Positions 1 to 64,000 of a DNA stretch of 64,000 nt are shown one piece after another; position 1 is the first letter of the stretch, and each line of letters opens with the position of its first letter. Origin of the DNA: Ostreococcus lucimarinus. Taxonomy: Eukaryota. The translations under genes were made by a program, and so were the position numbers. Below the pieces are notes generated by a model that was not told the DNA's origin, did no database searches, and worked only from the letters and a program-made list of their open reading frames with translations. The DNA is taken from the NCBI GenBank assembly GCA_000092065.1, contig CP000581.1; one strand, written 5' to 3'.

Positions 1-57
1 GACAGACGCCGGAGTCCCGTCCCGGTCGCCACCTCACTTCGCCGCGGCCGAGCAACG

Positions 58-1131
58 ATGTCGTCCGATCCCGCGTGCTCGGTCGCTCGCATCGAGCTCG
101 AACCTAAATGGCTCACTTTACAGCGCGACCACAACGAGCGCGTCGAGCGCGAGCGCGCAGCCGCGCGCGCCGATGTTTCGACAACCAACTTTGAGAGAAG
201 CCACTACGCGGCGTTTTTCGACGCGCTCGCGTTCGAAGTCGCGCCGGAAGACGAGTGGACGGCGCGCGAGCGCATACTCGAAGCCTTTCGCGACGCGCAC
301 GTCGACGGCAACGTCGAGCGCGACGCGTTCATGAGCGAACTCGGCGAACACTTGGTGTCGAAATTCGGGACAAAGGCGCTGCGACGCCGCAAGGACAACC
401 TCAACATAACGAGCGCGCGAGTCCCGAGCGAAAAGGTGAATCTTAGGGTGAATAAAAAGCTAGCCAAGGCGAAACGGATGAAGGGGCGACAGCTCGATCC
501 CAACAGAAGTCGGAAAATTGTCGCCTCAAAGGCGGAAGACGCGATATCGTCGAGATATATGACGGAGTTTTTGCAGCTGCACTGCGCGACGGAGTTGGTT
601 GAGAGCCGAGTGTTCCCGGACGCAAAGGAGTTGACGGAGAGTTTCTCGGCGTTCAACGCGTGGCGTACGCATCTGAGCGATGATTTTAGTGCAGATGATC
701 CCAACATCACGCTCGTGTCCGTGGGAGATGGTCACACGCCGCGAACCGCAGCCTTGTTTGCGTTTCGTACGCGCTGGAATTGCGTCGCGGTGGATCCGGA
801 GATGGGCTTCGCGAAGGACTCCAAAGCGTCGTACGACATCGATCGTTTGCAGCATCACTGCGCAAAAATCGAAGAGATGCGCATCAAAACTAAACGGTGT
901 ATCATCGTCATGGTGCACGCGCACGTGTCTTTAGCGACGACATTGCGTTCAATCCAGGCTGAAGACGGCACCGCCGCGTGCATCGCGTTGCCCTGTTGCA
1001 ACTACTATTCCGCAATAGACGCCCCGAATCGAGCGGTGCCAGAGTATGAGGACATGTCCGTCATCTCCCCACATCGCACCGTGCGAGTCTGGAAAGCGCT
1101 TCCGTGCGGTACAAGCGAGTCGCCCCAATAG
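58..1131 (+). CDS. hypothetical protein with a possible SAM-methyltransferase-like Rossmann fold
   Basis: The 357-aa ORF has coding-like composition. It carries 'VSVGDGHTP', 'CVAVDPEM' and 'IIVMVHAH' segments that resemble methyltransferase motifs I, II and IV. No family is assigned. Confidence 0.4.
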   Translation: MSSDPACSVARIELEPKWLTLQRDHNERVERERAAARADVSTTNFERSHYAAFFDALAFEVAPEDEWTARERILEAFRDAHVDGNVERDAFMSELGEHLVSKFGTKALRRRKDNLNITSARVPSEKVNLRVNKKLAKAKRMKGRQLDPNRSRKIVASKAEDAISSRYMTEFLQLHCATELVESRVFPDAKELTESFSAFNAWRTHLSDDFSADDPNITLVSVGDGHTPRTAALFAFRTRWNCVAVDPEMGFAKDSKASYDIDRLQHHCAKIEEMRIKTKRCIIVMVHAHVSLATTLRSIQAEDGTAACIALPCCNYYSAIDAPNRAVPEYEDMSVISPHRTVRVWKALPCGTSESPQ

Positions 1132-1245
1132 GAGTAGGTGTAGCCTAGCTGTAGCTGTAGCTCCGTCGCCGACAAATGTCCGACCGATCGACAGAGACCG
1201 ACGCGCGTCCGCAGCCGACACTGCGCGCGCCCACGCGACGCGAGA

Positions 1246-2799
1246 ATGAGTGACAAAGACGCGCAAAGCATCTCTCGCGGCGAGCGCTCGAATTTGCTCG
1301 CGCGCAACGCCGCGAACGGCGTCGTTGAGGGTGTTGCGAGCATTGGGTGTTGCGAGCGCAACGCCGCGAACGGCGTCGTTGAGGGTGTTGCGATCCTGGA
1401 CGAAGAGCGCGGTGAGACCGACGTGAGCGAGCGATCCCGAGCGAGAACGTCGACGTCGCGAGGATGTCTCGCGAGTGTTGCGCTGATGGCGTGTGCGGTC
1501 GGCGCGGGGATGGCGGTCGCGTCGCGCGGGGGGGTCGACGACGCGAGGACGAGCGCACGAGCTCGCGGCGGTGGGAAATCGACGCTCGGGATCAGTGGAG
1601 CGACGGGAGTGCGGACGTATATCATAGCAGATACGTCGCCCGGAGACGAGATGGAGAGATCTAGGAAAGGACGCGATTACGTGTTCAACCTGTTCAAAAC
1701 GCACGGTGGTTTGAGCGACGCCGAAGCGCGCAATACTGTGGAAATCTCGAGTGCGACGTTTCCTTCGCTTTGGCCGGATACCTTCGAGACAGCGCGAAGC
1801 GCGACGCACGATGTACTAGCGGGAGCCCTTGCTGCTTCAGAAGCGAACGTTCCAACCAGTGAGTTGCCGTATCCCATCAGACAGGTTCACGAATCGCAGC
1901 TCAATCCACAGCACCGTTGCGTCGGCGAAAAATGCGTATTCCCGCATAACCACCACCTTGGATGTCTTCTATCTCACATGTCTGTGTGGAAGAAAGCTAT
2001 TTCGCGAGGTGAGGATCGGTTTGCCGTGTGGGAGCAAGATGGTATGGGGTTCGCTTCCGTGAGCCCGCTTGACTACACAGAGCTCGGACGCCAGCTTCCT
2101 CGCGACGCAGATATGGTCTGGCTCCTAAACCCTGGAAGAAGCACCGGTCAATTCGTGAAAAAGTTCCGCTCAAGGGCGTTTGGCACGTGGGGGAAAGGTA
2201 CCCGGGGTCTCGTAAAGACAGACTGGTCGCCCGAATCGATGCACACGGCGATGAATTCAACGCACGTTTATTTGTACAAGTGGAACAAAATGTGCTCGTG
2301 GGCAGGAACGGCAGCTCTCATGTTCACCAAGCAAGGCGTCGAGAAACTTCTTCGGTACAGTACCGAACACAGTCTCGACATGATCGATGCTTTCCTCATG
2401 GGCGGATGCATTAAATCGGGAAAGACGAGTCGTCTTTCCTTGAACTGTTATCACGCGTCGAGCGTGCCAACCAAGAAAGAGCTCCTGGGTGGAATCGTGC
2501 CCGATTGGTACACTGACGAAACCGTGGGCGATCGAGCACTTCCTCAAGAGCAGGTTGACGCCATGGATCGGGATGACGCCAAGTTCAACTCGCTTGGTTG
2601 TCAGCGCGGCGGCGACGAGTTCAAGTCAAAATCTGCCTGGATTCCCACGTCCTGGGCTGGAGACGACTCCGTGGATTCGTGCGTTCCCTCCTGGAACGCC
2701 CCGGTGGACGTGTGCGATGCATCCGTGAAGTATCCACTCGATGGACACAAGTACTCACACCTCGGCAGCGCGATGTTGCGTACAAAGCCCGAGCGTTAG
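1246..2799 (+). CDS. glycosyltransferase family 25 (LOS/collagen galactosyltransferase-like), with an N-terminal signal/TM
   Basis: 'LGCLLSHMSVWKKAISRGEDRFAVWEQDGMG' matches the GT25 signature GCxLSHxxxWK...(V)FEDD. A hydrophobic N-terminal segment 'LASVALMACAVGAGMAV' precedes it. An internal 54-bp tandem duplication (1302-1393) sits in the N-terminal region. Confidence 0.65.
   Translation: MSDKDAQSISRGERSNLLARNAANGVVEGVASIGCCERNAANGVVEGVAILDEERGETDVSERSRARTSTSRGCLASVALMACAVGAGMAVASRGGVDDARTSARARGGGKSTLGISGATGVRTYIIADTSPGDEMERSRKGRDYVFNLFKTHGGLSDAEARNTVEISSATFPSLWPDTFETARSATHDVLAGALAASEANVPTSELPYPIRQVHESQLNPQHRCVGEKCVFPHNHHLGCLLSHMSVWKKAISRGEDRFAVWEQDGMGFASVSPLDYTELGRQLPRDADMVWLLNPGRSTGQFVKKFRSRAFGTWGKGTRGLVKTDWSPESMHTAMNSTHVYLYKWNKMCSWAGTAALMFTKQGVEKLLRYSTEHSLDMIDAFLMGGCIKSGKTSRLSLNCYHASSVPTKKELLGGIVPDWYTDETVGDRALPQEQVDAMDRDDAKFNSLGCQRGGDEFKSKSAWIPTSWAGDDSVDSCVPSWNAPVDVCDASVKYPLDGHKYSHLGSAMLRTKPER
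1302..1393. repeat. 54-bp tandem duplication (~1.7 copies) inside the GT25 CDS
   Basis: 'gcgcaacgccgcgaacggcgtcgttgagggtgttgcga' occurs at 1302 and again at 1356. It encodes the duplicated peptide RNAANGVVEGVA. Confidence 0.8.
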
Positions 2800-2904
2800 C
2801 GACGCTTGTAAAGAAACAGCCACACCAACGTGTTCTTCTCGCCAGGACTCTACGACACAGTCGCATTCGCGCGCGCGCGACGCGACGCCGCGTCGTCCGT
2901 CGCG

Positions 2905-3291
2905 ATGGAAGATCTCCAGAAGAACATCGTGAAAATTCAGGACGACCTCGACCTCAAGGTGTTTCGCCCGTTGCAGAAGCGCGCGTTCGACGCTTCGTCC
3001 AAGTGCTGCGACGGGGACAAATCGAGGGAAAGCTTTCAGGCGTGTCTCGAACGCGCGGGACAGGCGACATCGCAGGCGGAGCACGCGGTGATGCAGACGC
3101 TCGGACAGTTTCAGCAACGCGTGCAGCGGTGCGTGGTGCAGTGTCAAGATAAGGCGCAATCTATCGTGGAGGCGAAAGGGGTCGAGAAGGCGCAGGCGCA
3201 GATGGAGAGTTGCGCGAACGACTGCGGCAAGTTCTACGTGAAAGAATTGAATTCAATCGGGGCGAAGTTGATGAAGGAGCACAAACCGTAG
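2905..3291 (+). CDS. FAM136A-like protein (DUF842)
   Basis: The Cys pattern matches FAM136A: 'KCCDGD...FQACLERAG...QRVQRCVVQCQDKA...SCANDCGKFY'. The start is trimmed to the ATG at 2905 (the ORF track starts at 2830). Confidence 0.55.
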   Translation: MEDLQKNIVKIQDDLDLKVFRPLQKRAFDASSKCCDGDKSRESFQACLERAGQATSQAEHAVMQTLGQFQQRVQRCVVQCQDKAQSIVEAKGVEKAQAQMESCANDCGKFYVKELNSIGAKLMKEHKP

Positions 3292-3362
3292 TGCAAAAAA
3301 AAGAAGCTTAATTTACTAGAGTGTTGTTACTAAAGACTAAATCTATAGCGCCATCTGATGCG

Positions 3363-5123
3363 TTACGACGTCTTCTTCGAGCTCTCGCTCGCACGAAAAG
3401 CTTCTCTGCGACGAAGCTGGAAGTGACGCATCTCACGCATGAAGCCTAACATTAGCGGGAAAATCGTCGGCAATATGATTGGCATCACTGATGCGACTTT
3501 GTACTCGAACGGAAAAGACTCGAGACCGCCGAGAGAGAATGGATCGAAGAACGCTCTCTCCGCCGCCGCGTGCGCCGAGCGCGCGCTCGCGCCGGCTTCG
3601 TCGTACCGTGCGTTCTGCGCCAAATCAATCGCTCGTTCGAGTGCTTCAACCGACTCCAGTATTCTTTCAGCGATAGCGTCCGGAACAGCGATGTCCGCTA
3701 TGCTCGAGATGACCTCGTCAAGCGATTTCAAAGTAGAAATCGTCGATTGCGAATCGGCAACCAATCGCGAATGCACAAGCGCATCGACCTCCCACGTCGC
3801 GAAACCGGTGTGCTTAGGCGGTAAAACCTTTGCTCCGAATTTTTGCAGAAATTCGCCCGCGCCTAAATGAATCCTAAGCTGGCGCACGAAAGCGTTCACG
3901 ACGTTTACAACTTCGTCGTTTCGCAGTCTGATTTCGTTTTCGCCGCGAGCCACCGCACATCCTGGAGGATTGACGACCACGAGCCCACCCCAACCTTCGA
4001 CGATAAACGCATTTGTCGCCGTTAATTCATGATTATCATCCAACACATACAGTGGACACTCGGTTTGAGGCGGTACGTACACCACAAAGTGCAACGGTTT
4101 CCCGTCGATGGGCGTGTACGTCACGGACGTGTCGATCGGCCAGTCTGAATCTATGAAGAATGGTGTCTGCTTCGAGTCAACCACGTATCCCCTGTGTTTG
4201 TCCGACCACATCGGTCGCACCCGACTGCGTGCGTGTCGCAACACTTGTGCCTCGATCCGCACCTCTAATACGCGACTCAACGCTTCCGGGAGCGCGCCGA
4301 GAAACGGTTGCTCGACGTCGCGTTGAAAATCCCATGAAAACGCGTACCCAGGCGTCGGCTCCGCGTTCACCAGACTAAACGATGCGAGCAAGATACCGTC
4401 CGATGTCGTGAGAAACGGTGACGCGCTGGGTGTCGTTTCATCGGCAGGTGCGAATAGCGCGCGAAGTCGTTCCTCCAGTTCATCCGCGAGGAGACGCTCG
4501 TCGTCGAATCGCATCCATGCCGCTCGGTGCGTCCCGACGACAAATTTCCCACGCTCTTCATCGTTTTCACCGCGACGATCGCGCACGACGACGAAGTCGT
4601 ACACCGTCGCGTTCTCGTCCGCGAGCGCGCGCGTCCGCGCGTCGACGTCTTCGTCCGACGCCGCCGCGAGCGCGTCCATCCATCCCTCGCCTCGCCTCGG
4701 CGTCGCCGCCTCGATCGTCACCCAACGCGCGACGTCCTCTAATCCTCGCCTTCGCGCCACCTCTCGCACGATGTTTTCTCCTCCCTCCGCGTCGATCCAC
4801 ACTCGCGCTCGCGCCCGTCGCGTCGACGTCGCTCGCGCCGCGCGCGTCGCCGCGTCCTCGTGATCCACCCTCGCCGTCCTCGCTCTCGTCGGCGCCGTCA
4901 CCGCGCGCGCCGCCATCGCGAGCGCGACGCCGAGCGTCGTCAGCGCGTGCGCGAGCATCGCCAACCGTTTCCCGCGCGGCGTCGCGCCTCCCTTTGCGAA
5001 TCTCGCGCGCTCGGCGTCGTCTCTCGGCGCGTGCGCGCGCGCGCGACGCGCCTCCCTCGCCGCGCGCGCGACGACGACGACGACGACGACGACGAGCGCC
5101 GCGCGATCGCTCGACGCCGACAT
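3363..5123 (-). CDS. GPI transamidase subunit PIG-S-like (tentative)
   Basis: The real coding part is the C-terminal 587 aa of the 786-aa ORF. Upstream of the ATG at 5121-5123 the frame is Arg-rich garbage. There is an N-terminal TM 'RLAMLAHALTTLGVALAMAA', a lumenal domain and a C-terminal TM 'ASVMPIILPTIFPLMLGF', which matches PIG-S topology. The family call is from memory only. Confidence 0.45.
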   Translation of the reverse strand: MSASSDRAALVVVVVVVVARAAREARRARAHAPRDDAERARFAKGGATPRGKRLAMLAHALTTLGVALAMAARAVTAPTRARTARVDHEDAATRAARATSTRRARARVWIDAEGGENIVREVARRRGLEDVARWVTIEAATPRRGEGWMDALAAASDEDVDARTRALADENATVYDFVVVRDRRGENDEERGKFVVGTHRAAWMRFDDERLLADELEERLRALFAPADETTPSASPFLTTSDGILLASFSLVNAEPTPGYAFSWDFQRDVEQPFLGALPEALSRVLEVRIEAQVLRHARSRVRPMWSDKHRGYVVDSKQTPFFIDSDWPIDTSVTYTPIDGKPLHFVVYVPPQTECPLYVLDDNHELTATNAFIVEGWGGLVVVNPPGCAVARGENEIRLRNDEVVNVVNAFVRQLRIHLGAGEFLQKFGAKVLPPKHTGFATWEVDALVHSRLVADSQSTISTLKSLDEVISSIADIAVPDAIAERILESVEALERAIDLAQNARYDEAGASARSAHAAAERAFFDPFSLGGLESFPFEYKVASVMPIILPTIFPLMLGFMREMRHFQLRRREAFRASESSKKTS

Positions 5124-5507
5124 CGCGCGCGTCGCGCGCGCGCGCCGCTCTGACGCCGGACGACGCACGTCGACGAGGACGCGAGACGGCGACGCGCGCG
5201 CACGCGAACGATGGACGAGGACGACGCGACGACGCGGGAAGAGGAAGACGAGACGACGAGGCGCGCCGACGAGGCGACGCGCGAGACGCGCTGGGGGGGA
5301 GCGTTCGTGTGCTTCGTGGGGGCGAAACAACGAGGGAGCGCGTCGTCGTCGTCGCGCGGCGGGGCGGCGACGGGAGGACGGTGTCGACGACGGTCGGCGC
5401 TCGTGGCGCTGGAGGAACTCGGGTGCGAGATGAAGCGAGATTTCGGCGCGGCTGGGTTCTTGGCGGCGGCGCGGGAGGCGAACGTGCACGAGTGCGAGGA
5501 CAGCGGG

Positions 5508-6029
5508 ATGCTGGCCGTGTTCGTGGGGGAGTTGGAGAATTTGGAGGAAATGGCGCGAGATTGTGATTTGCCGAGCGACGCGAACCCGGCGCACGTGGTG
5601 ACGCAATTGCGGTCTACGTACGGAACGCACTTTCTGGATGAACTCAAGGGGAGTTGGGCGTTCGCCATGGTGCATCCGCAGCGAGAAGCGGTGTTCGCGG
5701 CGGTCGATCGCGACGGTACGCACACGATTTACCGTGGACGAGGGTGTGAGGGCGGGGTGATCATCATGTACGCCCCGCGAGGGTCGAGTTTTAACCCGCG
5801 ACAGTGCGCCGCGCTAGATGTATTTGAGCTCACAAAGGTGCCCGCGGGGAGCTTCATCAGCGGCAACAAACACATCTCACCGCATCGATACGTGATGACG
5901 AAGAGCGATCAAGATTTGGCCGATACGTGTAATACGTTCGACGACATTCAATACGGTGGCGGCGATGGCACCGGACTGAACGATTTTTCAAAGTTGAAGG
6001 CGTCTCTCGAAACGCCTTCAGCGGATTGA
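5508..6029 (+). CDS. DUF3700/TSJT1-like protein (asparagine-synthetase N-terminal GATase-2-like)
   Basis: 'MLAVFVGE...' is a typical DUF3700 start. 'LKGSWAFAMVHPQREAVFAAVDRDGTHTIYRG' matches the AsnB-type motif. The ORF-track start at 5211 overlaps the PIG-S 5' end and looks spurious. TGTAA lies 6 nt after the stop. Confidence 0.5.
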   Translation: MLAVFVGELENLEEMARDCDLPSDANPAHVVTQLRSTYGTHFLDELKGSWAFAMVHPQREAVFAAVDRDGTHTIYRGRGCEGGVIIMYAPRGSSFNPRQCAALDVFELTKVPAGSFISGNKHISPHRYVMTKSDQDLADTCNTFDDIQYGGGDGTGLNDFSKLKASLETPSAD

Positions 6030-6107
6030 TTCTTTTGTAATACCGAGCAGCGGCGCTGAGAAACAAACAAACAATCATCTAAATGACAAAAAATAATCTA
6101 CCACGAA

Positions 6108-8195
6108 TTAAAGCTTGGAGACGCCGAAGTTACCGCGGCTCAGCTTTGGTTGCAAGAGCTCGGTGTATCCGGGTGGCGTGTGCTTTCTGTTGAACGGCGC
6201 CGCTTGTACTTCTTCGTACAGTCGGCGGTAGACGTCTCCATCCTTCGCACCGAGCGCGGAGTTTAAGAAATAGTCGTGCAGTCCAAAAGAGTCAACGAGC
6301 GCTGCCGCATCTGGTCGAATTTCAGACAAAAGTTTAAAGATTTCTTGTCGAATCTCGGCCGCTTGTTCGCCGTCGATGTGCCCGTCTTCCAAAAACTCAC
6401 CCATCGTGTCATCCATACCACACAAACCGTGAAGGCAGACGAGGCGATGCAACACGTTTAACGTTTCCGCACTCACTCGAGATCGAGTCTCGTCGTACGC
6501 GAGGACGAAATTATACATGACGACGAACGCGCAATGCGCCTTCGCCGCGCCGATCCACTGTACCATGTGTACTCGCATCGCTTCGTCAGGCGACAAATCG
6601 CCCGTCACCTTGGAGGCTTCCGTGACTAACCGCCACGCCCGATGGGCGTACGCATCGAGGATGGCCTTTTCATCGCGTAAACTTGCGCCGAGAGCAAGCG
6701 CGCTCCGAGAACTTGCACCGTCGAGATAACGGAGCGCGTCCACAGGTGGTTGGCCATTGAGCATTTTTCGGTGCGCCTTTAACAAATACCGAGCGGTTTG
6801 TAAGCAAAGCACGTTGTTGTCACCTTCATACGTCACGTTGGGGGCGTAGGTGGCTAGTGTAGTGCCGAATCCCGCTAGGTTCATGTAGCCGTGACCACCG
6901 CACGTTAGACGACATGCTTCGATGGCATCCTTCGTCGCCCACGAACAGTACGCCTTGAGCCCGCTCGATGTGGCGTGAAGCTCTGGAAGGGCGGAGAAGT
7001 CCTTTTTCTCGCGGGAGTCCCTCTGGAACTCAAAATACATACGGCGCATGTAATCAGACGTGCAGTGAAAGGCAAATGCCTTAGCGAGAATGGGAAACAG
7101 CGTTCGCTGGCTGTGCTGATAATCGATAACTTGGCACTCCATCCCCGTCACCTCGTCGGCGTTCGATTGCCGGCGAACTAAATTGTATCGAATCGCAATA
7201 GTGACGGCTTTCTTCATGTAAAGCGCGGCGTTCATAACGATGTCGGAGCGAATGAAGACCATCGTACCGTACGAAACTTTCGCCACCGGCGCTGGCACGT
7301 ACGTACCGTCGCGTTCAACCTTGGAGTGACCCATCAACATTGCTCGGCGTTGGACGCGAACGTGATCAAATCTCAGAAACCCGTTGTCGACGGCGTTGTA
7401 GCCCATCTTGTTACCGATATCACCTATCGTGCATCCTGGTAACGGCTCATGCGTCTTATTATCGCGAATTTGCACCACGAACGGATGCACGCCATGATCG
7501 ACGCCTTTGGTGAACAATCGAGCCATCACGACGGCGTGTGTGGACGTCTTTCCCAATCCGCCCGGCCACCATTTTGTGCTCGTCAACGTCGGCGAGTGCA
7601 CGACGAACTCCTCGCGCTCTTCATCATAAGTCGCCGTCGTTTCTAGCCCTCTCAAGTAGGTTCCATGTCCGAGCTCCGTCTGCGCGTACGTCCCCACGCA
7701 CTCCAGCTTTACGCACTTTGGAATCCAATACTTTCGCTGTTCCTCGTCCCCTTGCCCTTGAATTGTGGGAATGAACATTCCTAGGTGTAAGTCCAGCCCC
7801 CCGGGTTCGTCGATCAACTCCCGCATGATTCGCGCCACGGCGATGGGTTCTTTCTCATTCATGCTCGCCACCGCGCTCGGCAGCGCCAAGTACATTCGCA
7901 GCGTGCGCTCGTACAGTTCGTCCCGCTCGTCAAAGTACTTGCCTCGCTTACTGAACGCCTCGTTCGTCGTCATCACCGACGCGATTCGCTGACGCAATTT
8001 ATAATTATCCTTCCCTCCCGCGAGCAAGACCTCGAGTTCGCGCGAGTTGAACGACGCCCGCGCGCGCTCGAGTCGCAAATCTTCCTTCGGGTCGCTCGTG
8101 CTCGCCGCGATGACGTCGCTCGATGGTTCGACGAGCGCGCGTGTGTGCGCGTCCACGACGCGGTGGCCGCGACCATCGCGCGAGTCGTCGAGCAT
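6108..8195 (-). CDS. ACX: peroxisomal acyl-CoA oxidase
   Basis: The full ACOX architecture is present (N-terminal, middle and C-terminal acyl-CoA dehydrogenase/oxidase domains, including 'TELGHGTYLRGLET' and 'CGGHGY'). The C-terminal tripeptide is SKL, a PTS1 signal. Confidence 0.85.
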   Translation of the reverse strand: MLDDSRDGRGHRVVDAHTRALVEPSSDVIAASTSDPKEDLRLERARASFNSRELEVLLAGGKDNYKLRQRIASVMTTNEAFSKRGKYFDERDELYERTLRMYLALPSAVASMNEKEPIAVARIMRELIDEPGGLDLHLGMFIPTIQGQGDEEQRKYWIPKCVKLECVGTYAQTELGHGTYLRGLETTATYDEEREEFVVHSPTLTSTKWWPGGLGKTSTHAVVMARLFTKGVDHGVHPFVVQIRDNKTHEPLPGCTIGDIGNKMGYNAVDNGFLRFDHVRVQRRAMLMGHSKVERDGTYVPAPVAKVSYGTMVFIRSDIVMNAALYMKKAVTIAIRYNLVRRQSNADEVTGMECQVIDYQHSQRTLFPILAKAFAFHCTSDYMRRMYFEFQRDSREKKDFSALPELHATSSGLKAYCSWATKDAIEACRLTCGGHGYMNLAGFGTTLATYAPNVTYEGDNNVLCLQTARYLLKAHRKMLNGQPPVDALRYLDGASSRSALALGASLRDEKAILDAYAHRAWRLVTEASKVTGDLSPDEAMRVHMVQWIGAAKAHCAFVVMYNFVLAYDETRSRVSAETLNVLHRLVCLHGLCGMDDTMGEFLEDGHIDGEQAAEIRQEIFKLLSEIRPDAAALVDSFGLHDYFLNSALGAKDGDVYRRLYEEVQAAPFNRKHTPPGYTELLQPKLSRGNFGVSKL

Positions 8196-8336
8196 CGCGC
8201 TCGTCCGCGACGTCGGGTCGGTCGCCGGACGTTCGGCGCGGATCAGTGACGCAAGATGCGCAACAATCCACAGTCATCCACAAGACCTCGTCTGCTCGTC
8301 GCGGGTGCGTTGCATAAAATTACAGCTTTATGTTGA

Positions 8337-9529
8337 CTATTGCGCTTCGCGCTGCTTTCGGCGAGTGTCCAAAACGGCGAGAATGCGGCGCAATGTGATA
8401 CCCTCGCCCGCTCCGTAGCCGTCGACGACGGAGTCCACGCCTGGGAACTCGCCGCCGCGCTGGAGCTGGTTGCGCACCATGACGGAAAAACCACCGGCTG
8501 ACGTGGCTTCGGAACACGTCGCCTGGGATCCACCGATAAAGATGACGTTCTCGGAAGAAAACCCGCGCTGGATGGCGATTTCAGATATCACTTCGGCGGT
8601 GAGCATCGAGCGACGACTCGTGGAGAACATCCCAGCATCGATGATGACGTCCGAGTTGAAGTTTTGGCGCTGCAAATTGCCGCCGATTTCCGGGGCGAGC
8701 AAATCGCCCTTGGTCTTCTTCATCATTCGCGCCGCCTCCGAGCGCGCCTGGGAAGCGATACCTTTGGTGGCGTTGAAACTTTCCGGTGCACCTGTGATGG
8801 AAATCGCCGCCGAGCGAAGTGGACCCAACCCGTGAAGCGCGGCTTCCAACACTCGATCCTCGCTCGTGGACGCCGTCTCGGAGATGATGAGCACTTGTAG
8901 CTTGTCGTTTTCGCGAATACAATCATCCACGAATCGCTCAACCCCGCTTCGAAGCTTGAGCGCGTGCTCGTCAATCATCAACTGGAACTGTTTCTCTTTC
9001 TCGTCGATCAAGTCGCGAAGGAATACGTCCCTCATCCGCGCTTCGTCCTCCCTCGACATCCCCGTCGGCGCGCCCGCGTCGACGACGCCCGCCGCGTCCG
9101 CGAGCGGCACCATATCCCCGAGTCTCTTTATCGCCTTCAAGTACTCGTCGTTATCGATCGCCCTTTTCGCCGTCGCGTTCAACTCGCTCGGGTACCCGTA
9201 AAAGTGAAAGTACCGCTCCAGCATCCCGTACGCGCTCCCGCCGCCGCTTCGCAACAGCGACGCGTACTCCCTGTGGTCCCAGTTCGCGCTCCGCACCCCT
9301 TTCGCCGCGAACGCGCGATTAAACGCGACTCGGTGCCCGTCCCCGTGCACGTCCACGAGCGCGCCGTCGCACTCAATCATCACCAGCGTCGTCTTCCCGT
9401 GCGCGCCGTCCACGACCTCCGTCGACGCGCGCGTCGCGCGCGCGCCCCGTCGACGCGCATTCAAACCACCGCGCCGCGCGAATCGCGTCGCGCGCGCGCC
9501 CGCGCGTCTCGCCGTCGTCATCGGCGTCA

Positions 9530-9536
<7 letters not shown>
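8337..9536 (-). CDS. CbbY-like HAD-superfamily phosphatase with a plastid-type transit peptide
   Basis: 'LVMIECDGALVDVHGDGHRVAFNRAFAAKG...WD...Y..LL..GGG' matches CbbY-like proteins (HAD motif I, DxDG). The N-terminal 'MTMTPMTTARRAGARATRFARRGG' is Ala/Arg/Thr-rich. The ORF-track extension up to 10418 is wrong-frame low-complexity sequence, so the start is placed at M295. Confidence 0.6.

Positions 9537-9537
<1 letters not shown>

Positions 9538-9570
<33 letters not shown>
9538..9570. repeat. (GTC)11 trinucleotide microsatellite
   Basis: This is a perfect gtc repeat on the plus strand. On the minus strand it encodes a poly-Thr run at the N-terminus of the CbbY-like gene. Confidence 0.9.
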
Positions 9571-9574
<4 letters not shown>

Positions 9575-9721
9575 ACGCGGCGCGCGCGACGTCCGCGAAC
9601 GAACGCACGCACCGACGAGTGCGGGCGCGCGTTCGACGTTCGAAATCGAACGCGCGCCGCGTCCGTCCGTCGGTTTTGCGCCACGTGGCGTGTTTTTTCC
9701 ATCCGACGCGCCGCCCGCCAG

Positions 9722-9775
9722 GCGACGACGACGACGACGGATGGACGACGGATGACCGACGACCGACGACCGACG
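9722..9775. repeat. (GACGAC)n / (GACCGAC)n low-complexity repeat in the divergent intergenic region
   Basis: 'cgacgacgacgacgacggatggacgacggatgaccgacgaccgacgaccgacg'. Confidence 0.8.
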
Positions 9776-9974
9776 CTACTCGACCGCGCGACGGGACCGC
9801 GCGAGGACCCGAGCCGAGTCGCGCGCGGTGTCGGTGACCCGGCGCGCGACCCGGCGCGGCGTCGGTGACCGCGGCGTCGGCGCGCGAACGCGCGCGAACG
9901 CGCCTATCCATCGGCGCTCGCCAACGTTCGGGCGCGAGAAAGTTTGAACGCGACGGCGCGCGGAGGCGCGCGGG

Positions 9975-12900
9975 ATGGAGTACGCGGAGTACAGACCCGA
10001 TAGTAAAAACGTCGCGCTGAAGAATCGCAGCGCGTATCGATTGGTCGGACACACGTGCGCGACGTACGCGCAGTACGTGGTGTACGTCGCCGAGGGCGTG
10101 GCGAAGAATACGTTCAACGCGCTGCGAGGGATAAAAGACTGGCGGACGGATGATGAGAATGGGGAAAAGAATGACTTGACGCCGCTGAGCGCGGGTAAGG
10201 CTAAGGACTTTTTCTACATCGGGAACATGTACGGAAACATCGAGGATACGTTTAATCGACCGATTTATTCGTCGCCGGAGGATTTTATCGACGTCGCGAT
10301 TCGGGCGCCGGAACACAACCGCGGGTACTTTGCGCGCTTGCAAGCGACGCCAGAGTCGAGAAAGTGCTTGAATTTGGGGAGTTATAATTATCTCGGGTTC
10401 GGTGGCGTCAACGAGCACTGCACACCGGTTGTGGAGAAATCTTTGAGCGAGTATCCAGTGACGAGCGGATCGCCCGCGGCGGAGCTCGGACGAGACAAAA
10501 ACTTGCGCGAGGTGGAAGATCTCGTGGCCAGATTCGTAGGCAAAGAGAGCGCGTGCGTGGTCGGTATGGGCTTTGCGACGAATAGTACGGTGATTCCGGC
10601 GCTTTGCTCGAAGGGCGACTTGATCATTTCTGATGCCTTAAATCACGCATCGATCGTTGAAGGCGCGCGCTTGAGCGGGGCAAAGATTCGCCCGTTTAAG
10701 CACCAGTGCGTGGGTGACTTGGAACTCATCTTACAAGACGCGGTTTTGGGTGGATACAATTACAACAAGATTGTCGTCATCGTGGAAGGTATTTATTCCA
10801 TGGAAGGTGAAGTTTGCAACTTGAAGCCGATCGTGGAGGTGGCGAAAATGTACGGCGCGCACGTGTACTTGGACGAGGCACACTCCATCGGCGCCGTCGG
10901 TCCGACGGGGCGAGGCGTGTGTGAAGAGCTTGGCGTTGATACCAAGGACATCACCGTCATGATGGGTACTTTTACCAAGTCATTCGGTGCCGCCGGTGGA
11001 TACGTGGCGGGTGATAAAGAGGTTGTGGAAGCCGTGAAGCGCTTTTCGCTCGGGTACACCGAGGCGGTTTCCATGGCGCCGGCGGTGTGCGCACAAGTCC
11101 TCTCATCTTTGCGTTTGATTTCCGGCGAAGACGGCACAGATATCGGAAAGAAAAAGCTTGATGCGCTCCGAGCAAACTCGGAATTTTTTCGTGATGGCTT
11201 AGTAGCGCTTGGCTTGGAAGTTCTCGGCCATCATCCGTCACCAATCATGCCCGTCATGCTCTATCAACCATACAAGATTGGCGATTTCTCTCGTCTTGCT
11301 TTCAATCGTGGTTTAGCCGTGGTCGTCGTCGGTTCTCCCGCCACGCCGATAACGCTGCCGCGTGTGCGCTTCTGCATTTCTGCTGCGCACAAGAGGGCCG
11401 ATCTGGAGAATGCATTGCACGTGATTTCTGACATTGCCGACGAGCTTTGCCTCAAGTTTAAGAAGTATCCCGCGAACCGATTTTTTCCGGGTTCCATCGA
11501 GGAGCTCGAAAAGCGAGAGCACAAAGAGAGTAAGAAACGAGTAGAGTACGCGTTAAAAAACAGAGAAAAGGCTTTGGAGTCTGCGTCTCGACTCCACTGG
11601 GCCCCCGTTTCCGTGGGCAGCAAGGTAAACGAAGAGATGAAACTCGAAGATGCCAAGGTTGAGCAGTTCGCCAAGTCCGAGATGAAGGATTCGTACGACA
11701 TGGTACTTAGCTCGCAAGATTTCTTAGATTTGACCCTCGACGAAACCATGCGATCTCAGTGCGCTGAAACTATTCATCGCTATGGTCTCGGATCGTGCTC
11801 ACCTCGTGGTTTTTATGGCACATTCCGTCCGCACATGGATTTGGAAGCCAAGATTGCGAAATTTCTCGGCGTGGGTGAAGCTGTGCTTTACTCTTTCGGC
11901 GTTTGCACTGCGTCCAGTGTCATTCAAGCTTTAGCGTCAAAAAGTGATGTGGCTGTGGTCGATCGAGGCGTTGGACCGAGTATCATCGCTGGTTTACGTT
12001 TGGCGAAGCTCGAAATTAGATGGTACAATCACGCCGATCCTGCTGATGCGGCGCGTGTTTTTGCGCAAATTGAAACCGAAGATGGTTCCACGTCTGCGAG
12101 GCTCACCCGACCTGTCAGACGTCGATGGTTGATTACTGAAGCATGTTTTGGCTCCACCGGTCGATGTGCGCCTCTCCGTGAACTTGTAGCTTTGAAGGAT
12201 CATCACCATGCACGAATGATTCTCGATGAGTCGTTCTCCTTTGGCGCCATGGGTGAAAGTGGTCGTGGTCTGATTGAACACGTTGGACTACCCAGCAGCT
12301 CTGTTGATGTCATTTGTGCTTCGTTGGAGAACGCGTGCGCATCTGTGGGTGGTTTTGTGGCCGGAGATACGGGAGTCGTGGCTTACCAACGCTTGATGGG
12401 AAGTGGTTACGTCTTCTCAGCGTCCTTACCGCCCTACCTCGCGACGGCTTCTTTACACGCCATCAGCCGCATCGAAGCTGAACCGGCCATGGTTGAAAAG
12501 CTTCATGACGCGGCGCGACGTACTCGCAGCGCACTCGTCAGTGGAGACATTCCCGGTATGACTACTGATGCAGATGCCGACTCGCCAGTCATCCCCGTCA
12601 AGCTCTCGGCCGGCGTTGGGAGCGGGGACGAGAACATGCTTCTGCATCGCATCGCTGCTCGTATGCGAAGTAAAGGATTTGGTGTGTGCGTGGCTCGAGT
12701 CAGTCCTGTCATTTTACCGTCTCACCGCCCCCCGCCGTCCCTTCGTCTATATGCGCACGCCAGTCACACGGCGGACAAGATTGACAAGATGCTCACAGTG
12801 CTTCGAGATGCTGCGTTGGATATCCTCCCGCAGCACGCTTTAGCGTCGCCATTACCGCAAAAGCGACCGTCGCTCGATCATCAAGTTCACGTTTCGCCCA

Positions 12901-14234
12901 GGTCACTATTCACATCGCAGTCGTACTCTACTGATGCGCCAAGTGTGCCGAAAACGTTCAATAGCAAAGAACTCGAAGCCATCAGGAAAAAGATGATGGT
13001 TGAAGAAGAGATGGAAGAAACCAAGGCTTGGAAACTTTCGCTTCTCGATAACGACATCGATGAAGAGCCGAACAGTCTTTCCGTGCCTCTGCTCGTGGGT
13101 TTACTCTGGTGTCACAATTTATTCCGCCGTTACATCATCGGTCAAATCAACATCACCAAACACTTGGTTCCTAACATTCTCACTAAAGTTGGCTTGCATC
13201 CAGAGCAAGTCGGAACCGTCGGTCGCACTTTCCACGTCATTTCAATGTGGTTAGGCAGCCGAAACTTTTACTATTTAGTACTTCCCGTTATCGTGTGGAC
13301 TGTGGACAGCAGTTACGCGCAGTTAATGATGATTATTTACTGCATGAGCTGCGCCTACGGCTGCCTGACGAAGGGTACGATGAGCACTCAGAGCTCGAGT
13401 AAGCGACCGGCGCAAAGTTCTCTCGGCGCTCTAGCTCCTCATAAGGTGTACGCATGGCCATCGATTGCTGGTATGAATGCTTCCGCCATTCCTTTCTTCG
13501 TGCTTCGTTGGAGATACGGCAGCGTGCCGCTTTGGGAGATGGAGCATCCTTACATCGTCGTCGGAGATTACCTACTCGCATTCGCTTATATGATGGCGAT
13601 CGTAATCAGCCGCTTGGCCACTGGTGAGTCGCCAGCCAATATGCAGGGTGGTGTAGTACTCGGTGCGGTCGGGCTGCGACTGGTTTTACCTCTCATGGAT
13701 TGGTGCAACGCCGGCCTCCAGGCTGGGACGGTGATGACGACGCAAGGCGCTTCTTTCCTCGCCTTGACGTCCGCGGCGATTCTTCTTTTCCCTGTCCCGC
13801 TGAACAGCCGAGGTCACATTCTTGTCGCCGCGCAGACGTGCTACCGCCGCATGTGGCGCACCTTGTTTTACATGCTTGCATTCATAGTGGGCGCGATTTG
13901 GCGCGAAAAGCCGACGAAAGTCGCGGCGTTTCCAACGACAATCCGTGAGTGGTTCACCTTGATTGCCGCGAAGGCTATCATCGGCCACATCGTTCTTTAC
14001 GTCGTTGTTCTCGCGATTGGATCCCTCGCTAAGATTAGTTTCGAAGGTGCCCTTCGCCTCTATGTGCGAGAGATTAAACCGCGCGTGCAAAAGCCCGGGC
14101 ACAAGAGCGGCTCCGTCGGCACGGTGCACATGCGCCGCGCCGCACTCTACTTCGTCGAGCTCGCCCAGGACATCACCGCCGGTCTCACCACTGCGAACGT
14201 TGTTCCAAAAATTTTCGACGCGCTCGCAATTTAA
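9975..14234 (+). CDS. single-chain serine palmitoyltransferase (LCB2-like domain, then LCB1-like domain) fused to an unassigned C-terminal polytopic membrane domain
   Basis: This is one uninterrupted 1419-aa frame. Domain 1 (aa ~100-515) has 'LGSYNYLGFGG' and the PLP-lysine motif 'GTFTKSFG', as in LCB2. Domain 2 (aa ~575-955) has 'SPRGFYGTFRPHMDLE' and no catalytic Lys, as in LCB1. After a Ser/Pro-rich linker, aa ~1010-1419 are hydrophobic with about 8-10 predicted TM helices and no motif I can place. Confidence 0.75.
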   Translation: MEYAEYRPDSKNVALKNRSAYRLVGHTCATYAQYVVYVAEGVAKNTFNALRGIKDWRTDDENGEKNDLTPLSAGKAKDFFYIGNMYGNIEDTFNRPIYSSPEDFIDVAIRAPEHNRGYFARLQATPESRKCLNLGSYNYLGFGGVNEHCTPVVEKSLSEYPVTSGSPAAELGRDKNLREVEDLVARFVGKESACVVGMGFATNSTVIPALCSKGDLIISDALNHASIVEGARLSGAKIRPFKHQCVGDLELILQDAVLGGYNYNKIVVIVEGIYSMEGEVCNLKPIVEVAKMYGAHVYLDEAHSIGAVGPTGRGVCEELGVDTKDITVMMGTFTKSFGAAGGYVAGDKEVVEAVKRFSLGYTEAVSMAPAVCAQVLSSLRLISGEDGTDIGKKKLDALRANSEFFRDGLVALGLEVLGHHPSPIMPVMLYQPYKIGDFSRLAFNRGLAVVVVGSPATPITLPRVRFCISAAHKRADLENALHVISDIADELCLKFKKYPANRFFPGSIEELEKREHKESKKRVEYALKNREKALESASRLHWAPVSVGSKVNEEMKLEDAKVEQFAKSEMKDSYDMVLSSQDFLDLTLDETMRSQCAETIHRYGLGSCSPRGFYGTFRPHMDLEAKIAKFLGVGEAVLYSFGVCTASSVIQALASKSDVAVVDRGVGPSIIAGLRLAKLEIRWYNHADPADAARVFAQIETEDGSTSARLTRPVRRRWLITEACFGSTGRCAPLRELVALKDHHHARMILDESFSFGAMGESGRGLIEHVGLPSSSVDVICASLENACASVGGFVAGDTGVVAYQRLMGSGYVFSASLPPYLATASLHAISRIEAEPAMVEKLHDAARRTRSALVSGDIPGMTTDADADSPVIPVKLSAGVGSGDENMLLHRIAARMRSKGFGVCVARVSPVILPSHRPPPSLRLYAHASHTADKIDKMLTVLRDAALDILPQHALASPLPQKRPSLDHQVHVSPRSLFTSQSYSTDAPSVPKTFNSKELEAIRKKMMVEEEMEETKAWKLSLLDNDIDEEPNSLSVPLLVGLLWCHNLFRRYIIGQINITKHLVPNILTKVGLHPEQVGTVGRTFHVISMWLGSRNFYYLVLPVIVWTVDSSYAQLMMIIYCMSCAYGCLTKGTMSTQSSSKRPAQSSLGALAPHKVYAWPSIAGMNASAIPFFVLRWRYGSVPLWEMEHPYIVVGDYLLAFAYMMAIVISRLATGESPANMQGGVVLGAVGLRLVLPLMDWCNAGLQAGTVMTTQGASFLALTSAAILLFPVPLNSRGHILVAAQTCYRRMWRTLFYMLAFIVGAIWREKPTKVAAFPTTIREWFTLIAAKAIIGHIVLYVVVLAIGSLAKISFEGALRLYVREIKPRVQKPGHKSGSVGTVHMRRAALYFVELAQDITAGLTTANVVPKIFDALAI

Positions 14235-14370
14235 AAGACGCTGTAACACCATTCGTTTTTCAATAGTCTTGTCCGCCAGCTGCGAAAGAAAGAAAGCGCC
14301 CGCCTCTCGGAGGTTGTCTTTTCCACAAGATGAGGGAGGTGCCGACGCCAGTTCGCGCTCGACGTCGAAG

Positions 14371-15225
14371 ATGTCCGCCACCGCGAACTCTCGCGCGTAC
14401 GTCGCTGACGTCAAATCCCGGTCTTCGTCCCGTGGACGACGCGCTGTGAAATCGCGCCGCGCGCACACCACGCCGCGCGCCGTCGGCGTGAGCGATGACG
14501 TCGTCACATCTTCGTCGTCGTCCTCTTCTGATTCTATCGAGAACGGGCCGTGTAAGATGAATATTTACGCCCTGGCCGCGTGTGCGGGACGCGGTGAAGC
14601 CGCGACGACGCAGCAGCGCGACGAGATGCGCGCGCTTGTGCGCTCGTTGACGAATCCCACGGCGGCGCCGGCGCGAGACGAGCGGCTCAACGGAACGTGG
14701 GAGTTGGTGTACGAGAGCAGCGGTTTTCCGTTCCGCTCGTCCCCGTTTTTTTGGGCCGTGGGTAAGCTCCTTGGTGAGAATGCTGACTTCTTTTACGGCG
14801 CGCACGAGCATCAGACGAGCATGTTTGGCGGCGGCTGCGGGACGTGCTTGCAGAAAATCTCCGAAGGCGCGCTCGAGAGCGACTGCATCGTCAAGGCTTC
14901 GCTGGGCGTCCCACTCCTCGGATTCGCCCCGCTTTTCTCTGGATACGGTTCCGTGATAACTAAGGGTACGACTCGGGTGTTGGACGACGACACGATCGCG
15001 ATGCCACTGGGATCTTTGTCGACGACGGTGCGGCAAGACGACGCCAATGTTTTGCCAGCGTTGAACTTCTTGAATGGCACCACGGTTCCCGTAGGCGACG
15101 TCATGGGTCGAATCGCCGATGGTGAGTCCGAGGTCACCATGCGCATAACTTACCTCGACGAGGACATGCGCGTGAGCGAGTTAGAGGACGGCACGCAGCT
15201 GGTCTATCGTCGACGCGTCGCGTAA
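14371..15225 (+). CDS. plastid-lipid-associated protein / fibrillin (PAP family)
   Basis: 'LNGTWELVYESSG' is the hallmark fibrillin motif (L.G.W.L.YTS). A Ser/Arg-rich transit-like N-terminus starts at 'MSATANS'. The ORF-track start at 13963 overlaps the SPT gene in another frame and is rejected. Confidence 0.7.
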   Translation: MSATANSRAYVADVKSRSSSRGRRAVKSRRAHTTPRAVGVSDDVVTSSSSSSSDSIENGPCKMNIYALAACAGRGEAATTQQRDEMRALVRSLTNPTAAPARDERLNGTWELVYESSGFPFRSSPFFWAVGKLLGENADFFYGAHEHQTSMFGGGCGTCLQKISEGALESDCIVKASLGVPLLGFAPLFSGYGSVITKGTTRVLDDDTIAMPLGSLSTTVRQDDANVLPALNFLNGTTVPVGDVMGRIADGESEVTMRITYLDEDMRVSELEDGTQLVYRRRVA

Positions 15226-15300
15226 ACATTCTTGTGCAATAAATTTAAGGTTGAACTCGACTTCGACTTCACCGCCTCATACGGTCGCGCGTCGTGTATC

Positions 15301-16707
15301 ATGCGAGCTTACGCGACGAAAGCAAAAGCGTGTGCGAATGTGTGTCGTGCGTCCGACGCTCGTGGCTCGAATCGGCCAACTGTCGCCGCGCGTCGACGTC
15401 GAACGACGACGTTGGCGCACAAAGATAAAGCCGACGTCGTCGTCATCGGTGGCGGACTAGCCGGTCTTGCGGCGTGTAACGAACTAGAAAAACGTGGGGC
15501 CGATTACGTTTTGCTTGAATCCAGCGACGATGTCGGCGGGCGCGTGCGCACAGACATCGTCGATGGGTTCTTGCTCGATCGAGGCTTTGCCATCTTTCTC
15601 ACTGGATATCCTGAGGCGCAGAAAGTGTTGAACTACGACGCGTTGGAGTTGAAGCCGTTTTATGCAGGCGCGGACGTGCGATTCAACGGTGCGTTTCATC
15701 GCGTGGCGGATCCGTTTCGTCACCCGCTGGATGGGTTACAGTCGTTGACGAATCCGGTGGGGAGCGTCGCGGACAAGGTGCTCGTCGGGCTGGTGCGATT
15801 CCAAACCTTGCTAGCGATGGGAACGCTGGATGAAATGATGTCAGCCGACGGAGAGACGACGATCATGAAGCGTTTAAAGGATTCTGGATTCAGTGATGAG
15901 ATGATTGATCGATTTTTTCGTCCATTTATGGCGGGGATTTTCTTCAACCGCGAGCTGACGACATCGAGCAGACTGTTCAATTTCGTGATGCGCATGCTTG
16001 CGACTGGGCAGAACTGTCTGCCGGCCAAAGGGATCGGAGCGGTGAGCGCTCAGCTGCGCGGTTATCTCACGGCTGACAGAGTTCGTGTGAACGCCAAGGT
16101 GACGACATTGAGCGAGCGAGACGCTGACATGTCTAGAACGCTCACGCTTGACAACGGAGAAACAGTGACGGCAAACAAGTCCGTCATCATAGCGTGTGAA
16201 GGGCCTGAGGCGGCCAGATTACTCGGTGGCTCCTTGGAGCAGAGTCCAAGTAAACCAGAGTCCGCAGTCGGCACGATGTGCCTGTATTTCTCCATGGACA
16301 AGGCACCAACGGATGATGCCATTTTGTATTTGGACGGCGACAACAAAGGGGGTATCGTAAATAATTGCTGCTTTCCCAGTAACGTGGCGCCTTCCTATGC
16401 CCCATCCGGGAAAGCGTTGGCTTCTGTGTCTATCATTGGTGTCCCGAGCGAAGACGACGCTAAGATGGAGGCCAAGGTTCGCGATGAACTTTCTTCGTGG
16501 TTTGGTGACGACCAAGTTGCGACGTGGCGTTTGTTACGCACCTATCGCATCCCGTACGCGCAGCCCAATCAAGAGCCTCCGACGAACTTTGCTCGTTCGA
16601 GCGTTTTAGGCAATGGATTATTCATCGCAGGCGATCATCGAAGCTCTTCCACGTTCGACGGTGCGCTCGTTTCCGGAAGAATCGCAGCAGAGGCGGCGAC
16701 CAAATAG
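15301..16707 (+). CDS. FAD-dependent amine-oxidase-family oxidoreductase, probably organellar
   Basis: The dinucleotide-binding motif 'VVVIGGGLAGLAAC...LLESSDDVGGR' is typical of the FAD amine-oxidase/PPOX-like superfamily. A transit-like N-terminus is present. The start could be 15232 or 15301. Confidence 0.6.
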   Translation: MRAYATKAKACANVCRASDARGSNRPTVAARRRRTTTLAHKDKADVVVIGGGLAGLAACNELEKRGADYVLLESSDDVGGRVRTDIVDGFLLDRGFAIFLTGYPEAQKVLNYDALELKPFYAGADVRFNGAFHRVADPFRHPLDGLQSLTNPVGSVADKVLVGLVRFQTLLAMGTLDEMMSADGETTIMKRLKDSGFSDEMIDRFFRPFMAGIFFNRELTTSSRLFNFVMRMLATGQNCLPAKGIGAVSAQLRGYLTADRVRVNAKVTTLSERDADMSRTLTLDNGETVTANKSVIIACEGPEAARLLGGSLEQSPSKPESAVGTMCLYFSMDKAPTDDAILYLDGDNKGGIVNNCCFPSNVAPSYAPSGKALASVSIIGVPSEDDAKMEAKVRDELSSWFGDDQVATWRLLRTYRIPYAQPNQEPPTNFARSSVLGNGLFIAGDHRSSSTFDGALVSGRIAAEAATK

Positions 16708-16745
16708 ACACCCGTAGAAGCCTGCCTCACAACAAGACCGCGCGC

Positions 16746-17645
16746 ATGCGCGCTAGTAATTTGACATCCCAACGCGTAGAAGTACATACCTATCGTGCAC
16801 CGATTTCGCGCACGTATCGTCGTCGCACGCGCGCCTCGGGGATGACGACGACGCACGAAGACGTACCCACGGCGACGAATTACCTCACGCCGATGCGAAC
16901 GATGGAAGACCTTCAAACCGCGGAAAGAGCGCGCGATGCGGTGGTTTTGTTGAACTACGACCTGCCTCCGCACGCACTGTCTCTGTGGTTGTCGTGTTCG
17001 TACAGAGTGTGCGCGGACGGCGGAGCGAATCGCGTGCAAGACTTGCGAGCGGCGTACGACGCGGCGACGAAAGAGTTGAACTACAACGGAGATGACGTGT
17101 TTAAGCACCCTCATCGAATCGTGGGTGATATGGATAGCGTATGGGGGTCTGTTGCGTCGTTATATCGCGATAACAAAGCGTACGGATGCCTGTTGGATGA
17201 TCAAAGCGATGACCAGGATTCGACAGACTTTGTCAAGTGTCTGAGAGCCATAGTGAAACACAAGCCGGAAGTCAAGCGCGTGTTCACCTTGGGCGCACTT
17301 GGAGGACGGCTGGACCACGTTTTATACAACATGAAGACTCTGTTTGATTTTCCAGAGCTCGAGATTGTTCTGATTGGAGACCATTCGATGGCGCGCGCGG
17401 TGCCCGCGGGCGAAACAATCATCAAACGCGACACACGTTACAAACTCATGCACTGTGGATTGGTGCCATTACAAGGCGACGCGCGCGTGTCAACCGTTGG
17501 TTTAAAGTGGGATTTGAACGATGAAGTGATGTCTTTCAACGCCGGTGGATTGATCTCAACAAGTAACCAGTTCATCGAGGACAAGGTCGTCATTCGGACC
17601 GATGTTCCGCTTTTGTTTACGGCGTCTCCGCCGATGCCACTTTGA
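16746..17645 (+). CDS. TPK: thiamine pyrophosphokinase
   Basis: 'CADGGANR', 'IVGDMDS' and 'DQDSTDFVKC' are TPK catalytic-domain motifs, and the C-terminal thiamine-binding β-domain is present. The ORF-track N-terminus (16524) overlaps the previous gene, so the start is trimmed. Confidence 0.7.
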   Translation: MRASNLTSQRVEVHTYRAPISRTYRRRTRASGMTTTHEDVPTATNYLTPMRTMEDLQTAERARDAVVLLNYDLPPHALSLWLSCSYRVCADGGANRVQDLRAAYDAATKELNYNGDDVFKHPHRIVGDMDSVWGSVASLYRDNKAYGCLLDDQSDDQDSTDFVKCLRAIVKHKPEVKRVFTLGALGGRLDHVLYNMKTLFDFPELEIVLIGDHSMARAVPAGETIIKRDTRYKLMHCGLVPLQGDARVSTVGLKWDLNDEVMSFNAGGLISTSNQFIEDKVVIRTDVPLLFTASPPMPL

Positions 17646-17797
17646 CAAGGAACGAGGCGTCTGAGGAACGCAAAAAATATAGATAATCGCTTAGTGCTCA
17701 AGTGAGCGAATAGACGTAGACCTTAGCGTGTTTCAATCACACAAATCTATCGTTAAAATTCTAAACGCTAGTTCGAGGAAGCCGCCACGCGCATCCC

Positions 17798-18235
17798 TCA
17801 GATTGGCTTGACCTTCATGTGTAACGTGATGAGCGAAAACACCAAGCACTTCAAATCTTGCACCAGGTAATAAAAGTTCCTAAAGCCGTCCGGATCTTTA
17901 CTATTCTGTACGTCCAACAGCGACCCAATCTTTGACGTCGTGAAGGATGTGTGATCGTCTCCGTACACAATCTCCAACTCCTGTCGCCCCTCACGATCGG
18001 GCTCGGGCCAATTTCGATCGTCCTCTTTCATCACTTCGCTCTCTTTGATGATTCGCGCCACCTCATTCAGCATCTCGCGCGACACCGTCATCTCTTTACG
18101 AATGCACGTGTCATTCTTGTAGTTTGAGTTGTTCGCGTATCGAAGCTTGCCGCACGGGCGAAACTCGAACTCGAGGAACTCGTGCCCGAATCGGCCTTTG
18201 TGTCCGACGTAGTACCGCACGTAGAAGTCATCCAT
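17798..18235 (-). CDS. MAGOH: Mago nashi (exon-junction complex core)
   Basis: The 145-aa protein is near-identical in pattern to Mago nashi: '[21 protein letters not shown]' ... '[24 protein letters not shown]'. Confidence 0.9.
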
Positions 18236-18379
18236 GGCCCTTTGCGGCAGGGCGCGGCGCGTCTGCTTATGGGACGCGACCCAACAGAGGTTTCAGAGAG
18301 TCTCCCAAAAAGTGCATTGGCGGGAGAAATCGTCATCGCGCGACGCCGCACGAGCGCTCGCGCTGCGCGGTCAAACAAC

Positions 18380-20722
18380 ATGGACGATGAGGCGTTAAAA
18401 TCGCCACCATCGCTCGCGCGCGGTGATGCTCGAGTGGTGACGCTCAACGCCTCCGTCGATGGCGTCGAGCCCGCGCTCGTGGTGACCACGCACGCGGGGT
18501 CGCAGTACGCCTTCAACGTCCCCGAGGGATTCGCCAGGCTCGCGCTGGAGTGTAAGATTCGACCGACGGGAAAATTGCGAGCTGTGTTCGCCGCGGACGA
18601 TTCCGCAGCCTCGCTGGGGGGGCTAACGGGGTTGATTTTGCGCCTGTCCGCGGATGGGCACGAACGGTTGGCAGTGGTGGGGCCGAGCGGAACGAGCGCC
18701 CAAGTTGAGGGCGCTCGGAAATGTACGCGGTGGGTGCATCCTGAAGTTGATGGAGTTGAGCTGTGCGCGAATTCTAAACGGTGTGGGGGTATTGGGTGTT
18801 ACGCCGACAACGCTGTGACGGTCTGGCCGCTGTTTCTTGAAGACACATGTGAATGTCTAGTCTGCGAGTGGGAGAATCATAGGCGTCAGACGGCGACCAC
18901 GAGTGATGAAGAGGAGGATGTAGATGAGGGAGGCCATATTGGCGGCGAACAAAGTGAAGGCGTAGAAGACGATAAGATGGCGTCGCCGTCATCTCGTGTG
19001 AAAATGACAAGTACGGACAATACAAAGACGGCGTGCGTGGGTTACGTTTGCGAAGTCAAGGAATTTGACGATGCGCCTGGTGTGCGCATTGCGATTATTC
19101 ATGTGAAAAGTATGGATTTGATTGCACGACTTGATCAGAATCCGACGCTGAATTGCTTCGCATCAAAGGATCTGCACTCACTGGATGCAATGTTCCATTG
19201 TTCGCCAACCGACGTCGCGGACGCTCCTGGTTATAAGTCATGGTTAGAATCAGTCGATTGCGAGCACTTTTTCTGCCGTGCTCAAAATGAACTGGGTTTT
19301 CGCGCTAGCGCCCGAATGTCTCTGCGATTGAACACAGTCGATGCGGAATCGTTTCCCATTCCGAGGGCGTTTGGAGACAGCGATGCCAAACAGCGAGTGA
19401 GTGATAAATTCACAAGCCTTGGGCTGTGTGCTTGTGTGCATATTCGGAAGAACACTGTCGCGAAGTGCGAGGTAGATCATGTAGTGTTTCGTCCTGATGA
19501 TGTTGATCCCGACGCAGTACTGAATGAGCTTGCGACGAAACACCCAGAGCTCGCTGCGGCAGCGCAAGCATCACTCACCAGAATACACCGAAAAGAGATG
19601 GTTGATCTCGAAGAAAACGGAGATGCTGAGACAAGTCAAGCCGTGGCGTCAAATTTGAAATCGCGCTTAATGCGGGGCTTGATAGGGAGGAAGAAGCAAA
19701 AGATAGAAAATGATACCGAGGTGATTTTCCTTGGCACTGGGTCCGCCGAGCCAAACAAATATCGGGGGAGTAGCGGCATCCTCACTGAATTGCCGCGGTC
19801 AGTAGCGGCGAAAACGTCCAAAACATGGATGATGTTAGACTGCGGTGAGGGGACCGTGGGTTCGATTCAAAGAATGTTTGGATGCGCGACGATGAAAAGG
19901 ATTGTCAAGAATCTGAAAGTTGTTTGGATTTCACATCATCACGCAGATCACATGCTTGGTGTTCGTGGTTTATTGGAAGTACATGCTCGCGTTTGCAACG
20001 CGCCTTTGACGCTTGTGGGCCCAAGGGTCCTCGAGGAATGGCTACATACTTGCGGTGTGTCCCAAAATCTATATCATTTCGTCCATTCGCGCGACTTGTT
20101 TGCAGGACCATTTGGCCGTCTGCCACCGCCTCCGCCGCCCACAAAATTGCAGAGCGTGTCGCGATCACCTCTGCCACCTCCGCCGCCACTAGATGAAGGA
20201 AATCAACGACATTCAATTTTTGATCAATCCAATGCCTCGGCTAAGTCTATGGAGAGCCGTCTCATGCAGTTGTGTGGATTGAGTCGATTTGAGGCCGTGG
20301 CCGTTGAACACTGTCGCGACGCCGCGGCCCTCGTCGTCGGATCGCCATCTGGGTGGAGTCTGGCTTACTCTGGAGATTGCAGACCGTCGCGAGGTTTCGC
20401 CCGTGCAGCAAAAGGGTGTGCCTTGATGATCCATGAGGCGACTTTTGATAACGAACTGAGTGACCATGCGGTGCGGAAACGACATTCCACCACCGCTGAG
20501 GCACTTCAAATTGCGGCAGACGCTGGAGTAAAACATATCGTCTTGACGCATTTCAGTCAAAGATATCCCAAAGCAATTTATCTCGATGAGGTTAAGATTA
20601 AGCCTATTATCGCTTTCGATGGATTTCGGTTGCGTTATAGTCAGCTTGAGCGTGTTCAAAACTTGCAACATATCATTACGATGGTGAACGGTGTTTCGAG
20701 CTCCAACGTCGACAAGATATAG
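18380..20722 (+). CDS. ELAC2: tRNase Z long form (ELAC2-like)
   Basis: The N-terminal pseudo-MBL half is 'VVTTHAGSQYAFNVPEGFARLALECKIRP'. The C-terminal half has 'VVWISHHHADH' (HxHxDH), 'MIHEATF' and 'LTHFSQRYPK'. There is a poly-Pro insertion. An alternative upstream ATG at 18269 is possible. Confidence 0.8.
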   Translation: MDDEALKSPPSLARGDARVVTLNASVDGVEPALVVTTHAGSQYAFNVPEGFARLALECKIRPTGKLRAVFAADDSAASLGGLTGLILRLSADGHERLAVVGPSGTSAQVEGARKCTRWVHPEVDGVELCANSKRCGGIGCYADNAVTVWPLFLEDTCECLVCEWENHRRQTATTSDEEEDVDEGGHIGGEQSEGVEDDKMASPSSRVKMTSTDNTKTACVGYVCEVKEFDDAPGVRIAIIHVKSMDLIARLDQNPTLNCFASKDLHSLDAMFHCSPTDVADAPGYKSWLESVDCEHFFCRAQNELGFRASARMSLRLNTVDAESFPIPRAFGDSDAKQRVSDKFTSLGLCACVHIRKNTVAKCEVDHVVFRPDDVDPDAVLNELATKHPELAAAAQASLTRIHRKEMVDLEENGDAETSQAVASNLKSRLMRGLIGRKKQKIENDTEVIFLGTGSAEPNKYRGSSGILTELPRSVAAKTSKTWMMLDCGEGTVGSIQRMFGCATMKRIVKNLKVVWISHHHADHMLGVRGLLEVHARVCNAPLTLVGPRVLEEWLHTCGVSQNLYHFVHSRDLFAGPFGRLPPPPPPTKLQSVSRSPLPPPPPLDEGNQRHSIFDQSNASAKSMESRLMQLCGLSRFEAVAVEHCRDAAALVVGSPSGWSLAYSGDCRPSRGFARAAKGCALMIHEATFDNELSDHAVRKRHSTTAEALQIAADAGVKHIVLTHFSQRYPKAIYLDEVKIKPIIAFDGFRLRYSQLERVQNLQHIITMVNGVSSSNVDKI

Positions 20723-20760
20723 CTGTAGATTTGTAGTCAAAAAAGCGCGCGCATAGAAGT

Positions 20761-21591
20761 ATGCTTCTTCAGTTGGGCTATCGTCGATGTTTTGCAAGCG
20801 TCGTGCATGCGCAGACCGAGTCTGTGACGTATTTTCTCGCGGACGCATGTCATGGCGTCGGTTTCACTCTGGCAAAGAGTATTCTGGGAAAATCACCCAT
20901 GACTAAACTCGCGGCCGCGACGCAGAGCACGGCGTGCGCGCAAGAATTCAAGAACGCTTTCTGGGACGGCGACCGACTGATAACATCATCTTTTGACCTG
21001 ACTGACCAACGTCAGTTGGAAAATTTTGTATCGAGGTCGAAGTATAGTCTAGGTGACGACGTTCAAGTCTTGCTCGCGAATGTAGGAGAATTACCGAGTC
21101 GATGGCAGCGCCAGTTTCTTACAACGCCTTTAATCGGAGATACGATCGCGAGTGAATGGATCCGACTGTGTAAAGACGTTGCCGCCGTTGGAATTTTACT
21201 GAAGACCATACTGCCGTCCATGATGGCGGCGCCCACACTCATCGGACGCCGAAAAGTTGTTGCAATATTTTCGCATCAATCACCACGTGCATCGGCAGTG
21301 AACGCCGTTGCGTTCAAAGTTGCGAATGCTGCGCTTGACGAGCTTGTACGATCAACGAGCGTAGAGTTAGCTCGAAACGCAGCGCAATCGGAATTTGTTG
21401 TCGTAAAAGTCTCCACGCCGATTCTCGCCGATCGCGGGGCACAACTTGAGTGGTGCACAGAAGTCAGCAAGCAGATAGATCGGCTCAGAAAAGATGAGAG
21501 TTTTGCACTCCAGTACGATGGTCAAAGCTTACCCATTCCAGGGTATCCAGCGCAGATTGACACTTTTGGGTACGATTCTAATGTGATGTGA
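20761..21591 (+). CDS. short-chain dehydrogenase/reductase-like protein with a degenerate catalytic motif
   Basis: A Rossmann-like 'FLADACHGVGFTLAKSIL' resembles TGxxxGxG, but the YxxxK position reads 'AFKVAN' (FxxxN). The N-terminal 'MLLQLGYRRCFASVV' looks like a presequence. Confidence 0.45.
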   Translation: MLLQLGYRRCFASVVHAQTESVTYFLADACHGVGFTLAKSILGKSPMTKLAAATQSTACAQEFKNAFWDGDRLITSSFDLTDQRQLENFVSRSKYSLGDDVQVLLANVGELPSRWQRQFLTTPLIGDTIASEWIRLCKDVAAVGILLKTILPSMMAAPTLIGRRKVVAIFSHQSPRASAVNAVAFKVANAALDELVRSTSVELARNAAQSEFVVVKVSTPILADRGAQLEWCTEVSKQIDRLRKDESFALQYDGQSLPIPGYPAQIDTFGYDSNVM

Positions 21592-21711
21592 AGTGTGTTA
21601 CAAGCTTCTAATACTACGAGTGTCGGAACGTCGTCGGCGCGCTGCTGCGCAGGTGCGAGCTACAGCTCGAGGAAAAGCCGCAGCCGGCGTCGACGTCGGC
21701 GATGGATGAAT

Positions 21712-24498
21712 TCACGAGTACGATTGCCAGTTGAATGCGATATCTAGTTCCCCACTTTTAGCGTTACCAACCTTGAACCTAGCTTCCATTGATCCACCGT
21801 GTTCTAAGATGGTGGCGATGGGTACTTCAAGGTTACCCATAAAGTTACTCTTTGTTCCGATCGGGAAGGTTGAATCGACGTCGAACAACTCGATTATGAC
21901 CTTGCTTTGTTCGCTCGCCGGGGAGAATTCGAATCTTGCATTGAACTCTGGATTGAGATTCTTGTAATGTACCTTGGAAGTGTACACGATGAAATCTTTT
22001 CCATCCTTGTTTTTCTTACGCGCGCTTTTGCGCGTCTCCTTATCCATCAAGGCGGAGCTTGAACTCATGCTCTCAACTGGAAGCTTGACTTTGACGTAGG
22101 GATCAGATAACCCGTTTGAGTCCATCACCTGCAGATTGATTCCGCGAATCACATGAACAGTCAACAACCCGAGCCCCGCAAAGAGCTCCTTTGCGGCAAC
22201 GCTACCAAATTGTATGAATTGAGTATTCAGCAATAGTCGCATCGGTGGCTTCTTCACGTTCCCAGCTACCTGCTCAGGGAAATCGAGCCACAATTCTTTT
22301 TCGGCGCCATCTTCCGTTGCGTCTTTGATTGTATCAATCCGCACCTCTGTCATCGCGAGTCGAGTTTCGTAGCTAAGCGGGTCTGAATCATAGTCGAGCA
22401 CGCTTACTTTCAGCGTGCGTAAGTCAACGTCATCGACCGGAATGTAAAAAGTCTCATTCCAAATTGGATCTTCGTTGTTCATCATGGTGGTAGTTTGCAC
22501 TTGTAACCCATGCTTTTTGACGAACATCTTCACATACGGATCTGTTTTCGAAAGTAGATCCGTTCTCGGAATGTTTTCAGCTCGCACCACAGTCGCCTTG
22601 AGAACCCCAGTGTTACGCAATTGCAACATGTGAGTATCGTACCACTTGAAGGGTTTGATTTCTCCGTCCGGCATGGTAATTGGATCGAAGTTGAAGCTCA
22701 AAGGTATGACTAGTCGTTCGGGCTGAATGAACATGTCACCAAGTAGGTCGGCAACGAATTCTTCCAACCATTTATCGACGACATTGTACAGCACATCCAA
22801 ACCACTAGGAAGCTCGCAATGAAATTCAACGATGGGTCGTTCTGTCATGGAAACTGTTAAACCACCGAGCGGACTTGGGAGTGGCACCAGCGGGTTGAGA
22901 GTGATTCTCAATTTCGTATAGATTTCGAGATCTTTGACCGCAATATTTATATCCGCTCCAATGTGCGTCTTTGCAGCGAGGACGATGTTCGATTTCCCAG
23001 CCCAAGCAAAATCTACGTCGATGCTCGTCGCCATTCCTTCAGCTTTCGTACCTACGTAGGTGAAGTTTCTGAAGACGAATGGGTTCTCACCAAAATCAAG
23101 TTCTTTAAACGTCAAACGCTTCAACATAGACGGTCTAGTCGCTTCCATGAGCGGATCAAGTATTTCTCGCAACATACCACTGACTGCTTTGTTGTAGAAC
23201 GGCCACACGGTAGTCAATAAATTGTTGAGCCAAGGAACGAGTTCGTCAGGGCGATACCTTGCCCACACCGGCGCTGCGTTCATGTACTGCATATCATTTG
23301 TACGCACGGCAGGTAAGCCCATAAGCTCAGTCATGCGTGCTGCATTCTTTTCAATTTCCAAGAAGGCCGATAACACTGCATCGATCTCTGCTCGAGATTG
23401 AAGACGCGTCTCGTGCTTCCTCACTACCAACCATCCACCTATGAAAGCGAAGAGAAAAGAGAAAACACCTCGGTTATTGCTCAACCAGTCGATGCTATAA
23501 ATAACCGTCACCTGCCACGTGAAGCAGATCGCACAGATGATCGCCGTGGCAATCTGCGACTGAACCAACGAAGCGCGCCAAAACATGCGCTCAATTTGTA
23601 TCTTTAAACTCAGCAGCACGTACACGATCAGAATGGTGGACGCAAACGCAAGCAATCTGCGAATATGCGATGCCGTCGAGGCGTCTGGCGAAAGCTTTCC
23701 GGAAAAGACGACGTTCGGCACATAAGTCATTGCGAGCATAGCCAACATTCCAATTTTACTCAAGTTCAATCCGGCCTCCTTGGCCGAAGACTTCAACATC
23801 TCCGGCGTCGGTCCGTTGAAAATCGGACCAGTTCCAGGAATATACGTCGAAAAGTCAGCTATATCGAACACGTTTCTCTCTCGCAGTACGTGGTCGCCTC
23901 GAGAAAGATCGCCGATGGCATATGCCTTTGGCTTTTGCACCGTATCTTCTTGCTTGATATCCGGTGGTGCGATCCATTCAGGACCTTCCCATTTCGGTAA
24001 CACGTTGGGAGCTAATTTAGGTTCATTTTCGTATCTCTTAAGTCGAGCGCTCAACTCCACAGCTTCTTCCGTCTTCGTAGCTTTATCGCGGATGTCCAGG
24101 CGCAGACGAGAGTCGTCATCGTTGTCGGCGAGAATCTTTCGCGTTTGATCGCTCAAGGATTCATTCCGACGCGGAGTGAACGTATCGATCCTTTGTATGT
24201 CTTCATCAATCATATCGTCCTCATTACCCGCCGCCAGCGCGCTTTTCTTCTTCTCCTTGAAATCCTTGCTCTTTGGCTTCTGAGTCTTCGACGCGGTCGA
24301 AGCGTGCTTGTCGTCATCGCTCCTCGGAAGGATGCCACTGATATCGCCGCTCATATTTCCACTGCTAGTTCTTAGCTCCTCCGAGGATTTCAAGCTCGCA
24401 GCTGACTCCAAACGTCGTCCATCGGCCGTCTTTCGTAATTGGAACTCCGTCTCCTCGGCCTCGGGAGCGTCGACGCTTTTCGAGCAACACGAACCCAT
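21712..24498 (-). CDS. extended-synaptotagmin/tricalbin-like protein (TM hairpin, SMP domain, two C2 domains)
   Basis: The N-terminal MGSCCSKS suggests myristoylation/palmitoylation. There are hydrophobic hairpins, an SMP-like region ('LTFKELDFGENPF') and C2 domains ('TDPYVKMFV', 'SDPYVKVKL'). Confidence 0.75.
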   Translation of the reverse strand: MGSCCSKSVDAPEAEETEFQLRKTADGRRLESAASLKSSEELRTSSGNMSGDISGILPRSDDDKHASTASKTQKPKSKDFKEKKKSALAAGNEDDMIDEDIQRIDTFTPRRNESLSDQTRKILADNDDDSRLRLDIRDKATKTEEAVELSARLKRYENEPKLAPNVLPKWEGPEWIAPPDIKQEDTVQKPKAYAIGDLSRGDHVLRERNVFDIADFSTYIPGTGPIFNGPTPEMLKSSAKEAGLNLSKIGMLAMLAMTYVPNVVFSGKLSPDASTASHIRRLLAFASTILIVYVLLSLKIQIERMFWRASLVQSQIATAIICAICFTWQVTVIYSIDWLSNNRGVFSFLFAFIGGWLVVRKHETRLQSRAEIDAVLSAFLEIEKNAARMTELMGLPAVRTNDMQYMNAAPVWARYRPDELVPWLNNLLTTVWPFYNKAVSGMLREILDPLMEATRPSMLKRLTFKELDFGENPFVFRNFTYVGTKAEGMATSIDVDFAWAGKSNIVLAAKTHIGADINIAVKDLEIYTKLRITLNPLVPLPSPLGGLTVSMTERPIVEFHCELPSGLDVLYNVVDKWLEEFVADLLGDMFIQPERLVIPLSFNFDPITMPDGEIKPFKWYDTHMLQLRNTGVLKATVVRAENIPRTDLLSKTDPYVKMFVKKHGLQVQTTTMMNNEDPIWNETFYIPVDDVDLRTLKVSVLDYDSDPLSYETRLAMTEVRIDTIKDATEDGAEKELWLDFPEQVAGNVKKPPMRLLLNTQFIQFGSVAAKELFAGLGLLTVHVIRGINLQVMDSNGLSDPYVKVKLPVESMSSSSALMDKETRKSARKKNKDGKDFIVYTSKVHYKNLNPEFNARFEFSPASEQSKVIIELFDVDSTFPIGTKSNFMGNLEVPIATILEHGGSMEARFKVGNAKSGELDIAFNWQSYS

Positions 24499-24824
24499 CG
24501 TTGCGACTGCGCGACGACGGGCGCGACTTGATGCTTAAATACTCGTGCCGGTGTGGAGAATCCGTGACCGCACGTGCGGGGAGCGCGTTAAAGTGAGGCT
24601 GGATCGAACGATTAATTAGCGCCGCTCCGATCGATCAACCGAGCGGGTTGAGCTGGGTAACAACAGAAGAGTACCTCGGAATGGGTGACGACGCGATGCC
24701 TGGAAGACTAGGCGAGATCGTAAAAGAAATAGATTTGAAGTGCATCATCGTCGCTATTCAATGAAAACGGGGTACTAAGGATTAAGAATAGTGCTATCGC
24801 CGATATGAAGCAGGTTGTTTCAAC

Positions 24825-25673
24825 TCAACCGCCCGCGGCGAACCTGGCGAGTCTCTTGAGCGCCGGGAACCAATAGGAAACTTCTTCCCAGTGCTTCTGC
24901 GAGAGATGCAGCAAGATTGAGTTCACCGCGGGTGTGTTTCCGGACGCTAAACAGTCAGAGAGTGTCACCAGCGCCTCCACGACGGGCTCCGTGATGGTGT
25001 TCTCGTCGTCCGCGCCCGCCGCAGCTCCTGTGTTGTTCAAGAAGACGAACAACCCACCGATTTTGTTCGATATCCCTTCGAGTTCCTTCAATTTCATCGG
25101 CGGTGCGCCTTGCATGGCGAGCTGATACTTTTCTCGCAGCGTGTTCACGATTGATAAATTATTCTGTCTCACTCGAGAGACGTCGGTGTTTTCAATCGTA
25201 GCCGAAGCCGGCGGCTTCGGCCAACCCGGCGCTGGGCCAACCCACGCTCCACCGCTACAATATCTCTCTCTACCTCTCAACGACGTCACCGTCGACGCAC
25301 TCGGTGAAGGCGTAGACACAGGGACGCCACCAACGACGCGTTGCGGCGCCGCAGAGGGCGCAAACTGAGCCGGCGAAGGGTGTCCGACCAACGGCATCGC
25401 CAGCGTTCCCGTGTGCGCGATGGCGCCCGGGTTGAACACTGTTACGTTTGCCGGCGTCGGCGGCACCGCTTGAGGCGCGATTGACGCCGTGGGCGAAGGC
25501 ACGGCGGGCGGAACGAGCGCTGTCGGTGGTGCCAGAGGCGCCGTCGAAACCGACGCCGCGACGTCTTCTTCGCGCCATCCCTGCGTCGGGGGCGCACCAG
25601 GGACGAACCCGCCGCGTGCACCGAGCGAACTCAGCGGGGGTTGGCTGGTGAACCCCATGAAGGGCGCAGGCAC
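24825..25673 (-). CDS. SRA1/Sec31-domain protein with a Pro-rich N-terminus
   Basis: The C-terminal 'LLHLSQKHWEEVSYWFPALKRLA' aligns to the SRA1 domain ('[23 protein letters not shown]'). The N-terminal half is Pro/Ala-rich. Confidence 0.5.
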   Translation of the reverse strand: MPAPFMGFTSQPPLSSLGARGGFVPGAPPTQGWREEDVAASVSTAPLAPPTALVPPAVPSPTASIAPQAVPPTPANVTVFNPGAIAHTGTLAMPLVGHPSPAQFAPSAAPQRVVGGVPVSTPSPSASTVTSLRGRERYCSGGAWVGPAPGWPKPPASATIENTDVSRVRQNNLSIVNTLREKYQLAMQGAPPMKLKELEGISNKIGGLFVFLNNTGAAAGADDENTITEPVVEALVTLSDCLASGNTPAVNSILLHLSQKHWEEVSYWFPALKRLARFAAGG

Positions 25674-25860
25674 CGCGCAGTGTGGCTTAAGATGGTGATC
25701 GCTGGATGCTCGAGTGCGAGTGCGAGTGCGGACGACGCGAGACGTTTCAAAGAAGAGATGGAGACGCTATGTTTACTACTCGAACTCGGTCTACGGCTAT
25801 GCTGGAATACAATCTATTAAGCTATTTCTAATTTTCATGGTCGTTTGTCGCGTGTACGTT

Positions 25861-28800
25861 CTACACGAACGAGAAAACCATATCCACTTCGCCATGTACG
25901 AGGCGAATTTGACGTGACTTGACGAATTTCAAAGAGCACTCGACCACAGATTCGCCCGATCTTCCTAGATCGCTGTCGTTCAAAGGCGCTTCAGAGGGAA
26001 CGCATGGCATATAATGCGAAGTTCCTAACGGTAAAGCACCTCGAGTGAACGTGTGTCGCCATGAGGGAGTTAAATCCCAGATGTACACAAACGATAATTT
26101 GTCCAAATACGCCGCTACTTGATTCCCATCCGCATCGAACGACACTGCTTTCACAGAGAGCTCACCGGAATCGTACTCATCCATGGAAATCGATCGCATG
26201 TGGTCGACGAGTACGTTTGAAGAGTGTTTGACGCTGTTTTCGGGTGAGGTAAGGAGGCCGAGTGGATTCGACCAATTCGTCGCCAAGGCTTCACTCGTGG
26301 CTCTGTCAGTTAAATCTGTATGATTATCCTCCAAGGTTCGCCACTTCGTGGCAGTTTGTAAGTCGTATACGATCATGACAGTACCGTTTTTCACAGCTCC
26401 ATGTATGGCAGCCGTAAAACGCTGCGTCTCGCGATGGAAAGCCATCGATGAGGATTTACCAAGCTCAGTCAATAAAACGTTGACGCCTTGCAAGCAACTT
26501 TTCCTCAACGCTGAATTCGAGGGATTCAGCGCTAGCATCACGGTATCCATCAAGTAGGCAGCGTGAACTTGCAGCATTTTCACATTAGTCTGAGCGACGC
26601 GCATGAGCGCCATGAAGGCTAGCATGTGAGCCGGATGCTCTGGAGCCAGACTACGAAGACGGTTGTTCATGTGCGTAAAGAAGAACGGCGGGCTCGCTCC
26701 AGCGAAAGCCGAGAGCACGTCGCTCAGCGCTTCTCGGTTGATCATGGACTCAGTGGGATCGGTTGACATGCTCATAACTTTCGAAGAAAGCTCAAACACT
26801 TCTTCCAGGGCTTTGTTGGGATCGGCTAAACAGGACATCCAGTTTGAGTGCTTGATGCCTTCTGTCAATAAAGCAGCGGAGGTCAGGACGACCGTCTTAC
26901 TGGGGGATTTCAACCCCTCCAGAAGGGCGCGAGAGATCTTGATATTCCAGCTGTCGTGCACAGTCGTATTCGGTGTCAAGCAAGCCGTGCTTGAGATTAT
27001 TAAACCGAGTAAACCGTTCCCGAATTGGGAGTTGGGCGTCAAGCGATCCCATCTTGCGAATTGCTCGCACGTGAACAAATCATCCGGCGCTGCAAGCTCG
27101 AAAGACGGTGGTAAGGATTTCATAAGACAAGCGCACAGGAGTCTTTTCGAAGCTTGGCGCACGCACTCGACTTTGTCCATGCAATGCCACGCGTAAAAAA
27201 CTAAATCCGCGTCATCAACTACCCTATTCCTTGCCTCGACTGCTTCCATCACTTCGACGTACGGCGCCATGCTCACCGCCTCGCTCACTTGAACAATTCT
27301 GATGGCCGTGGCCGCCATAAAGAGACGGAGCTCGCGAGTTGTTGACGGCTTTTTCATACTGCGGACACCTGGTAAGTCAAAAGTTACCGAACCTTTCGCA
27401 CCGATGACACTCACGTCTGAGTATCTCGACTTGTTTGCGAAGAATTCATCAAATATGCTGGCGTCGAGGTTGCCTTCGGTTGATAGCACGAGCATTCCTA
27501 ACAGTAGGTGCAGCGCGCGTACTTCTTCGTCAACGAACGATCCGCTTATCACTGATGGCGATGATTTTATCGAATCGAGACTGATTCTTCGTTTAACACC
27601 GTGCGAAGGGAGACCATTCGATGCCGGGTCCAGTAACGCGTTGATGTCTGCGCTGATCGCGAACACGTTTGTTTGCACGCATCTCCACATCAATGGCTGA
27701 GGACGTCTCCTCGTGTACTTCCACTGACGCTGCGCCGGACCCAGCATGCCATGGAGCACGACGTGAAAAGACCCTTCCCGAAGATTGGCCATCATCGCTT
27801 GCACAGCGCCTCCCGTCAAGTGGCGCTCCAACACCCCCGTGAGAATGTCCCAAACGTGCAAGCTTCCGTCCTTACTCAGAACGGCTAGAACGCCTCGAGG
27901 TGCGTTCCATATCATTTCTTTGACTCCGAAACCGTTTCCAGGCATGATGAAATTAACGGCCCACGTGTCAGCGGACACTAGACCGAGCACTCCGTCATCG
28001 CCGATGGTGATGAACACGTTGTTCCAGCTCGCATCGCGAGCACTCATAGGTGCGGGGAGAAGCCACCGCACCGGACCTTGGTGGTGACGTAGCACGGCCA
28101 TATTTTTCGATGATGCGTAGTCCCATGCGCGAACTGTGCCATCCTTGCCACCCGATAATAAAAAGGATTCCTTCTTATCGCCAGTCCAGTCCAGCAAGGA
28201 AAGCACGGCGCCGTCGTGTCCGCGGAAACTCGTCGACGGTGCGCTGCTTCCGTACAATGGCTGGGAACATATGGTCCCATCAGAGTAGCCGTACACGTAC
28301 GATTCGGGGGCGTATCGTGCTCCTTTCGCGGGTGCACACGAAGTCACGACCACGTTCGAGGGAGAAGACTCCCATCTATCTGCCAAGGAAAACGAACCAG
28401 CCGGAGAAGACACGACGCAACAATCTTCACTGCCTTGCGCGCACACGCGTCCGATCGCGGTGTCGAGCTCGTGATGAAAAACGTCACGCTCGCGCACGTC
28501 ACCGATGTATTGCACGATCGGTTTAGCGATATTATTCCACCCAGTCAAATCGAACGCGCTCGCTTCTGGCGCCGACGGCGATTCGTCGTCGCCGCTCTCG
28601 GCGGGCGCTCCGACGCACGACCAGACGTGCGTCCGCCCATCTTCATCGCGCACACCGAGCGCCCCGCTCGAGTCCACGAAAATCTCCACCATTTTTTTCA
28701 ATTCTTGAGGTATCTCCAGCACCACGCCAACGTCGCTCAGTGGGTCGATGACTTCGCATCGCCGTCGCCGCGTCGCCTCCGCGACGACGACGACGGCGAC

Positions 28801-29268
28801 GCCGCCGACGCCGTTCGCGAATTCCACTTCTCTTTCGCACACCATCCCCACTCTTTCCCCACCGCTCGCGATGAATCGTTTATGTAAGCACTCCCCGCTT
28901 CGTCGATCCCACGCGCACACCCCTCCGCTCGCATCCACGCTCACCATCGCCCTTCGCGTCCTCGCGAACGCCTCGACGCCGTCGTCGTGTCCCGCGCACG
29001 CCTGTCTCGCCCCCAGCGCGTCGCCGTCGTCGTCGACCTCGAGCGCCCATCGCACGATCGCTCCGTCTCTCGCCCCCGTCCACGCCCACGTCCGCACGTT
29101 CGCGCGCGACGTCGTCGCGATCCCGTCGTCGTCGTCGTCCCGTTCGCCTTCGCCTTCGCCTTCGCCTTCGCCTTCGCGGTGCCGATTCGAGACGTCGTCG
29201 ACGACGAGCGCGGTGACGACGTGCGCGAACGGCGCGTCGGCGAACTGCGCGCACGCGCACGCGCGCAT
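25861..29268 (-). CDS. large WD40-repeat protein (WDR7/rabconnectin-3β-like, tentative)
   Basis: It has multiple WD repeats ('LSGGKDGTVRAWD', 'LSKDGSLHVWD', 'FVYIWDL') plus a long helical region. The start is trimmed to 'MRACACAQ' at 29266-29268. The N-terminus contains (GE)5D5 encoded by (cgcctt)n and (gtc)n repeats. Confidence 0.65.
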   Translation of the reverse strand: MRACACAQFADAPFAHVVTALVVDDVSNRHREGEGEGEGEGERDDDDDGIATTSRANVRTWAWTGARDGAIVRWALEVDDDGDALGARQACAGHDDGVEAFARTRRAMVSVDASGGVCAWDRRSGECLHKRFIASGGERVGMVCEREVEFANGVGGVAVVVVAEATRRRRCEVIDPLSDVGVVLEIPQELKKMVEIFVDSSGALGVRDEDGRTHVWSCVGAPAESGDDESPSAPEASAFDLTGWNNIAKPIVQYIGDVRERDVFHHELDTAIGRVCAQGSEDCCVVSSPAGSFSLADRWESSPSNVVVTSCAPAKGARYAPESYVYGYSDGTICSQPLYGSSAPSTSFRGHDGAVLSLLDWTGDKKESFLLSGGKDGTVRAWDYASSKNMAVLRHHQGPVRWLLPAPMSARDASWNNVFITIGDDGVLGLVSADTWAVNFIMPGNGFGVKEMIWNAPRGVLAVLSKDGSLHVWDILTGVLERHLTGGAVQAMMANLREGSFHVVLHGMLGPAQRQWKYTRRRPQPLMWRCVQTNVFAISADINALLDPASNGLPSHGVKRRISLDSIKSSPSVISGSFVDEEVRALHLLLGMLVLSTEGNLDASIFDEFFANKSRYSDVSVIGAKGSVTFDLPGVRSMKKPSTTRELRLFMAATAIRIVQVSEAVSMAPYVEVMEAVEARNRVVDDADLVFYAWHCMDKVECVRQASKRLLCACLMKSLPPSFELAAPDDLFTCEQFARWDRLTPNSQFGNGLLGLIISSTACLTPNTTVHDSWNIKISRALLEGLKSPSKTVVLTSAALLTEGIKHSNWMSCLADPNKALEEVFELSSKVMSMSTDPTESMINREALSDVLSAFAGASPPFFFTHMNNRLRSLAPEHPAHMLAFMALMRVAQTNVKMLQVHAAYLMDTVMLALNPSNSALRKSCLQGVNVLLTELGKSSSMAFHRETQRFTAAIHGAVKNGTVMIVYDLQTATKWRTLEDNHTDLTDRATSEALATNWSNPLGLLTSPENSVKHSSNVLVDHMRSISMDEYDSGELSVKAVSFDADGNQVAAYLDKLSFVYIWDLTPSWRHTFTRGALPLGTSHYMPCVPSEAPLNDSDLGRSGESVVECSLKFVKSRQIRLVHGEVDMVFSFV
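29123..29177. repeat. (GTC)5 followed by (CGCCTT)5 microsatellites
   Basis: 'gtcgtcgtcgtcgtcccgttcgccttcgccttcgccttcgccttcgc'. On the minus strand this encodes GEGEGEGEGE followed by DDDDD in the WD40 gene N-terminus. Confidence 0.85.
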
Positions 29269-29406
29269 CGGTGCGACCGACCGACGCGACGCGACGATGC
29301 GTGACGACGACGCGCGACGCGCGCGAATCGACGCGAATCGAATCCACAATCCACGGGCGCGTCCCGTTCGTTCGTCGCGTTCGCCGCGCGCCGCATTCGA
29401 CGACGC

Positions 29407-29430
29407 GTGGAATCGCGACGGCGCGCGCGC

Positions 29431-29462
<32 letters not shown>

Positions 29463-30363
29463 GATGATGACGCGCGGAATCGCGACGCGTCGACCGCCGT
29501 CGCGCGCGAACGCGCTCGCCGCGCGCGCGTCGACGACGCTGCGAGGCGACCGCGCGGTCGGGCGGCGCGGGGGGACGCGCGAAGACGCGCGGCGATGGAC
29601 GCGCGGCGATGGACGCGCGCGACGAGGACGCGCGAGGACGCGAGCGATGCCCGCGGTGAAGGCGCTCGTGCAAGTCGATCTCGGGCCGTCCGTCGTCCTG
29701 GGATCGTCGCTCATGATTAGCGCGATTGCGCTGTACCAGGTGCGGGCGGCGAGGCCGGAGGTGTCGAGGGACAAGGACGTGTTCTTTAGCTCTATAGGAT
29801 TGCTGTGCGGGGGGATTTTGATCTTTCAGGGATGGCGATTGGATCCGTTGATGCTGTTCGGGCAATTACTCACGACTGCCACCGCGGTGGCGTTCGCGAC
29901 GGAGACGATTTCGCTCAGGCAAGAGTTGCTCGACGTCGAGGACGCGGGGGACTCGGGGACGCGCGGGCGACCGGGACGAGGGCAGCGAGGGCGACGATCG
30001 GGACGGGTTCGGTCGTTACCGCCGGTCAATGACCGCAATGTTGAGTCGAGGGTAGATTACGGCGCGCGCAGAGGGTATTCGCGCGAGAATGACGAGGAAT
30101 CAGAAGACGCGTTTTACGCCGCGACGGCGGCGAGCTACGGAAACCGTCGCGCCGCGAGGTCTTCAACCGGCGCGCGCCGCGGCGACGACGGCGATTTCTA
30201 CGACATCGACGCCGACGTAAGCGATAGTTTTGACGGCGAACAGTCCGATGACGACGCGAGTCCGTATCGCGATGGTTTCCGCGCCGCCGCGGGCGACGCG
30301 TCGTCGACGCCGCGGCCCTCGAGCGGCAAGAATTGGGAAAACGACGACTGGGATTTCGTGTAA
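29407..30363 (+). CDS. ycf66: nuclear-encoded Ycf66-family protein
   Basis: 'DLGPSVVLGSSLMISAIALYQVRAARPEVSRDKDVFFSSIGLLCGGILIFQGWRLDPLMLFGQ' matches the conserved Ycf66 N-terminal domain. An upstream in-frame Ala/Arg/Thr-rich stretch is a possible transit peptide. The acidic C-terminal tail is low-complexity. Confidence 0.65.
29438..29470. repeat. (GAC)n microsatellite
   Basis: 'gacgacgacgacgacgacgacgacgatgatgac', within the 5' region of the Ycf66 gene. Confidence 0.85.
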
Positions 30364-30713
30364 ATTACCCGCGGGCGCGTCGACCGCACCTCATCATTTG
30401 TTGTTCACCTTAAATAATCAAGTTTTTCCTCGCGCGCGCGACCGCGACCGACGCCTTCGTGCGACCTCACCCAACCCTGGCGCAGACGCGCGTCGCGCGC
30501 GCGTCCGCGTCATTAGAGGGTCCAAGGTCCGTGTGTTTTTATTTATCACGCAAACACACCGACGCCGTGATCCAAGATCCCGCATTGAATATCACGCGAA
30601 CGCTATCTCTCGCACACCGATACTTTAGATCTCGTCATCCCGACGCCCGGGCGTCCGGATAGCGCACGCGAGCGTCGCGGCGTCAACGCGCGGCGCGCGA
30701 GCCATCGCGTGCG

Positions 30714-32132
30714 ATGGCGACGGCGCCGAGTAAGATTGTGGAGAAGAAAGACTTCCCAGCGGGGCTCGGGGTTTTAGTCGTCGACGATGACTTGTTGTGC
30801 CTGAAAGTCGTGGAGAAGATGCTGAAGGCGTGCAAGTACAAAGGTGCGACCGATGGCGCGCGAGCGTTGCGCCCCGACGTTGAGACGACGCGGCGACGGA
30901 AGACACGGCGACGCGAACGCGAACGCGGCGGCGAACGATGCGAAGGAATACGTTCGATCGTGCGTGGGCGCGCGATGGACGCGCGAACGCTCGCGCGAGG
31001 CGCGCGAGGCGTGCGATTGGGAATCGGGCCCTCATCGGAACTCACCCTGGGACCCAACCCTGGACGAGCTAAGGGTTGACAAATCGGACGGGATATGACA
31101 CGACGAGCGACGCGACGAAACGAACGCGACGACTGACGAAATGATGACGATGCCGTTGAACGCACAGTCACCGCGTGTTCCACCGCCAAGACTGCGCTGG
31201 AGATTCTGCGAACGCGAAAGGAAGAGTTTGACATCGTGCTGAGCGACGTGCACATGCCAGACATGGATGGGTTCAAGCTGTTGGAGATCATTCAGTTTGA
31301 ACTCGCTTTACCCGTTCTCATGATGAGTGCGAACTCGGACTCGAGCGTGGTATTGAGAGGGATCATTCACGGGGCGGTAGACTATTTGTTGAAGCCCGTT
31401 CGAATCGAGGAGTTGCGTAATATTTGGCAACACGTCGTTCGACGCGACTACTCGTCGGCGAAGAGCTCGGGATCGGAAGACGTGGAGGCTTCGTCGCCGA
31501 GCAAGCGTGCGAAAACGTCTGGGTCGAATTCGAAGAGCGAAGAGGTCGATCGGACGGCAAGCGAGATGAGTTCGGGCAAAGCGAGGAAGAAACCGACGGG
31601 TAAGAAGGGAGGCAAGAGCGTCAAGGAAGCGGAAAAGAAGGACGTCGTGGATAACTCGAACTCAAAGAAGCCTCGAGTGGTGTGGAGCGCTGAGCTCCAC
31701 GCGCAGTTCGTGACCGCAGTGAATCAACTTGGAATCGATAAAGCTGTGCCAAAACGTATTTTAGATCTCATGGGGGTTCAAGGTTTGACGAGAGAAAACG
31801 TCGCGAGTCACTTGCAAAAGTATCGACTATACCTCAAGCGTTTGCAAGGAAACGATGCCCGCGGCGGCGGCAACGCCTCTTCGACTGGGGCCCGCTCAAA
31901 GGACGGACAGTTGAGCAATAACGGCTCCAAGATTTCCACGAGCACGTTCTTAGGGGATGATACCATCTTTCACGGCGGCGATTTGAGTCTCCCCGGGGAC
32001 CTTCTCGTTGACGATCCGACGTTCGATCCATCTTTGCTCGCGCCTTTGGATTTAGAAAAGGTGGGCAAAGGCGACGTTCTCGGCGTCGATGCGTCGGACA
32101 ACATGCTGAACTTTTTCTTTGAAGGAGATTAG
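30714..32132 (+). CDS. type-B (GARP/Myb) two-component response regulator, two exons
   Basis: Exon 1 (30714-30843) gives 'VLVVDDD...CKYK'. Exon 2 (31168-32132) gives 'VTACSTAK...SDVHMPDMDGF...DYLLKP' (the D-D-K receiver) and a GARP motif 'VASHLQKYRLYLKRL'. The exons are joined by a GT...AG intron. The ORF track splits this gene into 30714-31079 and 31236-32132, the latter starting at a GTG. Confidence 0.75.
30844..31167 (+). other. spliceosomal intron (324 nt) in the response-regulator gene
   Basis: The donor is 'AAAg|gtgcga' and the acceptor 'gcacag|TCACC'. Joining them restores ...CKYK-VTACSTAK..., which is colinear with plant ARR-B receivers. Confidence 0.7.
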
Positions 32133-32369
32133 ATCACATTCCAGTAAATTATAGCTGCACGCGATGACTGTTTATCGAGCGCACGTCGGCGGTGTTTAGG
32201 TTTTCATACGCCGACGGTTTCAGACGTCATACGCGATTGGTAACGCTCGCGCCGCGCGAGCGTCTCCCCGGTCGCCTTCATTTAGTCCATACAACAATTC
32301 ATCACCACATCTTTAGCACAACGCTTTAATCGATCTATTTCGATTCATTCACTAACTATTTTACGCGCC

Positions 32370-34979
32370 TTGGCGTCGTCCCATCGGACTCGCGCCGTCT
32401 TCGTCCTCGGCGTCTTCGTCCCTCCCCCGGGGGAACGGTGTCGGTCGGCATTCCTCGGCATGCGCGCGTGGGCCGTCGCGCGACGAGGATTCATCGCATC
32501 GCACGCGCGCGTGAGTGTCACCATGACGACGCACGCGATCGCACAATCGCTCGCGCACGCGCGGGACGCGCATCTCACGCCGCGTCATTCGTCGCATCTT
32601 CGACGCGCGCGCGAGTCGTTACGGATGCGAGTGACGATTGGGCGCGGGGCGAATGCGTTCGAGACGCCCAGGACGACGCACGCGCGGACTCGAGCGAGCG
32701 AACGAACGACGACGGCGATGACGTCATCACAATCGCAATCGCCGCCGAGCGCGCACGTGTTGACGGCGTACGCGGTGCGAGGCTCGTCGGGGACGCTGCC
32801 GGCGCTGCGCGTCGTCCCGCTCGAGCTGTCGGACGACGCCGGGAAGGCGTGCGTGCGCGCGCTGTGGAGCGCGGTGCGGTTACTGCGGGAGACGAACACG
32901 GATCGGGGAGGGAAATCGATGACGCCATTTTCAAACGAAGGCGCGTGCGAACTCTTCGCGCAGGCTGGAGTGCGAGACGAGGGGGACGTGCTGCGGTACG
33001 GCGTCGCGCGCACGAACGCGAAGGCGCTCGCGGAGAAGGCGCTCGGGCGGGGATCGACGAGGGAAGTCAAGGAGGGCGCGGCTTTTGATTTAGTGCCAAG
33101 ATCGAATGATTTCGAGTCGCGGGTGGCGTACGGAGAGATCCTTCGCGAAGCGCTGTATGAGCACACGCTGAGTGTGGCAGGCGAGCTCTTCGACGTCTCG
33201 CGTTTGGGACGAAGCGGCGTGTTGCTCACGGCAAAGTTGACGCGTGGGTCATGGGCGTGGACGCCCGTGAGCGATGCCGTGGCGGTTTTAGATCAGTACA
33301 CGATAGATATCGAGATTGGGGCGGAGGATTCGGCGCAGATACTATGCACACTCGGGCACGAGCTGCGGAGTCCGCTGAGCGTTCGTCAAATCTTGGACGA
33401 TCCGTCGTTGATGGATCTCCCGGAGGGTGCCGAAGTCGTCGCGTTGGGCGGACCGCATCTTCAAGGACAACTTTCGTACACAAATATCGGCGGGAAGACG
33501 ATCGGTGAGGCTCGAGAGGAGTTAAAAGGGGAAAGTCTTCTAAGCTATCATCGCGCGCGCTACCCGGCACGGATTGAATTGTTAGCCAACGCGCGCGATG
33601 ACGACGACGCAGTGCAGCTCGTGCAACCGGGGCGACCGCCGAGTGCATACCCAGCCGAGCTTCTTTCACCCGTGATTAAGATGAACATACTCGACGCAAC
33701 CACGCGCGAAGCAGTTTCAGAGACGTGTTCTGGAACGCCAGCGGATTTGCAACGTCGGATCTCAGCCGTTCGATCGATGCTAGGTCAACCGTTTACACCA
33801 CTTTTGCAAGTCGACGAAAAGATGCAAAGGCTCGCCGCGGCGCCACCGCCGGCATCAGCGAACGATGACGTTCGTCGAGGAAGTATGAAAACTGGACCGG
33901 CGGTCATGCCTTCGGCGTCTACGATGACGACGATGGAGAAAGCGCTTCCAACGCTGACTTTACTGCTCGGTGCGTCGACGAAGACGGACGAGACGGCGGC
34001 GACGAATTACATCTCACGGCTCACGGCTGACGTAGAAGCCGCGATGAGAGGGTGGAGCGCGAGAGAAGAAGACATCGATGCGATAAAGGGCGATATCGCA
34101 AACGCGGTGGTGTGCTACTACGACGATAGCTCGCTGAATGCCACACGTTCGGCGTTCATAAAGGTTTTTCGAGAGAATATGTCGTCGTCGTACTTGGTTG
34201 CACTCTCTGAGACGAAGCAATTTGTCGAGGCGGGCGCTCGTCAAGCCGGGTCACGAGTGTCGAATGAGTCCACGGTGAGATGGGCCGCGGATGACTCAGA
34301 CGCGAGACGACTGTGTTTTTCGCTCATCGCTCGACGTGGAGGTCAAGCAACGGTATGCAAAGATCGAATCATCGCCGAAGATGCTCACATCGTTGGCGCC
34401 GGCGTCAAGTCAGGCTTTCCTGTCGTCGACTCGTACGGTCGAGTCATTGCTCGACAATTCGGCGCTCCTTCTGGCGCGACAGTCACTGGTGCGGTGCGCA
34501 CAGCAATTGACCTTAGACTAAAAATGATAGCCATTCACCACGCCGGTGAATCCGACGTCGAGGACGTCAGGGCGGCGATGAATTTAGCGCGCGAAAACAA
34601 CGTGACGATTTCAACCGTCGTCGACGTGGTCGACGCCGACTTCGGTCGTGTTCTCGGTTGGAGCAAACAAGCGGGTGCGGTGACGCAACCTGATCGTGGT
34701 TTCTGGTCGCCTTTAGGTACGGTCGGCGACGACGCCGTCGTCGTCACCACGGGCATGGAGTCCAATCTTGTTCGAGGTGTCTCCAGACCGCTTCGGCTTC
34801 GAATCCGTGCCGGCGACGACGGCATCGAATCGGCGGTGGATCAAATACTCAAGCTCTCCGTCATTGACTGTCACTTCACACCATCGACGAGTTCATTTCG
34901 ATTACCTTTGACGCTGAGGCCGAAGAGCGAGAACAACTTGGAAATCATTCTCGTCGCCGCCGCGACGTCGACGTTGTAA
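32370..34979 (+). CDS. large hypothetical protein with no recognisable family
   Basis: The 869-aa ORF has balanced, coding-like composition after an Arg/Ala/Thr-rich N-terminus. No motif could be assigned. Confidence 0.5.
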   Translation: MASSHRTRAVFVLGVFVPPPGERCRSAFLGMRAWAVARRGFIASHARVSVTMTTHAIAQSLAHARDAHLTPRHSSHLRRARESLRMRVTIGRGANAFETPRTTHARTRASERTTTAMTSSQSQSPPSAHVLTAYAVRGSSGTLPALRVVPLELSDDAGKACVRALWSAVRLLRETNTDRGGKSMTPFSNEGACELFAQAGVRDEGDVLRYGVARTNAKALAEKALGRGSTREVKEGAAFDLVPRSNDFESRVAYGEILREALYEHTLSVAGELFDVSRLGRSGVLLTAKLTRGSWAWTPVSDAVAVLDQYTIDIEIGAEDSAQILCTLGHELRSPLSVRQILDDPSLMDLPEGAEVVALGGPHLQGQLSYTNIGGKTIGEAREELKGESLLSYHRARYPARIELLANARDDDDAVQLVQPGRPPSAYPAELLSPVIKMNILDATTREAVSETCSGTPADLQRRISAVRSMLGQPFTPLLQVDEKMQRLAAAPPPASANDDVRRGSMKTGPAVMPSASTMTTMEKALPTLTLLLGASTKTDETAATNYISRLTADVEAAMRGWSAREEDIDAIKGDIANAVVCYYDDSSLNATRSAFIKVFRENMSSSYLVALSETKQFVEAGARQAGSRVSNESTVRWAADDSDARRLCFSLIARRGGQATVCKDRIIAEDAHIVGAGVKSGFPVVDSYGRVIARQFGAPSGATVTGAVRTAIDLRLKMIAIHHAGESDVEDVRAAMNLARENNVTISTVVDVVDADFGRVLGWSKQAGAVTQPDRGFWSPLGTVGDDAVVVTTGMESNLVRGVSRPLRLRIRAGDDGIESAVDQILKLSVIDCHFTPSTSSFRLPLTLRPKSENNLEIILVAAATSTL

Positions 34980-35034
34980 CAAAACAGCCTCCCTGGATTA
35001 GACCTCATTGCGCGTCCGCGTGCGTCGTCGCGAG

Positions 35035-36012
35035 ATGAACGACGATGTTGCGGGCGTCGCCACAAACGACACACGACATCAGCGTCCACCGAAGATTAAA
35101 TTGCGGCTAAACATTCCCGCGCGCGACGACGATGACGAGAAAGGACGCGCTGGAACGACGAGGAAACGAACGACGACCACGACCACGACCACGACCACGA
35201 CGTCGCGAGAAAACTCCATGAGCATGTCCATGGGAGCGTCCATGTCTTTGGGAGAGCACGGCGACGAACACGGCGACGAAGCGACGCAAGGGATGTCGTT
35301 CCTCTCGCCTCCGACTGGACGCCAAAAAAGGCACACCCACAGCCCGGCGACGACACCGATGTCGGTCGGAACGTCGCCAAGAATATCGTCGAAACGACCA
35401 AGAATGAGTAATGATTGGATTGAGGATGAAGTGCACCCGTCGATGGTCATGGGGACGCCGGGGAGCGGTGGCACGGCAGCGAAGCGATTGACATCGGAGA
35501 TCATGGCGAGCAACTTGTCGCAGCTCTTGAGCGTGTCGCCGATGTCGACAAATAACGATGGTGGTACTGCGTGCGCAGTTGATGAATCATGGACGTCGTC
35601 GAGCGCACCGATGTCATTTGGTGAAACCGTGAAGTCGTCAACGTCGCTGCTGAAGCGCACGCTGTCAGGGACGTACGGAGATACCACGGGCATGTTGATG
35701 CTGACGGCACCCCAGCTCGCCAAGTCACCAACAGAAAGCATGATGGTGAGTCATCACGGCGGCGGTGGTCTGCCTCCGTCATCACCGTCGGATCCTTCGC
35801 CAATTCACGATTTACGGAAAGCCGCACTCATGCGTTCGAGATTACTGAACGTTTCATCCGCTTTGCCGCCGCGAGCGACGCCTTCAAGCACTCGAGGGAA
35901 TCACTTGCAGCGTGGGTTCGTGCATGAACGTCCTCCGATTCACAGTTTAGGCGTTGGTACGGTTGATGTCGGTGACGAGACAGAGAGCGGAGAGAGGAAC
36001 GTAGCTAAGTAG
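35035..36012 (+). CDS. Ser/Thr-rich low-complexity hypothetical protein
   Basis: The ~325-aa ORF is disordered-looking, with poly-T from (acgacc)n. It may be a real nuclear protein or only partly coding. Confidence 0.3.
   Translation: MNDDVAGVATNDTRHQRPPKIKLRLNIPARDDDDEKGRAGTTRKRTTTTTTTTTTTSRENSMSMSMGASMSLGEHGDEHGDEATQGMSFLSPPTGRQKRHTHSPATTPMSVGTSPRISSKRPRMSNDWIEDEVHPSMVMGTPGSGGTAAKRLTSEIMASNLSQLLSVSPMSTNNDGGTACAVDESWTSSSAPMSFGETVKSSTSLLKRTLSGTYGDTTGMLMLTAPQLAKSPTESMMVSHHGGGGLPPSSPSDPSPIHDLRKAALMRSRLLNVSSALPPRATPSSTRGNHLQRGFVHERPPIHSLGVGTVDVGDETESGERNVAK
35168..35202. repeat. (ACGACC)n microsatellite
   Basis: 'cgacgaccacgaccacgaccacgaccacgacg'. Confidence 0.85.
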
Positions 36013-36211
36013 ACATTCATCAATAGATACACTGCATTTAGGGATTCGTTCGAGACTTCTTCACACACACCGTCGGGTAGTGCACCTCCTGAACGCACAA
36101 ACCCGTAACATCGCGAAATCGCGAAATCGCGAGTGGGGCGGACCTCATTTTGTGACTACGGTGTATATACCAGATGAAATGCTTAATAAGCGATCATTTC
36201 GTCGCCAAAAT

Positions 36212-36394
36212 GCTCGATTGGTCTAGTGGTTATGACGTCTGCTTAACATATACCGGCCTCCGCGCCACAATATGGACAAGCACGAGATTGCGATTTACTT
36301 CGCATTCTTACGTTTCTCAAGGAAAGCGCGACGCGAGTCGCGCGCTTCTAGCTTAACGCGCAGAAGGTCTCCGGTTCAATCCCGGAATTGAGTA
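36212..36394 (+). tRNA. tRNA-Val(AAC) gene interrupted by a 110-nt intron at the canonical 37/38 position
   Basis: Exon 1 (36212-36248) has acceptor GCTCGAT, U8, D-arm 'GTC-TAGTGGTTAT-GAC', anticodon stem TCTGC and loop TTAACA. Exon 2 (36359-36394) has the complementary GCAGA stem, variable loop AGGTC, T-arm 'TCCGG-TTCAATC-CCGGA' and acceptor ATTGAGT plus a discriminator A. A-box and B-box consensus are present, and TTTTTT follows. The sequence is similar to eukaryotic tRNA-Val(AAC). Confidence 0.7.
36249..36358 (+). other. tRNA intron (110 nt)
   Basis: It separates the two halves of the anticodon stem. Its 3' end repeats 'CTTAAC' from the anticodon loop. Confidence 0.6.
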
Positions 36395-36395
36395 T

Positions 36396-36401
36396 CTTTT
36401 T
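36396..36401 (+). terminator. Pol III oligo-T terminator
   Basis: 'tttttt' lies immediately downstream of the tRNA 3' end. Confidence 0.7.
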
Positions 36402-36488
36402 TGCCCATCATTTTACAACCTTTTATTTATTTCGACTCACTGCACCCCATACCGGCGGGGACGACAACGCCCGCTCCAGGCGTTTTTC

Positions 36489-37232
36489 TTGGGTGAACGC
36501 CGACGGTCGCGCGACACACACGGCGACGCGCGTGACATGTGTACCAACGGCGACGCGATGACGACGAACGATGTGATCGCGATTCAACGTCGTCGATCCG
36601 ACGACGACGCGCCGAAGACACCGCCGAAAACGCCAAGTTCTTCCGATAATCTTTTGCACGTCTTGGCGGGCTGGACGACGATAACGCCCGCGCCACTGGG
36701 CGACGACGCCGAGAAAGAAGACCAAAAAGACGATGACGACGACGACGACGACGCGCTTTCTCGGTGTACCACCACCAATCGGCGACTCGATCGAGATTTT
36801 GGTCGTCACGCCGAGCCCATCGACGACGGCGCGCTGACGACGCCGACGGCGCCGCCGCCACCGACGGAGCCGTTCCCAGCAAAAGGACGAGCGCTGCTGA
36901 ACACGCTTCTGCCGAATTTAAAGACATCGCCGTCAGAGTCACCATCGCCATCGTCTTCATCCTTAGCTCGAATCGAAGCTTTGCTGCAGGCGTTGGTCAA
37001 ACGCGTGGAAACGGTCGAAAGCAAGCTCGATGAGGTGCTTTCGAGATGTGACGAGCGGCAAAAACATGATGACAACGCGCTCGACGATGCGTGCGATGAT
37101 GATGACGATAATCATTTCCACACACCCAAGTCTGAACCGCGATCTATTTCGATAGCGTCGTCGCCGTGTCTCGTCAGAGCGTCGCCGTCGCCGTCCATCG
37201 TCAACGCCTTCGCGGAGCTCTACGTCTCGTGA
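36489..37232 (+). CDS. acidic coiled-coil hypothetical protein
   Basis: The 247-aa ORF has poly-Asp tracts and a predicted coiled coil 'LARIEALLQALVKRVETVESKLDEVL'. No family is assigned. Confidence 0.3.
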   Translation: MGERRRSRDTHGDARDMCTNGDAMTTNDVIAIQRRRSDDDAPKTPPKTPSSSDNLLHVLAGWTTITPAPLGDDAEKEDQKDDDDDDDDALSRCTTTNRRLDRDFGRHAEPIDDGALTTPTAPPPPTEPFPAKGRALLNTLLPNLKTSPSESPSPSSSSLARIEALLQALVKRVETVESKLDEVLSRCDERQKHDDNALDDACDDDDDNHFHTPKSEPRSISIASSPCLVRASPSPSIVNAFAELYVS

Positions 37233-37296
37233 TGCGCGCGCGATGCCGGCGTTGTACCATACTAGTAGTGTCTCGTACAATATTATATTAAATCGA

Positions 37297-37695
37297 CTAA
37301 AATATCGGTTCAGCCTCGAACCCTCCCTCCACCACGGTCTCCACGAGCGCCGGGAGCTTGGTGACGCCGTCCACCACGCTCTCGCAATCGATCGACACGC
37401 GCACAATCTTCGTCGCCAAATCGACGTCCACCGCCGTCACCTTGACCCCTTTATCGTTGTTCATCAGTTTCGTCGTCACGCTCTCCACGCACCCGTCGCA
37501 CATCATCCCCTCAACCTTCAGCTCCACCACCACGGGCTCGCTCGACGCCGACGCCGCGACCGACGCGGGCGTCGCTCTCGGCGTCGCGGCTTTGCGCGGC
37601 GACCGCGTCGCGCGACGCTTGGACGCGGCGGGCGTCGAGGGCGTCGAGGGCGTCGACGTCGACGTCGACGTCGACGTCGCCTTCGAACACGACAT
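37297..37695 (-). CDS. heavy-metal-associated (HMA) copper chaperone, probably organellar
   Basis: 'VVELKVEGMMCDGCVESVTTKL...' is an ATX1/CCH-type MxCxxC βαββαβ domain. An (ST)n/Ala/Arg-rich N-terminus is present. The start is trimmed to 'MSCSK' (the ORF track starts at 37998). Confidence 0.7.
   Translation of the reverse strand: MSCSKATSTSTSTSTPSTPSTPAASKRRATRSPRKAATPRATPASVAASASSEPVVVELKVEGMMCDGCVESVTTKLMNNDKGVKVTAVDVDLATKIVRVSIDCESVVDGVTKLPALVETVVEGGFEAEPIF
37632..37680. repeat. (GGCGTCGAG)2 + (GTCGAC)4.5 palindromic hexamer repeat
   Basis: 'ggcgtcgagggcgtcgagggcgtcgacgtcgacgtcgacgtcgacgtcg'. On the minus strand it encodes (ST)n in the chaperone transit region. Confidence 0.85.
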
Positions 37696-37840
37696 CGCGC
37701 CGGTTCGCGGTGTGACGCCGCGACGGATAAAATCCGTCGCGCGCGCGGCGATCGCCCGATCGTTCCTCCGAGAAACGAATCGGCCAAATGCGAGAATCGT
37801 CACACGCGAACGCGTCCGACGACACCGATCGCGCGCATCG

Positions 37841-38536
37841 ATGAATACGAAACGCGCGTCGCGCACGATCGTCTGCCTCGTCCTCGGCATCTTTCTCGAC
37901 GCCCTCGGCGGTGCGCGCGCGCAGGCGACGCGCGCGCGCCAGAGAGCGCCCGAGACGGCGTGCGCGCCAATCGCCCCCGTGCAGCCGTTCAACCTCACCG
38001 AGTACGTCGATCGAGAGTGGTACGTGGTGGCACAAAAACCGACGTCGTACCAGCCGCGTCGCGATCTGTTTTGCGTGCGAGCGAATTACACGCTCGTGGA
38101 TGCGCAGACGATTTCAATTTGGAACACGGCGAGGAGAGACGGCGTCTCGGGACGCGATAGAAATGCCCGAGGGTTGTTTAAGCTCCGAGGAATCGTGGAA
38201 GACGTCGAAACTCCATCAAAACTCGTCGTTGGTTTGAACTTTTTACCATCGTTCACCTATGGTCCGTACTGGGTCGTCGCCACGGACACAACACCGGAAT
38301 CGGACGAGTTTGCGGAGCGCGGCTACTCGTGGGCCATCATTAGCGGCGGGCCGCTGACGACACCGAGAGGCGATGAAGGGTTGTGTGAGCCATCCGGCGG
38401 ACTTTGGTTGTTCGTGCGCGATCCGCTCGTTTCCAAAAATGTTGTGGATCAGATAAAAGCGACCGCTCGAGAGCTCGGGATCGACACAAGCGTACTTTTA
38501 CCAGTCGACCAAGAAGGGTGCACGTATCCGCGTTGA
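37841..38536 (+). CDS. lipocalin (TIL/CHL/ApoD-like) with a signal peptide
   Basis: SCR1 'PFNLTEYVDREWYVVAQKP' matches the lipocalin motif (FDL.RYMG.WYEIA). SCR2 'YWVVATDTTPESDEFAERGYSWAI' is present. The N-terminal signal is 'MNTKRASRTIVCLVLGIFLDALGGARA'. The start is trimmed from 37358. Confidence 0.75.
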   Translation: MNTKRASRTIVCLVLGIFLDALGGARAQATRARQRAPETACAPIAPVQPFNLTEYVDREWYVVAQKPTSYQPRRDLFCVRANYTLVDAQTISIWNTARRDGVSGRDRNARGLFKLRGIVEDVETPSKLVVGLNFLPSFTYGPYWVVATDTTPESDEFAERGYSWAIISGGPLTTPRGDEGLCEPSGGLWLFVRDPLVSKNVVDQIKATARELGIDTSVLLPVDQEGCTYPR

Positions 38537-38672
38537 CGAACACGGTCAGTCTAGCATCCACACAAGCATCATGAAGAGAAAAGGGCGATACGCTGATGAT
38601 TTTTCACTATCAGACCGATTTTTGATTCATTCTTTTAGTACTACTACTACATTCTTTTCAACTTTGCTACTG

Positions 38673-40637
38673 CTACCAAGCGTCGACAAAATATCGACCA
38701 GTCGTTTCTAATTTAGTCATGTATCGTGCGCTTGCGTCCTCGTCGAGCAATCCTTGCTCGCGCACGACCTCCTGGATCGCTTTGTGCACGGCCGCGGGCA
38801 TCTTTTCTGCCGATCCAGCTACGAAGACTTTCGCTCCAGCCTCGAGCAAGGACCATATACGTTTCGCTTCATCCTTGACGCAATCTTGCACGTATCGCTT
38901 CTTCGCCTCTGGCACCATGCGAGAAAACGCGACGACAACACCTCCGAGTGAATCGCCGCCAGAACCAATTAAAGAGCCATCTTTTTCAATTTGTTTCCAC
39001 TCTTCCTTATATAAATAATCGTGCCGTGCGTGACGGCATCCAAACACGACCAATGCGCTTGCCGTGGAGGATTGCAGCACGCGTGCTCGAACAAAGGATC
39101 GAAATGGTGCGATACCAGTGCCCGGACCGATGAGAATCAATGGGGTCTCGGGTGGTGGTAAACTGATGCTTCCTTTGGTGATAGAGTATTTCACGCGCGT
39201 GCCAACGTCCAAAGAGTTCAGCCAGGAAGAACATAATCCTTTCCGCGCCCGTTTCATCGGTGTCACCCATTCCGCAGCGGCAACGGTGATGTGCGTCGCC
39301 GCCGTCCGCTCAGTATCCGCTGGAGAAGACGATATGGAATAATATCGCGGATGCAAGTGAGGAGCTACTTGCAAAAGCCACGCCAGTGACGGTTTTAACG
39401 ACGGAAAATCGTCGAATATTTCACACACCGTCCTTCGCTCGCGCTGATTGTACTTGTACAAATCCACAGCGCCCTCTGCCGAGGCAAAGTACTGAAGACG
39501 CTCCTTTTCGTGTTCGCTTTCGGCAAAATGACTCATGACCTCAAAAAAGTAACGTCTTGGGGATGCAGAATCCACATCGATCGCACCTGCGAGTAAGTAC
39601 TTGACCTGAATCAACGGGAACAATGCAGCCTTCGTCTCGGGCGCCGACGAAGGATAAACGCGCACCCAAGCATCCGGAGACATGCCCAGACGCTCAATCA
39701 GAGCCGAGACTTTGGCGTCGGCGGCACGCGTTGCGAAAGGTATCACGCCTAACACATCACCTGCTTCGTAGTGCGCGATCGAGGCGTCTAAGGTTTGAAA
39801 TTCTAGGTGACGAACCTCCTTGACGGCGTCGTCACTCGTCAAACATCTATTCTCACTCACGAATCCATCGTAATACGTTGTGTCGCGCGATTCGCGAGCT
39901 TCGTACTCAGCTTTTGAGAATGAAGTGCTAGCGTCGCTCGCATCAGCCGCCGCGAGCGCGAGTCGCAACGCCGTGTGTGCCTCCATCAGGCGTTCTCCGC
40001 TCGCCTCGACAATGCCCTCTGCGCAGGCAACCTCTTCCACGACGAATCTACAAGCGGGTAACGGCGCACTCGAGAGCTCGGCCTCGGTGAGGTCTTTCAA
40101 GTGCGGTGGCAACGGAAATATCTCGCGCATAGATTTCCACAACTCTCTCAACCACGGATTCAACGCCGCCTCGTACCCAAGTGGGTGCTGGTCATCTCCC
40201 AACCCAAGCGCTTCAATCGCGTTTGCCCCGAGCCCTTGCAGGCGCCGAAAAAGTTTTTTAGCGGTGACGTTATATTTTTGATATCCCGAATCGCCCAACC
40301 CGAACACGGCGTAGGACATGTTCGTCAGAGACGTCGCGGACAAACTCCGCCGCAGCAAAAATCTCCAAAAGCTCTTCATGTTCCTCGGTTCGTCACCCTG
40401 TCCTGTGGTGGACGTGACAAACACCACGCACCGCTCGCGAGGTAACGTTCGCACGTCATATCCCTCCATGGTCATGAGCACGGGGGCGTAATGCTTGAGC
40501 TTGGCCTCTCTCACGACGCGCTCCGCGACGTCTTGCGCGTTCCCAGTCTCCGAACCGTAGAGCACGAGCACGCGACGAGCGGGCGATGCGCCCGACGCGT
40601 CCGATGCGCCCGATGCGCCCGCGCCTGCGCTCACCAT
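38673..40637 (-). CDS. NDOR1: NADPH-dependent diflavin oxidoreductase (NDOR1/Tah18/ATR3)
   Basis: There is an N-terminal flavodoxin domain ('VLVLYGSETGNAQDVAERV'). The FAD/NADPH domain has 'RYYSISSSP', 'GPGTGIAPFRSF' and a C-terminal '...RYFVDAW'. Confidence 0.85.
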   Translation of the reverse strand: MVSAGAGASGASDASGASPARRVLVLYGSETGNAQDVAERVVREAKLKHYAPVLMTMEGYDVRTLPRERCVVFVTSTTGQGDEPRNMKSFWRFLLRRSLSATSLTNMSYAVFGLGDSGYQKYNVTAKKLFRRLQGLGANAIEALGLGDDQHPLGYEAALNPWLRELWKSMREIFPLPPHLKDLTEAELSSAPLPACRFVVEEVACAEGIVEASGERLMEAHTALRLALAAADASDASTSFSKAEYEARESRDTTYYDGFVSENRCLTSDDAVKEVRHLEFQTLDASIAHYEAGDVLGVIPFATRAADAKVSALIERLGMSPDAWVRVYPSSAPETKAALFPLIQVKYLLAGAIDVDSASPRRYFFEVMSHFAESEHEKERLQYFASAEGAVDLYKYNQRERRTVCEIFDDFPSLKPSLAWLLQVAPHLHPRYYSISSSPADTERTAATHITVAAAEWVTPMKRARKGLCSSWLNSLDVGTRVKYSITKGSISLPPPETPLILIGPGTGIAPFRSFVRARVLQSSTASALVVFGCRHARHDYLYKEEWKQIEKDGSLIGSGGDSLGGVVVAFSRMVPEAKKRYVQDCVKDEAKRIWSLLEAGAKVFVAGSAEKMPAAVHKAIQEVVREQGLLDEDASARYMTKLETTGRYFVDAW

Positions 40638-40782
40638 CGCGATCGAGTGACGCGCACCGACCTAGTTTGCGCCGCGCGATGGCGACCCAAAATGCGGCTG
40701 CAGGCCGCTGGTGCGGCCGCCCACGAAACGCCAGTGCGCGGCGGTCGTGGGCGCCGGTGCACCGTCGAAGCGCGGTCCAACC

Positions 40783-41256
40783 ATGGCGACCGCTAGAGAC
40801 GATGGTCGTTTCAATCCCAGTCCTGCGCTCGCGCGCGACGTCGAGGCGTCGGGCGCGCGATATCCACCGGTTAAAGTTCGCGCGGCCTCGCTGGGAACCG
40901 TCAAGGCGCGCGCGCTGCATCACCAAGCCACGGAAGAAATGGTGCGAGATTTGTTAAAGTACGACGAAGTGCCGGGAATAACGAACATGTCGCACGTCGC
41001 TTTGCCCCCGGGCACCGTTATCGATCGTCACGTCCATCCGAGCAAGTACGAGGTATTCTTCGTGCAAAGCGGACGAGGTGCGTTCAAGGTGTGGAGACGC
41101 AAAGCGAGCGAAGCGGAAGAGGCGCGAGAAGAAATTGACCTCAGACCTGGTGTGAGCGTATACGTTGGACCGGAAGAACCTCACGAGATTATCCCGCATG
41201 GTGAGGACGAGCCGTTGATGATGTTGTACTTTGGCGTCGTAGCGCCAGAACCTTGA
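40783..41256 (+). CDS. cupin-domain protein
   Basis: 'IDRHVHPSKYEVFFVQSGRG...PEEPHEI' is cupin_2-like, with its His/Glu metal ligands. The start is trimmed to 'MATARDDG'. Confidence 0.55.
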   Translation: MATARDDGRFNPSPALARDVEASGARYPPVKVRAASLGTVKARALHHQATEEMVRDLLKYDEVPGITNMSHVALPPGTVIDRHVHPSKYEVFFVQSGRGAFKVWRRKASEAEEAREEIDLRPGVSVYVGPEEPHEIIPHGEDEPLMMLYFGVVAPEP

Positions 41257-41347
41257 GGTCGCCGGCGTTTCTCTCGCGTCGCGGCGATGCTGTCCGTATT
41301 ATTATTAGTTGTTGTAAACGATGAAGGAAGTAGGAACTCATATTGAG

Positions 41348-43639
41348 CTAGTGAAACGATTTCGACTGTACGGCGAACGTGTGCTGTACTTGCGCGATTG
41401 GTATCGCATCGGATGTTTTATTGTCTCCAAGTGCTGCCTTGAGAGACGACAGTCCCTCAACCACATGTGCTTCAAGTTCTCGCCAAGTTCGTAACACGAG
41501 CTCGTGGACAATCAAATCTTTCATCAAGGTTTTTGCACAAGCTTCGACACTCTTTTCAACGCCCCGAACGTTCGGAATGGCGATCTTATACAGCTTGAGT
41601 AGGTGTGCGCGGCGGTCGCCGGCAGGCTGAAACGTTCCCACACTCGAGCCCGAGCGCAAAGCGTGGATCTCCCCGAAGAGCTTTCCAAAATGCTTTTCGC
41701 AAACCTCCGCGACGTAAGTTGAGCTCGCTAAAGTCATGAATCCGTCCAATTGCGCCGCTAGTCCGGCAGAAACGTCGCCTTCATTCTCACCTCTTTCGAA
41801 ACACCGAGCAAGTGAAAAATAGCCTTGAAGTCTTACTCTGTCATGTCTGAGTGAAGTCGTGAGTTTCGATTCGAGTAAAAGTAGAGATGAGGCATAAAAT
41901 TACCTCTTGGATACCGCACTCGCTGTATGTTCTATGTGCGTGCACGCTACATCACACATCGACAGAAAACAAGCATCAGCTGAGTGTTCACCATTTGCCG
42001 CAAACACGTTTTGAAGCTGCATATGAGCTGAAATAATTTTTCTCAACGGATCGAGCTCTGGCATGCGAAACTCATATTCTCCACCCGAATTGCGCGTCGA
42101 TGATTGCTTCGAGCGAAGCGCACTCAGCTCTCGAGCGAATTCCTGCGCAGCGCTGTTGATGTGCGCTTCTACGACGACCTGTAATTAAATCAAATAAATA
42201 AATCAAATCGAGCGCAGAGAAAACAATGCGATGACGCACCTGAAAGTTATTGACGCTTTCAGTCAACGCATATTGACCTAGAGCGTGCGTCGATGCAGAA
42301 GTATCAATCAAAGCCGCCAGAAACGCCACGCAAAGTGCGCTATTGGTCGCAATCGATTGTTCAATTAAATCGAGCAAACATCCCTCCAATCCTGTAATTA
42401 TTTCCTGATGATAGAATTCGCGATTATTCGACGCGATTCGGAATGTCGTGCCGAGAAACGTTTCCACCGTATTTCCCACAGTCTCCATGGCTGCAATCGC
42501 TGTCCTTAGCGCTTGAAACGCGACCTGCGAATTAATTATTTAATTTCATCCAACATCGTTCATTGAAATCGAGAAGAACTCACGTTTATGGCATCTGCTT
42601 CAGTATCTTGTTTGTCGATCGCGTCCATAATCATCACTATATCGCATCGCATCACTTCAACGCAGCTTTGGCAATATAGACGCGCGAAAGCATCCGCGGT
42701 TGTTGGACTTAATTCGGACAAAGCGTCAAATAATCTCTCGAATTTCTTTAAGTCGCTGCGTTTGTGAGCGATAGATGTGAGATTCGTGACAATATTTATT
42801 TCTGTCATGCACCGTACCTTTGTATTGCTTCCCACGTGTTCGCGTCGCTCATCGCTTTTTTTTGCGTCGACCATCGCACCCATCCCTGCAAGAAATATTA
42901 ATAAATTAATTCCAACGAGCAACACGATACACACCTCTGCGATCGCTCGCAAGCGCTCAAATACACGCTCAAACGCGTGCATGGCTATTACTTCTACTTG
43001 TTCGCGCGCTTCGACGGTGACTCGCATCGTCGCAATCCCTGCTGGTAAACCATCCCTACGTGAGACCGAGTTAGTTTCGGCGTGTAAAGTCGAAACGTCG
43101 CGCACAGCGTACCTCAGCTTTCTTTTGAAGTCCAACAGCCGACGCAGTGCGTCGTAGATGGTCAAAATGCCTCGTTCATCATCGAGTGAATGCTCGCGGA
43201 CTGCACGCTCGACACCAACAGGTAACTCTAACTCCCCAAGCAAGCCCCGCACGGCAGCTGCGAGCGCTCGCTTGTTCTCGTTGGAGACGTCTCGCTTGTC
43301 GTCTCTGCCTTTGATAATCTCGATGTTCCTACGCATATTAACCAGTTTTGTTTCAAACACCGTGGACCACGCGTTCACGTCCTCCATCGAGCGTTCGACT
43401 TCGGATACGTACGCGGACAACGAAGCCATGACGCTTCCCGATGACTCCAACGCGTCAGAGAGAGCGCGGTCGGCGTCTTCAAGCTCGAGCTTTAGGATCC
43501 TATCCAAGCTCGAGATCCCTTCCGTCGTCGCATGACGAGTGCTTTCGAACAGCTCGCCGATCACTCGCTCCTCTTCCTCCTTCAACACGCGCGTGGACGT
43601 GCTCGACACCTCTTCCGTCGTCGTCCCCGCGAGCCGCAT
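41348..43639 (-). CDS. five-exon gene encoding a coiled-coil/helical-bundle protein (CATCHR tethering-subunit-like, identity uncertain)
   Basis: The exons are 43639-42931, 42885-42584, 42524-42240, 42178-41904 and 41846-41348. They are joined by four short AT-rich GT-AG introns with consistent phase, giving 689 aa. The N-terminus is coiled-coil and the remainder is α-helical. Confidence 0.5.
41847..41903 (-). other. intron 4 (57 nt)
   Basis: On the minus strand the sequence runs 'gtaattttatgcctcatc...cttcactcag'. Confidence 0.65.
42179..42239 (-). other. intron 3 (61 nt)
   Basis: On the minus strand the sequence runs 'gtgcgtcatcgcattg...tttgatttaattacag'. Confidence 0.7.
42525..42583 (-). 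other. intron 2 (59 nt)
   Basis: On the minus strand the sequence runs 'gtgagttcttctcg...aattaattcgcag'. Confidence 0.65.
42886..42930 (-). other. intron 1 (45 nt)
   Basis: On the minus strand the sequence is 'gtatcgtgttgctcgttggaattaatttattaatatttcttgcag'. Only this donor keeps the reading frame. Confidence 0.55.
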
Positions 43640-43745
43640 CGATGCGACTCGAGGTGGTTGGATTTGTTCGATTCTTTGCACCCGTCCCGACGCGCGAAGA
43701 CGGGTGTCGAGACCGTTTTGGACGTGAATTCTACTTGAGATAAAC

Positions 43746-43913
43746 TTTTTCCGCGCGTTCGCGCGCGTTCGCGCGAACCCACGCGCGTTCGCGCGAAAAG
43801 TCGAGTTTTGTGGACGCGAGCGCGCGCGCCTCGAGAGAGTTTTCGAAATTTCGAAACGCGAGCGCGGCGCCACAACTCGGCTCACGCGCGTCACGCGCGC
43901 GTGAAACGCGATG
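43746..43913. promoter_or_regulatory. cluster of E2F-like (TTTSSCGC) and CGCGCGTTCGCGCG elements in a divergent promoter
   Basis: 'tttttccgcgcg', 3x 'cgcgcgttcgcgcg', 'gcgcgaaaa' (= TTTTCGCGC) and tandem 'tttcgaaatttcgaaacgcg' lie between the CATCHR-like gene start (43639, minus strand) and the condensin H start (44282, plus strand). Confidence 0.4.
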
Positions 43914-44281
43914 TCGCGCGACGACGGAGGCGAGACGTGGACGGAAAACGTCTTTCCGCCCGCCAGTGCGCGCTCCCCCGCCCTGGCGCGCGACACCTCC
44001 GCGTCTCGATCCCGCGCTCGGTTGTCCGCGGAGACCGCGCGCGAGCGTCACGAGCGTCGCGCGCTCGATGCGGTGGATCGAATGGTGGTGAAATCCGCGA
44101 TGGAGGATTTGAGAAAGGTGGCCGATAGTTTAGACGCGGACGCGTGGATGTATCGACCGAAGCGCGAGGCGTGAGGACGGCGCAAAGTTCGAGGCGTCGG
44201 TTCTTCTCGACTTTTAGTCTAGCTCTAGTTTCCATGTATGATTCTTAGTCTGCGGCCATTTTTCATCGAAAAGGGGAACGA

Positions 44282-46384
44282 TTGAGTTCACCGCGAACGG
44301 GCGATTTGCGGCACTCGACGGCGCGTTCGCGGTACGAAGACGCGATGTCCGGCGTGTTGACGCCACACAATCAGAAAATTAAACGCGGTGGGCGGAAGAA
44401 GACCCCGCTGAGCCGATCACCCGCACCATCCGGACTGTTATCCCCGAACGATGATCAGCTGGAACGACAAAAATCGCTCCTGTCCCGCGAAGCGACGGAA
44501 GAGATGCGGCGGGATTTCGCCACCGAGCTCGAAGAAAATGCGGAATCTGCGCCGGTGAAGAAGCCGAGTAAACTCGAAGAACTCACCGGAGCGCCGCAAG
44601 CACCACCAAAACCGGTCAAGAAGCTGTCGGCGGACGCGGTTTTGAACCTCTACACCAACTGCATCAAGCTCGCGTCGGAGAACAAAATCAACGCCAAAAA
44701 CACATGGAGCCTGGCTTTGATCGATCACATCAGCGATATCGTGAAGAATGAAAAAGATGAAGACAATCAAACTAACTTTCAAAAGGCGAGCTGCACATTG
44801 GAAGCTGGTGTGAAGATTTATGCATCGCGCGTAGATTCGTTCCACAGCGAAACTTTCAAGATGCTCGGTGGGATGAACAAAGTCTCGTCCAACGGCGAAG
44901 AAGAAGAAGATGATGGACGACAAGGACTTGGAGACGGTGCGGATGGGAGTCAATTGCCGGAAGACGGCGATGGAGCGAAAACAAAGAAACGACGAGCGAC
45001 CGTAAACACTTTGGAGATGCCGGACGCACACTCGTTGAAGCAGCTCGACGAAACGTTAGTCGTCGATCCTCTTTTCCAAAAGACGAGTGCCATGTTTGAT
45101 GAAGGTGGTGCCTCAGGTCTTCTATTGACAAACTTAGCCGTACACAAAGGGTGCAATATTTGTTTTGACTCAGAAGAGGTGCCAGACTACACGAAGGGCG
45201 AGGACGCGCCGCTCACGGGGACGCTCGATCTCTCGTCGTTGCGTGCTTCAATCGAAGCTGCGACCACGGCCATGGCGTCGGTGTCGCGCATCACACCTTC
45301 TATCGATGAAGTTCAAGCTATGCTCACGGAAGTCACGGGTGTTGCTCCCACCAAGGCAACTGAAGAAAGCGCAGAGGGTGCGGGCTCATTCTTTACGGGT
45401 TCGTCGCTCGAAGGGATAAACTTGGCAGAATACGACGACGAAGATGAAGATATTGCGGAGGAGTCGCCAGAGGACTGGGCTGCCGGTGCTGATGGTTTCG
45501 AAGACGAAAATTGGGCGGAAGATGGCGACCATGGTACATCCATGGATGATGATACCGTTCTACCGACCCAAGAAGGTGGTTTGGAGTGGATCGTTTCATC
45601 TGGCTTAGGTGGCAAGATGGGCTGGGCTGGCCCGACACACTGGCAATTCAGAGCTCCACCTCGCGCCAAATCGAGTGCTAACGGCGAAGACGACGGTGAA
45701 AACAAAAACCAAAAGAAGAGAGGGAAGGGTGAGCTCACTTATGACTTTGAAAATCCGAGCGAGCTTGATGAACGAAGATTTGAACTCGCCGTCGACGAGG
45801 ACGACCTGTTGTTGGCCACAGCACCGAGTGCGTCCGACACTCTCCTTCCACCAGATCTCGGTTATGAACCATCCAATCTGATAAAACTTTTCTTGAAGTC
45901 TCAAAACGTGGCGAGCTTGGTAAATAGTGAATCCATGACGAATCAAGACGAGGAAGGGTTCACCTTTGGCGCAGATGAAGCTGGAGGCGAATTCGATGAT
46001 GGTGAGGAGCTGGTCGGTGAAGCGGGCGGGTGGTATGACGCCAATGAGTTAGGAGACGATGACGATTTTGTGGATGCCCCGCGACGTGTGGAAAAGATTG
46101 AGGTCAATTACGCTAGGACCACGAAGCAAGTGAACGTCCGCGCTCTCAAGCAAACGCTCTGGGCCAACCTCGAAGAATCAACGTCAGAGGAAGACGTGCA
46201 TTCTTTCAATGAGATGCTCCGGGAATTCCCCGTGAATAACCCAGCTGGACATGTTGAAGATATCAGCGTTCATATGGCGTTCATTTGCGCCCTTCACCTT
46301 GCTAATGAGCACGGTCTGGTCATCAAGAGCGTCCCTGCCATGGACGATTTATGCATCTCAAATGTTCCATGTTCAGTGAATTAG
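44282..46384 (+). CDS. CAPH: condensin complex subunit H (kleisin CAP-H/Barren)
   Basis: The N-terminal kleisin motif is 'LNLYTNCIKLASENKINAKNTWSLALIDHISDI'. An acidic central region follows, then the C-terminal winged-helix region 'VNVRALKQTLWANL...'. TGTAA is at 46399-46403, just after the stop. Confidence 0.8.
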   Translation: MSSPRTGDLRHSTARSRYEDAMSGVLTPHNQKIKRGGRKKTPLSRSPAPSGLLSPNDDQLERQKSLLSREATEEMRRDFATELEENAESAPVKKPSKLEELTGAPQAPPKPVKKLSADAVLNLYTNCIKLASENKINAKNTWSLALIDHISDIVKNEKDEDNQTNFQKASCTLEAGVKIYASRVDSFHSETFKMLGGMNKVSSNGEEEEDDGRQGLGDGADGSQLPEDGDGAKTKKRRATVNTLEMPDAHSLKQLDETLVVDPLFQKTSAMFDEGGASGLLLTNLAVHKGCNICFDSEEVPDYTKGEDAPLTGTLDLSSLRASIEAATTAMASVSRITPSIDEVQAMLTEVTGVAPTKATEESAEGAGSFFTGSSLEGINLAEYDDEDEDIAEESPEDWAAGADGFEDENWAEDGDHGTSMDDDTVLPTQEGGLEWIVSSGLGGKMGWAGPTHWQFRAPPRAKSSANGEDDGENKNQKKRGKGELTYDFENPSELDERRFELAVDEDDLLLATAPSASDTLLPPDLGYEPSNLIKLFLKSQNVASLVNSESMTNQDEEGFTFGADEAGGEFDDGEELVGEAGGWYDANELGDDDDFVDAPRRVEKIEVNYARTTKQVNVRALKQTLWANLEESTSEEDVHSFNEMLREFPVNNPAGHVEDISVHMAFICALHLANEHGLVIKSVPAMDDLCISNVPCSVN

Positions 46385-46479
46385 CGAATTTTGATTGATG
46401 TAAGAACAATAAGAAGCTAATTTTAGCCGCACTGAGATTTGAAAATTAATAATGCGAATGCTGCTTCGCCGCTACTCAA

Positions 46480-48261
46480 CTACTCGGCGGCTTTCGCCGC
46501 TGCTTCTTCACTTTCCCACTCGCCGCTCGAGTGGTTCATGAGGGCCCGCGTGATGTCCCCCTTCGCGCAACCTGCCTCGTTGAACTTGGCAATCGCGGCT
46601 ACTGCGTCGTCTTTCCAGTTCTTAACGCTTCGTGAGTGCTTCACCTGAGATTGCTCGTAGAGCACGTTGCCCCACAGGATTAAGATCTGCGCCTTGACAC
46701 CATTCGACTCTTCACTCTTCTCAGTTAGCACGACGTCTCTCTCAGCGGGTGGAAGCATCTCCATGGCCTCTTGGTACTTGGTGATGGCGAGGGCAAACAT
46801 TACGTCCGCGGTTTCCTCCGCCTTCTTGACCTCGGCACCTTTTACTTGACTAGACAAGTGGTGGTACAACTTGCCACGCTCGAACGCTTGCTGGCCCCAT
46901 GTGATGGGAGCTTCAAAATACGTCGGCTTAATTTTGAGAGAGGCCGCAAAACGTTCACAGCACGCCTCGTAATCTGCATCTAGCTCAGCCATGTGAAGTT
47001 TCGCAGCCACCATGAGCGCCTCATCACTCCCACTTACGCCGTCGTCATCCTGGCTCCCACAAGCATCGATGATTCTGCGTGAGTTGCACGCATACACATT
47101 ACCCCAGTTGAAGATGGCGGTGGCGGCAGCTTCTTGGAACTTATCAGTTGCACTGACGAGGAGTGCTTTCGACTCCGGCAAGCCCACAGTTTCTTCCAGC
47201 ACCTCGCAACACTTCTCAAGTCCGATTTCACGCAACTCAAGAGGGCCTTCCTTGGGCGCCAGGTCGCCAAGCCGCTTGCGGAAGAGCGATGCAAAACTAA
47301 GGAGCCACTCGTCAATTTCGATGACGTCTTCGTTGATCTCATCGTTTTCTTGCAATTGCGCTGGCTGTACTTGCTCGGGCGTTTCCAGAATCTCGGTATT
47401 AGACGCAAAAGCGGTGACTTGAATGACTGGGATCGATGTCTCTGCCTTTTCACCGCTCTCCTTGGCACGGTGCTCAGCCATGGCGGCGAAGTTCGTCAAG
47501 GCGGATCGTAAATCCATGCGAGATGTGATGGTGATGAAGTCATTGTCGAAGTCCTTGTACTTGACAGCTACGTGCGTTTTGATGTCAAACTCTTTCTTGA
47601 TGGAGTCCGTCAAGTCAGAATATTTCAGAGACACTGGAAGCTGAATGCTCTTGACTTCCCCTTCGTACGTGACGTCAAAGGTGAATTTCGTTTCGGCCGC
47701 TTGCTGTGCCGCTTGTTGACGAAGTACCTCGGCGCGTAACGCAGCGATTTGCTCCTTCGTGTACTTCTGAGCTGGTTGCTTACCGACGCCCGCTCCTCCC
47801 ATGCCCGCCGGACGGCTGGCTTTTGCGGCCTTGGCAGCCAAGGATTTCACCTTGTCCAATCGATTTCTCACAGAATCATCGGACGAATCGATCGCGAGGG
47901 CACGTTCGATATCTGTCTTGGCCTTGGTATACTCCTGCAGCGCCTCGTACGCCGTTGCGCGGCGCAGCAACGCTGGTTTGTAAGTGGGCTGCGCATCGAG
48001 CGCAGCATCACATTCGTTGATAGCCTGACTTGGGACACCTCCTCGCAAGTAAACCGCCGCCTTATTAGTTGCGATCGCAACGAATTCAGCACTCCCTCTG
48101 AGAGCGAGTTGCTGCGCCTTGTTATACTTGGCGAGCGCTTCGCCGTGGCTGCCCTTCGCAAACAAGACATCCGCTTCCAACTTTAGCTGTTGCGACTTCT
48201 TCGTGAACGCCGCGATCTCGCTCGTCGGACCCGGAATCTTCTTCTTCGTGACGGCGACCAT
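46480..48261 (-). CDS. TPR + PB1 domain protein (Phox-like)
   Basis: There are N-terminal TPRs, a central PB1 'KFTFDVTYEGEVKSIQLPVSLKYSDL...DFDNDFITITSRMDLRSA' and a C-terminal TPR-like helical region. Confidence 0.75.
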   Translation of the reverse strand: MVAVTKKKIPGPTSEIAAFTKKSQQLKLEADVLFAKGSHGEALAKYNKAQQLALRGSAEFVAIATNKAAVYLRGGVPSQAINECDAALDAQPTYKPALLRRATAYEALQEYTKAKTDIERALAIDSSDDSVRNRLDKVKSLAAKAAKASRPAGMGGAGVGKQPAQKYTKEQIAALRAEVLRQQAAQQAAETKFTFDVTYEGEVKSIQLPVSLKYSDLTDSIKKEFDIKTHVAVKYKDFDNDFITITSRMDLRSALTNFAAMAEHRAKESGEKAETSIPVIQVTAFASNTEILETPEQVQPAQLQENDEINEDVIEIDEWLLSFASLFRKRLGDLAPKEGPLELREIGLEKCCEVLEETVGLPESKALLVSATDKFQEAAATAIFNWGNVYACNSRRIIDACGSQDDDGVSGSDEALMVAAKLHMAELDADYEACCERFAASLKIKPTYFEAPITWGQQAFERGKLYHHLSSQVKGAEVKKAEETADVMFALAITKYQEAMEMLPPAERDVVLTEKSEESNGVKAQILILWGNVLYEQSQVKHSRSVKNWKDDAVAAIAKFNEAGCAKGDITRALMNHSSGEWESEEAAAKAAE

Positions 48262-49026
48262 GTTTACTTTTCCTTAAGCTGATCGAGCGCCTTTTTGGCG
48301 TTATCAAGCTCGCTAATGACGCGCTCGAGTTCTTCCCGCGAAAGCTCGAGGGACACTTGTCGTCTACTTTCAGACGAAGGTTGGTCGAGATGAAGTTCAA
48401 GTCTCACCAAAGACTCGTCGATGTTTGCGATTTTATCGCTCGACAGTACTCGATGAACCTGGTGAGCGCGTAAACGAGCGTAGACGTGTCAGTCCTCGGA
48501 GTCGATTTTGTGGAATGGACCTGGTTCCTTTGCCCACGTGGACGGTCCAAATGGGTCGATTACTCGTCGAAATCGCCCTTTGCGCCCGCTCTCGCGCGTT
48601 GTGCTCGGCGCGGTCGTGAAACAAATATTCATTCATCCACGACGTTGTCCATCGAGTCGCGCGCGCGCGTTCGAGCCGTCGGCGACGCCAAGTCTCGTCG
48701 TCCACGAAAGACCCTCGCGCGAGGGTTCTTCGCGTCGGCACGTCGGCGGACACGTTCGAGACCAGCGACGCGCGCGCGCGCGCTCGATGCGCGTCGAAAT
48801 CCGCGCGAAATGTGCAAATAATTTGTATCAACGCACCTTCCAATCGATATCGCCGAGCGTGCACGAACTCGCGTTTGAAGACGTCTCGCGCGTTGACATC
48901 AACCAGCGGCGCGCGCCGGTGTGACGTGCAAGGGGTTCATCTGGTTCTAACCCCAGGCGCGCGCGCGAGAGCGTGGTGGGATTTTTTGTTTTTCATGAAG
49001 CGTCGATTCGATGACAAAATCCTACA

Positions 49027-50721
49027 CTAATCCCTCGAGCACGCCTCGTTCCAACGATGAACGATGCCGGGGACGTGTGCGGCGCCGAGGACGAAGACTA
49101 CGGTGATTGAGACGCCGTCGGCGGGGAGGTCGAGTGCCGGGACGCGACGCGCGTATTCAAACGTCGAGGAGGCGCTGTGGTAAAAGCCAGGACGGTCCGT
49201 CGGTTTACCCTCGATCACGGACCATAAACAATCAAACAAGACGCTGTCTCGTTCATCTATGAATACTTCGCGCATGTGAGGCGGCATGCTGACCTCACCC
49301 GAACGCATCAGCGTCAAACGCTCGGTTTCGATAGCCGTGGTTAACTGTTTACGTGTCTTGAAGGCGGATGTAATCAACGATCGTATGGATCCGAGGATAT
49401 AGCGCGCGAGCGAACGCTTCATTCCTGGAACGTGTTCATGAAGCTTTTCTTCGAGCGATCGCATCGTCTTGGATACTTCTGAATCAGCCAAGTAGACACG
49501 TGAAGTGCGCGACTCGAACGCTGCTGATAAACCAGCAATGATTTCCCCACCGTCTTGAGCGTCGAGTTTGTTCGAAATAATAGACTCAGCAAGCGTCATC
49601 ATCCCGTTCATAATTTTTACAGTCAATGGAGACGACTTATTCGCTCCCGCCCCCGCTCTCGCCGCCTCGCCGATGAATGAAATGGACAACACGTCCTGAA
49701 GACTGACGTCAATGCGCTCAAACCACCTATCCGTCGATAAAGCCACATCTGGAACCACGTCGAGCGTTATACATTCCCCATCGCTCACATCCAGCGCTAC
49801 GGTGTAGCCACTTTGTAGCCTCTCTTGGACCGCAATAACCAAAGATGCGCACAAAGCTGCAGTCTGCCACGCGCTCATCTTGCCTTGACCGCTCGCACAA
49901 TCGCTCACTTTCACAAGCTCGCCCGCTCGTCGCATCACTTCAACCTCTGCAGCGGCATCCGAAGTAGCGGAGACGAAATTTTCATAAACGTTCCACTTGA
50001 ATCGGATGTCTGAAGTCAACTCTGCGCCCATCGGATGAACGGTGAAGACAATTTCGGCAACCGATACCACCAAAGTCACCTTCCCTTCCTTCCAAACGAC
50101 GGTGCGCGCACCGTGTTCGTCTTCAGCACGTCCGCGTACAATGACCGATTCGAATAAACCAGTGCGCAACAATAACTCAGCATCACTTTTGAGATCTTCC
50201 AACGACACTCCCTTCCCAACTTTTGTGCGTAAACGCGACAGTAGAACAACCTCATCCACTCCGCCAGGAAGAACACCCGCCGGCATACCAACAATATGCA
50301 CCGCACCGGGTACTACTACGTCGTCGTTCTCGACGCCTTTCATTCGGTCAATGATGCCATCAACGCGCTCATCGCACACTTCTAGTAGCACTGCGTCGGG
50401 TTTATTCGTTCGTATTACCTCGTCGGCGTCCAAGGCGGAGCGCTCGCTCACATGCGCCGTCGGTAACAGAATTACTTTCACTCCCGCCGTATGACTCGTC
50501 TTCGGGCGCTCTAGGACGACCGTGGGTATCGCATCCGGCTCGCGACTAACCTTGACATGGCTCGCGTCACCATGCTGTGCGTGTGCGCACCTCGAAACGC
50601 GTGCGAGGCGACGTTCAACGCGACGCCGCCCTTTTCGCGCTTTCGACAGTCCCAAACACTTTCGCTCGGGCGACGCGCTCAGCGCAGATGCGCCGAGGCA
50701 CGTGCGATGAACAGTGTTCAT
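49027..50721 (-). CDS. TraB-family protein with an organellar presequence
   Basis: 'ILLPTAHVSERSALDADEVIRTNKPDAVLLEVCDER' is the TraB/GumN GTAHVS-type motif. The N-terminus is Arg-rich. Confidence 0.65.
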   Translation of the reverse strand: MNTVHRTCLGASALSASPERKCLGLSKARKGRRRVERRLARVSRCAHAQHGDASHVKVSREPDAIPTVVLERPKTSHTAGVKVILLPTAHVSERSALDADEVIRTNKPDAVLLEVCDERVDGIIDRMKGVENDDVVVPGAVHIVGMPAGVLPGGVDEVVLLSRLRTKVGKGVSLEDLKSDAELLLRTGLFESVIVRGRAEDEHGARTVVWKEGKVTLVVSVAEIVFTVHPMGAELTSDIRFKWNVYENFVSATSDAAAEVEVMRRAGELVKVSDCASGQGKMSAWQTAALCASLVIAVQERLQSGYTVALDVSDGECITLDVVPDVALSTDRWFERIDVSLQDVLSISFIGEAARAGAGANKSSPLTVKIMNGMMTLAESIISNKLDAQDGGEIIAGLSAAFESRTSRVYLADSEVSKTMRSLEEKLHEHVPGMKRSLARYILGSIRSLITSAFKTRKQLTTAIETERLTLMRSGEVSMPPHMREVFIDERDSVLFDCLWSVIEGKPTDRPGFYHSASSTFEYARRVPALDLPADGVSITVVFVLGAAHVPGIVHRWNEACSRD

Positions 50722-50847
50722 GAGTAACGCTCAAGCACTTTAGCGGAGCTAACCTACCTAAGGACTATGTTGCAAACTACTGGCATGCGCGCTACTGAGG
50801 TCGAGGCGAGTGAGCGAGCACAGCCGTAGGCTGTCGTGTCTACATGT

Positions 50848-52554
50848 CTACTTTGAGTTCATGAATACGGGTCGTTGTGGAGGCGGATACTCCTCGAAAA
50901 AAGCATCATTCAGCGCTTCAGAGCAAGTGAGGCGCCTTGCGGGATCGTACGTCAACAGATGGTTGAGCAACTCGTATCCTTTATCGCTCAAACCAGTCGA
51001 CGCCTGCGGGAATTTCTGACGCAACTTGTTGTAAGGTTGCTCGGCGAACGTGACTTTTTGCACACTCGGGAGTGAGCTAAACTCCGGCCATATCTTATCG
51101 TTTGGCGTGCCGAGAAGCTTAAAAATCTTTTGTAGCTGATCGATTTCCGCACGACCATTGAACAGAGGACTTCCGGCGAGTAATTCGCCGAAGATGCAGC
51201 CTAGACTCCAGACATCAATGGCTGGACCGTAAGTTGTCGATCCCAATAGCAACTCCGGTGCACGATACCAAAGCGTAACGACTAGTTGCGTGTATCTACC
51301 GACTCCACCAAATTGTCTTGCCAGACCGAAGTCGCATATTTTCAAATCGCCCGAGTTCGTGACGAGAATGTTAGACATTTTCAAGTCACGATGCATGATC
51401 CAATTTTCGTGCAAATACGACATCCCACTCAGAAGCTGTAGCATTAACGCCTTTGTCTCGGGAATCGTAAATTTGGGCGAAGACGACTGCGCCATCTGAT
51501 CCATGAGACCTTTCAAATCATTTTCAACGTATTCCATCACCATGAATACAAAGTTTAACTTTGAGCCGACGACTACCTCGTTGACGTTCACAATGCTCGG
51601 ATGATCCAACGATAGCAGTATGTTGACTTCTCTAAGAGCAGTAAGAGGGAATCCATCCGTCGCCTCGTCCATTTTCACCCTCTTCAACGCCGCCACCTCT
51701 CCCGTTTTCTTATCCCGCGCTTTGAAGACTATTCCATACGTGCCTTCATCGATCTTGTTCAATCTCTCAAACTCGTCCACGCTACGACACGCTTGAAGCA
51801 TGTTTAATGGTCTCTTTTGCAACTGCACTTCCACCTGATTGGTCGATGGAACTGGAGACGAACCTGCTTCTCGCCCTCGCGCCAGGCCAGCTTCTGCTTC
51901 TTCGGCAGCGGCGCGCATCGCCTCTGGATCCGGTCGCGCGGGTCCAACCGTCAAGTCATCTTCTTCATCATTTATCGCACGAGGTCTCGCCGGTCCCGCC
52001 ATGGGCTCCTTCTCTTCGTCGGATTCGAGCTCTGCTAACTCGCCGGCGAGCGACTGCGGCAACGTGTCCTGCTTCGGTGGCCGCGAAGGCCCCGCTTCTG
52101 CTGAAGCTGCTGCCTCACCTTCGTCACTGGTACTCGGCGACGGTGCAAAGAAACTCTTCGGATCTACACTTTGAGATTGCTTACGCCCACTTACTTCAAG
52201 CTGCTGATTTTCCCGCTGCGCCGCGGCGAACGAGTTTGCTTCCGCGAGCATCTTCTCCATGTACCCCTGATTCGCGGTCGTCGGCCGCGTCGCGTCTGGC
52301 GCACTTCCTTCGCGCACATCTTCATCCTCGTCCTCTTCGTCCGATGAGCCCCATCTCGACCCTTTCACCGTCGTCGGCTTCGACACCTTCGCACGTTTGG
52401 CGGCTCCGTCGTCCTCCTCATCCTTCTTCTCCGTCCCCGTGCCTCGGACGACGTCGTTTGCTCGCGTCGGTGGCGCTTGTTTCTGTTTCACAGCCTCCGC
52501 CTCACGCTGTTTTCGCGCCAACGCCGCGCGCGCTGCGGCTCTTATGCTCGACAT
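50848..52554 (-). CDS. cyclin-dependent kinase of the CDK11/CDKG (PITSLRE) type
   Basis: It has an RE/acidic N-terminal extension. The kinase domain contains '[24 protein letters not shown]', '[12 protein letters not shown]', '[11 protein letters not shown]', 'DFGLAR' and '[11 protein letters not shown]'. Confidence 0.85.
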
Positions 52555-52603
52555 CCGCGGCGCACACTGCGGGCGTAGAGTCGCCAGTGTTCAGCGCGAC
52601 GTC

Positions 52604-54892
52604 ATGGCGCGCGCGGTTGGTGACGACGATGATCATCCTTCGACGTCTTCCACGGACGACTTACCGGTCTCGCGTTACGGTGCGTCGAGCGTTACGGAGA
52701 GCGCCGACTGGACCCCCGACCGCGAACGAGAGGAGCATCTTTTTCTTAGAGCGACGACGACGGTGACTGACGAGCGCGGTGATCGACGAACAGCGAACGA
52801 TATTGCGAGTGCGGTAAAGACGAATGCGGTGACGGTTGTGATTGGGGAGACGGGGAGCGGGAAGACGACACAGATTGCGCAGATTCTCCTGCGCTCAGGC
52901 GTCGTCGCCGACGGCTCGGCGGTGGCGGTGACGCAGCCGAGACGTGTGGCAGCTGTTTCCGTGGCAAAACGCGTCGCAGAAGAAATGGGGGTAGAGATTG
53001 GGAAAGAAGTTGGGTATTCGGTGCGCTTTGAGGACAGAACGTGCCGCCTGACGAGGATAAAATATTTAACTGACGGCACGTTACTGCGAGAGCTTCTCGA
53101 AGACCCGACTCTGTCGCGTTACAGTGTCGTCGTCTTGGATGAGGCTCATGAGCGGTCGTTGCACACAGATATATTATTCGGATTATTGAAGAAGCTCGTG
53201 TCCGCGCGTGAACTGAAGCTGGTGATTACTTCGGCCACGCTCGACAGCGAAAAATTCTCGACGTATTTCGACGACGCACCGGTGTTCACCGTGCCTGGAC
53301 GCACGTTTCCGGTTCAAATCGCGCACGCCACCGAGGCTCCAAAGTCGTACTTTCAAAGTGCGATTGAAACGGTGGTGGATGTACATGTGAATACCGGCCC
53401 TGGGGATATGTTGGTGTTCCTAACAGGTCAAGAAGAGATTGAAAAAGCGTGTCGGGCTGTGGAGGCTCACGTGCGATCGATGCCCGAGGGAGAGTGTCCA
53501 GATGTGCAAGTCTTGCCACTCTATGCATCACTCCCACCGGATATGCAGTCGAGGGTGTTTCACCCACATGATCCGAACGTGCGACGAATAATCTTTGCGA
53601 CAAATATTGCTGAGACGTCGCTGACGGTCCCAGGAATCGTTTTTGTGATTGATCCAGGCGTGGTGAAGCAGGTTGAGTACGATGCGATGACGGGAATGAA
53701 TGCATTAAAAGTAGTGCCTATCAGTAGCGTGCAGGCGAAGCAGCGTGCAGGACGTGCAGGAAGAACGCAAGCTGGGCGATGCTACCGACTGTACACAAAG
53801 GACGCGCTCGAACTCGACATGCCAGCGATCACTCGGCCAGAGATCCAACGGACATGTCTAGTCGGTACGATTCTGTATCTGAAGACACTGAATCTAAAAG
53901 GACTAGATGTGATGACTTTCGATTTCTTGGATCCTCCAGACACTGCACTCATCGCAGATGCTTTGCGCCAACTTTATTTCGTTGGTGCAATCGATCCCGA
54001 TGGGAAGGCAACTTCTATTGGACGAGAGATGAGTTCGCTTCCACTTGAGCCATGCTTATCGCGTGCGATGGTCGAAGCGAAACGCCTTGATTGTGTTGCA
54101 GATACTGCAACAGTTGCCGCGATGTTGAGCGTCGAAAGAGTGTTTTTAGGTCAGCACCGAGATGCAACTGAGAGTCTTCACGAGCTTGCGACTCACGAAG
54201 ATTTTCTTCTTGGCGATCACGCGGTGTTACTTCGAATCTATCAAGCCTGGGAGAGCAGTGGATATCAAAGAAAATTTCACCAGCGGTATTCGTTGTCGGA
54301 TCGAGGAATGGAGTTCGCGCGAGAGATACGAAAACAATTACTTGGAGTGTTCAAGGACAAGCGTAAAAGCGATAGGAACGACTTTGATTGTTTCTCACGA
54401 ACAGATGAAGGTCTGAACCGATTGCGCCAATCGCTGTGCGCAGGCTTCGTGACAAAGATTGCGCATCGACTACCGAATCATAATGGCTACAGAACATTGG
54501 GAGAAAATTCCACGCTGTGCCAGGTCCACCCTTCTATGGCTCGCCAACTCGCCGACAAAGACGGTTTGCTTCCAGAGTGGATCGTTTACCATGAGTTGAT
54601 CACGACTTCTCGACCCTTTCTCCGCCACGTGTGCAAAATTGAGCCAGAATGGATTTCAAAGCAAAGAGAGCTGCTCTCGAAGAAGGTGAACATTCATCGT
54701 CTCTCTGGCGGCGTGTTGAGCCCCGGGGATGCTGAAAGCACGGACGCAGCGAGTGGGCACGAAGCCGACACGGTGGACGCGAATAAAGCGCCAGTCGAAG
54801 GACGTAGAATCACCGACGAGCAAGTTTCTGCCGCGCGAGAGCGCTTCCTGGCGCGTAAGAAACAGAAATTAGCGAAATTAGCGGGAAAATAG
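52604..54892 (+). CDS. DEAH-box ATP-dependent RNA helicase (DHX family)
   Basis: 'GETGSGKTTQ', 'DEAHERS', 'SATL', 'TGQEEI', 'FATNIAETSLT', 'QRAGRAGR' and HA2/OB C-terminal domains are all present. The start is trimmed to avoid overlap with the divergent CDK gene (the ORF track starts at 52397). Confidence 0.85.
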   Translation: MARAVGDDDDHPSTSSTDDLPVSRYGASSVTESADWTPDREREEHLFLRATTTVTDERGDRRTANDIASAVKTNAVTVVIGETGSGKTTQIAQILLRSGVVADGSAVAVTQPRRVAAVSVAKRVAEEMGVEIGKEVGYSVRFEDRTCRLTRIKYLTDGTLLRELLEDPTLSRYSVVVLDEAHERSLHTDILFGLLKKLVSARELKLVITSATLDSEKFSTYFDDAPVFTVPGRTFPVQIAHATEAPKSYFQSAIETVVDVHVNTGPGDMLVFLTGQEEIEKACRAVEAHVRSMPEGECPDVQVLPLYASLPPDMQSRVFHPHDPNVRRIIFATNIAETSLTVPGIVFVIDPGVVKQVEYDAMTGMNALKVVPISSVQAKQRAGRAGRTQAGRCYRLYTKDALELDMPAITRPEIQRTCLVGTILYLKTLNLKGLDVMTFDFLDPPDTALIADALRQLYFVGAIDPDGKATSIGREMSSLPLEPCLSRAMVEAKRLDCVADTATVAAMLSVERVFLGQHRDATESLHELATHEDFLLGDHAVLLRIYQAWESSGYQRKFHQRYSLSDRGMEFAREIRKQLLGVFKDKRKSDRNDFDCFSRTDEGLNRLRQSLCAGFVTKIAHRLPNHNGYRTLGENSTLCQVHPSMARQLADKDGLLPEWIVYHELITTSRPFLRHVCKIEPEWISKQRELLSKKVNIHRLSGGVLSPGDAESTDAASGHEADTVDANKAPVEGRRITDEQVSAARERFLARKKQKLAKLAGK

Positions 54893-54980
54893 AGTTTTGA
54901 TGAAAGCAAGCGAACGAGGAAAAAACGCTCTTTCGACGTTCGCTGAAAGTGCGCGCCGTCGCCGCAGACGCTGACGCACG

Positions 54981-56468
54981 ATGGATGCGTATAACCCATC
55001 GCTCGACACCGTCAGTGATGGCGCACTCCAAGCTAAGGCATGGGAGCAGTACAAGACGAACGGAACCGCGGGCGGACCAGACGACGCATCGCATGGGAAC
55101 GAAACGCTCGAAGATGAGCTGATCGAGGAGAAGAAGAAGGAGTACGGCAAGCATTATCCGAGCGTGTGGACGAAAGAACCGCACGGAGGGGAGTATAGGA
55201 TCGACAAAGGCCCAGACGTGCGCAGAGGGTACGATGCGCTCGAGCAGCACAGTGATGGAACGATGATAGCTCGAGCGCCGGGGTACGAGAAGCCTCAGAG
55301 CGGGCCGACGACAAACTTTGTCGGCAACCATATGACACAAGGGGCGATTGATTTAGTGCAATACGAGCTGACGAAGATCGACCCGAACAGAGAAGTCTTC
55401 AGAGCGCGACTCGATCGCGCGCGAGGCGTCGAACGCAAATTACCTGAACTCTTATCAGTGACGACGGCGGATGTTGGCGTGCGAGAAGAACGCACTGGGA
55501 TTGAAAAATTTACTTGGTGGGATAGCGACGGTTCCATCACGCTAAAGATACCTCATACATCATTGTGTGACGACGTGCGTTGGAATGACATCGCACTGAA
55601 GTACGGCGATCGAAGCCTTCTCATCGAAATTCCAAAGGCAACATCGTCCGCGATCGCAAAGCGTGAGTTTGTGTTGAAAATTGATCGTCTATATGGTGCC
55701 ATAGTGCCAGATAAATGTACGCACATCGTAACAGACGAGTGTATTCTACTGATGTTAGTAAAATTGAACGATGCGATGCGATGGCCGAATCTAGAGGCTC
55801 CATATGTGAAGGCCCTTCCCGCAAATACAAGTACAGAAATGACTCGAGCGAGTCATTCGAGTATTGATTTACGAGCGCTTCGTACCGAAATGATCGCCAA
55901 AAGAGAAGGAAAGTTGATATCCATGATGAACTGGCTCAATAAAAAGCCATTCAAGGACGATAAAAGTGAGCTTGAAGCCATGGCCGCTGATGTTGCCCTG
56001 ATGAGAGTCGCGTCGCAATTCGAATGCGGTGACTACGTTGAAGCCCTCACTACTATCACTCGCGGTCTACGACATTCGAACATATCTCCAGCTGATCAAC
56101 TTGAATTGTTGAACTATCGTGCGTACGCAAATATCCAGCTCGGTTCCCTCAAGGACGCTATATCAGACTACTCAGAAATGTTCGAAATCAAGCCGAACGC
56201 CGACACGCTTTTCAAACGAGCGACCGCCCATGAACAACGAGAAGATTACGAAGCTGCTCTATTAGATTACGAAGCCGCTCTTAAGTTTGACATGGCTAAT
56301 GCGAACATTCGTCAAGCCATACGACGCGCGCGCGAGTTAGTGACGCAAAATAATCGAATGAAAGCAGTCGATTCAAAACGTCGCGAGAAAGACGATGGCG
56401 AGCGAAGCGTACCGCGACCTTGCATGCGTCAATTCGAGATTCGTGGAAAAGCCGGAGCGTGCTTCTAA
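54981..56468 (+). CDS. CS(p23-like)+TPR domain protein (DYX1C1/DNAAF4-like, tentative)
   Basis: A central β-rich CS-like segment 'KFTWWDSDGSITLKIPHTSL...DRSLLIEIP' is followed by C-terminal TPRs ('...ADTLFKRATAHEQREDYEAALLDYEAALKFD'). Confidence 0.5.
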   Translation: MDAYNPSLDTVSDGALQAKAWEQYKTNGTAGGPDDASHGNETLEDELIEEKKKEYGKHYPSVWTKEPHGGEYRIDKGPDVRRGYDALEQHSDGTMIARAPGYEKPQSGPTTNFVGNHMTQGAIDLVQYELTKIDPNREVFRARLDRARGVERKLPELLSVTTADVGVREERTGIEKFTWWDSDGSITLKIPHTSLCDDVRWNDIALKYGDRSLLIEIPKATSSAIAKREFVLKIDRLYGAIVPDKCTHIVTDECILLMLVKLNDAMRWPNLEAPYVKALPANTSTEMTRASHSSIDLRALRTEMIAKREGKLISMMNWLNKKPFKDDKSELEAMAADVALMRVASQFECGDYVEALTTITRGLRHSNISPADQLELLNYRAYANIQLGSLKDAISDYSEMFEIKPNADTLFKRATAHEQREDYEAALLDYEAALKFDMANANIRQAIRRARELVTQNNRMKAVDSKRREKDDGERSVPRPCMRQFEIRGKAGACF

Positions 56469-56543
56469 TTGAAGAAAACCTATTGGAAAAGTTGTTGTAC
56501 AGATAACATTTCTAGTAGTTGGGGTTCTCCTACGGCTATATGT

Positions 56544-58457
56544 CTATCTTTTCCCCCGTGCCTTGATCGACAAGTTGAGCGTCGATCCGTCTTTCAAATT
56601 GTAATACGCCAAACTCGCTGTGTCTTTGAGGAATCCCAAGCCAAGAGTGCTGAGCTTTTGTTTATTTTGAGCGAGGTCTCCAGCAAGTGGCTTGATCGAT
56701 CTCTTCAAATCCACAATTTTATCCGCGAGCGAACTGACTTTGATTTCGAGCGTCTGCCCCGTCAAGCTACTGTCGCCCTCCACAGTTGGGCACACGACGT
56801 TGATGGTGGCCTCTCCGGGATTTGCTTCCAAGAACTCTGATTCATCGTCTAATTCAACGTCACCCACCTTCAACTTCTTAGGTTCAGGTTCGACCTCCTC
56901 TTCTGGCTCCGGTGCTGCGCGTTTCTTTTCCTCTTGTGGTGCTGGAGGCGGAGGAGGAGTCAAAACCTTTGGAGGCGGAGGCGGAGGAGGCGGTGCAACA
57001 CGAGTGGGCGGCGGTGGAGCTACGGCGGTGGAAGGCGGGGCAATAGAGGGAGACGGCGCGGTCGCCTTAGCGATCGATCTCTTCTTCAGCATTTCCGCAT
57101 TTATCGCTTTCGATACCTCGTCATCCGTGGAACCGAAAATATCGGGGCGATTTCTCGCCAAATTCAAAACGTTCGCCGCGACGTCTTCGTGAGAGGCCTG
57201 CGTACTCCCTTGAAGTTTTGCCATCATGGCTTCTCTCTGGATTTTCCACTTAGGATCGATGAGGGAGATACGCATATGCTCCGCCATTTGGTCGAGTGGA
57301 ATCATCTCTCCAGTGATCGGGGATACTACAAACTTGGTCGAGTCAACTACAGCCGTCTTGCGCTCCTCGGGCTTCTTGTAGTTTCGCACAACCTTCATTG
57401 CGCCGACATTTTCCACCACAGGGGGTTCAGGATTCGAGCGCGGCTCTGTCGCTTGACGCACAAGTTCACGTTCCTCTTCATCCATGGTGGCCGTGATAAC
57501 AGGGGCCGCTTGACCTTCGACGTCCTCAGGTACTGAGGGCGCTTCGAGTTCTTGCTTGCGCATCGCTTCGACGACTTCATTCAGCTGCATCGGTGGTGGT
57601 AAGTCGCGATCTTCGGCATCTTCGAAATCTAAGGTTTCGACGACGACAAAACTATGCCAGTCGATGAGCGCCATCTGAATGCGCTCTTCTTCTTCCGCGT
57701 CTTCCTTATCCTTCTTCGCCTTGTTTTGCGCGGACTCCCACTCTACGCGCTTCAACACGCGCTCCAACACCACACTCTTGTCGCTACCTTTCTCCAGAGA
57801 TTCGAGCAGAGCCGTGTCTGGGGCTAAAATTTTCTCGTATGCGTCCGCAAGGGCGGTGAAAAACGTAAACATGGAGTGATGAGGCTTGAGAAAGTTGAAC
57901 TGCGGGTTGGCGTGTTCCTTCCCAGCCAACGCGGTGACGAACTTCTTCCCATTTCTCGCTGCAAACTGTGCGGTAGTCTTAATCACGTCGAGATCTACCG
58001 ACGAGATGCCCGCTGGAATAGGGATAGTGAATTCATCGCTCTTAGGTGGTTCCAAAACCACGGGCTTGGCGGTACCCGTGCTCGGTTTCACCAGGACTTG
58101 CTCAGCCACCGGCGCGGCGGCTCGCGTCTCCGTCTCCGTCTTCGCCGTTCCGTTCGCCTGCGCCTTCGCCTCGTCCACTTGCTGTCGGTAGTACGCGTGA
58201 TAGGGGTCTCCCTCGGTCAAGAAGTTGAACTTGACGTTATTCTTCTCCGACGCCAAGATCCTCTGCTCAAACTCCGGTCCATTCTTCCCCACGAATTGCG
58301 CCGTCTTGTCCACGATCACTCGCACGTCCGGCGGCGGTATAATCACCCCCACCGTCTGCGTGTGCGTCTCCAGCGACACCGCGCGCGCGTTATCCACCTT
58401 CACGCTCCTCTCTCCAATCCCAGTGTCCACGGTAGACTTCGCGAGCTCCATCTTCAC
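56544..58457 (-). CDS. SF3A1: splicing factor 3A subunit 1 (SF3a120/Prp21)
   Basis: There are two SURP modules ('IVDKTAQFVGKNGPEFEQRI', 'IKTTAQFAARNGKKFV'), a Pro-rich region and a C-terminal ubiquitin-like domain '...YYNLKDGSTLNLSIKARGKR'. Confidence 0.85.
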   Translation of the reverse strand: MKMELAKSTVDTGIGERSVKVDNARAVSLETHTQTVGVIIPPPDVRVIVDKTAQFVGKNGPEFEQRILASEKNNVKFNFLTEGDPYHAYYRQQVDEAKAQANGTAKTETETRAAAPVAEQVLVKPSTGTAKPVVLEPPKSDEFTIPIPAGISSVDLDVIKTTAQFAARNGKKFVTALAGKEHANPQFNFLKPHHSMFTFFTALADAYEKILAPDTALLESLEKGSDKSVVLERVLKRVEWESAQNKAKKDKEDAEEEERIQMALIDWHSFVVVETLDFEDAEDRDLPPPMQLNEVVEAMRKQELEAPSVPEDVEGQAAPVITATMDEEERELVRQATEPRSNPEPPVVENVGAMKVVRNYKKPEERKTAVVDSTKFVVSPITGEMIPLDQMAEHMRISLIDPKWKIQREAMMAKLQGSTQASHEDVAANVLNLARNRPDIFGSTDDEVSKAINAEMLKKRSIAKATAPSPSIAPPSTAVAPPPPTRVAPPPPPPPPKVLTPPPPPAPQEEKKRAAPEPEEEVEPEPKKLKVGDVELDDESEFLEANPGEATINVVCPTVEGDSSLTGQTLEIKVSSLADKIVDLKRSIKPLAGDLAQNKQKLSTLGLGFLKDTASLAYYNLKDGSTLNLSIKARGKR

Positions 58458-58749
58458 CGCGCCAATCGCCTCGCGATGTGCCGGCTCGCCCGCCCGCCCG
58501 CGCGCTCGGTCGCGCCCGACCGCGGCGGGCGTCGGCGAAACGAGGGCCGAAATCAGGGCGTCCGATCGAGGCTAGGGTTCAAACGACCGATCGGGACTCA
58601 AGAACGAGGGACTCTTTGAAAGCGAAAGCGCGCGCGAAAAAATCAAAATCGAACGCGACGCGCGACGACGCCGCGCGCGCGGTCGGTGCGCGCAGTGCTC
58701 GGCGCGCGACGAGATTCGCGCGTCGTGGCGCGCGGGCGCGGCCGGTGCG

Positions 58750-59526
58750 ATGGACGCCCAAACGCTGAAATCGCGCGGAAATGAACTTTACCAGCGCGGC
58801 AAGTTCGGTGCCGCCATCGAGGCGTACACGGAAGCCATCACGTGCGACCCGCGGTGGACGGTGCTGTACATCAATCGCGCGCTGTGCCATCGGAAGAAGA
58901 AGGATTGGGCGAGCGTGAAAAGGGACTGCGAGACGGCGCTACACTTCGAACGGAACAGCGTGAAGGCGCTGTATATGCTTGGCTTAGCGTTGATCGCGGA
59001 AAAAAAGTTCACGGACGCGGCTAAGTCGCTACAACGCGCGCTGGAGGAGGCGCGAGAGAGCGGGGACATGATTCAAGACGACGTGTGGCGAGAACTCGCG
59101 AGGGCGAAATATTTAGAGTGGGAGCTGTTAGCGAGCGATCGAGATCGAAGATACTCGCACTTAGAAAATAGTGTGCGAAATTTCAGCTCGCAGCTCGATG
59201 CAGAGGACGTGAGTACGATGGGGGAAGTGATTGCTTGCGCCCGCGCGCCGGATGACCGCTCGTGCGAACCGCCGGACGCGTTCTGTTGCAAATTAACCTT
59301 TGAGGTATTTCGCGATCCGGTCATCGCGCCGAGTGGTCATAGCTACGAACGATTGGCGATTTTACAGCATTTGAAAATCTCTCAGTTCGACCCAATCACG
59401 AGAGAGCCGTTGCGGCCTGAGCAGCTAATCTCAAACGTCAATTTGAGAAACGCGAGCCACGCTTGGCTGTCCACGCACGCTTGGGCATTCGGAGACATCG
59501 TCCGACCGAATGCACCTTTAGAATAG
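58750..59526 (+). CDS. CHIP: CHIP/STUB1-type E3 ubiquitin ligase (TPR + U-box)
   Basis: The N-terminal TPRs are 'LKSRGNELYQRGKFGAAIEAYTEAI'. The C-terminal U-box is 'PDAFCCKLTFEVFRDPVIAPSGHSYERLAILQHL'. Confidence 0.85.
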   Translation: MDAQTLKSRGNELYQRGKFGAAIEAYTEAITCDPRWTVLYINRALCHRKKKDWASVKRDCETALHFERNSVKALYMLGLALIAEKKFTDAAKSLQRALEEARESGDMIQDDVWRELARAKYLEWELLASDRDRRYSHLENSVRNFSSQLDAEDVSTMGEVIACARAPDDRSCEPPDAFCCKLTFEVFRDPVIAPSGHSYERLAILQHLKISQFDPITREPLRPEQLISNVNLRNASHAWLSTHAWAFGDIVRPNAPLE

Positions 59527-59703
59527 CCCGTAATATAACTGTTAGCATCAATTATTGAATTCAGCGTCACAAAGCGCCACGATTGCGCGGTAGCTCGCCG
59601 AGGCGCAGCAGCCCCGCTGGCTTGCCGCATTGCCAGACGCAGTGGGTCTCGTCGCCGTCCACCGTTCGTGCGCTGTGATCGCGTTCGAGTGGTTCACGAC
59701 ACC

Positions 59704-60339
59704 ATGCCTGGTATTCTCCATGGTCGTTCGATTCCCGTCATCGCCGCTCTTTGGACGTTCACGCTCGTTCTCCTCGTTCGTGGGACTCGAACTGAAGGAT
59801 CTGGGTTCATCGATTGGGCGCGGTTGTGGGTGCTGTTCACGCGCATTAACCCGTACTTCTTCTCTGCCATGGGCATCGCCGCCGCGGTCGGACTAAGCGT
59901 GGCCGGTGCGGCGTGGGGGATCTTCATTACGGGCAGCAGCTTGCTCGGCGCCGCGGTGCACACGCCGCGCATCACGAGCAAAAACTTGATCAGTGTCATT
60001 TTTTGTGAAGCAGTCGCAATTTACGGCGTAATCATCGCCATCATTCTCAGCACAAAGCTCGAGTACGTTCCCAGCGATCCCGACACTGGGGCGTTTCACA
60101 GAACGACAATGATGGCTGGGTACGCCGTATTCGCGAGTGGGTTGACGTGCGGTTTGGCGAATTTGGTGTGCGGTATATGCGTCGGTGTAGTCGGTAGCTC
60201 ATGCGCGCTCGCAGACGCGGCAAACCCCACGTTATTCGTGAAAATTTTAGTGATTGAAATTTTCGGTAGTGCGCTCGGGTTGTTCGGCGTCATCGTGGCC
60301 ATTATTCTTAGTTCCAACGCCGTGTTTGAAAAGGTTTGA
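59704..60339 (+). CDS. VHA-c'': V-type H+-ATPase proteolipid subunit c''
   Basis: There are five hydrophobic helices with repeated proteolipid motifs ('AMGIAAAVGLSVAGAAWGI', 'VIFCEAVAIYGVIIAI', 'EIFGSALGLFGVIVAI'). The start is trimmed to 'MPGILHG'. Confidence 0.8.
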   Translation: MPGILHGRSIPVIAALWTFTLVLLVRGTRTEGSGFIDWARLWVLFTRINPYFFSAMGIAAAVGLSVAGAAWGIFITGSSLLGAAVHTPRITSKNLISVIFCEAVAIYGVIIAIILSTKLEYVPSDPDTGAFHRTTMMAGYAVFASGLTCGLANLVCGICVGVVGSSCALADAANPTLFVKILVIEIFGSALGLFGVIVAIILSSNAVFEKV

Positions 60340-60424
60340 CGCGACTGTATCAATTGTAGCCGTTCTAGCGCATAGCATTGTTCAACTAAAACGATTGAGT
60401 GATATTCAATGACTTATTGCTATG

Positions 60425-61189
60425 CTAATCTCCTTTTGAGAACGTGGCTTTGATGAGACTTTTCTTCCGCCTACTGTCCAGAGCGAAAGCGGCGATCAAG
60501 TCGCTCCGTCGCAAACGAGCGCGAGCAATTCTTCCATCTTTGTACACGTGAGGAACGCGCACCGCTTCCTTGCCCTTTTCGAACAGAATCAAAGTAGGCA
60601 ACTGCTTGCTCGTCCCAGCAACGTTAATGCCGTATTCTTCCCCAGTCTTAGGCCATCTCATGAGATCAAATTTGGCAAACTTGAGGTCAGCGGTGGTGTA
60701 CTTGCAGCTCAGGTCTGCAAACGTAGGTTCCAAGCTCACGCAAGGCGGTGACCAAGATGCGTAGAACTCCACCAGCCAAGCGACGTTCTTGTCTGTATCA
60801 TCAGGCTCGAGCACTAGTCGCTTGAGTGTCGCAGGATTTAACCATTCGATGCGACTTGGTCCCTTGTACTCGGGCCGTCGCACGTACAGAAACAGCATTG
60901 CATACGCCACGCAATACCAGCTGAAGATACGCTGATCCATCATCCAAGACAGTAGTAAGATGCCAGATTTGGTGAACATGAACATGTCCGACACAAAGGA
61001 GTCGATGTTGACCTTACGAATGAATTTTGCCAGAGCCATAGCGCCCAAAGTCGTCAAGGTTTGCTTTTCCCAGCCGTCGAGCATCGTCACCGCGCTCGCG
61101 TACTCGTGACGGGCCCATAACGAGAACAGAGGGTAGGTGAGGATGACGGCAGTGTTCAAGATGTAGTAAGCGCTGATGAAACGCGACAT
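60425..61189 (-). CDS. thioredoxin-related transmembrane protein (TMX2-like)
   Basis: There are N-terminal TM helices and a thioredoxin fold with an atypical active site, 'WLVEFYASWSPPC'. Confidence 0.55.
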   Translation of the reverse strand: MSRFISAYYILNTAVILTYPLFSLWARHEYASAVTMLDGWEKQTLTTLGAMALAKFIRKVNIDSFVSDMFMFTKSGILLLSWMMDQRIFSWYCVAYAMLFLYVRRPEYKGPSRIEWLNPATLKRLVLEPDDTDKNVAWLVEFYASWSPPCVSLEPTFADLSCKYTTADLKFAKFDLMRWPKTGEEYGINVAGTSKQLPTLILFEKGKEAVRVPHVYKDGRIARARLRRSDLIAAFALDSRRKKSLIKATFSKGD

Positions 61190-61391
61190 TGGACGACGAC
61201 GAAGGGGCGCAACGCGAAGTGAACCACAATCTCACTTTTCGAGGCTGAAAAAGTGTCACCTCCTTGCAAAGATTTTGCGCATTCGCTCATGTCGAAGGGA
61301 AACGGCTGAACGTATGTGCCACTGTGACGGAAAAATTCATTGCTCTAATTTCTAATCGCGTGTTGTTACAAATTGCGGTGTGTCGTGCGCC

Positions 61392-62654
61392 TCATGTCAT
61401 GCCCCAGTCTTCGTCGTCGTCACTATCGTCGTTTGAACCAGTCTCGCCGAGACTTGCGACGGCACTTTCTTCAGTTTCTTTATTCTCAGCGGCGTAGGGC
61501 TGCTTAAGTTTTGTCCACTCGTCTTTTGCAAGACTCGAGTCGGAATCAAATCCCTCTTCATCCGTTGCGAGGGACGAAATTCGCTGGTGCGAAACCGCAG
61601 TGACGGCCGCGCTTGACGGTTGCAGGTTTTCTTGTGGTGAATCGTCTGGTAAATCGGGGAGAGCCTGCTTCTCGAATTCTATTTCTAGTTCATACAATTT
61701 GAAGAAGTACCGACGCCAGAACGTGTCCTCGTCTACAATTGTAGGCACGATTCGCGCAAAAAGTTCCTTCATAAAGTTGTTCGCATTCAAAGTCGTCAAT
61801 ATATCCTGACCATGCCCTGCCATCGTAAAACTTTCGCTGAAATGCTCAAACAGTTTCACATTTTTTGGATCATCGCAATACGTTCCCGAATCTCGCTGAA
61901 TTGCTTGCACACGAATTGCAAACTCGTCTCGCCCGCGTTTCGGTGTCTTGCCCGAGTCTTTCACTGCAAACGCATCTCTAGTCTCTTTGATCACTTCTTT
62001 CGTCTCTTTGATGGCGTCTCGAGTCGTCTCTTTGACTTGATTGATTAGCTTGCCTGCTCCTACAAACATTTTTTGTCCCAAAAGCTCAATCTTTTCCCCA
62101 ACTTGCTCAAATTTTTCCTGCACTTCGAGCGCGATGTCCTCGTCGCCCACATCCTCGTCGCCGGCGCCGGGAATCATCACATCTTCTCCAGTATACACGA
62201 CTCTACCGTTCGATGATGTAGCGGTCGTATCCGCATCAATGTCGCTGACCTCATCCTCGTCCACGTCGTCGTCCCCGAACGTCGCAAAGTCCTCCCGCAC
62301 TTGTTCCTTGATATCCTTCAGTCCCTCGGACAGCTCCTTACCGACGCCCTTGGACACGTCTTTTAACTTTGCCAGCGTCGAACGACCGAAAGTAAACGCA
62401 GTGTTCATCAACTCGTCGAGTTCGTCCGCATCGTCGCCCTCGTGAGCGTCGTCAGGTCCAGAGATTTCTCCAGCGTCGGAGGCACCACCGCCTTGCCGCG
62501 TGCCGCGCGCGACGTCGTCCGAATCACCGTCGGAATCCGAATCCGAACCCACCAACGCGTCCCCGACAACGTCTCCGACGCGACGAAGGAAATCCATCAC
62601 CACCGGTGGACAGCGCGCGCGCGAGTGACGGATACGTCGATTTCGAGGAGACAT
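61392..62654 (-). CDS. BSD-domain protein
   Basis: 'EDTFWRRYFFKLYELE' is the BSD-domain FW/YFF signature. The N- and C-termini are acidic and low-complexity. Confidence 0.6.
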   Translation of the reverse strand: MSPRNRRIRHSRARCPPVVMDFLRRVGDVVGDALVGSDSDSDGDSDDVARGTRQGGGASDAGEISGPDDAHEGDDADELDELMNTAFTFGRSTLAKLKDVSKGVGKELSEGLKDIKEQVREDFATFGDDDVDEDEVSDIDADTTATSSNGRVVYTGEDVMIPGAGDEDVGDEDIALEVQEKFEQVGEKIELLGQKMFVGAGKLINQVKETTRDAIKETKEVIKETRDAFAVKDSGKTPKRGRDEFAIRVQAIQRDSGTYCDDPKNVKLFEHFSESFTMAGHGQDILTTLNANNFMKELFARIVPTIVDEDTFWRRYFFKLYELEIEFEKQALPDLPDDSPQENLQPSSAAVTAVSHQRISSLATDEEGFDSDSSLAKDEWTKLKQPYAAENKETEESAVASLGETGSNDDSDDDEDWGMT

Positions 62655-62768
62655 ATGTGAGTCGCGGAGTCGCGGAGTCGAGGAGACAGTGTCGCACGAA
62701 GCGGCGCGAAGCGAGCACTAATGTAATACGATAATAATAACTAATAGAATCACACTAATTCTACAACA

Positions 62769-63710
62769 TCAACCGCGGAAGCCAAACGATGAAAGCCCTT
62801 GTAAGATGCCGAGTGCTTCGCGCTCCGTCGCGAGAAAGACGCGGTCGACCGCGAGCTCGCCCTTTGCCACGCGATCATTCGCCCATTCGCGAAGCTCCGA
62901 CTCAGCATTTCCTACTATGATACATCTCGTCTGCCCCGATAACATTAAGATATCGTTCCCGCTGTCCCCACAGGCCACGGTCTCTAGAAGTTCAAAGCCT
63001 AACTGTTTTCGCACGTATTCCAAGCTTTCTAATTTCCCCGCCCCCGCGCTCACGCAGTCCACGAACTTCCAACCGCCCGAACCGCTGATGATGATCTTAT
63101 ATTCTAATCCGTTCGACTCGCACGCGCTTCGTATGGTATCCTCCACTACATTCACGAGCTCATCCTTCACTCCCACCGTGACTTTGTGTCTGTTCTGTTC
63201 ATCTGCAGGTCGAAAGTGCGCATTGTCATCGCCGCACGCATCGATCGCTCCTCGTGCCGCCGCCGTAACGACATCACAGCACCAGTTGACGTCTAGTGCC
63301 GCCGTCCACTCGGCGTCTTCGACCCATGGGCGCGAAACGTCGCCGCTCGGTTGAAACACTTTTGTGCCTACTGCGCAGATGAGGCCATCCGGCTCAACCA
63401 TGACTTGCGATTTCGTCTCGATAAGCTTGGTGAACGACTCAAGCGATCGTCCGGTGGAGTACACGAGCTTAGACCCAGGAGGTTTTGCGCTCGATTCCCA
63501 AAATTCTCGGAACGAGCGCGTGTATTCGTCGTTCCCAACCATGGTGCCATCGAGATCGGAGACAATCAAAACGGGTGTTTGAGCCGATTTATCGACCGAC
63601 GTCGACGCTGCGGCGGCACGCACGCCGCGAGATCGACAGACAACAATATTTGACGCGTGATTGGCGCGCGCTAGGCGCGTGGGAGCGATCGAAGCTGCGC
63701 CGAGTCGCAT
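62769..63710 (-). CDS. SPP: sucrose-6F-phosphate phosphohydrolase (sucrose-phosphatase)-like HAD protein
   Basis: HAD motif I 'LIVSDLDGTMVGNDE' resembles the SPP N-terminus. 'GDSGNDILM' is motif IV. Confidence 0.65.
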   Translation of the reverse strand: MRLGAASIAPTRLARANHASNIVVCRSRGVRAAAASTSVDKSAQTPVLIVSDLDGTMVGNDEYTRSFREFWESSAKPPGSKLVYSTGRSLESFTKLIETKSQVMVEPDGLICAVGTKVFQPSGDVSRPWVEDAEWTAALDVNWCCDVVTAAARGAIDACGDDNAHFRPADEQNRHKVTVGVKDELVNVVEDTIRSACESNGLEYKIIISGSGGWKFVDCVSAGAGKLESLEYVRKQLGFELLETVACGDSGNDILMLSGQTRCIIVGNAESELREWANDRVAKGELAVDRVFLATEREALGILQGLSSFGFRG

Positions 63711-63831
63711 GTCGAGTTATGTGGATACCGTAGACCCGTACGTTTCGGTGTCAACTTTTCGTCAAAAAATTCTACAGCATCGTTCTATATGAGGATATCT
63801 ATCGGGCGCAAGTCATAAACACATCATTCTC

Positions 63832-64000
63832 TCACGCCGTCTTCGCCGCCGCGCGCTTCGCCTTGATGTCAGCCACCGCGGATCGAATCGCATCCTCGGC
63901 GAGCATCGAACAGTGCAACTTCACCGGCGGCAAGTTCAAATGTTTCGCTATGTCCTGATTCTTGATCGTCACCGCCTCATCTACGTGCGTGCCTTTGATC
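63832..64000 (-). CDS. ISCU: iron-sulfur cluster scaffold ISCU/Isu1 (C-terminal part; the gene continues beyond the window)
   Basis: Reverse-strand translation gives '...IKGTHVDEAVTIKNQDIAKHLNLPPVKLHCSMLAEDAIRSAVADIKAKRAAAKTA*', which contains the conserved 'LPPVKLHCSMLAEDAI' motif. Confidence 0.75.
   Translation of the reverse strand, partial: IKGTHVDEAVTIKNQDIAKHLNLPPVKLHCSMLAEDAIRSAVADIKAKRAAAKTA

Follow-up and report, generated by a model that had tools for sequence, protein, structure and literature searches.

What does a polytopic membrane domain do at the end of a serine palmitoyltransferase (SPT), the enzyme of the first step of sphingolipid synthesis? This question is raised by one locus in the window, the whole 64,000-nucleotide stretch of Ostreococcus lucimarinus contig CP000581.1 that we analysed. 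The translation contains zero internal stops and bears out the first-pass annotation, which described one open frame with an LCB2-type part, an LCB1-type part and a membrane domain in that order (Table 1). As judged from its sequence, the 1419-aa product is a single-chain SPT that carries a catalytic LCB2-type half and a noncatalytic LCB1-type half in one polypeptide.

Table 1. Features of the fused SPT locus, in coordinates of the window.
Feature	Coordinates	Strand	Basis
Single-chain LCB2-LCB1-PAP2-like ORF	9975..14234	+	1419 codons plus stop, ATG start
LCB2-type PLP aminotransferase domain (aa 29-500)	10059..11474	+	7yjk_B match, Pfam Aminotran_1_2
Codon of PLP-binding lysine K335, in TFTKSFG	10977..10979	+	translation, motif search
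Hydrophilic LCB2/LCB1 linker (aa 501-540)	11475..11594	+	LCB1 alignment start, Kyte-Doolittle scan
LCB1-type domain (aa 541-950)	11595..12824	+	7yjm_A match; Asn786 at nt 12330-12332
Ser/Pro/acidic linker (aa 951-1029), includes MMVEEEME	12825..13061	+	composition, low pLDDT
Predicted C-terminal PAP2-fold domain (aa 1030-1419), S1P-phosphatase-like, catalytic His lost	13062..14231	+	profile-profile, AF2/Foldseek
C1 remnant K1133 ... R1144-P1145	13371..13409	+	K-x10-RP, not K-x6-RP; RP aligned with 4-residue insertion
C2 remnant P1162-S1163-I1164-A1165	13458..13469	+	PSGH to PSIA; proton-donor His lost
C3 remnant S1212-R1213 ... E1218 ... N1222	13608..13640	+	hhalign register; SRX5HX3D to SR-x4-E-x3-N

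Residues 29-500 match Arabidopsis LCB2a (7yjk_B) at E 7.6e-132 and Pfam Aminotran_1_2 at 3e-72. The TFTKSFG motif begins at aa 332 (nt 10968), its PLP lysine lies where it had been annotated, and the K335 column is almost invariant in our alignment A5. By N-terminal alignment, the LCB2 part also keeps the N-terminal segment that associates with the membrane, and Tyr81, which corresponds to AtLCB2a Tyr55, the residue that contacts ceramide in the ORM1 complex (PMC10058238); because both are retained, ordinary ORM-type control may still operate. The LCB1 part (aa 541-949) matches Arabidopsis LCB1 (7yjm_A) at E 3.1e-76. It has GFYGTF at aa 612 and, as annotated, no catalytic lysine, Asn786 taking its place (context SLENACASVGGF at aa 783). 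The AtLCB1 alignment begins only at chain residue 75 of 7yjk_A, and no Kyte-Doolittle segment of at least 1.5 was found before aa 636. The linker between the halves thus contains no transmembrane segment, and the LCB1 N-terminal transmembrane helix is therefore absent. Single-chain LCB2-LCB1 fusions, which the first-pass annotation placed in a coccolithovirus and a few protists, do occur in EhV (PMC5371807), Perkinsus and dinoflagellates. They share the order of LCB2 and LCB1 in one polypeptide but, judged by their length (about 1000-1130 aa) and a match to no more than the first ~60% of the query, end after LCB1 and lack a PAP2-like domain.

Could the membrane domain instead belong to a gene of its own that starts near 12993 and simply adjoins the SPT gene in frame? 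An internal ATG exists at MMVEEEME, which is present as annotated but lies at nt 12993 (aa 1007) rather than ~12996; metagenome gene callers sometimes give 429-581-aa products that start within the ORF; and a Micromonas-like transcript (P0024, 996 aa) stops after LCB1, without the C-domain. The short calls, however, are alternative starts of the identical sequence in the same frame, and the linker is open in frame in all the relatives we examined, which range from Ostreococcus to haptophyte-type algae, its indels among Ostreococcus relatives being whole codons. Single "type:complete" MMETSP transcripts span all three parts: one encodes 1419 aa and differs from the window protein at 4 of 1419 residues, and those of O. 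mediterraneus and Bigelowiella encode 1417 and 1363 aa, respectively. A 5'-partial transcript (P0175) likewise continues from LCB2/LCB1 into the C-domain. The identical 1419-aa protein is present in 471 blocks of the metagenome and genome collection, many of them on long contigs. Full-length homologues measure 1416 to 1575 aa, and the three-part ORF is conserved in other Mamiellophyceae, where it had been proposed to look for it, as well as in Cymbomonas, chlorarachniophytes and haptophyte-type algae. A separate gene is thus very improbable, and the annotated fusion is genuine.

The segment ahead of the membrane domain has the Ser/Pro/acidic composition attributed to it, and its sequence and length diverge among relatives. 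In an AF2 two-domain model of the LCB1 part and the C-domain (pTM 0.59), pLDDT falls below 50 at residues 422-497, equivalent to aa 962-1037, and no confident interface between the two parts was found. Residues 951-1029 are thus predicted to form a flexible tether of roughly 75 residues.

Helices and hydrophobic residues dominate the C-domain (~390 aa). Its AF2 model (pLDDT 82, pTM 0.81) has 13 helices, about 9-10 of them of membrane-spanning length, in agreement with the 8-10 helices counted earlier. The first-pass annotation left this domain unassigned, possibly a new membrane enzyme, having ruled PAP2 out for want of intact motifs. A novel fold or family with no relation to the known sphingolipid proteins would be in keeping with our searches of Pfam, NCBIfam and the PDB sequences, which returned no match with either the single sequence or its own clade profile. 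We rejected this reading, now extremely unlikely, on profile-profile comparison of the window-clade C-domains (A1) with the C-domains of haptophyte-type fusions (A2; hhalign prob 100, E 1.7e-43, 354 columns) and with 20 stand-alone proteins with intact motifs (A4; prob 99.9, E 3.3e-37, 352 columns). Pfam PF01569 (PAP2) is matched by 13/13 A2 C-domains (best E 2.1e-9), and the A2 profile matches LpxE at 1.2e-5; the A4 profile matches PgpB 5jki (1.6e-14) and human glucose-6-phosphatase G6PC1 (3e-5). With the C-domain model, the top five Foldseek matches are all G6PC1 (prob 1.00), with B. subtilis PgpB next; G6PC1 (9j7v/9jtl) is the closest solved structure, at a sequence identity of 10-13%. Since PF01569 does not match the window C-domain directly, and within its clade matches one domain in 16 at E 0.026, PAP2 membership rests on the profile-profile and fold evidence. 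These comparisons and the predicted fold identify the C-domain as a diverged member of the PAP2 superfamily, of the 9-10-helix SGPP/Lcb3-like type, and this confident homology to a known family removes the novelty claimed for it.

A profile search of 1.84 billion representatives gave 1853 matches at E<=1e-3, many of them stand-alone 350-500-aa proteins with K[DN]xxxLPRP, PSTH and SRxYxGxHSPxD. Through such stand-alone relatives, homology over ~350 columns extends to the sphingoid-base-1-phosphate phosphatases (animal SGPP1/2, yeast Lcb3/Ysr3, plant SPP1). A putative human SGPP1 sequence gives E 5.4e-51 against A4 and 1e-91 against the database protein P0340. On the strength of this putative sequence the stand-alone relatives may be labelled S1P phosphatases; in databases they are named only "membrane-associated phospholipid phosphatase" or "PAP2". 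Stand-alone protist relatives of this type (P0220, P0222, P0224 and P0226 among them) share the motif contexts FGWPS..xNAxxLPFF and SR....SPA[DN]VQGG with the window domain, and in a neighbour-joining tree the nearest stand-alone group to the window-type domain has SPADVQGG. They keep K-x6-RP, PSTH and SR-x5-H-x3-D, whereas the window domain has lost both histidines and is covalently joined to SPT. A viral relative of the C-domain was sought, and none was found.

The haptophyte-type fusions, for which database entries say no more than "serine C-palmitoyltransferase" or "hypothetical protein", are exemplified by Diacronema lutheri KFE25_005978 (P0054, 1498 aa). LCB2, LCB1, a linker and a 9-10-helix PAP2-like domain follow in identical order, the C-domains are homologous along their full length, and the C3 histidine is lost here too. 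They differ from the window clade in having an intact C1 KX6RP and C3 aspartate and in being recognised as PAP2 by Pfam. Window-clade domains have a C1 with altered spacing or none at all, Asp/Glu rather than Ser in place of the C3 histidine, and Asn in place of the C3 aspartate.

The absence of any intact PAP2 motif, as first annotated, is literally true: KX6RP, PSGH and SRX5HX3D are all missing. The interest that remains lies in a PAP2-like domain without either catalytic histidine. In G6PC1, where the catalytic set K76/R83/H119/R170/H176 is complete and the pocket is one for a sugar phosphate, the C3 histidine is the nucleophile and the C2 histidine the proton donor, and H176A abolishes activity (PMC11789071). 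In the window protein, the C2 histidine is Ala (A1165), the C3 nucleophile Glu (E1218) and the C3 aspartate Asn (N1222). Among 31 fused domains (17 window-type and 14 haptophyte-type), the C3 histidine is replaced in every one, by Asp, Glu or Gly in 17/17 and by Ser, Ala, Thr or Cys in 14/14, respectively, and the C2 histidine is lost in 28/31. The C1 lysine, C2 Pro-Ser and C3 arginine are kept in all 31, and the residues that stand in for the histidines are conserved within clades (Asp 15/17, Ser 11/14, Tyr 9/14). Of the 14 positions that do not vary across the fused family, ten lie within or adjoin the motif remnants (K104, W132, P133, S134, A140, P144, R184, P191, G197 and G201). Against three Ostreococcus relatives, pN of the C-domain is 0.11-0.13 and pS 0.68-0.80; the domain is under purifying selection (pN/pS about 0.15). 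This, together with the recurrence of the exact protein, upholds the annotation of real coding sequence.

The invariant phosphate-binding Lys and Arg, the Pro-Ser turn and the strong constraint would also suit a domain that is still an enzyme, either a noncanonical phosphatase or phosphotransferase acting on LCB phosphates through an Asp/Glu or Ser nucleophile, or one that channels 3-ketosphinganine. Ser and Asp do serve as nucleophiles in other phosphatase families. However, the residue at the nucleophile position differs between the sister clades, and some members have Gly or Ala there, which argues against one conserved catalytic chemistry; 3-ketosphinganine carries no phosphate, and nothing ties PAP2 chemistry to it. 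The effect of H176A in G6PC1 also speaks against such an enzyme, as do the PLPPR/PRG proteins, PAP2 folds with comparable substitutions of critical C1-C3 residues, which have no detectable phosphatase activity and still modulate LPA signalling (PMC9520309). We regard a noncanonical enzyme as unlikely; the C-domain probably hydrolyses lipid phosphates no longer. The PLPPRs offer a precedent for a PAP2 pseudo-enzyme, but these animal proteins of the plasma membrane are LPP-type with six TM segments and cytosolic tails, do not belong to the S1PP type and are not joined to any biosynthetic enzyme.

We consider the C-domain to be, with good probability, a noncatalytic, PAP2/S1PP-derived membrane module of SPT. 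Because both catalytic histidines are lost, its probable role is that of a built-in anchor or sensor; our best guess from the sequence is a regulatory or anchoring subunit attached to the enzyme, as already suggested in the first-pass annotation. The tether would hold a catalytically dead S1P-phosphatase-like module on the single-chain SPT, and this module would, rather likely, anchor and orient the fused enzyme in the ER membrane, replacing the missing LCB1 helix. The domain might serve as an anchor or scaffold only, an ex-enzyme kept for its helices with a pocket that senses no ligand. The lack of the LCB1 helix in an otherwise TM-poor SPT, the flexible linker with no predicted interface and the loss of both histidines would fit this, but conservation is concentrated at the motif remnants and not across the helices, the histidine replacements are conserved clade by clade, and 390 residues under such constraint exceed the need of a plain anchor. 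We hold a scaffold without sensing to be possible but doubtful.

The idea of a sensor is weakened in that a carboxylate at the nucleophile position could drive a phosphate ligand away. More tentatively than its anchoring role, the vestigial pocket of the noncatalytic module might bind a sphingolipid metabolite and couple lipid levels to SPT activity. Such coupling would somewhat resemble the response of ORM/ORMDL, a small polytopic ER protein on SPT that binds ceramide and gates the enzyme (PMC10058238). ORM/ORMDL would be a functional analogue only of the role proposed here, being a separate, noncovalent four-helix subunit with no sequence or fold relationship to the C-domain.

The ORF at 9975-14234 (+) runs for 1419 codons from an ATG without an internal stop, and the ORF listing and translation confirm both this single open frame and the motif landmarks of the first-pass annotation (see the table). 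Residues 29-500 match the solved structures of Arabidopsis LCB2a (7yjk_B, E 7.6e-132) and human SPTLC2 (E 7.5e-118), and residues 541-949 match those of Arabidopsis LCB1 (7yjm_A, E 3.1e-76) and human SPTLC1 (E 2.5e-72); Pfam places two Aminotran_1_2 stretches in the protein. The first half combines the alpha-oxoamine-synthase fold with a PLP-binding lysine (K335), as in LCB2, and the second has the homologous fold without that lysine, as in LCB1, with Asn786 at its position. Since both halves match solved SPT subunits and share one ORF, with LCB2 first as in the EhV and alveolate enzymes, the protein can be read as a single-chain serine palmitoyltransferase (SPT), as had been proposed. The first-pass annotation mentions such fusions in EhV and a few protists: single-chain LCB2-LCB1 SPT is known from coccolithoviruses (PMC5371807), and our homology search lists many fused homologues. 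The alveolate enzymes, which are common, measure about 1000-1130 aa and lack a third domain, whereas the window protein has one. The N-terminal transmembrane helix of LCB1 is missing, the alignment beginning at AtLCB1 residue 75, and we found no hydrophobic window in the hydrophilic 40-residue connector between LCB2 and LCB1 (aa 501-540). The alignment retains the N-terminal membrane-associated segment of LCB2, including Tyr81, which corresponds to the ceramide-contacting Tyr55 of AtLCB2a in the ORM1 complex (PMC10058238).

Motif landmarks of the SPT fusion protein and remnants of the PAP2 motifs in its C-domain
Feature	Position and state	Strand	Source
'TFTKSFG'	aa 332; PLP lysine K335 = nt 10977-10979	+	translation
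'GFYGTF'	aa 612	+	translation
'MMVEEEME'	aa 1007, nt 12993	+	translation
C1 remnant	K1133, R1144-P1145 after ten residues instead of six, 'KGTMSTQSSSKRP'		hhalign, L-INS-i
C2 remnant	P1162-S1163-I-A1165; His -> Ala		hhalign, L-INS-i
C3 remnant	S1212-R1213-x4-E1218-x3-N1222; His -> Glu, Asp -> Asn		hhalign, L-INS-i

The exact protein sequence occurs in 471 blocks of the public assembly collection, and a protein with 84% identity to it is assigned by UniRef to Ostreococcus mediterraneus. Three-part ORFs of 1416-1575 aa are shared by five further Ostreococcus-like clusters and some fourteen Mamiellophyceae-like ones at a greater distance, the class in which the first-pass annotation had suggested looking for the arrangement. 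Cymbomonas tetramitiformis has it too (46% identity, 100% coverage), as do the chlorarachniophytes Lotharella globosa and Bigelowiella natans (~40% identity). Among four Ostreococcus genes, the indels in the linker (aa 951-1029) are all whole codons. An MMETSP transcript labelled 'type:complete' yields a 1419-aa protein differing from the window protein at 4 positions; such transcripts also exist for O. mediterraneus (1417 aa) and Bigelowiella (1363 aa), and P0175, a 5'-partial transcript, starts midway in LCB2 and reads on across LCB1 into the C-domain. These bear out one transcript across all three parts. The possibility that the C-domain is a separate gene is rejected on the strength of the single transcripts and of a linker that is in frame in all relatives. 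An additional internal transcript may exist in O. lucimarinus besides the full-length one, going by the sequence; the 429-581-aa products in metagenome annotation are alternative-start calls in the same frame, with identical sequence.

Some individual gene models depart from this pattern. The Micromonas-like MMETSP 'type:complete' protein P0024 (996 aa) consists of LCB2-LCB1 with a stop about 40 residues after LCB1, and its divergent tail does not resemble the linker found in full-length relatives. An isoform that lacks the PAP2-like domain, intron retention or an assembly artefact could each account for it. On the polished long-read metagenome contig L001 (7823-11557), the orthologous SPT gene is split into many small ORFs, and two related proteins, P0003 and P0002, diverge in short out-of-frame stretches; both look like residual frameshift errors, not introns. 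The two ~960-1040-aa plant proteins, from Leersia perrieri, named 'serine C-palmitoyltransferase' (P0040/P0041) and the 1871-aa Symbiodinium necroappetens 'LCB2b' with a ribosomal L15 domain (P0070) look like gene-model fusions, not true architectures.

The last ~390 residues of the window protein are hydrophobic and helical. Searched alone, the C-domain (aa 1030-1419) has no match in Pfam or NCBIfam, PF01569 being absent even at E<=10, and only a chance match by phmmer to PDB sequences; a profile of the window clade likewise finds no match in the PDB. A word-indexed homology search with the C-domain alone returned only 3 fragments, and full-length proteins were found with the full-length query. 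LCB2-LCB1 fusions of 1200-1520 aa, such as that of the haptophyte Diacronema lutheri, carry a precomputed PF01569 at the C-terminus; the SPT-PAP2 architecture of the haptophyte homologues is thus already visible in domain tables. We compared an alignment of 16 window-type C-domains (A1) with one of 13 C-domains of this PAP2-annotated type (A2), and hhalign joined them over the whole domain (probability 100, E 1.7e-43, 354 columns). All 13 A2 members match Pfam PAP2 (best E 2.1e-9), against only 1 of 16 in A1 (E 0.026), and A2 retrieves the PAP2 enzymes LpxE (1.2e-5) and PgpB (2e-3) from the PDB. AlphaFold2, run on A1, modelled aa 1030-1419 with a mean pLDDT of 82 and a pTM of 0.81; searched by Foldseek against the PDB, the model gave human G6PC1 five times (E 3e-4 to 1e-3, prob 1.00, ~390 columns), followed by B. 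subtilis PgpB; the remaining matches were noise. The core helical fold and a significant profile relationship to recognised PAP2 members are thus both present, and a direct match to PF01569 above the gathering score is not reached by the window domain. Because of the A1-A2 profile match and the AlphaFold2 and Foldseek result, we conclude that the C-domain is a PAP2-superfamily member of the extended nine-helix type.

This assignment takes away the novelty claimed for an "unassigned" third domain. The first-pass annotation had itself named confident homology to a known family as the refuting outcome, and hhalign provides it against A2 and against an alignment of stand-alone relatives (A4, described below); the Foldseek search that it proposed on an AlphaFold model likewise led to a known fold, with G6PC1 and PgpB on top. 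A new fold or family is ruled out by these profile matches and by the fold match to G6PC1. We also considered an ORM/ssSPT-like subunit and rejected it for want of similarity: compared with ORM/ORMDL and ssSPT/Tsc3, the C-domain has no Pfam match and no fold match, in line with the earlier statement that it bears no ORM or ssSPT signature. SPT-ORM complexes are present in the PDB, yet the fold matches are led by PAP2 proteins, without the small subunits of those complexes. The first-pass annotation also suggested looking for the three-domain arrangement in prasinoviruses. No viral relative of the C-domain was found with the single window protein as query, and a BFVD fold search gave weak 6-TM PAP2 matches only, so that a viral origin of the domain was set aside.

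The domain is placed more closely within the superfamily by a search of 1.84 billion representative proteins with a profile (A3) made from 19 fused C-domains. This search retrieved 1853 proteins at E<=1e-3, 490 at <=1e-10 and 44 at <=1e-30, and beyond the fusions the matches are dominated by stand-alone proteins of 350-500 aa that cover almost the whole profile. The stand-alone proteins have intact motifs: K[DN]xxxLPRP, [FY]G[WFML]PSTH[AS]xN and SR[LMI]Y[LM]G[VMA]HSPxD[VI]xxG. Twenty of them (350-480 aa; A4) align with the window clade A1 over 352 columns (probability 99.9, E 3.3e-37) and match PgpB (1.6e-14) and G6PC1 (3e-5) in the PDB. These 352 columns, and 280 residues aligned to the 9-TM G6PC1, show that the architecture extends beyond the 6-TM PAP2 core. 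Database names of the stand-alone relatives, taken from cluster names and from a homology search with the family, are generic only; we take their motif signature to be that of sphingosine-1-phosphate / long-chain-base-phosphate phosphatases. For comparison, we used a sequence presumed to be that of human SGPP1. It matches A4 (E 5.4e-51, 310 columns), the individual protein P0340 over the full length (35% identity, E 1e-91) and A1 in the same motif register (E 1.3e-5). At the level of sequence, this shows that the compared protein, presumably SGPP1, belongs to the stand-alone family. A neighbour-joining tree was built from 31 fused domains and 90 stand-alone ones, the latter selected for intact motifs. 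In it, the fused domains form one bipartition in 47/60 bootstraps, and the window-type clade is supported in 60/60; the neighbours are stand-alone proteins that share a 'SPADVQGG' ending. This distance tree, whose distances are saturated, at most suggests a single fusion event.

In PAP2 enzymes, the phosphate is held by the Lys and Arg of C1 (KX6RP) and the Arg of C3 (SRX5HX3D); the C3 His acts as nucleophile in forming the phospho-enzyme, G6PC1 H176A being inactive, and the His of C2 (PSGH) is the proton donor (PMC11789071). With the motif register taken from hhalign (A1 vs A4) and an L-INS-i alignment, none of the three motifs is intact in the window domain, so that the earlier statement that these motifs are missing is literally true. 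Among the 31 fused domains, the C3 His is absent from all and the C2 His from 28, and the C1 RP is absent in several members of the window clade. At the C3 His position, window-type domains have Asp (15), Glu (1) or Gly (1), and haptophyte-type domains have Ser (11), Ala (1), Thr (1) or Cys (1). The C1 Lys, the C2 Pro-Ser and the C3 Arg are invariant in 31/31, and 10 of the 14 invariant positions of A3 lie in or adjoin the three motif remnants. Since both His are replaced and the C3 Asp has become Asn, the window C-domain is a structural and evolutionary PAP2 member, not a canonical catalytic one, and hydrolysis of long-chain-base 1-phosphates by the canonical mechanism is predicted to be lost. 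Some non-canonical enzymatic activity may be left, but the split between the sister clades at the nucleophile position, Asp/Glu in one and Ser in the other, lowers its likelihood. In P0045, P0048 and P0050, fused proteins of unidentified protists, the C2 His is kept ('WPSIHCM'), C1 is intact and the C3 nucleophile position is Ser; this sub-group may be an intermediate stage in active-site decay.

Comparison with three Ostreococcus relatives gives the C-domain a pN of 0.11-0.13 and a pS, near saturation, of 0.68-0.80; pN is 0.05-0.07 in the LCB2 part and 0.07-0.085 in the LCB1 part. These values point to long-term purifying selection on the C-domain. Wrong-frame or non-coding sequence is ruled out by this selection and by the abundance of the protein in collections, and the claim that the tail is real coding sequence stands. 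Lost catalytic residues, kept binding residues and long-term purifying selection together make the pattern that of a putative pseudo-enzyme. The PLPPR/PRG proteins are a precedent, being PAP2 proteins with substituted C1-C3 residues like the window C-domain; they have no detectable phosphatase activity and still influence lipid-phosphate signalling (PMC9520309). Base composition varies along the ORF: GC is about 0.49 in window 12750-13500 (linker and start of the C-domain) vs 0.54-0.57 on either side, and GC3 is 0.52-0.54 in the LCB1 part and linker vs 0.64-0.66 in the LCB2 part and C-domain.

We propose a working scheme for the fusion. The C-domain would be a polytopic ER anchor for a single-chain SPT that lost one of its two native membrane helices, and the conserved vestigial pocket may bind a sphingolipid intermediate, most obviously a long-chain-base phosphate, the class of the ancestral substrate. 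SPT might then respond to whether the pocket is filled, much as ORM senses ceramide, a step that we hold to be rather doubtful. In a two-domain AlphaFold2 model of the LCB1 part with the C-domain, each domain is confident, overall pTM is only 0.59 and the linker (aa 962-1037) has pLDDT below 50; these two values indicate a flexible tether with no fixed interface predicted. By analogy, the C-domain might be a built-in sphingolipid sensor, in which the pocket binds a long-chain-base phosphate or other intermediate without turnover and signals to SPT through the tether; taken as a whole, we consider this unlikely. Against sensing, the carboxylate at the nucleophile position of the window clade could disfavour a phosphate ligand, the model predicts no interface between the LCB1 part and the C-domain, and ordinary ORM control may still be possible with the LCB2 N-terminal segment and Tyr81 kept; we found no link between ORMDL and Ostreococcus in the literature searched. 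If the sensor were real, Mamiellophyceae, chlorarachniophytes and haptophyte-type algae would share a covalent counterpart of ORM/ORMDL feedback control that arose independently in evolution.

SPT catalyses the committed, rate-limiting step of sphingolipid synthesis, and its known control is through separate small subunits (ORM/ORMDL, ssSPT/Tsc3). The C-domain is no new family: what is fused to SPT is a PAP2 domain of the S1P-phosphatase-like kind that has diverged strongly and lost its histidines. In the window's alga, as in many other marine algae, SPT is one chain with a putative pseudo-enzyme derived from the phosphatase that recycles phosphorylated long-chain bases, which suggests a physical link between the entry step of the pathway and its long-chain-base-phosphate branch. 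The domain gives experiments a candidate for another way in which SPT may be anchored or subject to feedback. Together, Mamiellophyceae, chlorarachniophytes and haptophyte-type algae account for a considerable part of the marine phytoplankton, and a conserved pseudo-phosphatase on the rate-limiting sphingolipid enzyme of such organisms is unexpected. Because sphingolipid metabolism is important in algal host-virus interactions, as in the coccolithovirus system, the host SPT architecture is also of ecological interest. In annotation, the Pfam-blank ~400-aa tail of Ostreococcus, Bathycoccus and Micromonas SPT can now be labelled 'PAP2-like, S1P-phosphatase-related, catalytic His residues lost'. 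We found no description of the SPT-PAP2 fusion in the literature searched, whose coverage is incomplete, so an earlier description is possible; a survey of O. tauri sphingolipid genes mentions SPT and does not remark on its architecture.

The genes around the SPT gene are unremarkable nuclear ones for a compact green alga and encode acyl-CoA oxidase, PAP-fibrillin, amine oxidase, condensin Cnd2, a DEAH helicase and an SMP-C2 tether. The last (21712-24498, -; 927 aa) lies at a distance of 7.5 kb from SPT; with its SMP lipid-binding domain and its two C2 domains it is of the tricalbin / extended-synaptotagmin type, an ER-plasma-membrane lipid-transfer tether; the closeness of this lipid-handling gene is probably a coincidence. 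For the divergent upstream gene (8337-9911, -), which has no Pfam match, one gene caller predicts 524 aa and others 347 aa; the notable part is 9000-9990. Over the first ~130 codons the sequence is Arg-rich, with a run of 11 Thr, and lies in a stretch of 68-72% GC vs ~55% around it; a 5' region or transit peptide, not all of it coding, is the probable explanation. The order in window 6108-16707 (acyl-CoA oxidase, unknown gene, SPT fusion, PAP-fibrillin, amine oxidase, thiamine pyrophosphokinase) is also found on L002-L005, contigs with the same SPT gene. Parts of it are repeated in the Bathycoccus-like contigs L001 and L008, and three Ostreococcus relatives (L010-L012) also have the SPT-fibrillin(-amine oxidase) adjacency.

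What the first reader, a model, noticed from the sequence alone, without database searches (positions are those of the whole stretch)
32370..34979. Large (869 aa) well-formed ORF with no recognisable domain
The ORF is long, uninterrupted and compositionally coding, with an Arg/Ala/Thr-rich N-terminus that could be an organellar presequence. I could not match any segment to a known family (e.g. '...GAEVVALGGPHLQGQLSYTNIGGKTIGEAREELKGESLL...', '...RLKMIAIHHAGESDVEDVRAAMNLARENNVTISTVVDV...'). It may be a lineage-specific protein.
Basis: seen in the sequence. Interest (0 to 1): 0.5.

Follow-up and report, generated by a model that had tools for sequence, protein, structure and literature searches.

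The report
Hidden slicer-dead Argonaute in Ostreococcus
The "domain-less" 869-codon ORF encodes a full-length but catalytically dead Argonaute whose closest relatives are bacterial-type Argonautes, conserved across Ostreococcus and related picoalgae that the literature describes as lacking Argonaute and Dicer.

Summary
The ORF at 32370-34979 (+) is real, far beyond chance, and under purifying selection. It is Ostreococcus lucimarinus CCE9901 XP_001415509.1 ("predicted protein"). It is not domain-less.

Pfam and NCBIfam find nothing. Four other lines of evidence identify a complete long Argonaute (N-L1-PAZ-L2-MID-PIWI):
- A 15-sequence family profile hits prokaryotic Argonautes in the PDB (E=3e-9).
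- PADLOC pAgo models hit the single sequence (E=4e-17).
- hhalign against pAgo-like proteins gives 99.96% probability over 575 columns.

All 21 comparators keep the DEDD slicer tetrad. None of the 13 algal members keeps the first Asp or the Glu finger, and the other two positions vary. The MID Y-K-Q-K pocket is remodelled.

The family is monophyletic, syntenic and single-copy in contigs resembling Ostreococcus, Bathycoccus and Micromonas. Its nearest relatives are one Argonaute in a bacterial defence island and an uncharacterised, catalytically intact clade in uncultured marine eukaryotes. Canonical eukaryotic AGO/PIWI are more distant.

The most likely function is guide-dependent nucleic-acid binding without cleavage. 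This is inferred, not shown. The proposed organellar presequence is not supported.

The parts
32370..34979 (+). Whole open frame as reported (869 codons from TTG, with TAA stop)
32718..34979 (+). CDS as annotated in O. lucimarinus CCE9901 (XP_001415509.1, 753 aa). This is the most conservative gene model.
   Evidence: The product is an exact suffix of the window ORF. The O. tauri reference model starts at the equivalent Met.
32370..32717 (+). Basic R/A/S/T-rich 5' extension. Its translation is uncertain, and it is probably 5'UTR or a weakly constrained leader.
   Evidence: ATGs at 32460, 32523 and 32625. dN/dS is 1.16 in the orthologous stretch. pLDDT is below 30. Composition in orthologues is given.
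32754..33368 (+). N domain plus linker L1 (residues ~78-282 of the 818-aa model; boundaries approximate)
33369..33677 (+). PAZ domain (residues ~283-385). It carries the invariant motifs VVALGGP (33435-33455), SLLSYHRxRYPxR (33534-33572) and AYPAELL (33645-33665). It is the most conserved part of the protein.
33678..33947 (+). Linker L2 (residues ~386-475). Its motifs LQRR..R..LGQPF..EKMxRL and GPA are shared with P0032.
33948..34352 (+). MID domain (residues ~476-610) with a remodelled 5'-end pocket. The comparator Y-K-Q-K positions are E569, R573, W587 and R604.
34353..34955 (+). PIWI (RNase H-fold) domain (residues ~611-811) with a degenerate catalytic tetrad: D1->G627 (34401-34403), E finger->G647 (34461-34463), D2->A674 in 'HHAG' (34542-34544), D3->S802 (34926-34928). 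The C-terminal tail is shortened and ends in the conserved hydrophobic IILV (34944-34955).
   Evidence: PDB profile hits over profile positions 595-771. PADLOC hits over residues 665-798. Alignments. Position table.

Best explanation
The ORF encodes a complete long Argonaute (N-L1-PAZ-L2-MID-PIWI) of a prokaryotic-type (pAgo-like) lineage. It is fixed as a single-copy nuclear gene in Ostreococcus and in relatives that resemble Bathycoccus and Micromonas.

Shown here:
- the Argonaute fold and homology of every domain;
- loss of the DEDX slicer tetrad in all family members;
- a remodelled MID 5'-end pocket;
- strong purifying selection, strongest on PAZ;
- greater similarity to pAgo-like proteins than to canonical eukaryotic AGO/PIWI.

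Inferred, not shown:
- The protein still loads a short nucleic-acid guide. PAZ would hold the 3' end, and a modified MID pocket with conserved Glu/Arg would hold the 5' end.
- It binds complementary RNA or DNA without cutting it.
- It therefore acts by occlusion or by recruiting other factors, as slicer-dead Argonautes do elsewhere (long-B pAgos such as RsAgo, human AGO1/3/4).
- Because these algae are reported to lack Dicer, guides would come from Dicer-independent degradation products, as in prokaryotes.

Confidence breakdown: about 0.9 that it is a catalytically inactive Argonaute-fold protein of pAgo-like affinity; about 0.35 that it works as a guide-loaded, non-cleaving binder.
For: Sequence:
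- The family profile A2 against the PDB hits CpAgo 9jh8 (E=3.3e-9), PliAgo 7r8f (6e-8), CbAgo 6qzk (2e-7) and AaAgo 1yvu (4e-6). No eukaryotic AGO appears at E<10.
- PADLOC PprPIWI gives E=4e-17, and five further pAgo models hit the single sequence.
- hhalign of the family against 21 pAgo-like proteins gives probability 99.96%, E=5e-39, over 575 aligned columns spanning residues 163-795.
- A profile search of 1.84 billion representatives returned pAgo-like proteins carrying the Pfam Piwi domain. None of the 20 checked had eAgo-specific ArgoN/L1/Mid hits.

Structure:
- The AF2 model has mean pLDDT 75.
- Foldseek finds full-length matches to CpAgo (2e-24), PliAgo, CbAgo, KmAgo and TtAgo, then hAgo1 (3e-20).

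Active site:
- All 21 comparators have D-E-D-D. The 13 algal members have G/A/S, G/A/S (one gap), A/E/D/L, and a variable fourth residue. The HMMER alignments agree (HRDG vs HHAG; GIDV vs GAGV).

Constraint and inheritance:
- dN/dS is 0.17 for the body and 0.04 for PAZ.
- The family is monophyletic in 100% of bootstraps.
- The Myb/response-regulator gene upstream and the HMA gene downstream are conserved in contigs of 66% and 48.5% GC.
Against: - No guide, target, partner or localisation was observed. Everything beyond fold and residues is inference.
- The canonical 5'-phosphate-binding Y-K-Q-K is not kept (E-R-W/R-variable), so guide anchoring may be altered or lost.
- In O. lucimarinus and O. 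tauri the C-terminus extends beyond the conserved hydrophobic end. In other Argonautes that end reaches the MID pocket.
- MID and PIWI evolve faster (dN/dS 0.22-0.28) than N and PAZ. This is the reverse of typical Argonautes and might indicate a function centred on PAZ/L2 rather than classical guide-target pairing.
- No co-conserved effector gene was found. The downstream S/T-rich gene is only weakly similar between two lineages and is absent from that position in the Micromonas-like contig.
- pTM is 0.48, so relative domain placement in the model is unreliable.
Confidence: 0.75

Rival explanations
1. It is an Argonaute-fold relic used as a structural or scaffold protein with no guide-directed nucleic-acid recognition. 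Med13 in the Mediator kinase module is a precedent: an inactive PIWI-like fold that serves protein-protein interactions.
Confidence: 0.2
2. It is an organelle-targeted (chloroplast or mitochondrial) Argonaute acting on organellar nucleic acids.
For: All gene calls that start far upstream give a basic, hydroxylated, acid-poor leader of 30-160 residues. Several GC-rich (Micromonas-like) orthologues carry R-x-F-[AS]-[AS] motifs just before the conserved block, resembling mitochondrial processing sites. About 145 codons upstream of the 32718 ATG stay open.
Against: The reference annotations of O. lucimarinus and O. tauri start about 12 residues before the conserved block. The extension shows dN/dS of about 1.2. 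GC-rich untranslated sequence yields the same composition. No targeting predictor could be run. The leader sequences are not alignable between lineages.
Confidence: 0.15
3. It is a still-active nuclease using a non-canonical catalytic constellation.
For: Some Micromonas-like members keep Asp at the third tetrad position (HYDG/HHDG). Two acidic residues in PIWI are nearly invariant (D636, D701).
Against: D636 and D701 align with structural positions that are also conserved in DEDD-containing comparators (VxD..G turn, VEV.K strand). The first Asp and the Glu finger are absent in all 13 members, and the fourth position is unconserved. No compensating conserved acidic residues appear.
Confidence: 0.05

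Closest known systems
Long-A prokaryotic Argonautes (CbAgo, CpAgo, CtAgo, TtAgo, KmAgo, PliAgo) and the PADLOC 'PprPIWI' pAgo model
   Same: They share the full N-L1-PAZ-L2-MID-PIWI architecture and give the best sequence and fold matches. They share PAZ motifs (SLLxYH, PPQ/PAELL), L2 motifs and the K/RxGGQA MID motif with P0032, P0049 and P0075. The size is about 720-750 aa, without the eAgo-specific insertions.
   Different: This protein is encoded in a eukaryotic nuclear genome with conserved eukaryotic neighbours. The DEDD tetrad is lost and the Y-K-Q-K pocket is remodelled. The C-terminal tail is shortened by about 15-20 residues. It is not in a defence island.
P0049/P0075 clade: uncharacterised ~720-aa Argonautes from marine metagenomes and uncultured marine eukaryote assemblies; and P0032 from a bacterial-type island
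   Same: These are the nearest relatives in the NJ tree (sister group, 62% bootstrap). P0032 matches the family profile at E=3e-42 from PAZ through PIWI. P0075 lies among eukaryotic genes (NSRP1_N, ARL2_Bind_BART, histone-fold), so a pAgo-like lineage is resident in other marine eukaryotes too.
   Different: These relatives keep D-E-D-D and mostly keep Y/R-K-Q-K, and Pfam Piwi detects them. P0032 is flanked by an N6/N4 methyltransferase and an OLD-family nuclease in overlapping same-strand genes.
Long-B prokaryotic Argonautes (e.g. Rhodobacter sphaeroides RsAgo)
   Different: Long-A structures match better than RsAgo. Inactivation here appears independent, because the nearest relatives are DEDD-intact. 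No co-encoded effector is present.
Canonical eukaryotic AGO/PIWI proteins
   Different: There are no Pfam ArgoN/ArgoL1/PAZ/ArgoMid/Piwi hits. No eAgo appears at E<10 in the profile-vs-PDB search or among the 133 representative hits. The protein has no slicer residues. The host lineage is reported to lack Dicer and Argonaute (PMC4014436).
Med13 (Mediator kinase module)
   Different: Med13 is much larger, matches more weakly, and has a highly divergent nucleic-acid channel (PMC12477606). No sequence relationship was detected.

Membership tests
Argonaute/PIWI superfamily, long (four-domain) type | C-terminal PIWI domain with RNase H fold | tested here: met
Argonaute/PIWI superfamily, long (four-domain) type | MID domain preceding PIWI | tested here: met
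Argonaute/PIWI superfamily, long (four-domain) type | PAZ domain | tested here: met
Argonaute/PIWI superfamily, long (four-domain) type | N domain and linkers L1/L2 | tested here: met
Slicer-active Argonautes | DEDX (X = D/H/N/K) catalytic tetrad in PIWI | tested here: not met
   G627 / G647 / A674 / S802 in the window protein. None of the 13 family members has the first Asp or the Glu, whereas 21 of 21 comparators have DEDD.
Argonautes binding 5'-phosphorylated guides | Y/R/H-K-Q-K residues of the MID 5'-end pocket | tested here: not met
   The aligned positions are E569, R573, W587 and R604. E and R are conserved in the family and the others vary. The alignment in this stretch is only approximate, since hhalign and MAFFT differ by a few columns. 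A remodelled pocket is therefore possible but not proven.
Argonautes (functional definition) | Binds a small nucleic-acid guide and a complementary target | not testable with these tools
   This needs biochemistry or co-purification.
Canonical eukaryotic AGO/PIWI clade | Recognised by Pfam ArgoN, ArgoL1, PAZ, ArgoMid and Piwi, and groups with eAgos rather than pAgos | tested here: not met
   No Pfam hit at E<=1. The best sequence and fold matches are prokaryotic-type. The protein groups with P0032/P0049/P0075. No tree including eAgo sequences could be built here.
Prokaryotic long-A pAgo | Encoded in a bacterial or archaeal genome, often in a defence island | tested here: not met
   The gene is in the nuclear genome of O. 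lucimarinus, between a type-B response-regulator/Myb gene and eukaryotic neighbours. Synteny is conserved in related algae.
Prokaryotic long-B pAgo systems | Inactive long pAgo co-encoded with an effector (nuclease, SIR2, membrane protein), and placement in the long-B clade | tested here: not met
   The protein is inactive but has no co-encoded effector. Placement relative to reference long-B sequences was not tested. RsAgo matches less well than long-A structures.

The most novel reading that the evidence does not exclude
Mamiellales picoalgae, textbook examples of RNAi loss, run a Dicer-independent, prokaryotic-style Argonaute pathway. A horizontally acquired, slicer-dead pAgo-like protein would load degradation-derived small RNAs or DNAs and use them to recognise nucleic acids, for instance prasinovirus or other foreign DNA, or organellar or nuclear transcripts. 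It would silence by binding or by recruiting host factors. It would belong to a wider, undescribed clade of pAgo-like Argonautes resident in marine eukaryotes. Some members of that clade are still DEDD-active, and some appear fused to GRF zinc-finger or DUF5710 modules.
Probability: 0.25. Interest if true: 0.85.

Novelty: new variant of a known kind. Interest (0 to 1): 0.62.

Why it matters
Ostreococcus is repeatedly cited as lacking Argonaute and Dicer (PMC4014436). A recent superfamily survey reports a strict separation of prokaryotic and eukaryotic Argonaute sequences (PMC12477606).

A conserved, selected, full-length Argonaute of prokaryotic type in these minimal eukaryotes qualifies both statements. 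It adds a case of a pAgo-like lineage living in eukaryotic nuclear genomes. It also offers a genetically tractable system (O. tauri) for asking what a slicer-dead Argonaute does in a cell without Dicer.

It also shows that "no Pfam hit" genes in Mamiellales can hide highly diverged members of well-known families. Public annotation currently reads "predicted protein", "hypothetical protein" or "Ribonuclease H-like domain".

Tried and rejected
- Pfam-A and NCBIfam on the single protein and on all 15 family members gave nothing meaningful.
- Single-sequence phmmer against the PDB gave only sub-threshold hints, with Argonaute at E=0.6. This served as a lead only.
- The afdb50 fold library was not available.
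- A pattern scan of GTDB species-representative genomes with the P0032/P0049/P0075 alignment found no confirmed relative.
- A word-based homology search with P0032 found only itself.
- An IMG/VR viral scan with the family alignment found no relative, so there is no evidence for a prasinovirus or giant-virus copy.
- The taxon of the P0075-bearing eukaryotic assembly could not be named.
- P0107 could not be located on a contig.
- Literature searches on Ostreococcus/Micromonas/Mamiellophyceae with Argonaute or PIWI, on pAgo with algae, and on 'PprPIWI' found no description of this protein.
- Med13-like identity was considered and rejected, because its fold scores are much lower than those of pAgos.
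- Pseudogene or decaying relic was rejected, because dN/dS is 0.17 and synteny is conserved.
- A functional link to the immediately downstream S/T-rich gene (35008-36012) was considered. Similarity to the Bathycoccus-like counterpart is weak and low-complexity (E=5e-5), and the gene is not at this position in the Micromonas-like contig.
Full report
OBSERVATION. The frame from 32370 to the TAA at 34977-34979 (+) is open for 869 codons. With the window's composition, the expected number of such open frames in six frames of 64 kb is about 2e-10. GC3 exceeds GC2 (0.66 vs 0.52). The 869-aa figure counts from a TTG, which is an artefact of bacterial ORF rules. In-frame ATGs give 839, 818, 784 or 753 aa.

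The 753-aa product starting at 32718 is identical to XP_001415509.1 / ABO93801.1, "predicted protein [Ostreococcus lucimarinus CCE9901]". The window is therefore O. lucimarinus nuclear DNA. The upstream neighbour is a type-B response regulator with a GARP/Myb domain, a plant-lineage gene.

THE GENE IS REAL AND CONSTRAINED. A word-based search found 19 relatives, including O. tauri proteins at 62% identity and distant ones at 28-37%. An exhaustive profile search added more. Contigs carrying distant relatives have 66% and 48.5% GC. They keep the same neighbours: the Myb/response-regulator gene upstream, and the HMA-domain gene downstream. This fits Micromonas-like and Bathycoccus-like genomes. 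That taxon assignment is my inference from GC and synteny, since no organism names were available.

Between two related Ostreococcus-like orthologues, dN/dS is 0.17 for the conserved body, 0.04 in the PAZ block and 0.08 in the N domain. This is a functional, vertically inherited, single-copy gene.

WHAT IT IS. Single-sequence phmmer against the PDB gave only a hint, with Argonaute at E=0.6 aligning the C-terminal 'RLPLTLR'. Stronger evidence followed:
- A profile of 15 family members hits prokaryotic Argonautes significantly: CpAgo 3e-9, PliAgo 6e-8, CbAgo 2e-7, AaAgo 4e-6. No eukaryotic AGO appears below E=10.
- PADLOC defence-system HMMs recognise even the single sequence: PprPIWI 4e-17 plus five pAgo models.
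- hhalign of the family against 21 pAgo-like proteins gives 99.96% probability, E=5e-39, over 575 aligned columns covering residues 163-795. This span runs from L1 through PIWI.
- An AlphaFold2 model (mean pLDDT 75; residues 1-77 disordered; pTM 0.48) matches Argonautes over its full length. Foldseek gives CpAgo 2e-24, then PliAgo, CbAgo, KmAgo and TtAgo, then human AGO1 at 3e-20.

All four Argonaute domains are thus independently supported. The O. tauri RCC4221 orthologue is auto-named "Ribonuclease H-like domain". That name is consistent with PIWI but stops short of naming the family.

ANATOMY. Approximate domains in the 818-aa numbering are N+L1 78-282, PAZ 283-385, L2 386-475, MID 476-610 and PIWI 611-811.

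In a MAFFT alignment with 21 pAgo-like comparators, every comparator has D-E-D-D. The window protein has G627, G647, A674 (in 'HHAG', where comparators read 'HRDG') and S802. Across 13 algal members the four positions read G/A/S, G/A/S (one gap), A/E/D/L, and variable. The HMMER alignments to CpAgo and PliAgo independently give the same equivalences. No alternative conserved acidic cluster is visible. The protein is therefore almost certainly not a slicer.

The MID 5'-phosphate tetrad Y-K-Q-K, kept by most comparators, is E-R-W/R-variable in the family, with E and R conserved. Alignment in this stretch is only approximate. The C-terminal tail after 'RLPxTL' is about 15-20 residues shorter than in comparators. 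It still ends in a conserved hydrophobic xxLV, followed in O. lucimarinus and O. tauri by a short non-conserved extension.

Unusually for an Argonaute, PAZ and L2 hold most of the invariant residues: VVALGGP, SLLxYHRxRYxxR, AYPAELL, LQRR..R..LGQPF, GPA. Many of these are shared with P0032.

RELATIVES AND ORIGIN. The exhaustive profile search returned 133 proteins at E<=1e-3. Beyond the family, the 20 I checked were mostly pAgo-like proteins with only a Pfam Piwi hit, including one SIR2-fused short pAgo. None showed eAgo-specific domains.

The nearest non-family hit is P0032 (E=3e-42, covering PAZ through PIWI). It sits in a 68% GC contig among overlapping same-strand genes, with an N6/N4 methyltransferase and an OLD-family AAA/TOPRIM nuclease. 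That is a bacterial defence-island context.

P0049 and P0075 represent an abundant marine-metagenome clade of about 720-aa proteins with intact DEDD. P0075 lies in an NCBI assembly contig between genes with eukaryote-specific domains: NSRP1_N, ARL2_Bind_BART, histone-fold and Far-17a. This clade is therefore resident in an unidentified marine eukaryote.

Another relative, P0113 on L008, is split by introns and keeps D, E and D.

In a neighbour-joining tree of 575 columns, the algal family is monophyletic in 100% of bootstraps. It is sister to (P0032,(P0049,P0075)) at 62%.

I read this as a pAgo-like lineage that entered marine eukaryotes, most simply by horizontal transfer from bacteria. It then lost catalysis on the branch leading to the Ostreococcus/Bathycoccus/Micromonas-like group. 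The direction and number of transfers are not established. I could not include eAgo sequences in a tree. No relative was found in IMG/VR viral contigs, nor in GTDB representative genomes by pattern scan.

MECHANISM (INFERRED). From established knowledge of Argonautes, PAZ binds the guide 3' end, MID binds the 5' end, and PIWI provides the RNase H-type slicer. With PAZ under the strongest constraint, a positively charged but remodelled MID pocket, and no slicer residues, the most economical model is a guide-loaded binder that does not cut. It would act by occlusion or recruitment, as long-B pAgos (RsAgo) and non-slicing eAgos do. Because O. tauri and O. lucimarinus are reported to lack Dicer and Argonaute (PMC4014436), guides would have to arise Dicer-independently, as in prokaryotes.

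I put about 0.35 on this mechanism, against about 0.9 on the identity. The alternatives are a scaffold role without guides (Med13-like), organelle targeting, and cryptic nuclease activity. They are listed with their tests under the rival explanations.

THE PRESEQUENCE IDEA. Upstream of the conserved block, every long gene call yields a basic, Ser/Thr/Ala-rich, acid-poor leader. Some GC-rich orthologues have R-x-F-[AS][AS] motifs. Several observations argue against a presequence:
- Both reference annotations start about 12 residues before the block.
- The leader has dN/dS of about 1.2 (66 codons, a small sample).
- It is not alignable across lineages.
- It is disordered in the model.
- GC-rich untranslated DNA gives the same composition.

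The frame being open for about 145 codons upstream of 32718 is mildly unexpected by chance (about 0.4% at 0.038 stops per codon). I therefore leave organelle targeting at about 0.15.

PRIOR KNOWLEDGE. Full-text searches found no description of an Argonaute-like protein in Ostreococcus, Micromonas, Bathycoccus or Mamiellophyceae, and nothing on 'PprPIWI'. A 2025 survey reports strict separation of prokaryotic and eukaryotic Argonautes (PMC12477606). A 2024 study that ran pAgo HMMs over EukProt notes that more than 98% of eAgos fall in one clade, with occasional HGT, but gives no detail on the rest in the text I read (PMC11291487). The library does not cover subscription journals, so absence of a report is not proof of novelty.

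VERDICT. Its central claim of no recognisable family is wrong. The gene is a new, slicer-dead, pAgo-like variant of a well-known family, sitting in organisms thought to have none.

Noticed in passing
window 30714-32132 (+): The upstream type-B response regulator (REC + GARP/Myb 'SHLQKYR') is split. The REC domain starts at ~30714 ('VLVVDDDLLCLKVVEKMLKACKYK') and resumes at ~31180 ('[36 protein letters not shown]') in the same frame, with stop codons in between. This implies an intron of roughly 300-350 nt. The gene caller on the orthologous contig L005 misses the first exon.
   Followed up: partly
window 35008-36012 (+): An S/T-rich, low-complexity ORF begins only ~30-55 nt after the Argonaute stop codon on the same strand. 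A weakly similar gene (E=5e-5) follows the orthologue in the Bathycoccus-like contig L003 (6277-7296), but not in the Micromonas-like contig L001. Its function is unknown, and a link to the Argonaute is not established.
   Followed up: partly
L004 550-10986 (contig of P0032): The nearest bacterial-type relative sits in a same-strand, overlapping gene row: N6/N4 DNA methyltransferase (1045 aa), an unknown 1066-aa protein, the pAgo (DEDD intact), then an OLD-family AAA_15/TOPRIM nuclease. This may be an undescribed pAgo-containing defence island. The pAgo is a singleton in the 5.8-billion-protein collection.
   Followed up: partly
L009 4067-6232 (P0075) and L007 2071-4236 (P0049): An abundant marine-metagenome clade of ~720-aa Argonautes has intact DEDD. 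It is encoded among eukaryotic genes (NSRP1_N, ARL2_Bind_BART, histone-fold) in assemblies GCA_977009385.1 and GCA_014466295.1. This looks like a catalytically competent pAgo-like Argonaute in an unidentified compact-genome marine eukaryote.
   Followed up: partly
L008 1347-3900: A GC-rich (64%) contig carries a homologue (P0113) whose PIWI part continues in other frames after apparent introns ('VDVTR' ... 'KKGEEV' ... 'LQRDG'). This indicates an intron-containing eukaryotic gene of the same lineage with D, E and D retained.
   Followed up: partly
proteins P0107, P0062, P0126, P0079, P0116, P0121: These fragmentary proteins match only the family's PAZ/L2 profile and carry the same 'SLLxYN/H...PPQ[IL]LEPVW' motifs. 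P0107 has an N-terminal GRF zinc finger (weak Pfam hit, E=0.005, below the gathering cutoff), and P0062 has two DUF5710 repeats plus a Q/H/P-rich linker. They may be Argonautes of this lineage fused to extra nucleic-acid-binding modules.
   Followed up: no
cluster of P0022: IMG names the Bathycoccus-like orthologues 'ElaB/YqjD/DUF883 family membrane-anchored ribosome-binding protein'. This looks like a spurious transfer, probably driven by low-complexity segments.
   Followed up: no
window 29407-30363 (+) and 37297-37998 (-): A Ycf66_N-like membrane protein ORF and an HMA (heavy-metal-associated, 'MMCDGC') domain ORF flank the locus. Both recur near the orthologues in L001 and L003 respectively, which supports conserved synteny.
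   Followed up: partly

Follow-up and report, generated by a model that had tools for sequence, protein, structure and literature searches.

Ostreococcus lucimarinus, whose genome was reportedly published in 2007, carries a tRNA-Val(AAC) gene whose two halves are separated by 110 nt in the anticodon loop. The gene lies in a stretch of 64,000 nucleotides that was analysed as a whole (the window), and it raises three questions: whether a gene divided in this way still yields a tRNA, how the intervening sequence would be removed from the transcript, and whether that sequence has a role of its own. Sequence comparison with related lineages indicates that the locus is, with high probability, a functional and probably single-copy nuclear gene, interrupted by a canonical intron that would be excised by protein enzymes. 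The features of the locus, together with its state in other Ostreococcus lineages, are collected in Table 1.

Table 1. Features of the tRNA-Val(AAC) locus in the window and state of the syntenic locus across Ostreococcus lineages.
Feature	Position	Strand	Basis or remark
TATATA, possible TATA-like element	36164-36169	+	43-48 nt before mature 5' end; tentative
tRNA-Val(AAC) gene	36212-36394	+	collinear, one split, 5' half before 3' half
5' exon, tRNA positions 1-37	36212-36248	+	ARAGORN and exon identity in relatives; GCTCGAT TG GTCT AGTGGTTA TGAC G TCTGC TTAACA
A box, TGGTCTAGTGG	36219-36229	+	sequence; fits TRGYNNARNNG
Exon strand of anticodon-intron helix, U32 U33 A34 A35	36243-36246	+	complementary to 36353-36356 (TTAA/TTAA)
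Anticodon AAC	36245-36247	+	ARAGORN and sequence
Predicted hairpin 1, CAUAU...AUAUG with inner GGC/GCC	36247-36274	+	cloverleaf-constrained fold
Intron, 110 nt	36249-36358	+	canonical position 37/38; ARAGORN and comparison with relatives
Long imperfect hairpin	~36278-36315	+	pair probability 0.97-1.0
GC-rich hairpin, GCGCGAC-GCGA-GTCGCGC	36326-36343	+	pair probability 1.0
CTTCT/AGAAG helix	36345-36349 with 36362-36366	+	competes with anticodon stem in folds
Intron strand of anticodon-intron helix, TTAA, intron positions -6 to -3	36353-36356	+	sequence and conservation
3' exon, tRNA positions 38-73	36359-36394	+	ARAGORN and exon identity in relatives; C GCAGA AGGTC TCCGG TTCAATC CCGGA ATTGAGT A
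B box, GGTTCAATCCC	36373-36383	+	sequence; sole T-arm-like motif in window
T6 terminator	36397-36402	+	sequence; 3 nt past discriminator
Syntenic locus, O. lucimarinus	window		intron 110 nt
Syntenic locus, sister lineages	L058/L059, L013		introns 82, 85 nt
Syntenic locus, most divergent lineage	L009/L010		intron 42 nt; exons diverged, acceptor GCACCGT
Syntenic locus, O. tauri	L057, 14324-14397		no intron
Syntenic locus, relative of O. tauri	L060		no intron
Syntenic locus, relative of O. mediterraneus	L062		no intron

Run with default settings, ARAGORN reports no tRNA anywhere in the 64 kb of the window; once introns are allowed (-i0,300), it returns a single gene, a tRNA-Val(aac) spanning 36211-36396 that contains an intron of 110 nt. 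The spliced 73-mer, submitted on its own, is again called as tRNA-Val(aac), now without an intron. Under the same settings, 60 dinucleotide shuffles of the window produced 2 calls (about 0.03 per window), and the T-arm motif, a 5-bp stem around a TTCRANY loop, has its one match on either strand of the window in the tRNA-Val gene. The shuffle rate and the lone T-arm motif, together with exons that are perfectly conserved in other species, exclude a chance origin of the call.

Once the intron is removed, the exons form a cloverleaf. The 5' exon supplies the 5' strand of the acceptor stem, the D arm, the anticodon-stem strand TCTGC and loop nucleotides U32, U33, A34, A35, C36 and A37, and the 3' exon supplies C38, the complementary strand GCAGA, the variable loop AGGTC, the T arm, the 3' acceptor strand and discriminator A73. 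The acceptor stem has 7 bp, two of which are G-U pairs; the D stem consists of three Watson-Crick pairs and U13.U22; the anticodon stem pairs TCTGC with GCAGA; and the T stem has 5 bp around the loop TTCAATC. The exons retain the conserved tRNA nucleotides U8, A14, G18G19, U33, G53, T54-T55-C56, A58 and C61. Along the gene, the distance between the two strands of the anticodon stem is 117 nt (6 loop nucleotides, the intron and 1 nucleotide beyond it), which corrects the 115 nt given when the locus was first read from its sequence. Eukaryotic ValRS identity elements are A35-C36 of the anticodon and discriminator A73; the gene has both, within the anticodon AAC (36245-36247) and at 36394, respectively. 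The spliced 73-mer has 63 positions in common with the syntenic orthologue of O. tauri, which itself matches Rfam family RF00005 at 57.9 bits (E 2e-12). Searches of Rfam gave no match either in gathering mode on the whole window or at E<=10 on 36100-36500. This silence is expected because the 110-nt insertion splits the tRNA, and it carries no weight, since gathering mode also missed the intact tRNA of O. tauri in L057.

Signals for RNA polymerase III are likewise present. The A box consensus is TRGYNNARNNG, which the A box of the gene fits, and the B box and a downstream T-run can be read as well, in agreement with the sequence-only reading, which had noted that both boxes are intact and that a T6 terminator is present. 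T-runs also lie downstream of the gene in relatives. Because the intron lies between them, the two boxes are 143 nt apart, a large distance against the usual 30-60 nt, and this spacing could reduce transcription. The TATATA upstream of the gene is not conserved, and the upstream 150 nt have no similarity to those of relatives. Plus-strand ORFs flank the gene at 35008-36012 and 36489-37232, and nothing recognisable is found on the opposite strand.

Grounds for function come from comparison with other lineages. Syntenic regions were taken from orthologues of a diflavin reductase, encoded in the window by a 654-aa ORF on the minus strand (38673-40637), 2.3 kb from the tRNA gene, and metagenomes were scanned for the D-arm and anticodon-arm pattern, which gave 43 loci. 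The 5' exon (37/37) and the 3' exon (36/36) are identical in relatives that carry different introns: exons that match the window at 73/73 positions accompany an 85-nt intron in four loci (L013, L027, L029 and L034), an 82-nt intron in five (L023, L031, L046, L051 and L055) and in the syntenic L058 and L059, and an 80-nt intron in L030. The diflavin reductases of these 80/82/85-nt-intron lineages are only ~67% identical to that of the window, and the 150 nt on each side of the tRNA gene cannot be aligned with those of the sister lineages. Anatomy, conservation pattern, synteny and species identity are direct observations here, and perfect exon conservation set against saturated flanks and variable introns argues for a working gene, with purifying selection confined to the exons.

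Within the species, five metagenomic copies have an intron identical to that of the window; variation among these copies amounts to 1 of 2183 aligned positions, which lies outside the gene, and is uninformative. Marine metagenome data contain the identical diflavin reductase in more than 700 blocks, and the species is abundant there. None of the 43 metagenome loci is an intronless gene with the same exons, and only 44 tRNA genes are reported for O. lucimarinus (PMC3673656). For these two reasons, the gene is probably the sole source of tRNA-Val(AAC) in this species, with some probability left for a second Val(AAC) gene that has different arms.

The sequence of the window leaves the exact intron boundary ambiguous between 36/37 and 37/38, because a direct repeat, GCTTAAC, occurs at 36241-36247 and at 36351-36357, 110 nt from start to start. 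ARAGORN's choice of 36/37 yields the loop UUAACGC with a unique G37, and the alternative, 37/38, yields UUAACAC with A37 and C38. A37-C38 is found in all relatives, intronless or intron-bearing, so the 37/38 placement is right and is to be preferred over that of ARAGORN; the retention of both nucleotides in intronless relatives also fits cleavage at 37/38. The initial identification of the locus, as a tRNA-Val(AAC) gene interrupted at 37/38 by an intron of 110 nt, is thereby confirmed.

At the syntenic locus, the intron measures 0, 42, 82, 85 or 110 nt depending on the Ostreococcus lineage (Table 1), which is possibly a new, if modest, result. The series may reflect loss of the intron on two or more occasions, or its gain; a tree of a single protein, the reductase, is star-like, and the 42-nt and 82-nt introns show no significant homology to each other. 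A figure legend of PlantRNA (PMC3531208) lists 'minus 5 = A, E, Mi, V, W', in which either O. tauri or C. reinhardtii is meant. The Val family of O. tauri appears to be intron-free, and its intron-free gene would fit that list if the list concerns O. tauri and not C. reinhardtii. Three further observations were made along the series. The gene in L009 is mis-called by ARAGORN as Ser(aga), the tRNA gene is turned round with respect to the adjacent genes in some lineages compared with others, and a contig of O. mediterraneus type has a Harbinger-like transposase ORF at the syntenic site, with no tRNA in the recovered part.

Canonical tRNA introns of eukaryotes span 6-133 nt (PMC4090602), and those of O. 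tauri are unusually long, at ~64 nt (PMC13578239). The first description of the intron as unusually long is apt for eukaryotes generally and needs qualification on two counts, since 110 nt falls within the documented range and long introns are known in the genus. The intron is thus of a familiar kind, and nothing out of the ordinary for Ostreococcus. Intron-containing tRNA genes of O. tauri and other Mamiellophyceae, which have minimal tRNA sets of 44-47 genes, most of them present once, resemble the window gene in the 37/38 position and the hBH-type junction, but the 110 nt found here are well above the reviewed ~64 nt. Long canonical introns elsewhere in eukaryotes are alike in position, in splicing by protein enzymes and in a length above 100 nt. 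A Drosophila tRNA-Tyr gene, for example, has a 113-nt intron, which after excision is circularised and stable; that case differs from the present one in tRNA family and in lineage.

Other known systems share some of these properties and lack others. Archaeal tRNA-Trp introns are likewise long (65-105 nt), located at 37/38 and internally structured, but they contain C/D boxes, guide methylation and are spliced through a strict bulge-helix-bulge, whereas the intron in the window has neither a C nor a D box, no Rfam match and only an hBH-like junction. Group I introns, as in cyanobacterial and plastid tRNA-Leu (UAA), where they sit between 34 and 35, also interrupt the anticodon loop; they are self-splicing and longer than 200 nt, whereas the intron considered here is nuclear, has 110 nt and gives no ribozyme match. 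Circularly permuted tRNA genes occur in the same organisms, Ostreococcus and Micromonas, with the same 37/38 junction and presumably the same endonuclease. In those genes the 3' half lies upstream, whereas in the window the 5' half (36212-36248) comes first.

At the 3' end of the intron, the sequence of the direct repeat acquires a plausible meaning. TTAA is self-complementary, so that intron positions -6 to -3 offer a pairing partner for U32-A35, which explains the duplication of CTTAAC. The TTAA/TTAA pairing would give a central helix of 4 bp that includes the anticodon-intron pair U32:A-3 and leaves C-2, G-1 and C38 as a 3-nt bulge, which contains the 3' splice site and is closed by the anticodon stem. 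The eukaryotic endonuclease uses an anticodon-intron pair and a bulge at the 3' splice site (PMC4090602), and both are found here, with position 32 opposite intron position -3 and a bulge of 3 nt. Nine distinct intron variants were compared, with lengths of 110, 85 (two variants), 82, 80, 92 and 42 nt (two variants), plus an unrelated intron of 17 nt. All nine end in T-A-R-N-N before N38, and the T-A-R at intron positions -5 to -3 keeps U32-U33-A34 paired and the 3-nt bulge in place.

Three hairpins are predicted in the body of the intron. The first lies in a 5' stretch of ~28 nt that has no counterpart in the 80-85-nt introns in the alignment. The second, long and imperfect, has an apical stem of TGCGA (36289-36293) and TCGCA (36300-36304) around the loop TTTACT; the 85-nt intron of L013 has a core hairpin similar to it (p ~0.009). 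The third, with its flanks (36323-36347), is similar in local alignment to the core hairpin that the 82-nt intron of L023 contains (p ~0.003). Sister introns have one long hairpin close to the 5' end. Block-chaining alignment, the source of these p values, relates intron positions 29-68 to the 85-nt intron (p ~0.006-0.009) and positions 75-99 to the core hairpin of the 82-nt intron (p ~0.003). That two window segments resemble what may be a single ancestral hairpin is a hint of duplication within the intron; self-alignment of the intron for such a duplication of a hairpin module gave p = 0.07, which is not significant. The 5' segment of the intron is not repeated elsewhere in the window, and the GC-rich hairpin has just loose CG-rich look-alikes there and is not a high-copy sequence.

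This structure invites the suggestion that the intron has a function of its own, with a conserved hairpin core that either persists after excision as a stable linear or circular RNA or acts as an element of processing or quality control. Such a function would be compatible with a canonical intron in a working gene, and several lineages maintain long introns. The intron alone folds better than its shuffles (z = -2.5), its parts resemble the core hairpin of sister introns at the p values given above, and RNAalifold keeps six apical pairs across three lineages, two of them with compensatory double substitutions, in an alignment of just three effectively independent sequences. Against this, the overall similarity to the sister introns is weak or shuffle-like, both in lenient global alignment (z = 1.5 and -0.1, no better than shuffles) and in strict local alignment (p = 0.03 and 0.015). 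The intron has no Rfam match at E<=10, and neither a C box (RUGAUGA) nor a D box (CUGA), since no TGATGA and no CTGA occur in 36249-36358; it thus does not qualify as a box C/D small RNA, and nothing supports the early suggestion that it might harbour a small RNA. With 110 nt and no Rfam match, it also falls short of a group I or II self-splicing intron, for which a ribozyme core of at least ~200 nt is needed. Furthermore, Dicer and Argonaute have been reported absent from O. tauri (PMC7671301), and the syntenic gene is intronless in O. tauri and in two other lineages, so whatever the intron does is dispensable.

On balance, an independent function of the intron is unlikely, and the more specific proposal that its hairpin core is a functional RNA element, either a stable excised or circular RNA or a checkpoint in tRNA-Val maturation, is distinctly improbable. 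If that proposal were true, the series of 0, 42, 82, 85 and 110 nt would record gain, growth by module duplication and loss within one genus. Outside the splicing signal, the intron is mostly lineage-specific hairpins, and the best reading of these is filler, tolerated and structure-compatible, whose growth in this lineage may have come from a duplicated hairpin module.

A second alternative concerns the enzyme mechanism, namely that the precursor is spliced at a strict bulge-helix-bulge of archaeal type, as proposed for Cyanidioschyzon merolae, and not by the eukaryotic ruler mechanism. The perfect 4-bp TTAA/TTAA helix lies between two possible 3-nt bulges in the expected places, and permuted tRNA genes of Ostreococcus are processed via BHB-like junctions (PMC3978253). 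The second of these bulges would be C36-A37-U+1, but no h' helix closes it on the 5' side, where A+2 faces C-7, and the junction is therefore hBH-like, not the full hBHBh' arrangement. In all other intron variants the central helix is reduced to 3 bp by a mismatch at A35. The intron also occupies the canonical position, and green-algal junctions at 37/38 have been described as hBH motifs recognised by the eukaryotic enzyme (PMC3978253). Strict archaeal-type splicing is accordingly very unlikely. The sequence-only reading had proposed that the second copy of CTTAAC, next to a CTTCT/AGAAG helix, forms a bulge-helix-bulge-like splicing structure. The first part of that proposal survives, in that the copy can pair as TTAA/TTAA beside a 3-nt bulge, although as an hBH-like junction and not as a full bulge-helix-bulge. 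The CTTCT/AGAAG helix is not tenable as a splicing motif, because it takes up A41-A43 and thereby excludes the anticodon stem.

Predicted folding of the precursor reflects this competition. The unconstrained minimum free energy is -61.8 kcal/mol against -60.2 kcal/mol when the cloverleaf is imposed, a cost of only 1.6 kcal/mol, and enforcing the TTAA helix on top of the cloverleaf costs 4.8 kcal/mol. In the minimum-free-energy structure CUUCU:AGAAG takes precedence over the anticodon stem, and TTAA/TTAA pairing never appears. In the unconstrained ensemble, the pair probability is ~0.47 for the helix between intron CUUCU and exon AGAAG, ~0.08 for the anticodon stem and ~0.001 for TTAA/TTAA, and constrained folds place C36-A37-U+1 within hairpin 1. 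As a model of the naked precursor, folding neither proves nor excludes a splicing-competent form. Since it decides neither way, the argument for the splicing motif rests on conservation.

The least tenable alternative is that the locus is a pseudogene created by insertion, for instance of a 106-nt element at TTAA with a TTAA target-site duplication, whose excision would restore TTAACGC. TTAA is a known transposon target site, the direct repeat GCTTAAC flanks the intron, ARAGORN's 36/37 placement equals the insertion reading, and the Harbinger-like transposase mentioned above lies at the syntenic site of the O. mediterraneus-type contig. Nevertheless, sister introns at the same position lack the TTAA duplication (...TAATC|C and ...TAATA|C), the intron has no terminal inverted repeats (CATATACCGG against GCTAGAAGCG, the reverse complement of its 3' end) and is unrepeated elsewhere in the window, the restored gene would carry G37 where all relatives have A37, and the exons are kept at 73/73 across species with no intact replacement copy among the 43 metagenome loci, so that a pseudogene is disfavoured and extremely unlikely. 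An origin of the intron from a mobile element or repeat was considered in its own right and rejected, as the sequence is unique in the window and lacks terminal inverted repeats.

For the functional gene with a protein-spliced canonical intron, we infer a course of transcription, cleavage, ligation and base modification that follows the eukaryotic pattern. RNA polymerase III would start from the internal A and B boxes and stop at the T6 run, giving a precursor of ~190 nt. The mature domain would then fold, with the acceptor, D and T arms and the anticodon stem in place, and U32-A35 would pair with the intron TTAA, which would expose C-2, G-1 and C38 in the 3-nt bulge. The eukaryotic tRNA splicing endonuclease (Sen complex) would measure from the mature domain, use the anticodon-intron pair, and cut after A37 and before C38. 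A tRNA ligase would join the halves into a 73-nt tRNA with the anticodon loop UUAACAC, to which CCA would be added, and A34 would presumably be deaminated to inosine.

For biology at large the locus has little weight, as genes of this kind have been described before and the tRNA set of the species, 44 genes, has been catalogued (PMC3673656). Its practical interest lies in annotation. Default scans miss the gene, since both ARAGORN without its intron option and Rfam return nothing, and where a genome has roughly one gene for each anticodon, overlooking one gives the impression that a codon cannot be read. The default limit of tRNAscan-SE is 116 nt for intron plus variable region, which we take to be just enough to admit the window gene (110 + 5). 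The Ostreococcus syntenic series, with its intronless genes, introns of 42, 82, 85 and 110 nt, invariant T-A-R-N-N 3' end and flips of orientation, offers a compact natural data set on the loss and resizing of tRNA introns and on their continued spliceability.

Two minor observations were made on neighbouring and distant sequences. Among viral contigs, the exon pattern matches one giant-virus MAG only, in an unrelated, intronless gene of low GC content. The diflavin reductase of the window is identical at 633/633 residues to the 633-aa annotated model of O. lucimarinus CCE9901, XP_001415838.1, which marks the window as this strain or one nearly identical to it, and its ORF has 21 additional in-frame amino acids, which the annotators removed from that model as an intron.

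The tRNA-Val(AAC) locus is polymorphic for both the presence and the length of its intron inside a single genus. The syntenic gene is intronless in three lineages, namely O. tauri and two other Ostreococcus-like lineages, and its intron measures 42, 82, 85 or 110 nt in further lineages (see table). In the O. tauri locus (L057, 14200-14500), Rfam returned no match in 'gathering' mode, and the same interval gave RF00005 tRNA in 'evalue' mode with 57.9 bits, against a gathering score of 29. Silence in gathering mode does not indicate tRNA absence.

In the most divergent lineage (L009 and L010), ARAGORN called a tRNA-Ser(aga) and placed its 42-nt intron outside the canonical position. On inspection by eye, the gene reads as TCTCG TTAACA, intron, C CGAGA, and is a tRNA-Val(AAC) whose 42-nt intron is canonical.

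tRNA-Val(AAC) genes by locus, with intron state and orientation relative to the reductase gene (opposite: reversed with respect to group 1)
Locus	Source	Position	Strand	Intron	Orientation
Window	O. lucimarinus	36212-36394	+	110 nt	opposite relative to reductase gene
L009	most divergent lineage	6657-6774	-	42 nt	opposite relative to reductase gene
L062	Ostreococcus-like lineage	14648-14723	-	none	opposite relative to reductase gene
L057	O. tauri CAID01000016.2	14324-14397	+	none	group 1
L013	sister lineage	6154-6311	+	85 nt	group 1
L058	sister lineage	14490-14647	+	82 nt	group 1
L060	Ostreococcus-like lineage	7895-7969		none	

The intron in the window carries a CUUCU element (36345-36349) complementary to exon nucleotides A41-G45 (36362-36366), and in predicted folds this pairing competes with the anticodon stem. 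The introns of two sister lineages (L013 and L023) also contain the element, as CCTTCT, at a different intron position. Its occurrence in all three could reflect either coincidence or a conserved alternative pairing.

Gene orientation flips among lineages, with the position between the same neighbouring genes retained; the flanks are too diverged for the inversion boundaries to be defined. On an O. mediterraneus-type contig (L011), the site that the tRNA gene holds in other lineages is occupied by a 512-aa ORF (14711-16249) with Harbinger-type transposase domains (Plant_tran, DDE_Tnp_4), and tRNA-Val was not found in the recovered part of this contig. An intronless tRNA-Val(AAC) is also present in a low-GC (22-32%) giant-virus metagenome-assembled genome, GVMAG-M-3300017971-33 (L035, L049, L053, L063 and L064); this gene shares the D-arm and anticodon-arm sequence pattern.

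About 80 nt upstream of the window gene lies a tandem repeat, (ATCGCGAA) x3 (36110-36133), near which similar CG-rich motifs recur. The neighbouring diflavin reductase ORF (38673-40637, - strand) is uninterrupted and encodes 654 aa. RefSeq model XP_001415838.1 removes 21 in-frame residues from it as an intron, and this gene model may be wrong.

Follow-up and report, generated by a model that had tools for sequence, protein, structure and literature searches.

A probable single-copy Sec3 (EXOC1) exocyst gene with six short introns in Ostreococcus lucimarinus

Which protein is encoded on the minus strand between positions 43639 and 41348 of this 64-kb stretch of Ostreococcus lucimarinus CCE9901 DNA (hereafter the window), and how did its gene come to carry several short introns in a window filled with about 30 long single ORFs? 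The original prediction, made from the sequence, had placed a gene with four introns at this position and had described its 689-aa product as a CATCHR-type tethering subunit. Our analysis indicates that the region is very probably a single-copy Sec3 (EXOC1) exocyst gene, in which six short introns interrupt the coding sequence of a 648-aa helical protein without a PH domain.

Gene structure, transcripts and the reference annotation

On the minus strand, the reading frame of the Sec3 gene starts with the ATG at 43639 and ends with the TAG at 41350-41348. The features of the locus are the following.

43640..43816, minus strand: 5' UTR, up to the start of the transcript contig, with three CGCGAACGCGCG repeats
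41348..43639, minus strand: coding region assigned to Sec3/EXOC1; 7 exons and 6 introns, CDS of 1947 nt, 648 aa
43113..43639, minus strand: exon 1, 527 nt; aa 1-175 plus 2 nt; Sec3 coiled-coil (CorEx)
43056..43112, minus strand: intron 1, 57 nt, 54% GC, GTACGC...CTAAC...TAG, phase 2
42935..43055, minus strand: exon 2, 121 nt
42886..42934, minus strand: intron 2, 49 nt, 33% GC, GTGTGT...TTGCAG, phase 0; junction in transcript contig L001
42818..42885, minus strand: exon 3, 68 nt; frame differs from the read-through ORF; contains an A8 run
42756..42817, minus strand: intron 3, 62 nt, 42% GC, GTACGG...ACGCAG, phase 2
42584..42755, minus strand: exon 4, 172 nt
42525..42583, minus strand: intron 4, 59 nt, 32% GC, GTGAGT...AATTAAATAATTAATTCGCAG, phase 0; stops in three frames
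42240..42524, minus strand: exon 5, 285 nt
42179..42239, minus strand: intron 5, 61 nt, 34% GC, GTGCGT...TTACAG, phase 0
41904..42178, minus strand: exon 6, 275 nt
41847..41903, minus strand: intron 6, 57 nt, 39% GC, GTAATT...CTCAC...TCAG, phase 2
41348..41846, minus strand: exon 7, 499 nt including the TAG; predicted C-terminal helical bundles

The assembled RNA contig SRR17229684_47366 (Logan; L001 in the following) aligns to the window at 100% identity and leaves out precisely the six intron segments, which bears out a multi-intron gene on the minus strand from 43639 to 41348. The contig begins at window position 43816, covers all seven exons and matches the spliced model base for base, save for one extra A in exon 3 (A9 for A8) that breaks the reading frame. 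We rejected this extra A as a genomic frameshift, since two independent transcript-derived proteins and a related strain agree with the genomic A8. These two proteins, P0079 (MMETSP; UniProt A0A7R9SZJ7, 578 aa) and P0081 (JGI, 638 aa), are identical to the 648-aa model along their own lengths, and both read ...RAIAE|GWVRW... across the junction of intron 2, as in the model. A pseudogene was rejected as well, as the ORF is intact and kept in four lineages and transcripts exist. The 5' UTR lies within the upstream region that the Sec3 gene has in common with a divergent condensin-H (Cnd2) gene.

Three of the four introns originally predicted are exact, namely 42583-42525 (59 nt), 42239-42179 (61 nt) and 41903-41847 (57 nt), and these segments are absent from L001; the true count of introns is six. 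The remaining predicted intron of 45 nt can only be 42930-42886, the one AT-rich 45-nt GT..AG segment of the gene; its donor is 4 nt off, and the real intron spans 42934-42886 (49 nt). The introns at 43112-43056 (57 nt) and 42817-42756 (62 nt) had been missed. In the incoming frame they are free of stops, and both segments are missing from L001, P0079 and P0081. Introns 2 and 3 jointly restore the frame, because together they measure 111 nt (49 + 62). The 689-aa product could be reproduced with the 45-nt intron; it departs from the true protein over about 100 residues beyond residue 176, with exon 3 read in the wrong frame, and is replaced by the 648 aa that P0079 and P0081 match. Stops in all frames had been reported for three introns, which holds for intron 4 alone, as one frame of intron 5 and two frames of intron 6 are free of stops (frames counted from the first base of the intron). 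The ORF track does fragment the gene, as had been noted.

The reference protein of this locus (ABO94132.1 / XP_001415840.1 / A4RR57) is a 359-aa unspliced read-through ORF that includes translated intron. In CCE9901, introns 1-3 are stop-free in the read-through frame, and the locus was therefore annotated as a single-exon ORF of 359 aa ending in intron 4. As it stands, this annotation implies two genes, a 359-aa intronless N-terminal protein and an independent downstream gene, and the 3' half might then correspond to ABO94131, the accession between ABO94132 and the following gene on the minus strand. We consider two genes highly improbable, however. One RNA contig and the 638-aa transcript-derived protein run across all seven exons, the 359-aa model contains translated intron and terminates at the intron-4 stop, and the alignment to Sec3 is colinear along the whole 648 aa. 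Besides that, the read-through is not conserved: it is interrupted by stops in intron 3 of a 95%-identical strain (L002, with an in-frame TAA) and of another Ostreococcus lineage (L004), and in intron 1 of O. mediterraneus (L006). A conserved intron-retention isoform was rejected for the same reason, since in the relatives these stops disrupt the unspliced frame. For the single spliced Sec3 gene, the annotation of the locus needs to be corrected, with the 648-aa Sec3 replacing the truncated XP_001415840.1 / A4RR57. Current concepts are unchanged by what is an ordinary spliced gene, and the main gain is a corrected annotation, alongside a minor evolutionary point.

Identity and predicted role of the protein

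The assignment to CATCHR-type tethering subunits proved correct, and the subunit can now be named. Pfam Sec3_CC (PF09763) matches aa 45-169 with an E of 8.7e-11 (42.2 bits vs a cutoff of 27.1) and is also above cutoff in the L004 and L006 orthologues, that is, in three Ostreococcus orthologues in all. Profile-profile alignment, which had been suggested as the way to identify the subunit, points to Sec3: hhalign against eight full-length Sec3 proteins gave a probability of 100% and an E of 2.8e-39 over 620 columns, aligning residues 17-646 of the query to 203-888 of the 895-column template, which is all but the PH region. In an exhaustive HMMER search, the full-length matches were all Sec3 proteins, some with and some without a PH domain; Sec3_CC was present in all of them and Sec3_C-term in 6/8. 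For single sequences, Sec3_C-term (PF20654) reached E values of 0.003-0.007 in L004 and L006, which is below threshold, and the O. lucimarinus protein itself had no match at E <= 1. The sequence is 16-20% identical to those of other Sec3 proteins. Searching the PDB with the 648-aa sequence returned nothing relevant; yeast Sec3 is contained in PDB 5YFP/6VKL.

Canonical Sec3 has an N-terminal PH domain that binds PI(4,5)P2 and Rho GTPases. In contrast, the O. lucimarinus protein is without this PH / PIP2-binding domain, and its start corresponds to a point about 200 residues inside the canonical architecture. The PH domain (PF15277) gave no match at E <= 1 in O. lucimarinus, L004 or L006, the 5' end of the transcript holds no additional coding exon, and no PH domain was found in the 5' UTR or upstream region. 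Among the relatives, the domain is present in P0126/L007, P0130, P0137 and P0138. We still file the protein as Sec3, because the PH domain is accessory and is also absent from P0135 and P0139. The protein is homologous to Sec3/EXOC1, in colinear order, from the coiled-coil/CorEx helix through to the C-terminus and also shares the Sec3_CC domain and the predicted all-helical CATCHR architecture, but it is very divergent and fast-evolving within the genus.

The fold was predicted from an alignment-based AlphaFold run (the single-sequence run had a pLDDT of 43). The model suggests an all-helical CATCHR fold with tandem helical bundles forming a rod, like Exo70, Exo84, Cog and the Munc13 MUN domain, and the fold search did not separate Sec3 from other CATCHR subunits. 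Such a fold is common to all exocyst subunits and would equally suit Sec10 (EXOC5), the name given to P0079 at its source, where the UniProt fragment A0A7R9SZJ7 is labelled 'Exocyst complex component Sec10'. That the gene encodes Sec10 is nevertheless hardly credible: no Sec10 Pfam family matches at E <= 1 in the three orthologues, all of which have Sec3_CC above cutoff, every full-length relative found is a Sec3, and the profile alignment extends over 620 columns of Sec3.

As an exocyst Sec3, the protein would use its long N-terminal helix to pair with the subcomplex-I subunits Sec5/6/8 in secretory vesicle tethering, and membrane recognition would probably fall to other exocyst subunits. Only four exocyst subunits were identified in O. 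tauri and Micromonas by one survey (PMC6784791), so the complex may be a reduced one or function in another way. Comparative work that arrives at such low subunit numbers for Ostreococcus and Micromonas (PMC6784791) uses proteomes of the kind discussed here, and short stop-free introns are a type of feature that hides orthologues from proteome surveys.

Short introns outside the big outlier chromosome

Five neighbouring ORFs are identical to CCE9901 proteins on a record of 1,152,508 bp (ABO94123, the ABO94130 cluster, ABO94133, ABO94134 and ABO93809). For ABO94130 the match is at cluster level, the exact 654-aa ORF being different from the named 633-aa member ABO94130.1. We take this record to be chromosome 1, as no other record is larger and the numbers of the proteins fit into the 684 genes of that chromosome (PMC2367439). 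The big outlier chromosome (BOC) of Ostreococcus is chromosome 2 (PMC3491373, PMC2367439), and BOC1 introns are defined by a size of <75 nt and a GC content of <43% (PMC3879977). All six Sec3 introns (49-62 nt) lie within the size limit and 5/6 within the GC limit (32-42%), intron 1 having 54%. Further features in common with BOC1 introns (PMC3491373, PMC3879977) are the GT-AG borders, the lack of GACTGACG/CTGAC, the occurrence of several introns per gene and positions conserved between species. Unlike BOC1 introns, however, they reside in a gene on the 1.15-Mb chromosome-1 record and not in the BOC1 part of chromosome 2, and intron 1 departs from the class in not being AT-rich and in carrying a good CTAAC branch site. 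Sec3 is a case of transcript-verified BOC1-like introns on a non-outlier chromosome, with a canonical intron nearby in the window, and could be used to study how the spliceosomes of Mamiellales recognise two very different types of intron.

Canonical Ostreococcus introns, as described in PMC2367439 and by Irimia and Roy (2008) as cited in PMC3879977, have a mean length of about 188 nt, are GC-rich and carry an extended GACTGACG branch point. The Sec3 introns share with them the GT-AG borders and a G at +5 in most donors (GTGCGT, GTGAGT, GTACGC), but are 3-6 times shorter, AT-rich and without the branch motif. This contrast is visible in the window itself, where the response-regulator gene has a canonical intron at 30844-31167 (324 nt, 65% GC, with GACTGACG). 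The CTGAC branch motif was found in 0/6 Sec3 introns, which have only loose YTNAY matches. GC content ranges from 43.6 to 56.5% in the exons (CDS 51.5%, GC3 55%) and from 32 to 54% in the introns (mean 39%), a gap of about 12 points; the AT-richer introns of the original prediction are therewith confirmed, but its exon value of >60% is not. The Sec3 introns are probably recognised by intron definition, in which the drop in GC and the loose branch sites (CTAAC, CTCAC, TTAAT), 8-30 nt from the 3' splice site, may help. The description of the neighbours as intronless is broadly right: when both strands (128 kb) were scanned for short AT-rich GT..AG segments, 13 matches came up, 3 of which are Sec3 introns.

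With respect to origin, the Sec3 gene could have left the BOC1 compartment as an 'emigrant', or form an isolated island of it, and have kept its low GC and its introns after a move to chromosome 1. Such an origin would be compatible with the function as Sec3. It would fit the five introns within the published limits, and the kilobase at 42-43 kb has the lowest GC of the window (45% vs 55.5%). In addition, the Ostreococcus orthologues of about 22% of the Bathycoccus BOC1 genes lie outside the BOC, and protein transport is one of the functions enriched in BOC1 (PMC3491373); moreover, intron-bearing O. lucimarinus EST clusters outside chromosome 2 have about 1.25 introns each (276/221, computed from PMC2367439). 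On the whole, we regard an emigrant as unlikely. Several intronless neighbours have a GC3 of 0.50-0.56, similar to the Sec3 gene, which is therefore no sharp compositional island, and such introns are reported in 'higher proportion' on chromosome 2, where exclusivity is not claimed (PMC2367439). Furthermore, the order TPR-PB1 / Cnd2 / Sec3 / cupin / flavoprotein is conserved in Ostreococcus, and synteny with the same non-BOC neighbours is kept in three Ostreococcus lineages and a 47%-GC relative, so that any relocation would be ancient. Sec3 is not among the BOC1 families listed in the supplements of PMC3491373.

Conservation of intron positions in relatives

A comparison of the intron positions with those of orthologues, as proposed at the outset, revealed that all six are conserved in O. 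mediterraneus and the third Ostreococcus lineage. Both L006 (655 aa) and L004 (659 aa) have six introns of 48-62 nt at the same codon positions; in both of them intron 3 measures 62 nt as well, intron 4 has a conserved AATTAATTAAT-like 3' motif, and intron 6 keeps its position. The 95%-identical strain L002 retains all GT/AG pairs, including those of intron 1, and has a 5-nt indel in intron 6. Two positions reach beyond these lineages: intron 2 is also found in the distant L007 gene, a PH-bearing Sec3 of a different picoeukaryote, and intron 5 in L008, a 32%-identical relative. Recent gains specific to the Sec3 gene, for example introner-like elements as they occur in the related genus Micromonas (PMC3879977), are very hard to reconcile with these shared positions among lineages whose Sec3 proteins are only 38-48% identical and in L007 and L008, or with the absence of further copies of the six introns in the 64 kb and of any similarity among them.

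Instead, the six introns appear to be old singletons with positions kept across the genus, five of them of the short AT-rich type without GACTGACG. It is conceivable, though somewhat doubtful, that the BOC1 intron class is maintained gene by gene and not by chromosomal location, and that Mamiellales annotations systematically truncate such genes. The basis for this suggestion is the set of six introns that a fast-evolving Sec3 gene without a PH domain, on an ordinary chromosome, has kept at fixed positions through the Ostreococcus radiation, at least one of them older, next to intronless neighbours. Possible causes of such gene-by-gene upkeep would be low expression, which might protect against the loss of introns through cDNA, or an ancestral location in BOC1. 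If true, systematic truncation would inflate the reports of 'missing' exocyst subunits.

Alignment-seeded searches of an index of 5.8 billion proteins retrieved only Ostreococcus-like fragments and no named orthologue from Bathycoccus, Micromonas or O. tauri. Among the Ostreococcus lineages, the flanking genes are 64-83% identical, well above the identity of Sec3 given above, and this fast evolution of the Sec3 sequence could reflect relaxed constraint.

Removal of six introns from the Sec3 transcript

The gene at 41348-43639 on the minus strand, which encodes a homologue of the exocyst subunit Sec3, opens at ATG 43639 and appears in the mechanical ORF list as four pieces (42560-43996, 42072-42488, 41900-42064 and 41348-41749). 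To list candidate introns, GT..AG segments were enumerated, which recovered three introns of the original prediction (42583-42525, 42239-42179 and 41903-41847) and yielded three extra upstream candidates (43112-43056, 42934-42886 and 42817-42756). The frame was said to be restored only with the junctions of that prediction; the three obvious introns alone already close it, giving 705 aa. The proposed 689-aa product was reproduced only if a 45-nt segment (42930-42886) was also removed, and a product of 648 aa (CDS of 1947 nt) results from removing introns of 49 and 62 nt, which flank a 68-nt exon in another frame, together with an in-frame intron of 57 nt.

Transcript data decide between these models. 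The homology search returned a 375-aa Logan-assembly protein with the three downstream junctions already spliced out. The RNA contig from which it derives, L001 (SRR17229684_47366, 2731 nt), aligns to the window in seven blocks at 100% identity and represents the six-intron mRNA base for base, save one additional A in an A8 run at ~42861-42854. Two transcript-derived proteins, P0079 (UniProt A0A7R9SZJ7, 578 aa; MMETSP transcriptome of Ostreococcus sp. 'lucimarinus') and P0081 (JGI, 638 aa), equal the six-intron translation at every junction. The agreement of all three fixes the coordinates: the gene is transcribed and all six introns are removed.

Introns of the Sec3 gene, all transcript-backed (coordinates, strand, length, donor, acceptor)
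Intron 1: 43112-43056, minus strand, 57 nt, GTACGC, TAG
Intron 2: 42934-42886, minus strand, 49 nt, GTGTGT, CAG
Intron 3: 42817-42756, minus strand, 62 nt, GTACGG, CAG
Intron 4: 42583-42525, minus strand, 59 nt, GTGAGT, CAG
Intron 5: 42239-42179, minus strand, 61 nt, GTGCGT, CAG
Intron 6: 41903-41847, minus strand, 57 nt, GTAATT, CAG

The predicted feature is thus real and its general idea correct, with errors in the details of the gene model. Introns 4 to 6 had been predicted exactly. The predicted 45-nt intron exists, with its donor misplaced by 4 nt (42934-42886), and two further introns were missing from the four-intron count; ~100 residues of the 689-aa protein were wrong. The A9 of L001 (position ~856), compared with the genomic A8 at 42854-42861 (minus strand), breaks the ORF in this contig alone. 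Since P0079, P0081 and a related strain (L002, 95% identical) all side with A8, the extra A reflects slippage or an error in assembly or sequencing.

The 5' end of L001 lies only 177 nt ahead of the ATG, within the upstream region shared with the divergent condensin-H gene (Cnd2, ORF from 44282). Three tandem CGCGAACGCGCG units and an E2F-like TTTCGCGC motif are located between the two genes (43750-43810), within the assembled Sec3 5' UTR. At its 3' end, L001 runs ~600 nt beyond the stop (40742-41347) and over the convergent cupin gene (40711-41256, plus strand), reflecting either overlapping 3' ends or two transcripts merged by unstranded assembly.

Five ORFs neighbouring Sec3 are exact matches to O. 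lucimarinus CCE9901 proteins from a record of 1,152,508 bp. We take the record to be chromosome 1, as it is the largest and its protein numbering falls within the 684 genes of this chromosome (PMC2367439). The 359 aa of the reference protein (ABO94132.1 / XP_001415840.1 / A4RR57) correspond exactly to the unspliced ORF that starts at 43639 and terminates at a stop within intron 4; no entry identical to the 648-aa sequence was found in a collection of 15 billion proteins. Our analysis provides a corrected seven-exon model and flags this mis-annotation, together with the unsupported name 'Sec10' of the correctly spliced fragment A0A7R9SZJ7, which is Sec3 by sequence profiles.

A Sec3 homologue without the PH domain

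On the 648-aa protein, Pfam detected Sec3_CC (PF09763) at E 8.7e-11, exceeding the cutoff, and gave no match to Sec10. Of 33 matches in an exhaustive HMMER search (1.84 billion representatives), eight are full-length; these carry Sec3_CC (8/8), Sec3_C-term (6/8) and the N-terminal Sec3 PH domain (3/8). Profile-profile comparison of three Ostreococcus orthologues with eight Sec3 proteins identified the subunit as Sec3 (probability 100%, E 2.8e-39, 620 columns). The alignment spans query residues 17-646 and template residues 203-888 of 895, i.e. the whole of Sec3 minus the PH region, and no PH-coding exon was found upstream of the ATG, neither in the 177 nt of transcript nor in the shared upstream region inspected. 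AlphaFold, run with a 27-sequence alignment, predicted an all-helical structure (pLDDT 77.6). This fold confirms the earlier guess of a CATCHR-type tethering subunit, with the class coming from the fold and the subunit name from sequence profiles. The gene encodes a Sec3 homologue that adopts a CATCHR fold and lacks the PH domain.

The exocyst roles of the Sec3 CorEx helix and PH domain are summarised in PMC6784791. On this basis, the long N-terminal CorEx helix would pair with partner subunits of subcomplex I, and the PH-less Sec3 would itself be unable to read PI(4,5)P2 or Rho GTPases, so that membrane targeting would have to fall to other subunits. Between Ostreococcus lineages, Sec3 identity is 38-48% versus 64-83% for the four flanking genes (flavoprotein, cupin, Cnd2 and TPR-PB1; window 38673-48261 against loci L003, L004 and L006). 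Sec3 is the fast-evolving gene of the block, changing much faster than its four neighbours, which fits the suggestion that the exocyst of O. tauri and Micromonas is reduced or modified (PMC6784791). That survey may itself be affected by truncated gene models like that of Sec3.

Conservation and possible origin of the introns

In L002, all six GT/AG pairs are kept; intron 6 differs by a 5-nt indel, and intron 3 contains a TAA in frame. Stop-free read-through of introns 1-3 is restricted to the present strain and broken in relatives. For two syntenic loci, all GT..AG choices were scored against the O. lucimarinus protein. The resulting Sec3 models comprise 659 aa (48% identical) in the Ostreococcus lineage L004, with introns of 60, 60, 62, 59, 50 and 48 nt (30-57% GC), and 655 aa (38% identical) in L006, O. 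mediterraneus by its neighbours, with introns of 58, 59, 62, 60, 61 and 55 nt (28-48% GC). All six lie at matching codon positions in both, and the gene order TPR-PB1, Cnd2, Sec3, cupin, flavoprotein is constant across the syntenic Ostreococcus loci compared. In the 47%-GC relative L008 (32% identical), Sec3 likewise adjoins a convergent cupin gene and has intron 5 in the same place (58 nt, 28% GC), and probably intron 6. The PH-containing Sec3 of L007, a 60%-GC picoeukaryote metagenome contig (3618-6287) of other synteny, has the intron-2 position in common, but introns 1 and 6 are absent from it. Short interruptions of lower GC cluster in the middle of this gene.

The low-GC BOC1 region of the big outlier chromosome, chromosome 2 in Ostreococcus, carries short (40-65 bp), AT-rich, motif-poor introns (PMC3491373, PMC3879977, PMC2367439), a description which the six Sec3 introns match. 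Under the operational definition (<75 nt, <43% GC, located in BOC1; PMC3879977), five of the six are within the size and GC limits, but none lies in BOC1. Outside chromosome 2, an EST study of O. lucimarinus counted 276 introns in 221 intron-bearing clusters (PMC2367439), by our arithmetic ~1.25 per cluster, which makes a six-intron gene on chromosome 1 an outlier. Protein family, spliceosomal introns and intron class are all known, and this is no new kind of system; the chromosomal place is somewhat unexpected. Sec3 thus represents a documented case in which BOC1-like introns lie outside the BOC and are conserved throughout the genus.

Positions kept across Ostreococcus and more distant relatives show that the introns are old. 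Their presence next to intronless neighbours has two candidate explanations: Sec3 may be weakly expressed and have retained ancestral introns, or it may stem, long ago, from the BOC1 compartment. Recent gain is ruled out by the shared positions. No second copy of any Sec3 intron occurs within the window.

Composition and motifs of Sec3 and other introns in the window

The exons, previously put at >60% GC, measure 43.6-56.5% (CDS 51.5%, GC3 55%), and the introns 32-54% (39% overall). The contrast described as sharp therefore exists, but is moderate. The whole window has 55.5% GC, with its lowest stretch in the 42-43 kb kilobase (45%), and GC3 of intronless neighbours is 0.50-0.56 for several and 0.60-0.72 for others.

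CTGAC is absent from all six introns. A loose YTNAY match is present in every one of them, 8-30 nt ahead of the 3' end: intron 1 has CTAAC, introns 3 and 6 have CTCAC, and introns 2, 4 and 5 have TTAAT, TTTAT or TTGAT. We infer recognition by the GC drop and degenerate branch sites. In each of the three Ostreococcus lineages (window, L004, L006), introns 4 and 5 have a AATTAATTAAT-like tract just ahead of the 3' splice site, which may function in such introns as the branch or 3' element. A similar tract is also found at the start of L008 (1-80).

In contrast, the intron of the response-regulator gene, named before as the other exception, is opposite in length, composition and motif.

Response-regulator/GARP-Myb gene: 30714-32135, plus strand, ATG 30714, single intron, spliced ORF intact
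Response-regulator intron: 30844-31167, plus strand, 324 nt, 65% GC, donor GTGCGA

It contains the extended branch motif GACTGACG at 31131, 37 nt before the 3' splice site, and corresponds to the canonical Ostreococcus type as outlined in PMC3879977 (citing Irimia and Roy 2008) and PMC2367439; the mean Ostreococcus intron is 188 nt (PMC2367439).

The ORF of a DEAH-box helicase (ATG 52604) contains, close to its 5' end, a 114-nt in-frame segment (52680-52793, plus strand). Its donor is GTGCGT and its acceptor CAG, with GACTGACG at 52765; it may be a canonical intron that has no stops and is missing from the annotation. When both strands of the window were scanned for short AT-rich GT..AG segments, 13 hits were obtained, three within Sec3 and the others scattered. 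One of the few non-Sec3 hits, a 64-nt, 42%-GC segment (63772-63835, minus strand) just upstream of a 313-aa ORF (62769-63710, minus strand), is a candidate for a short intron at the 5' end of the gene.
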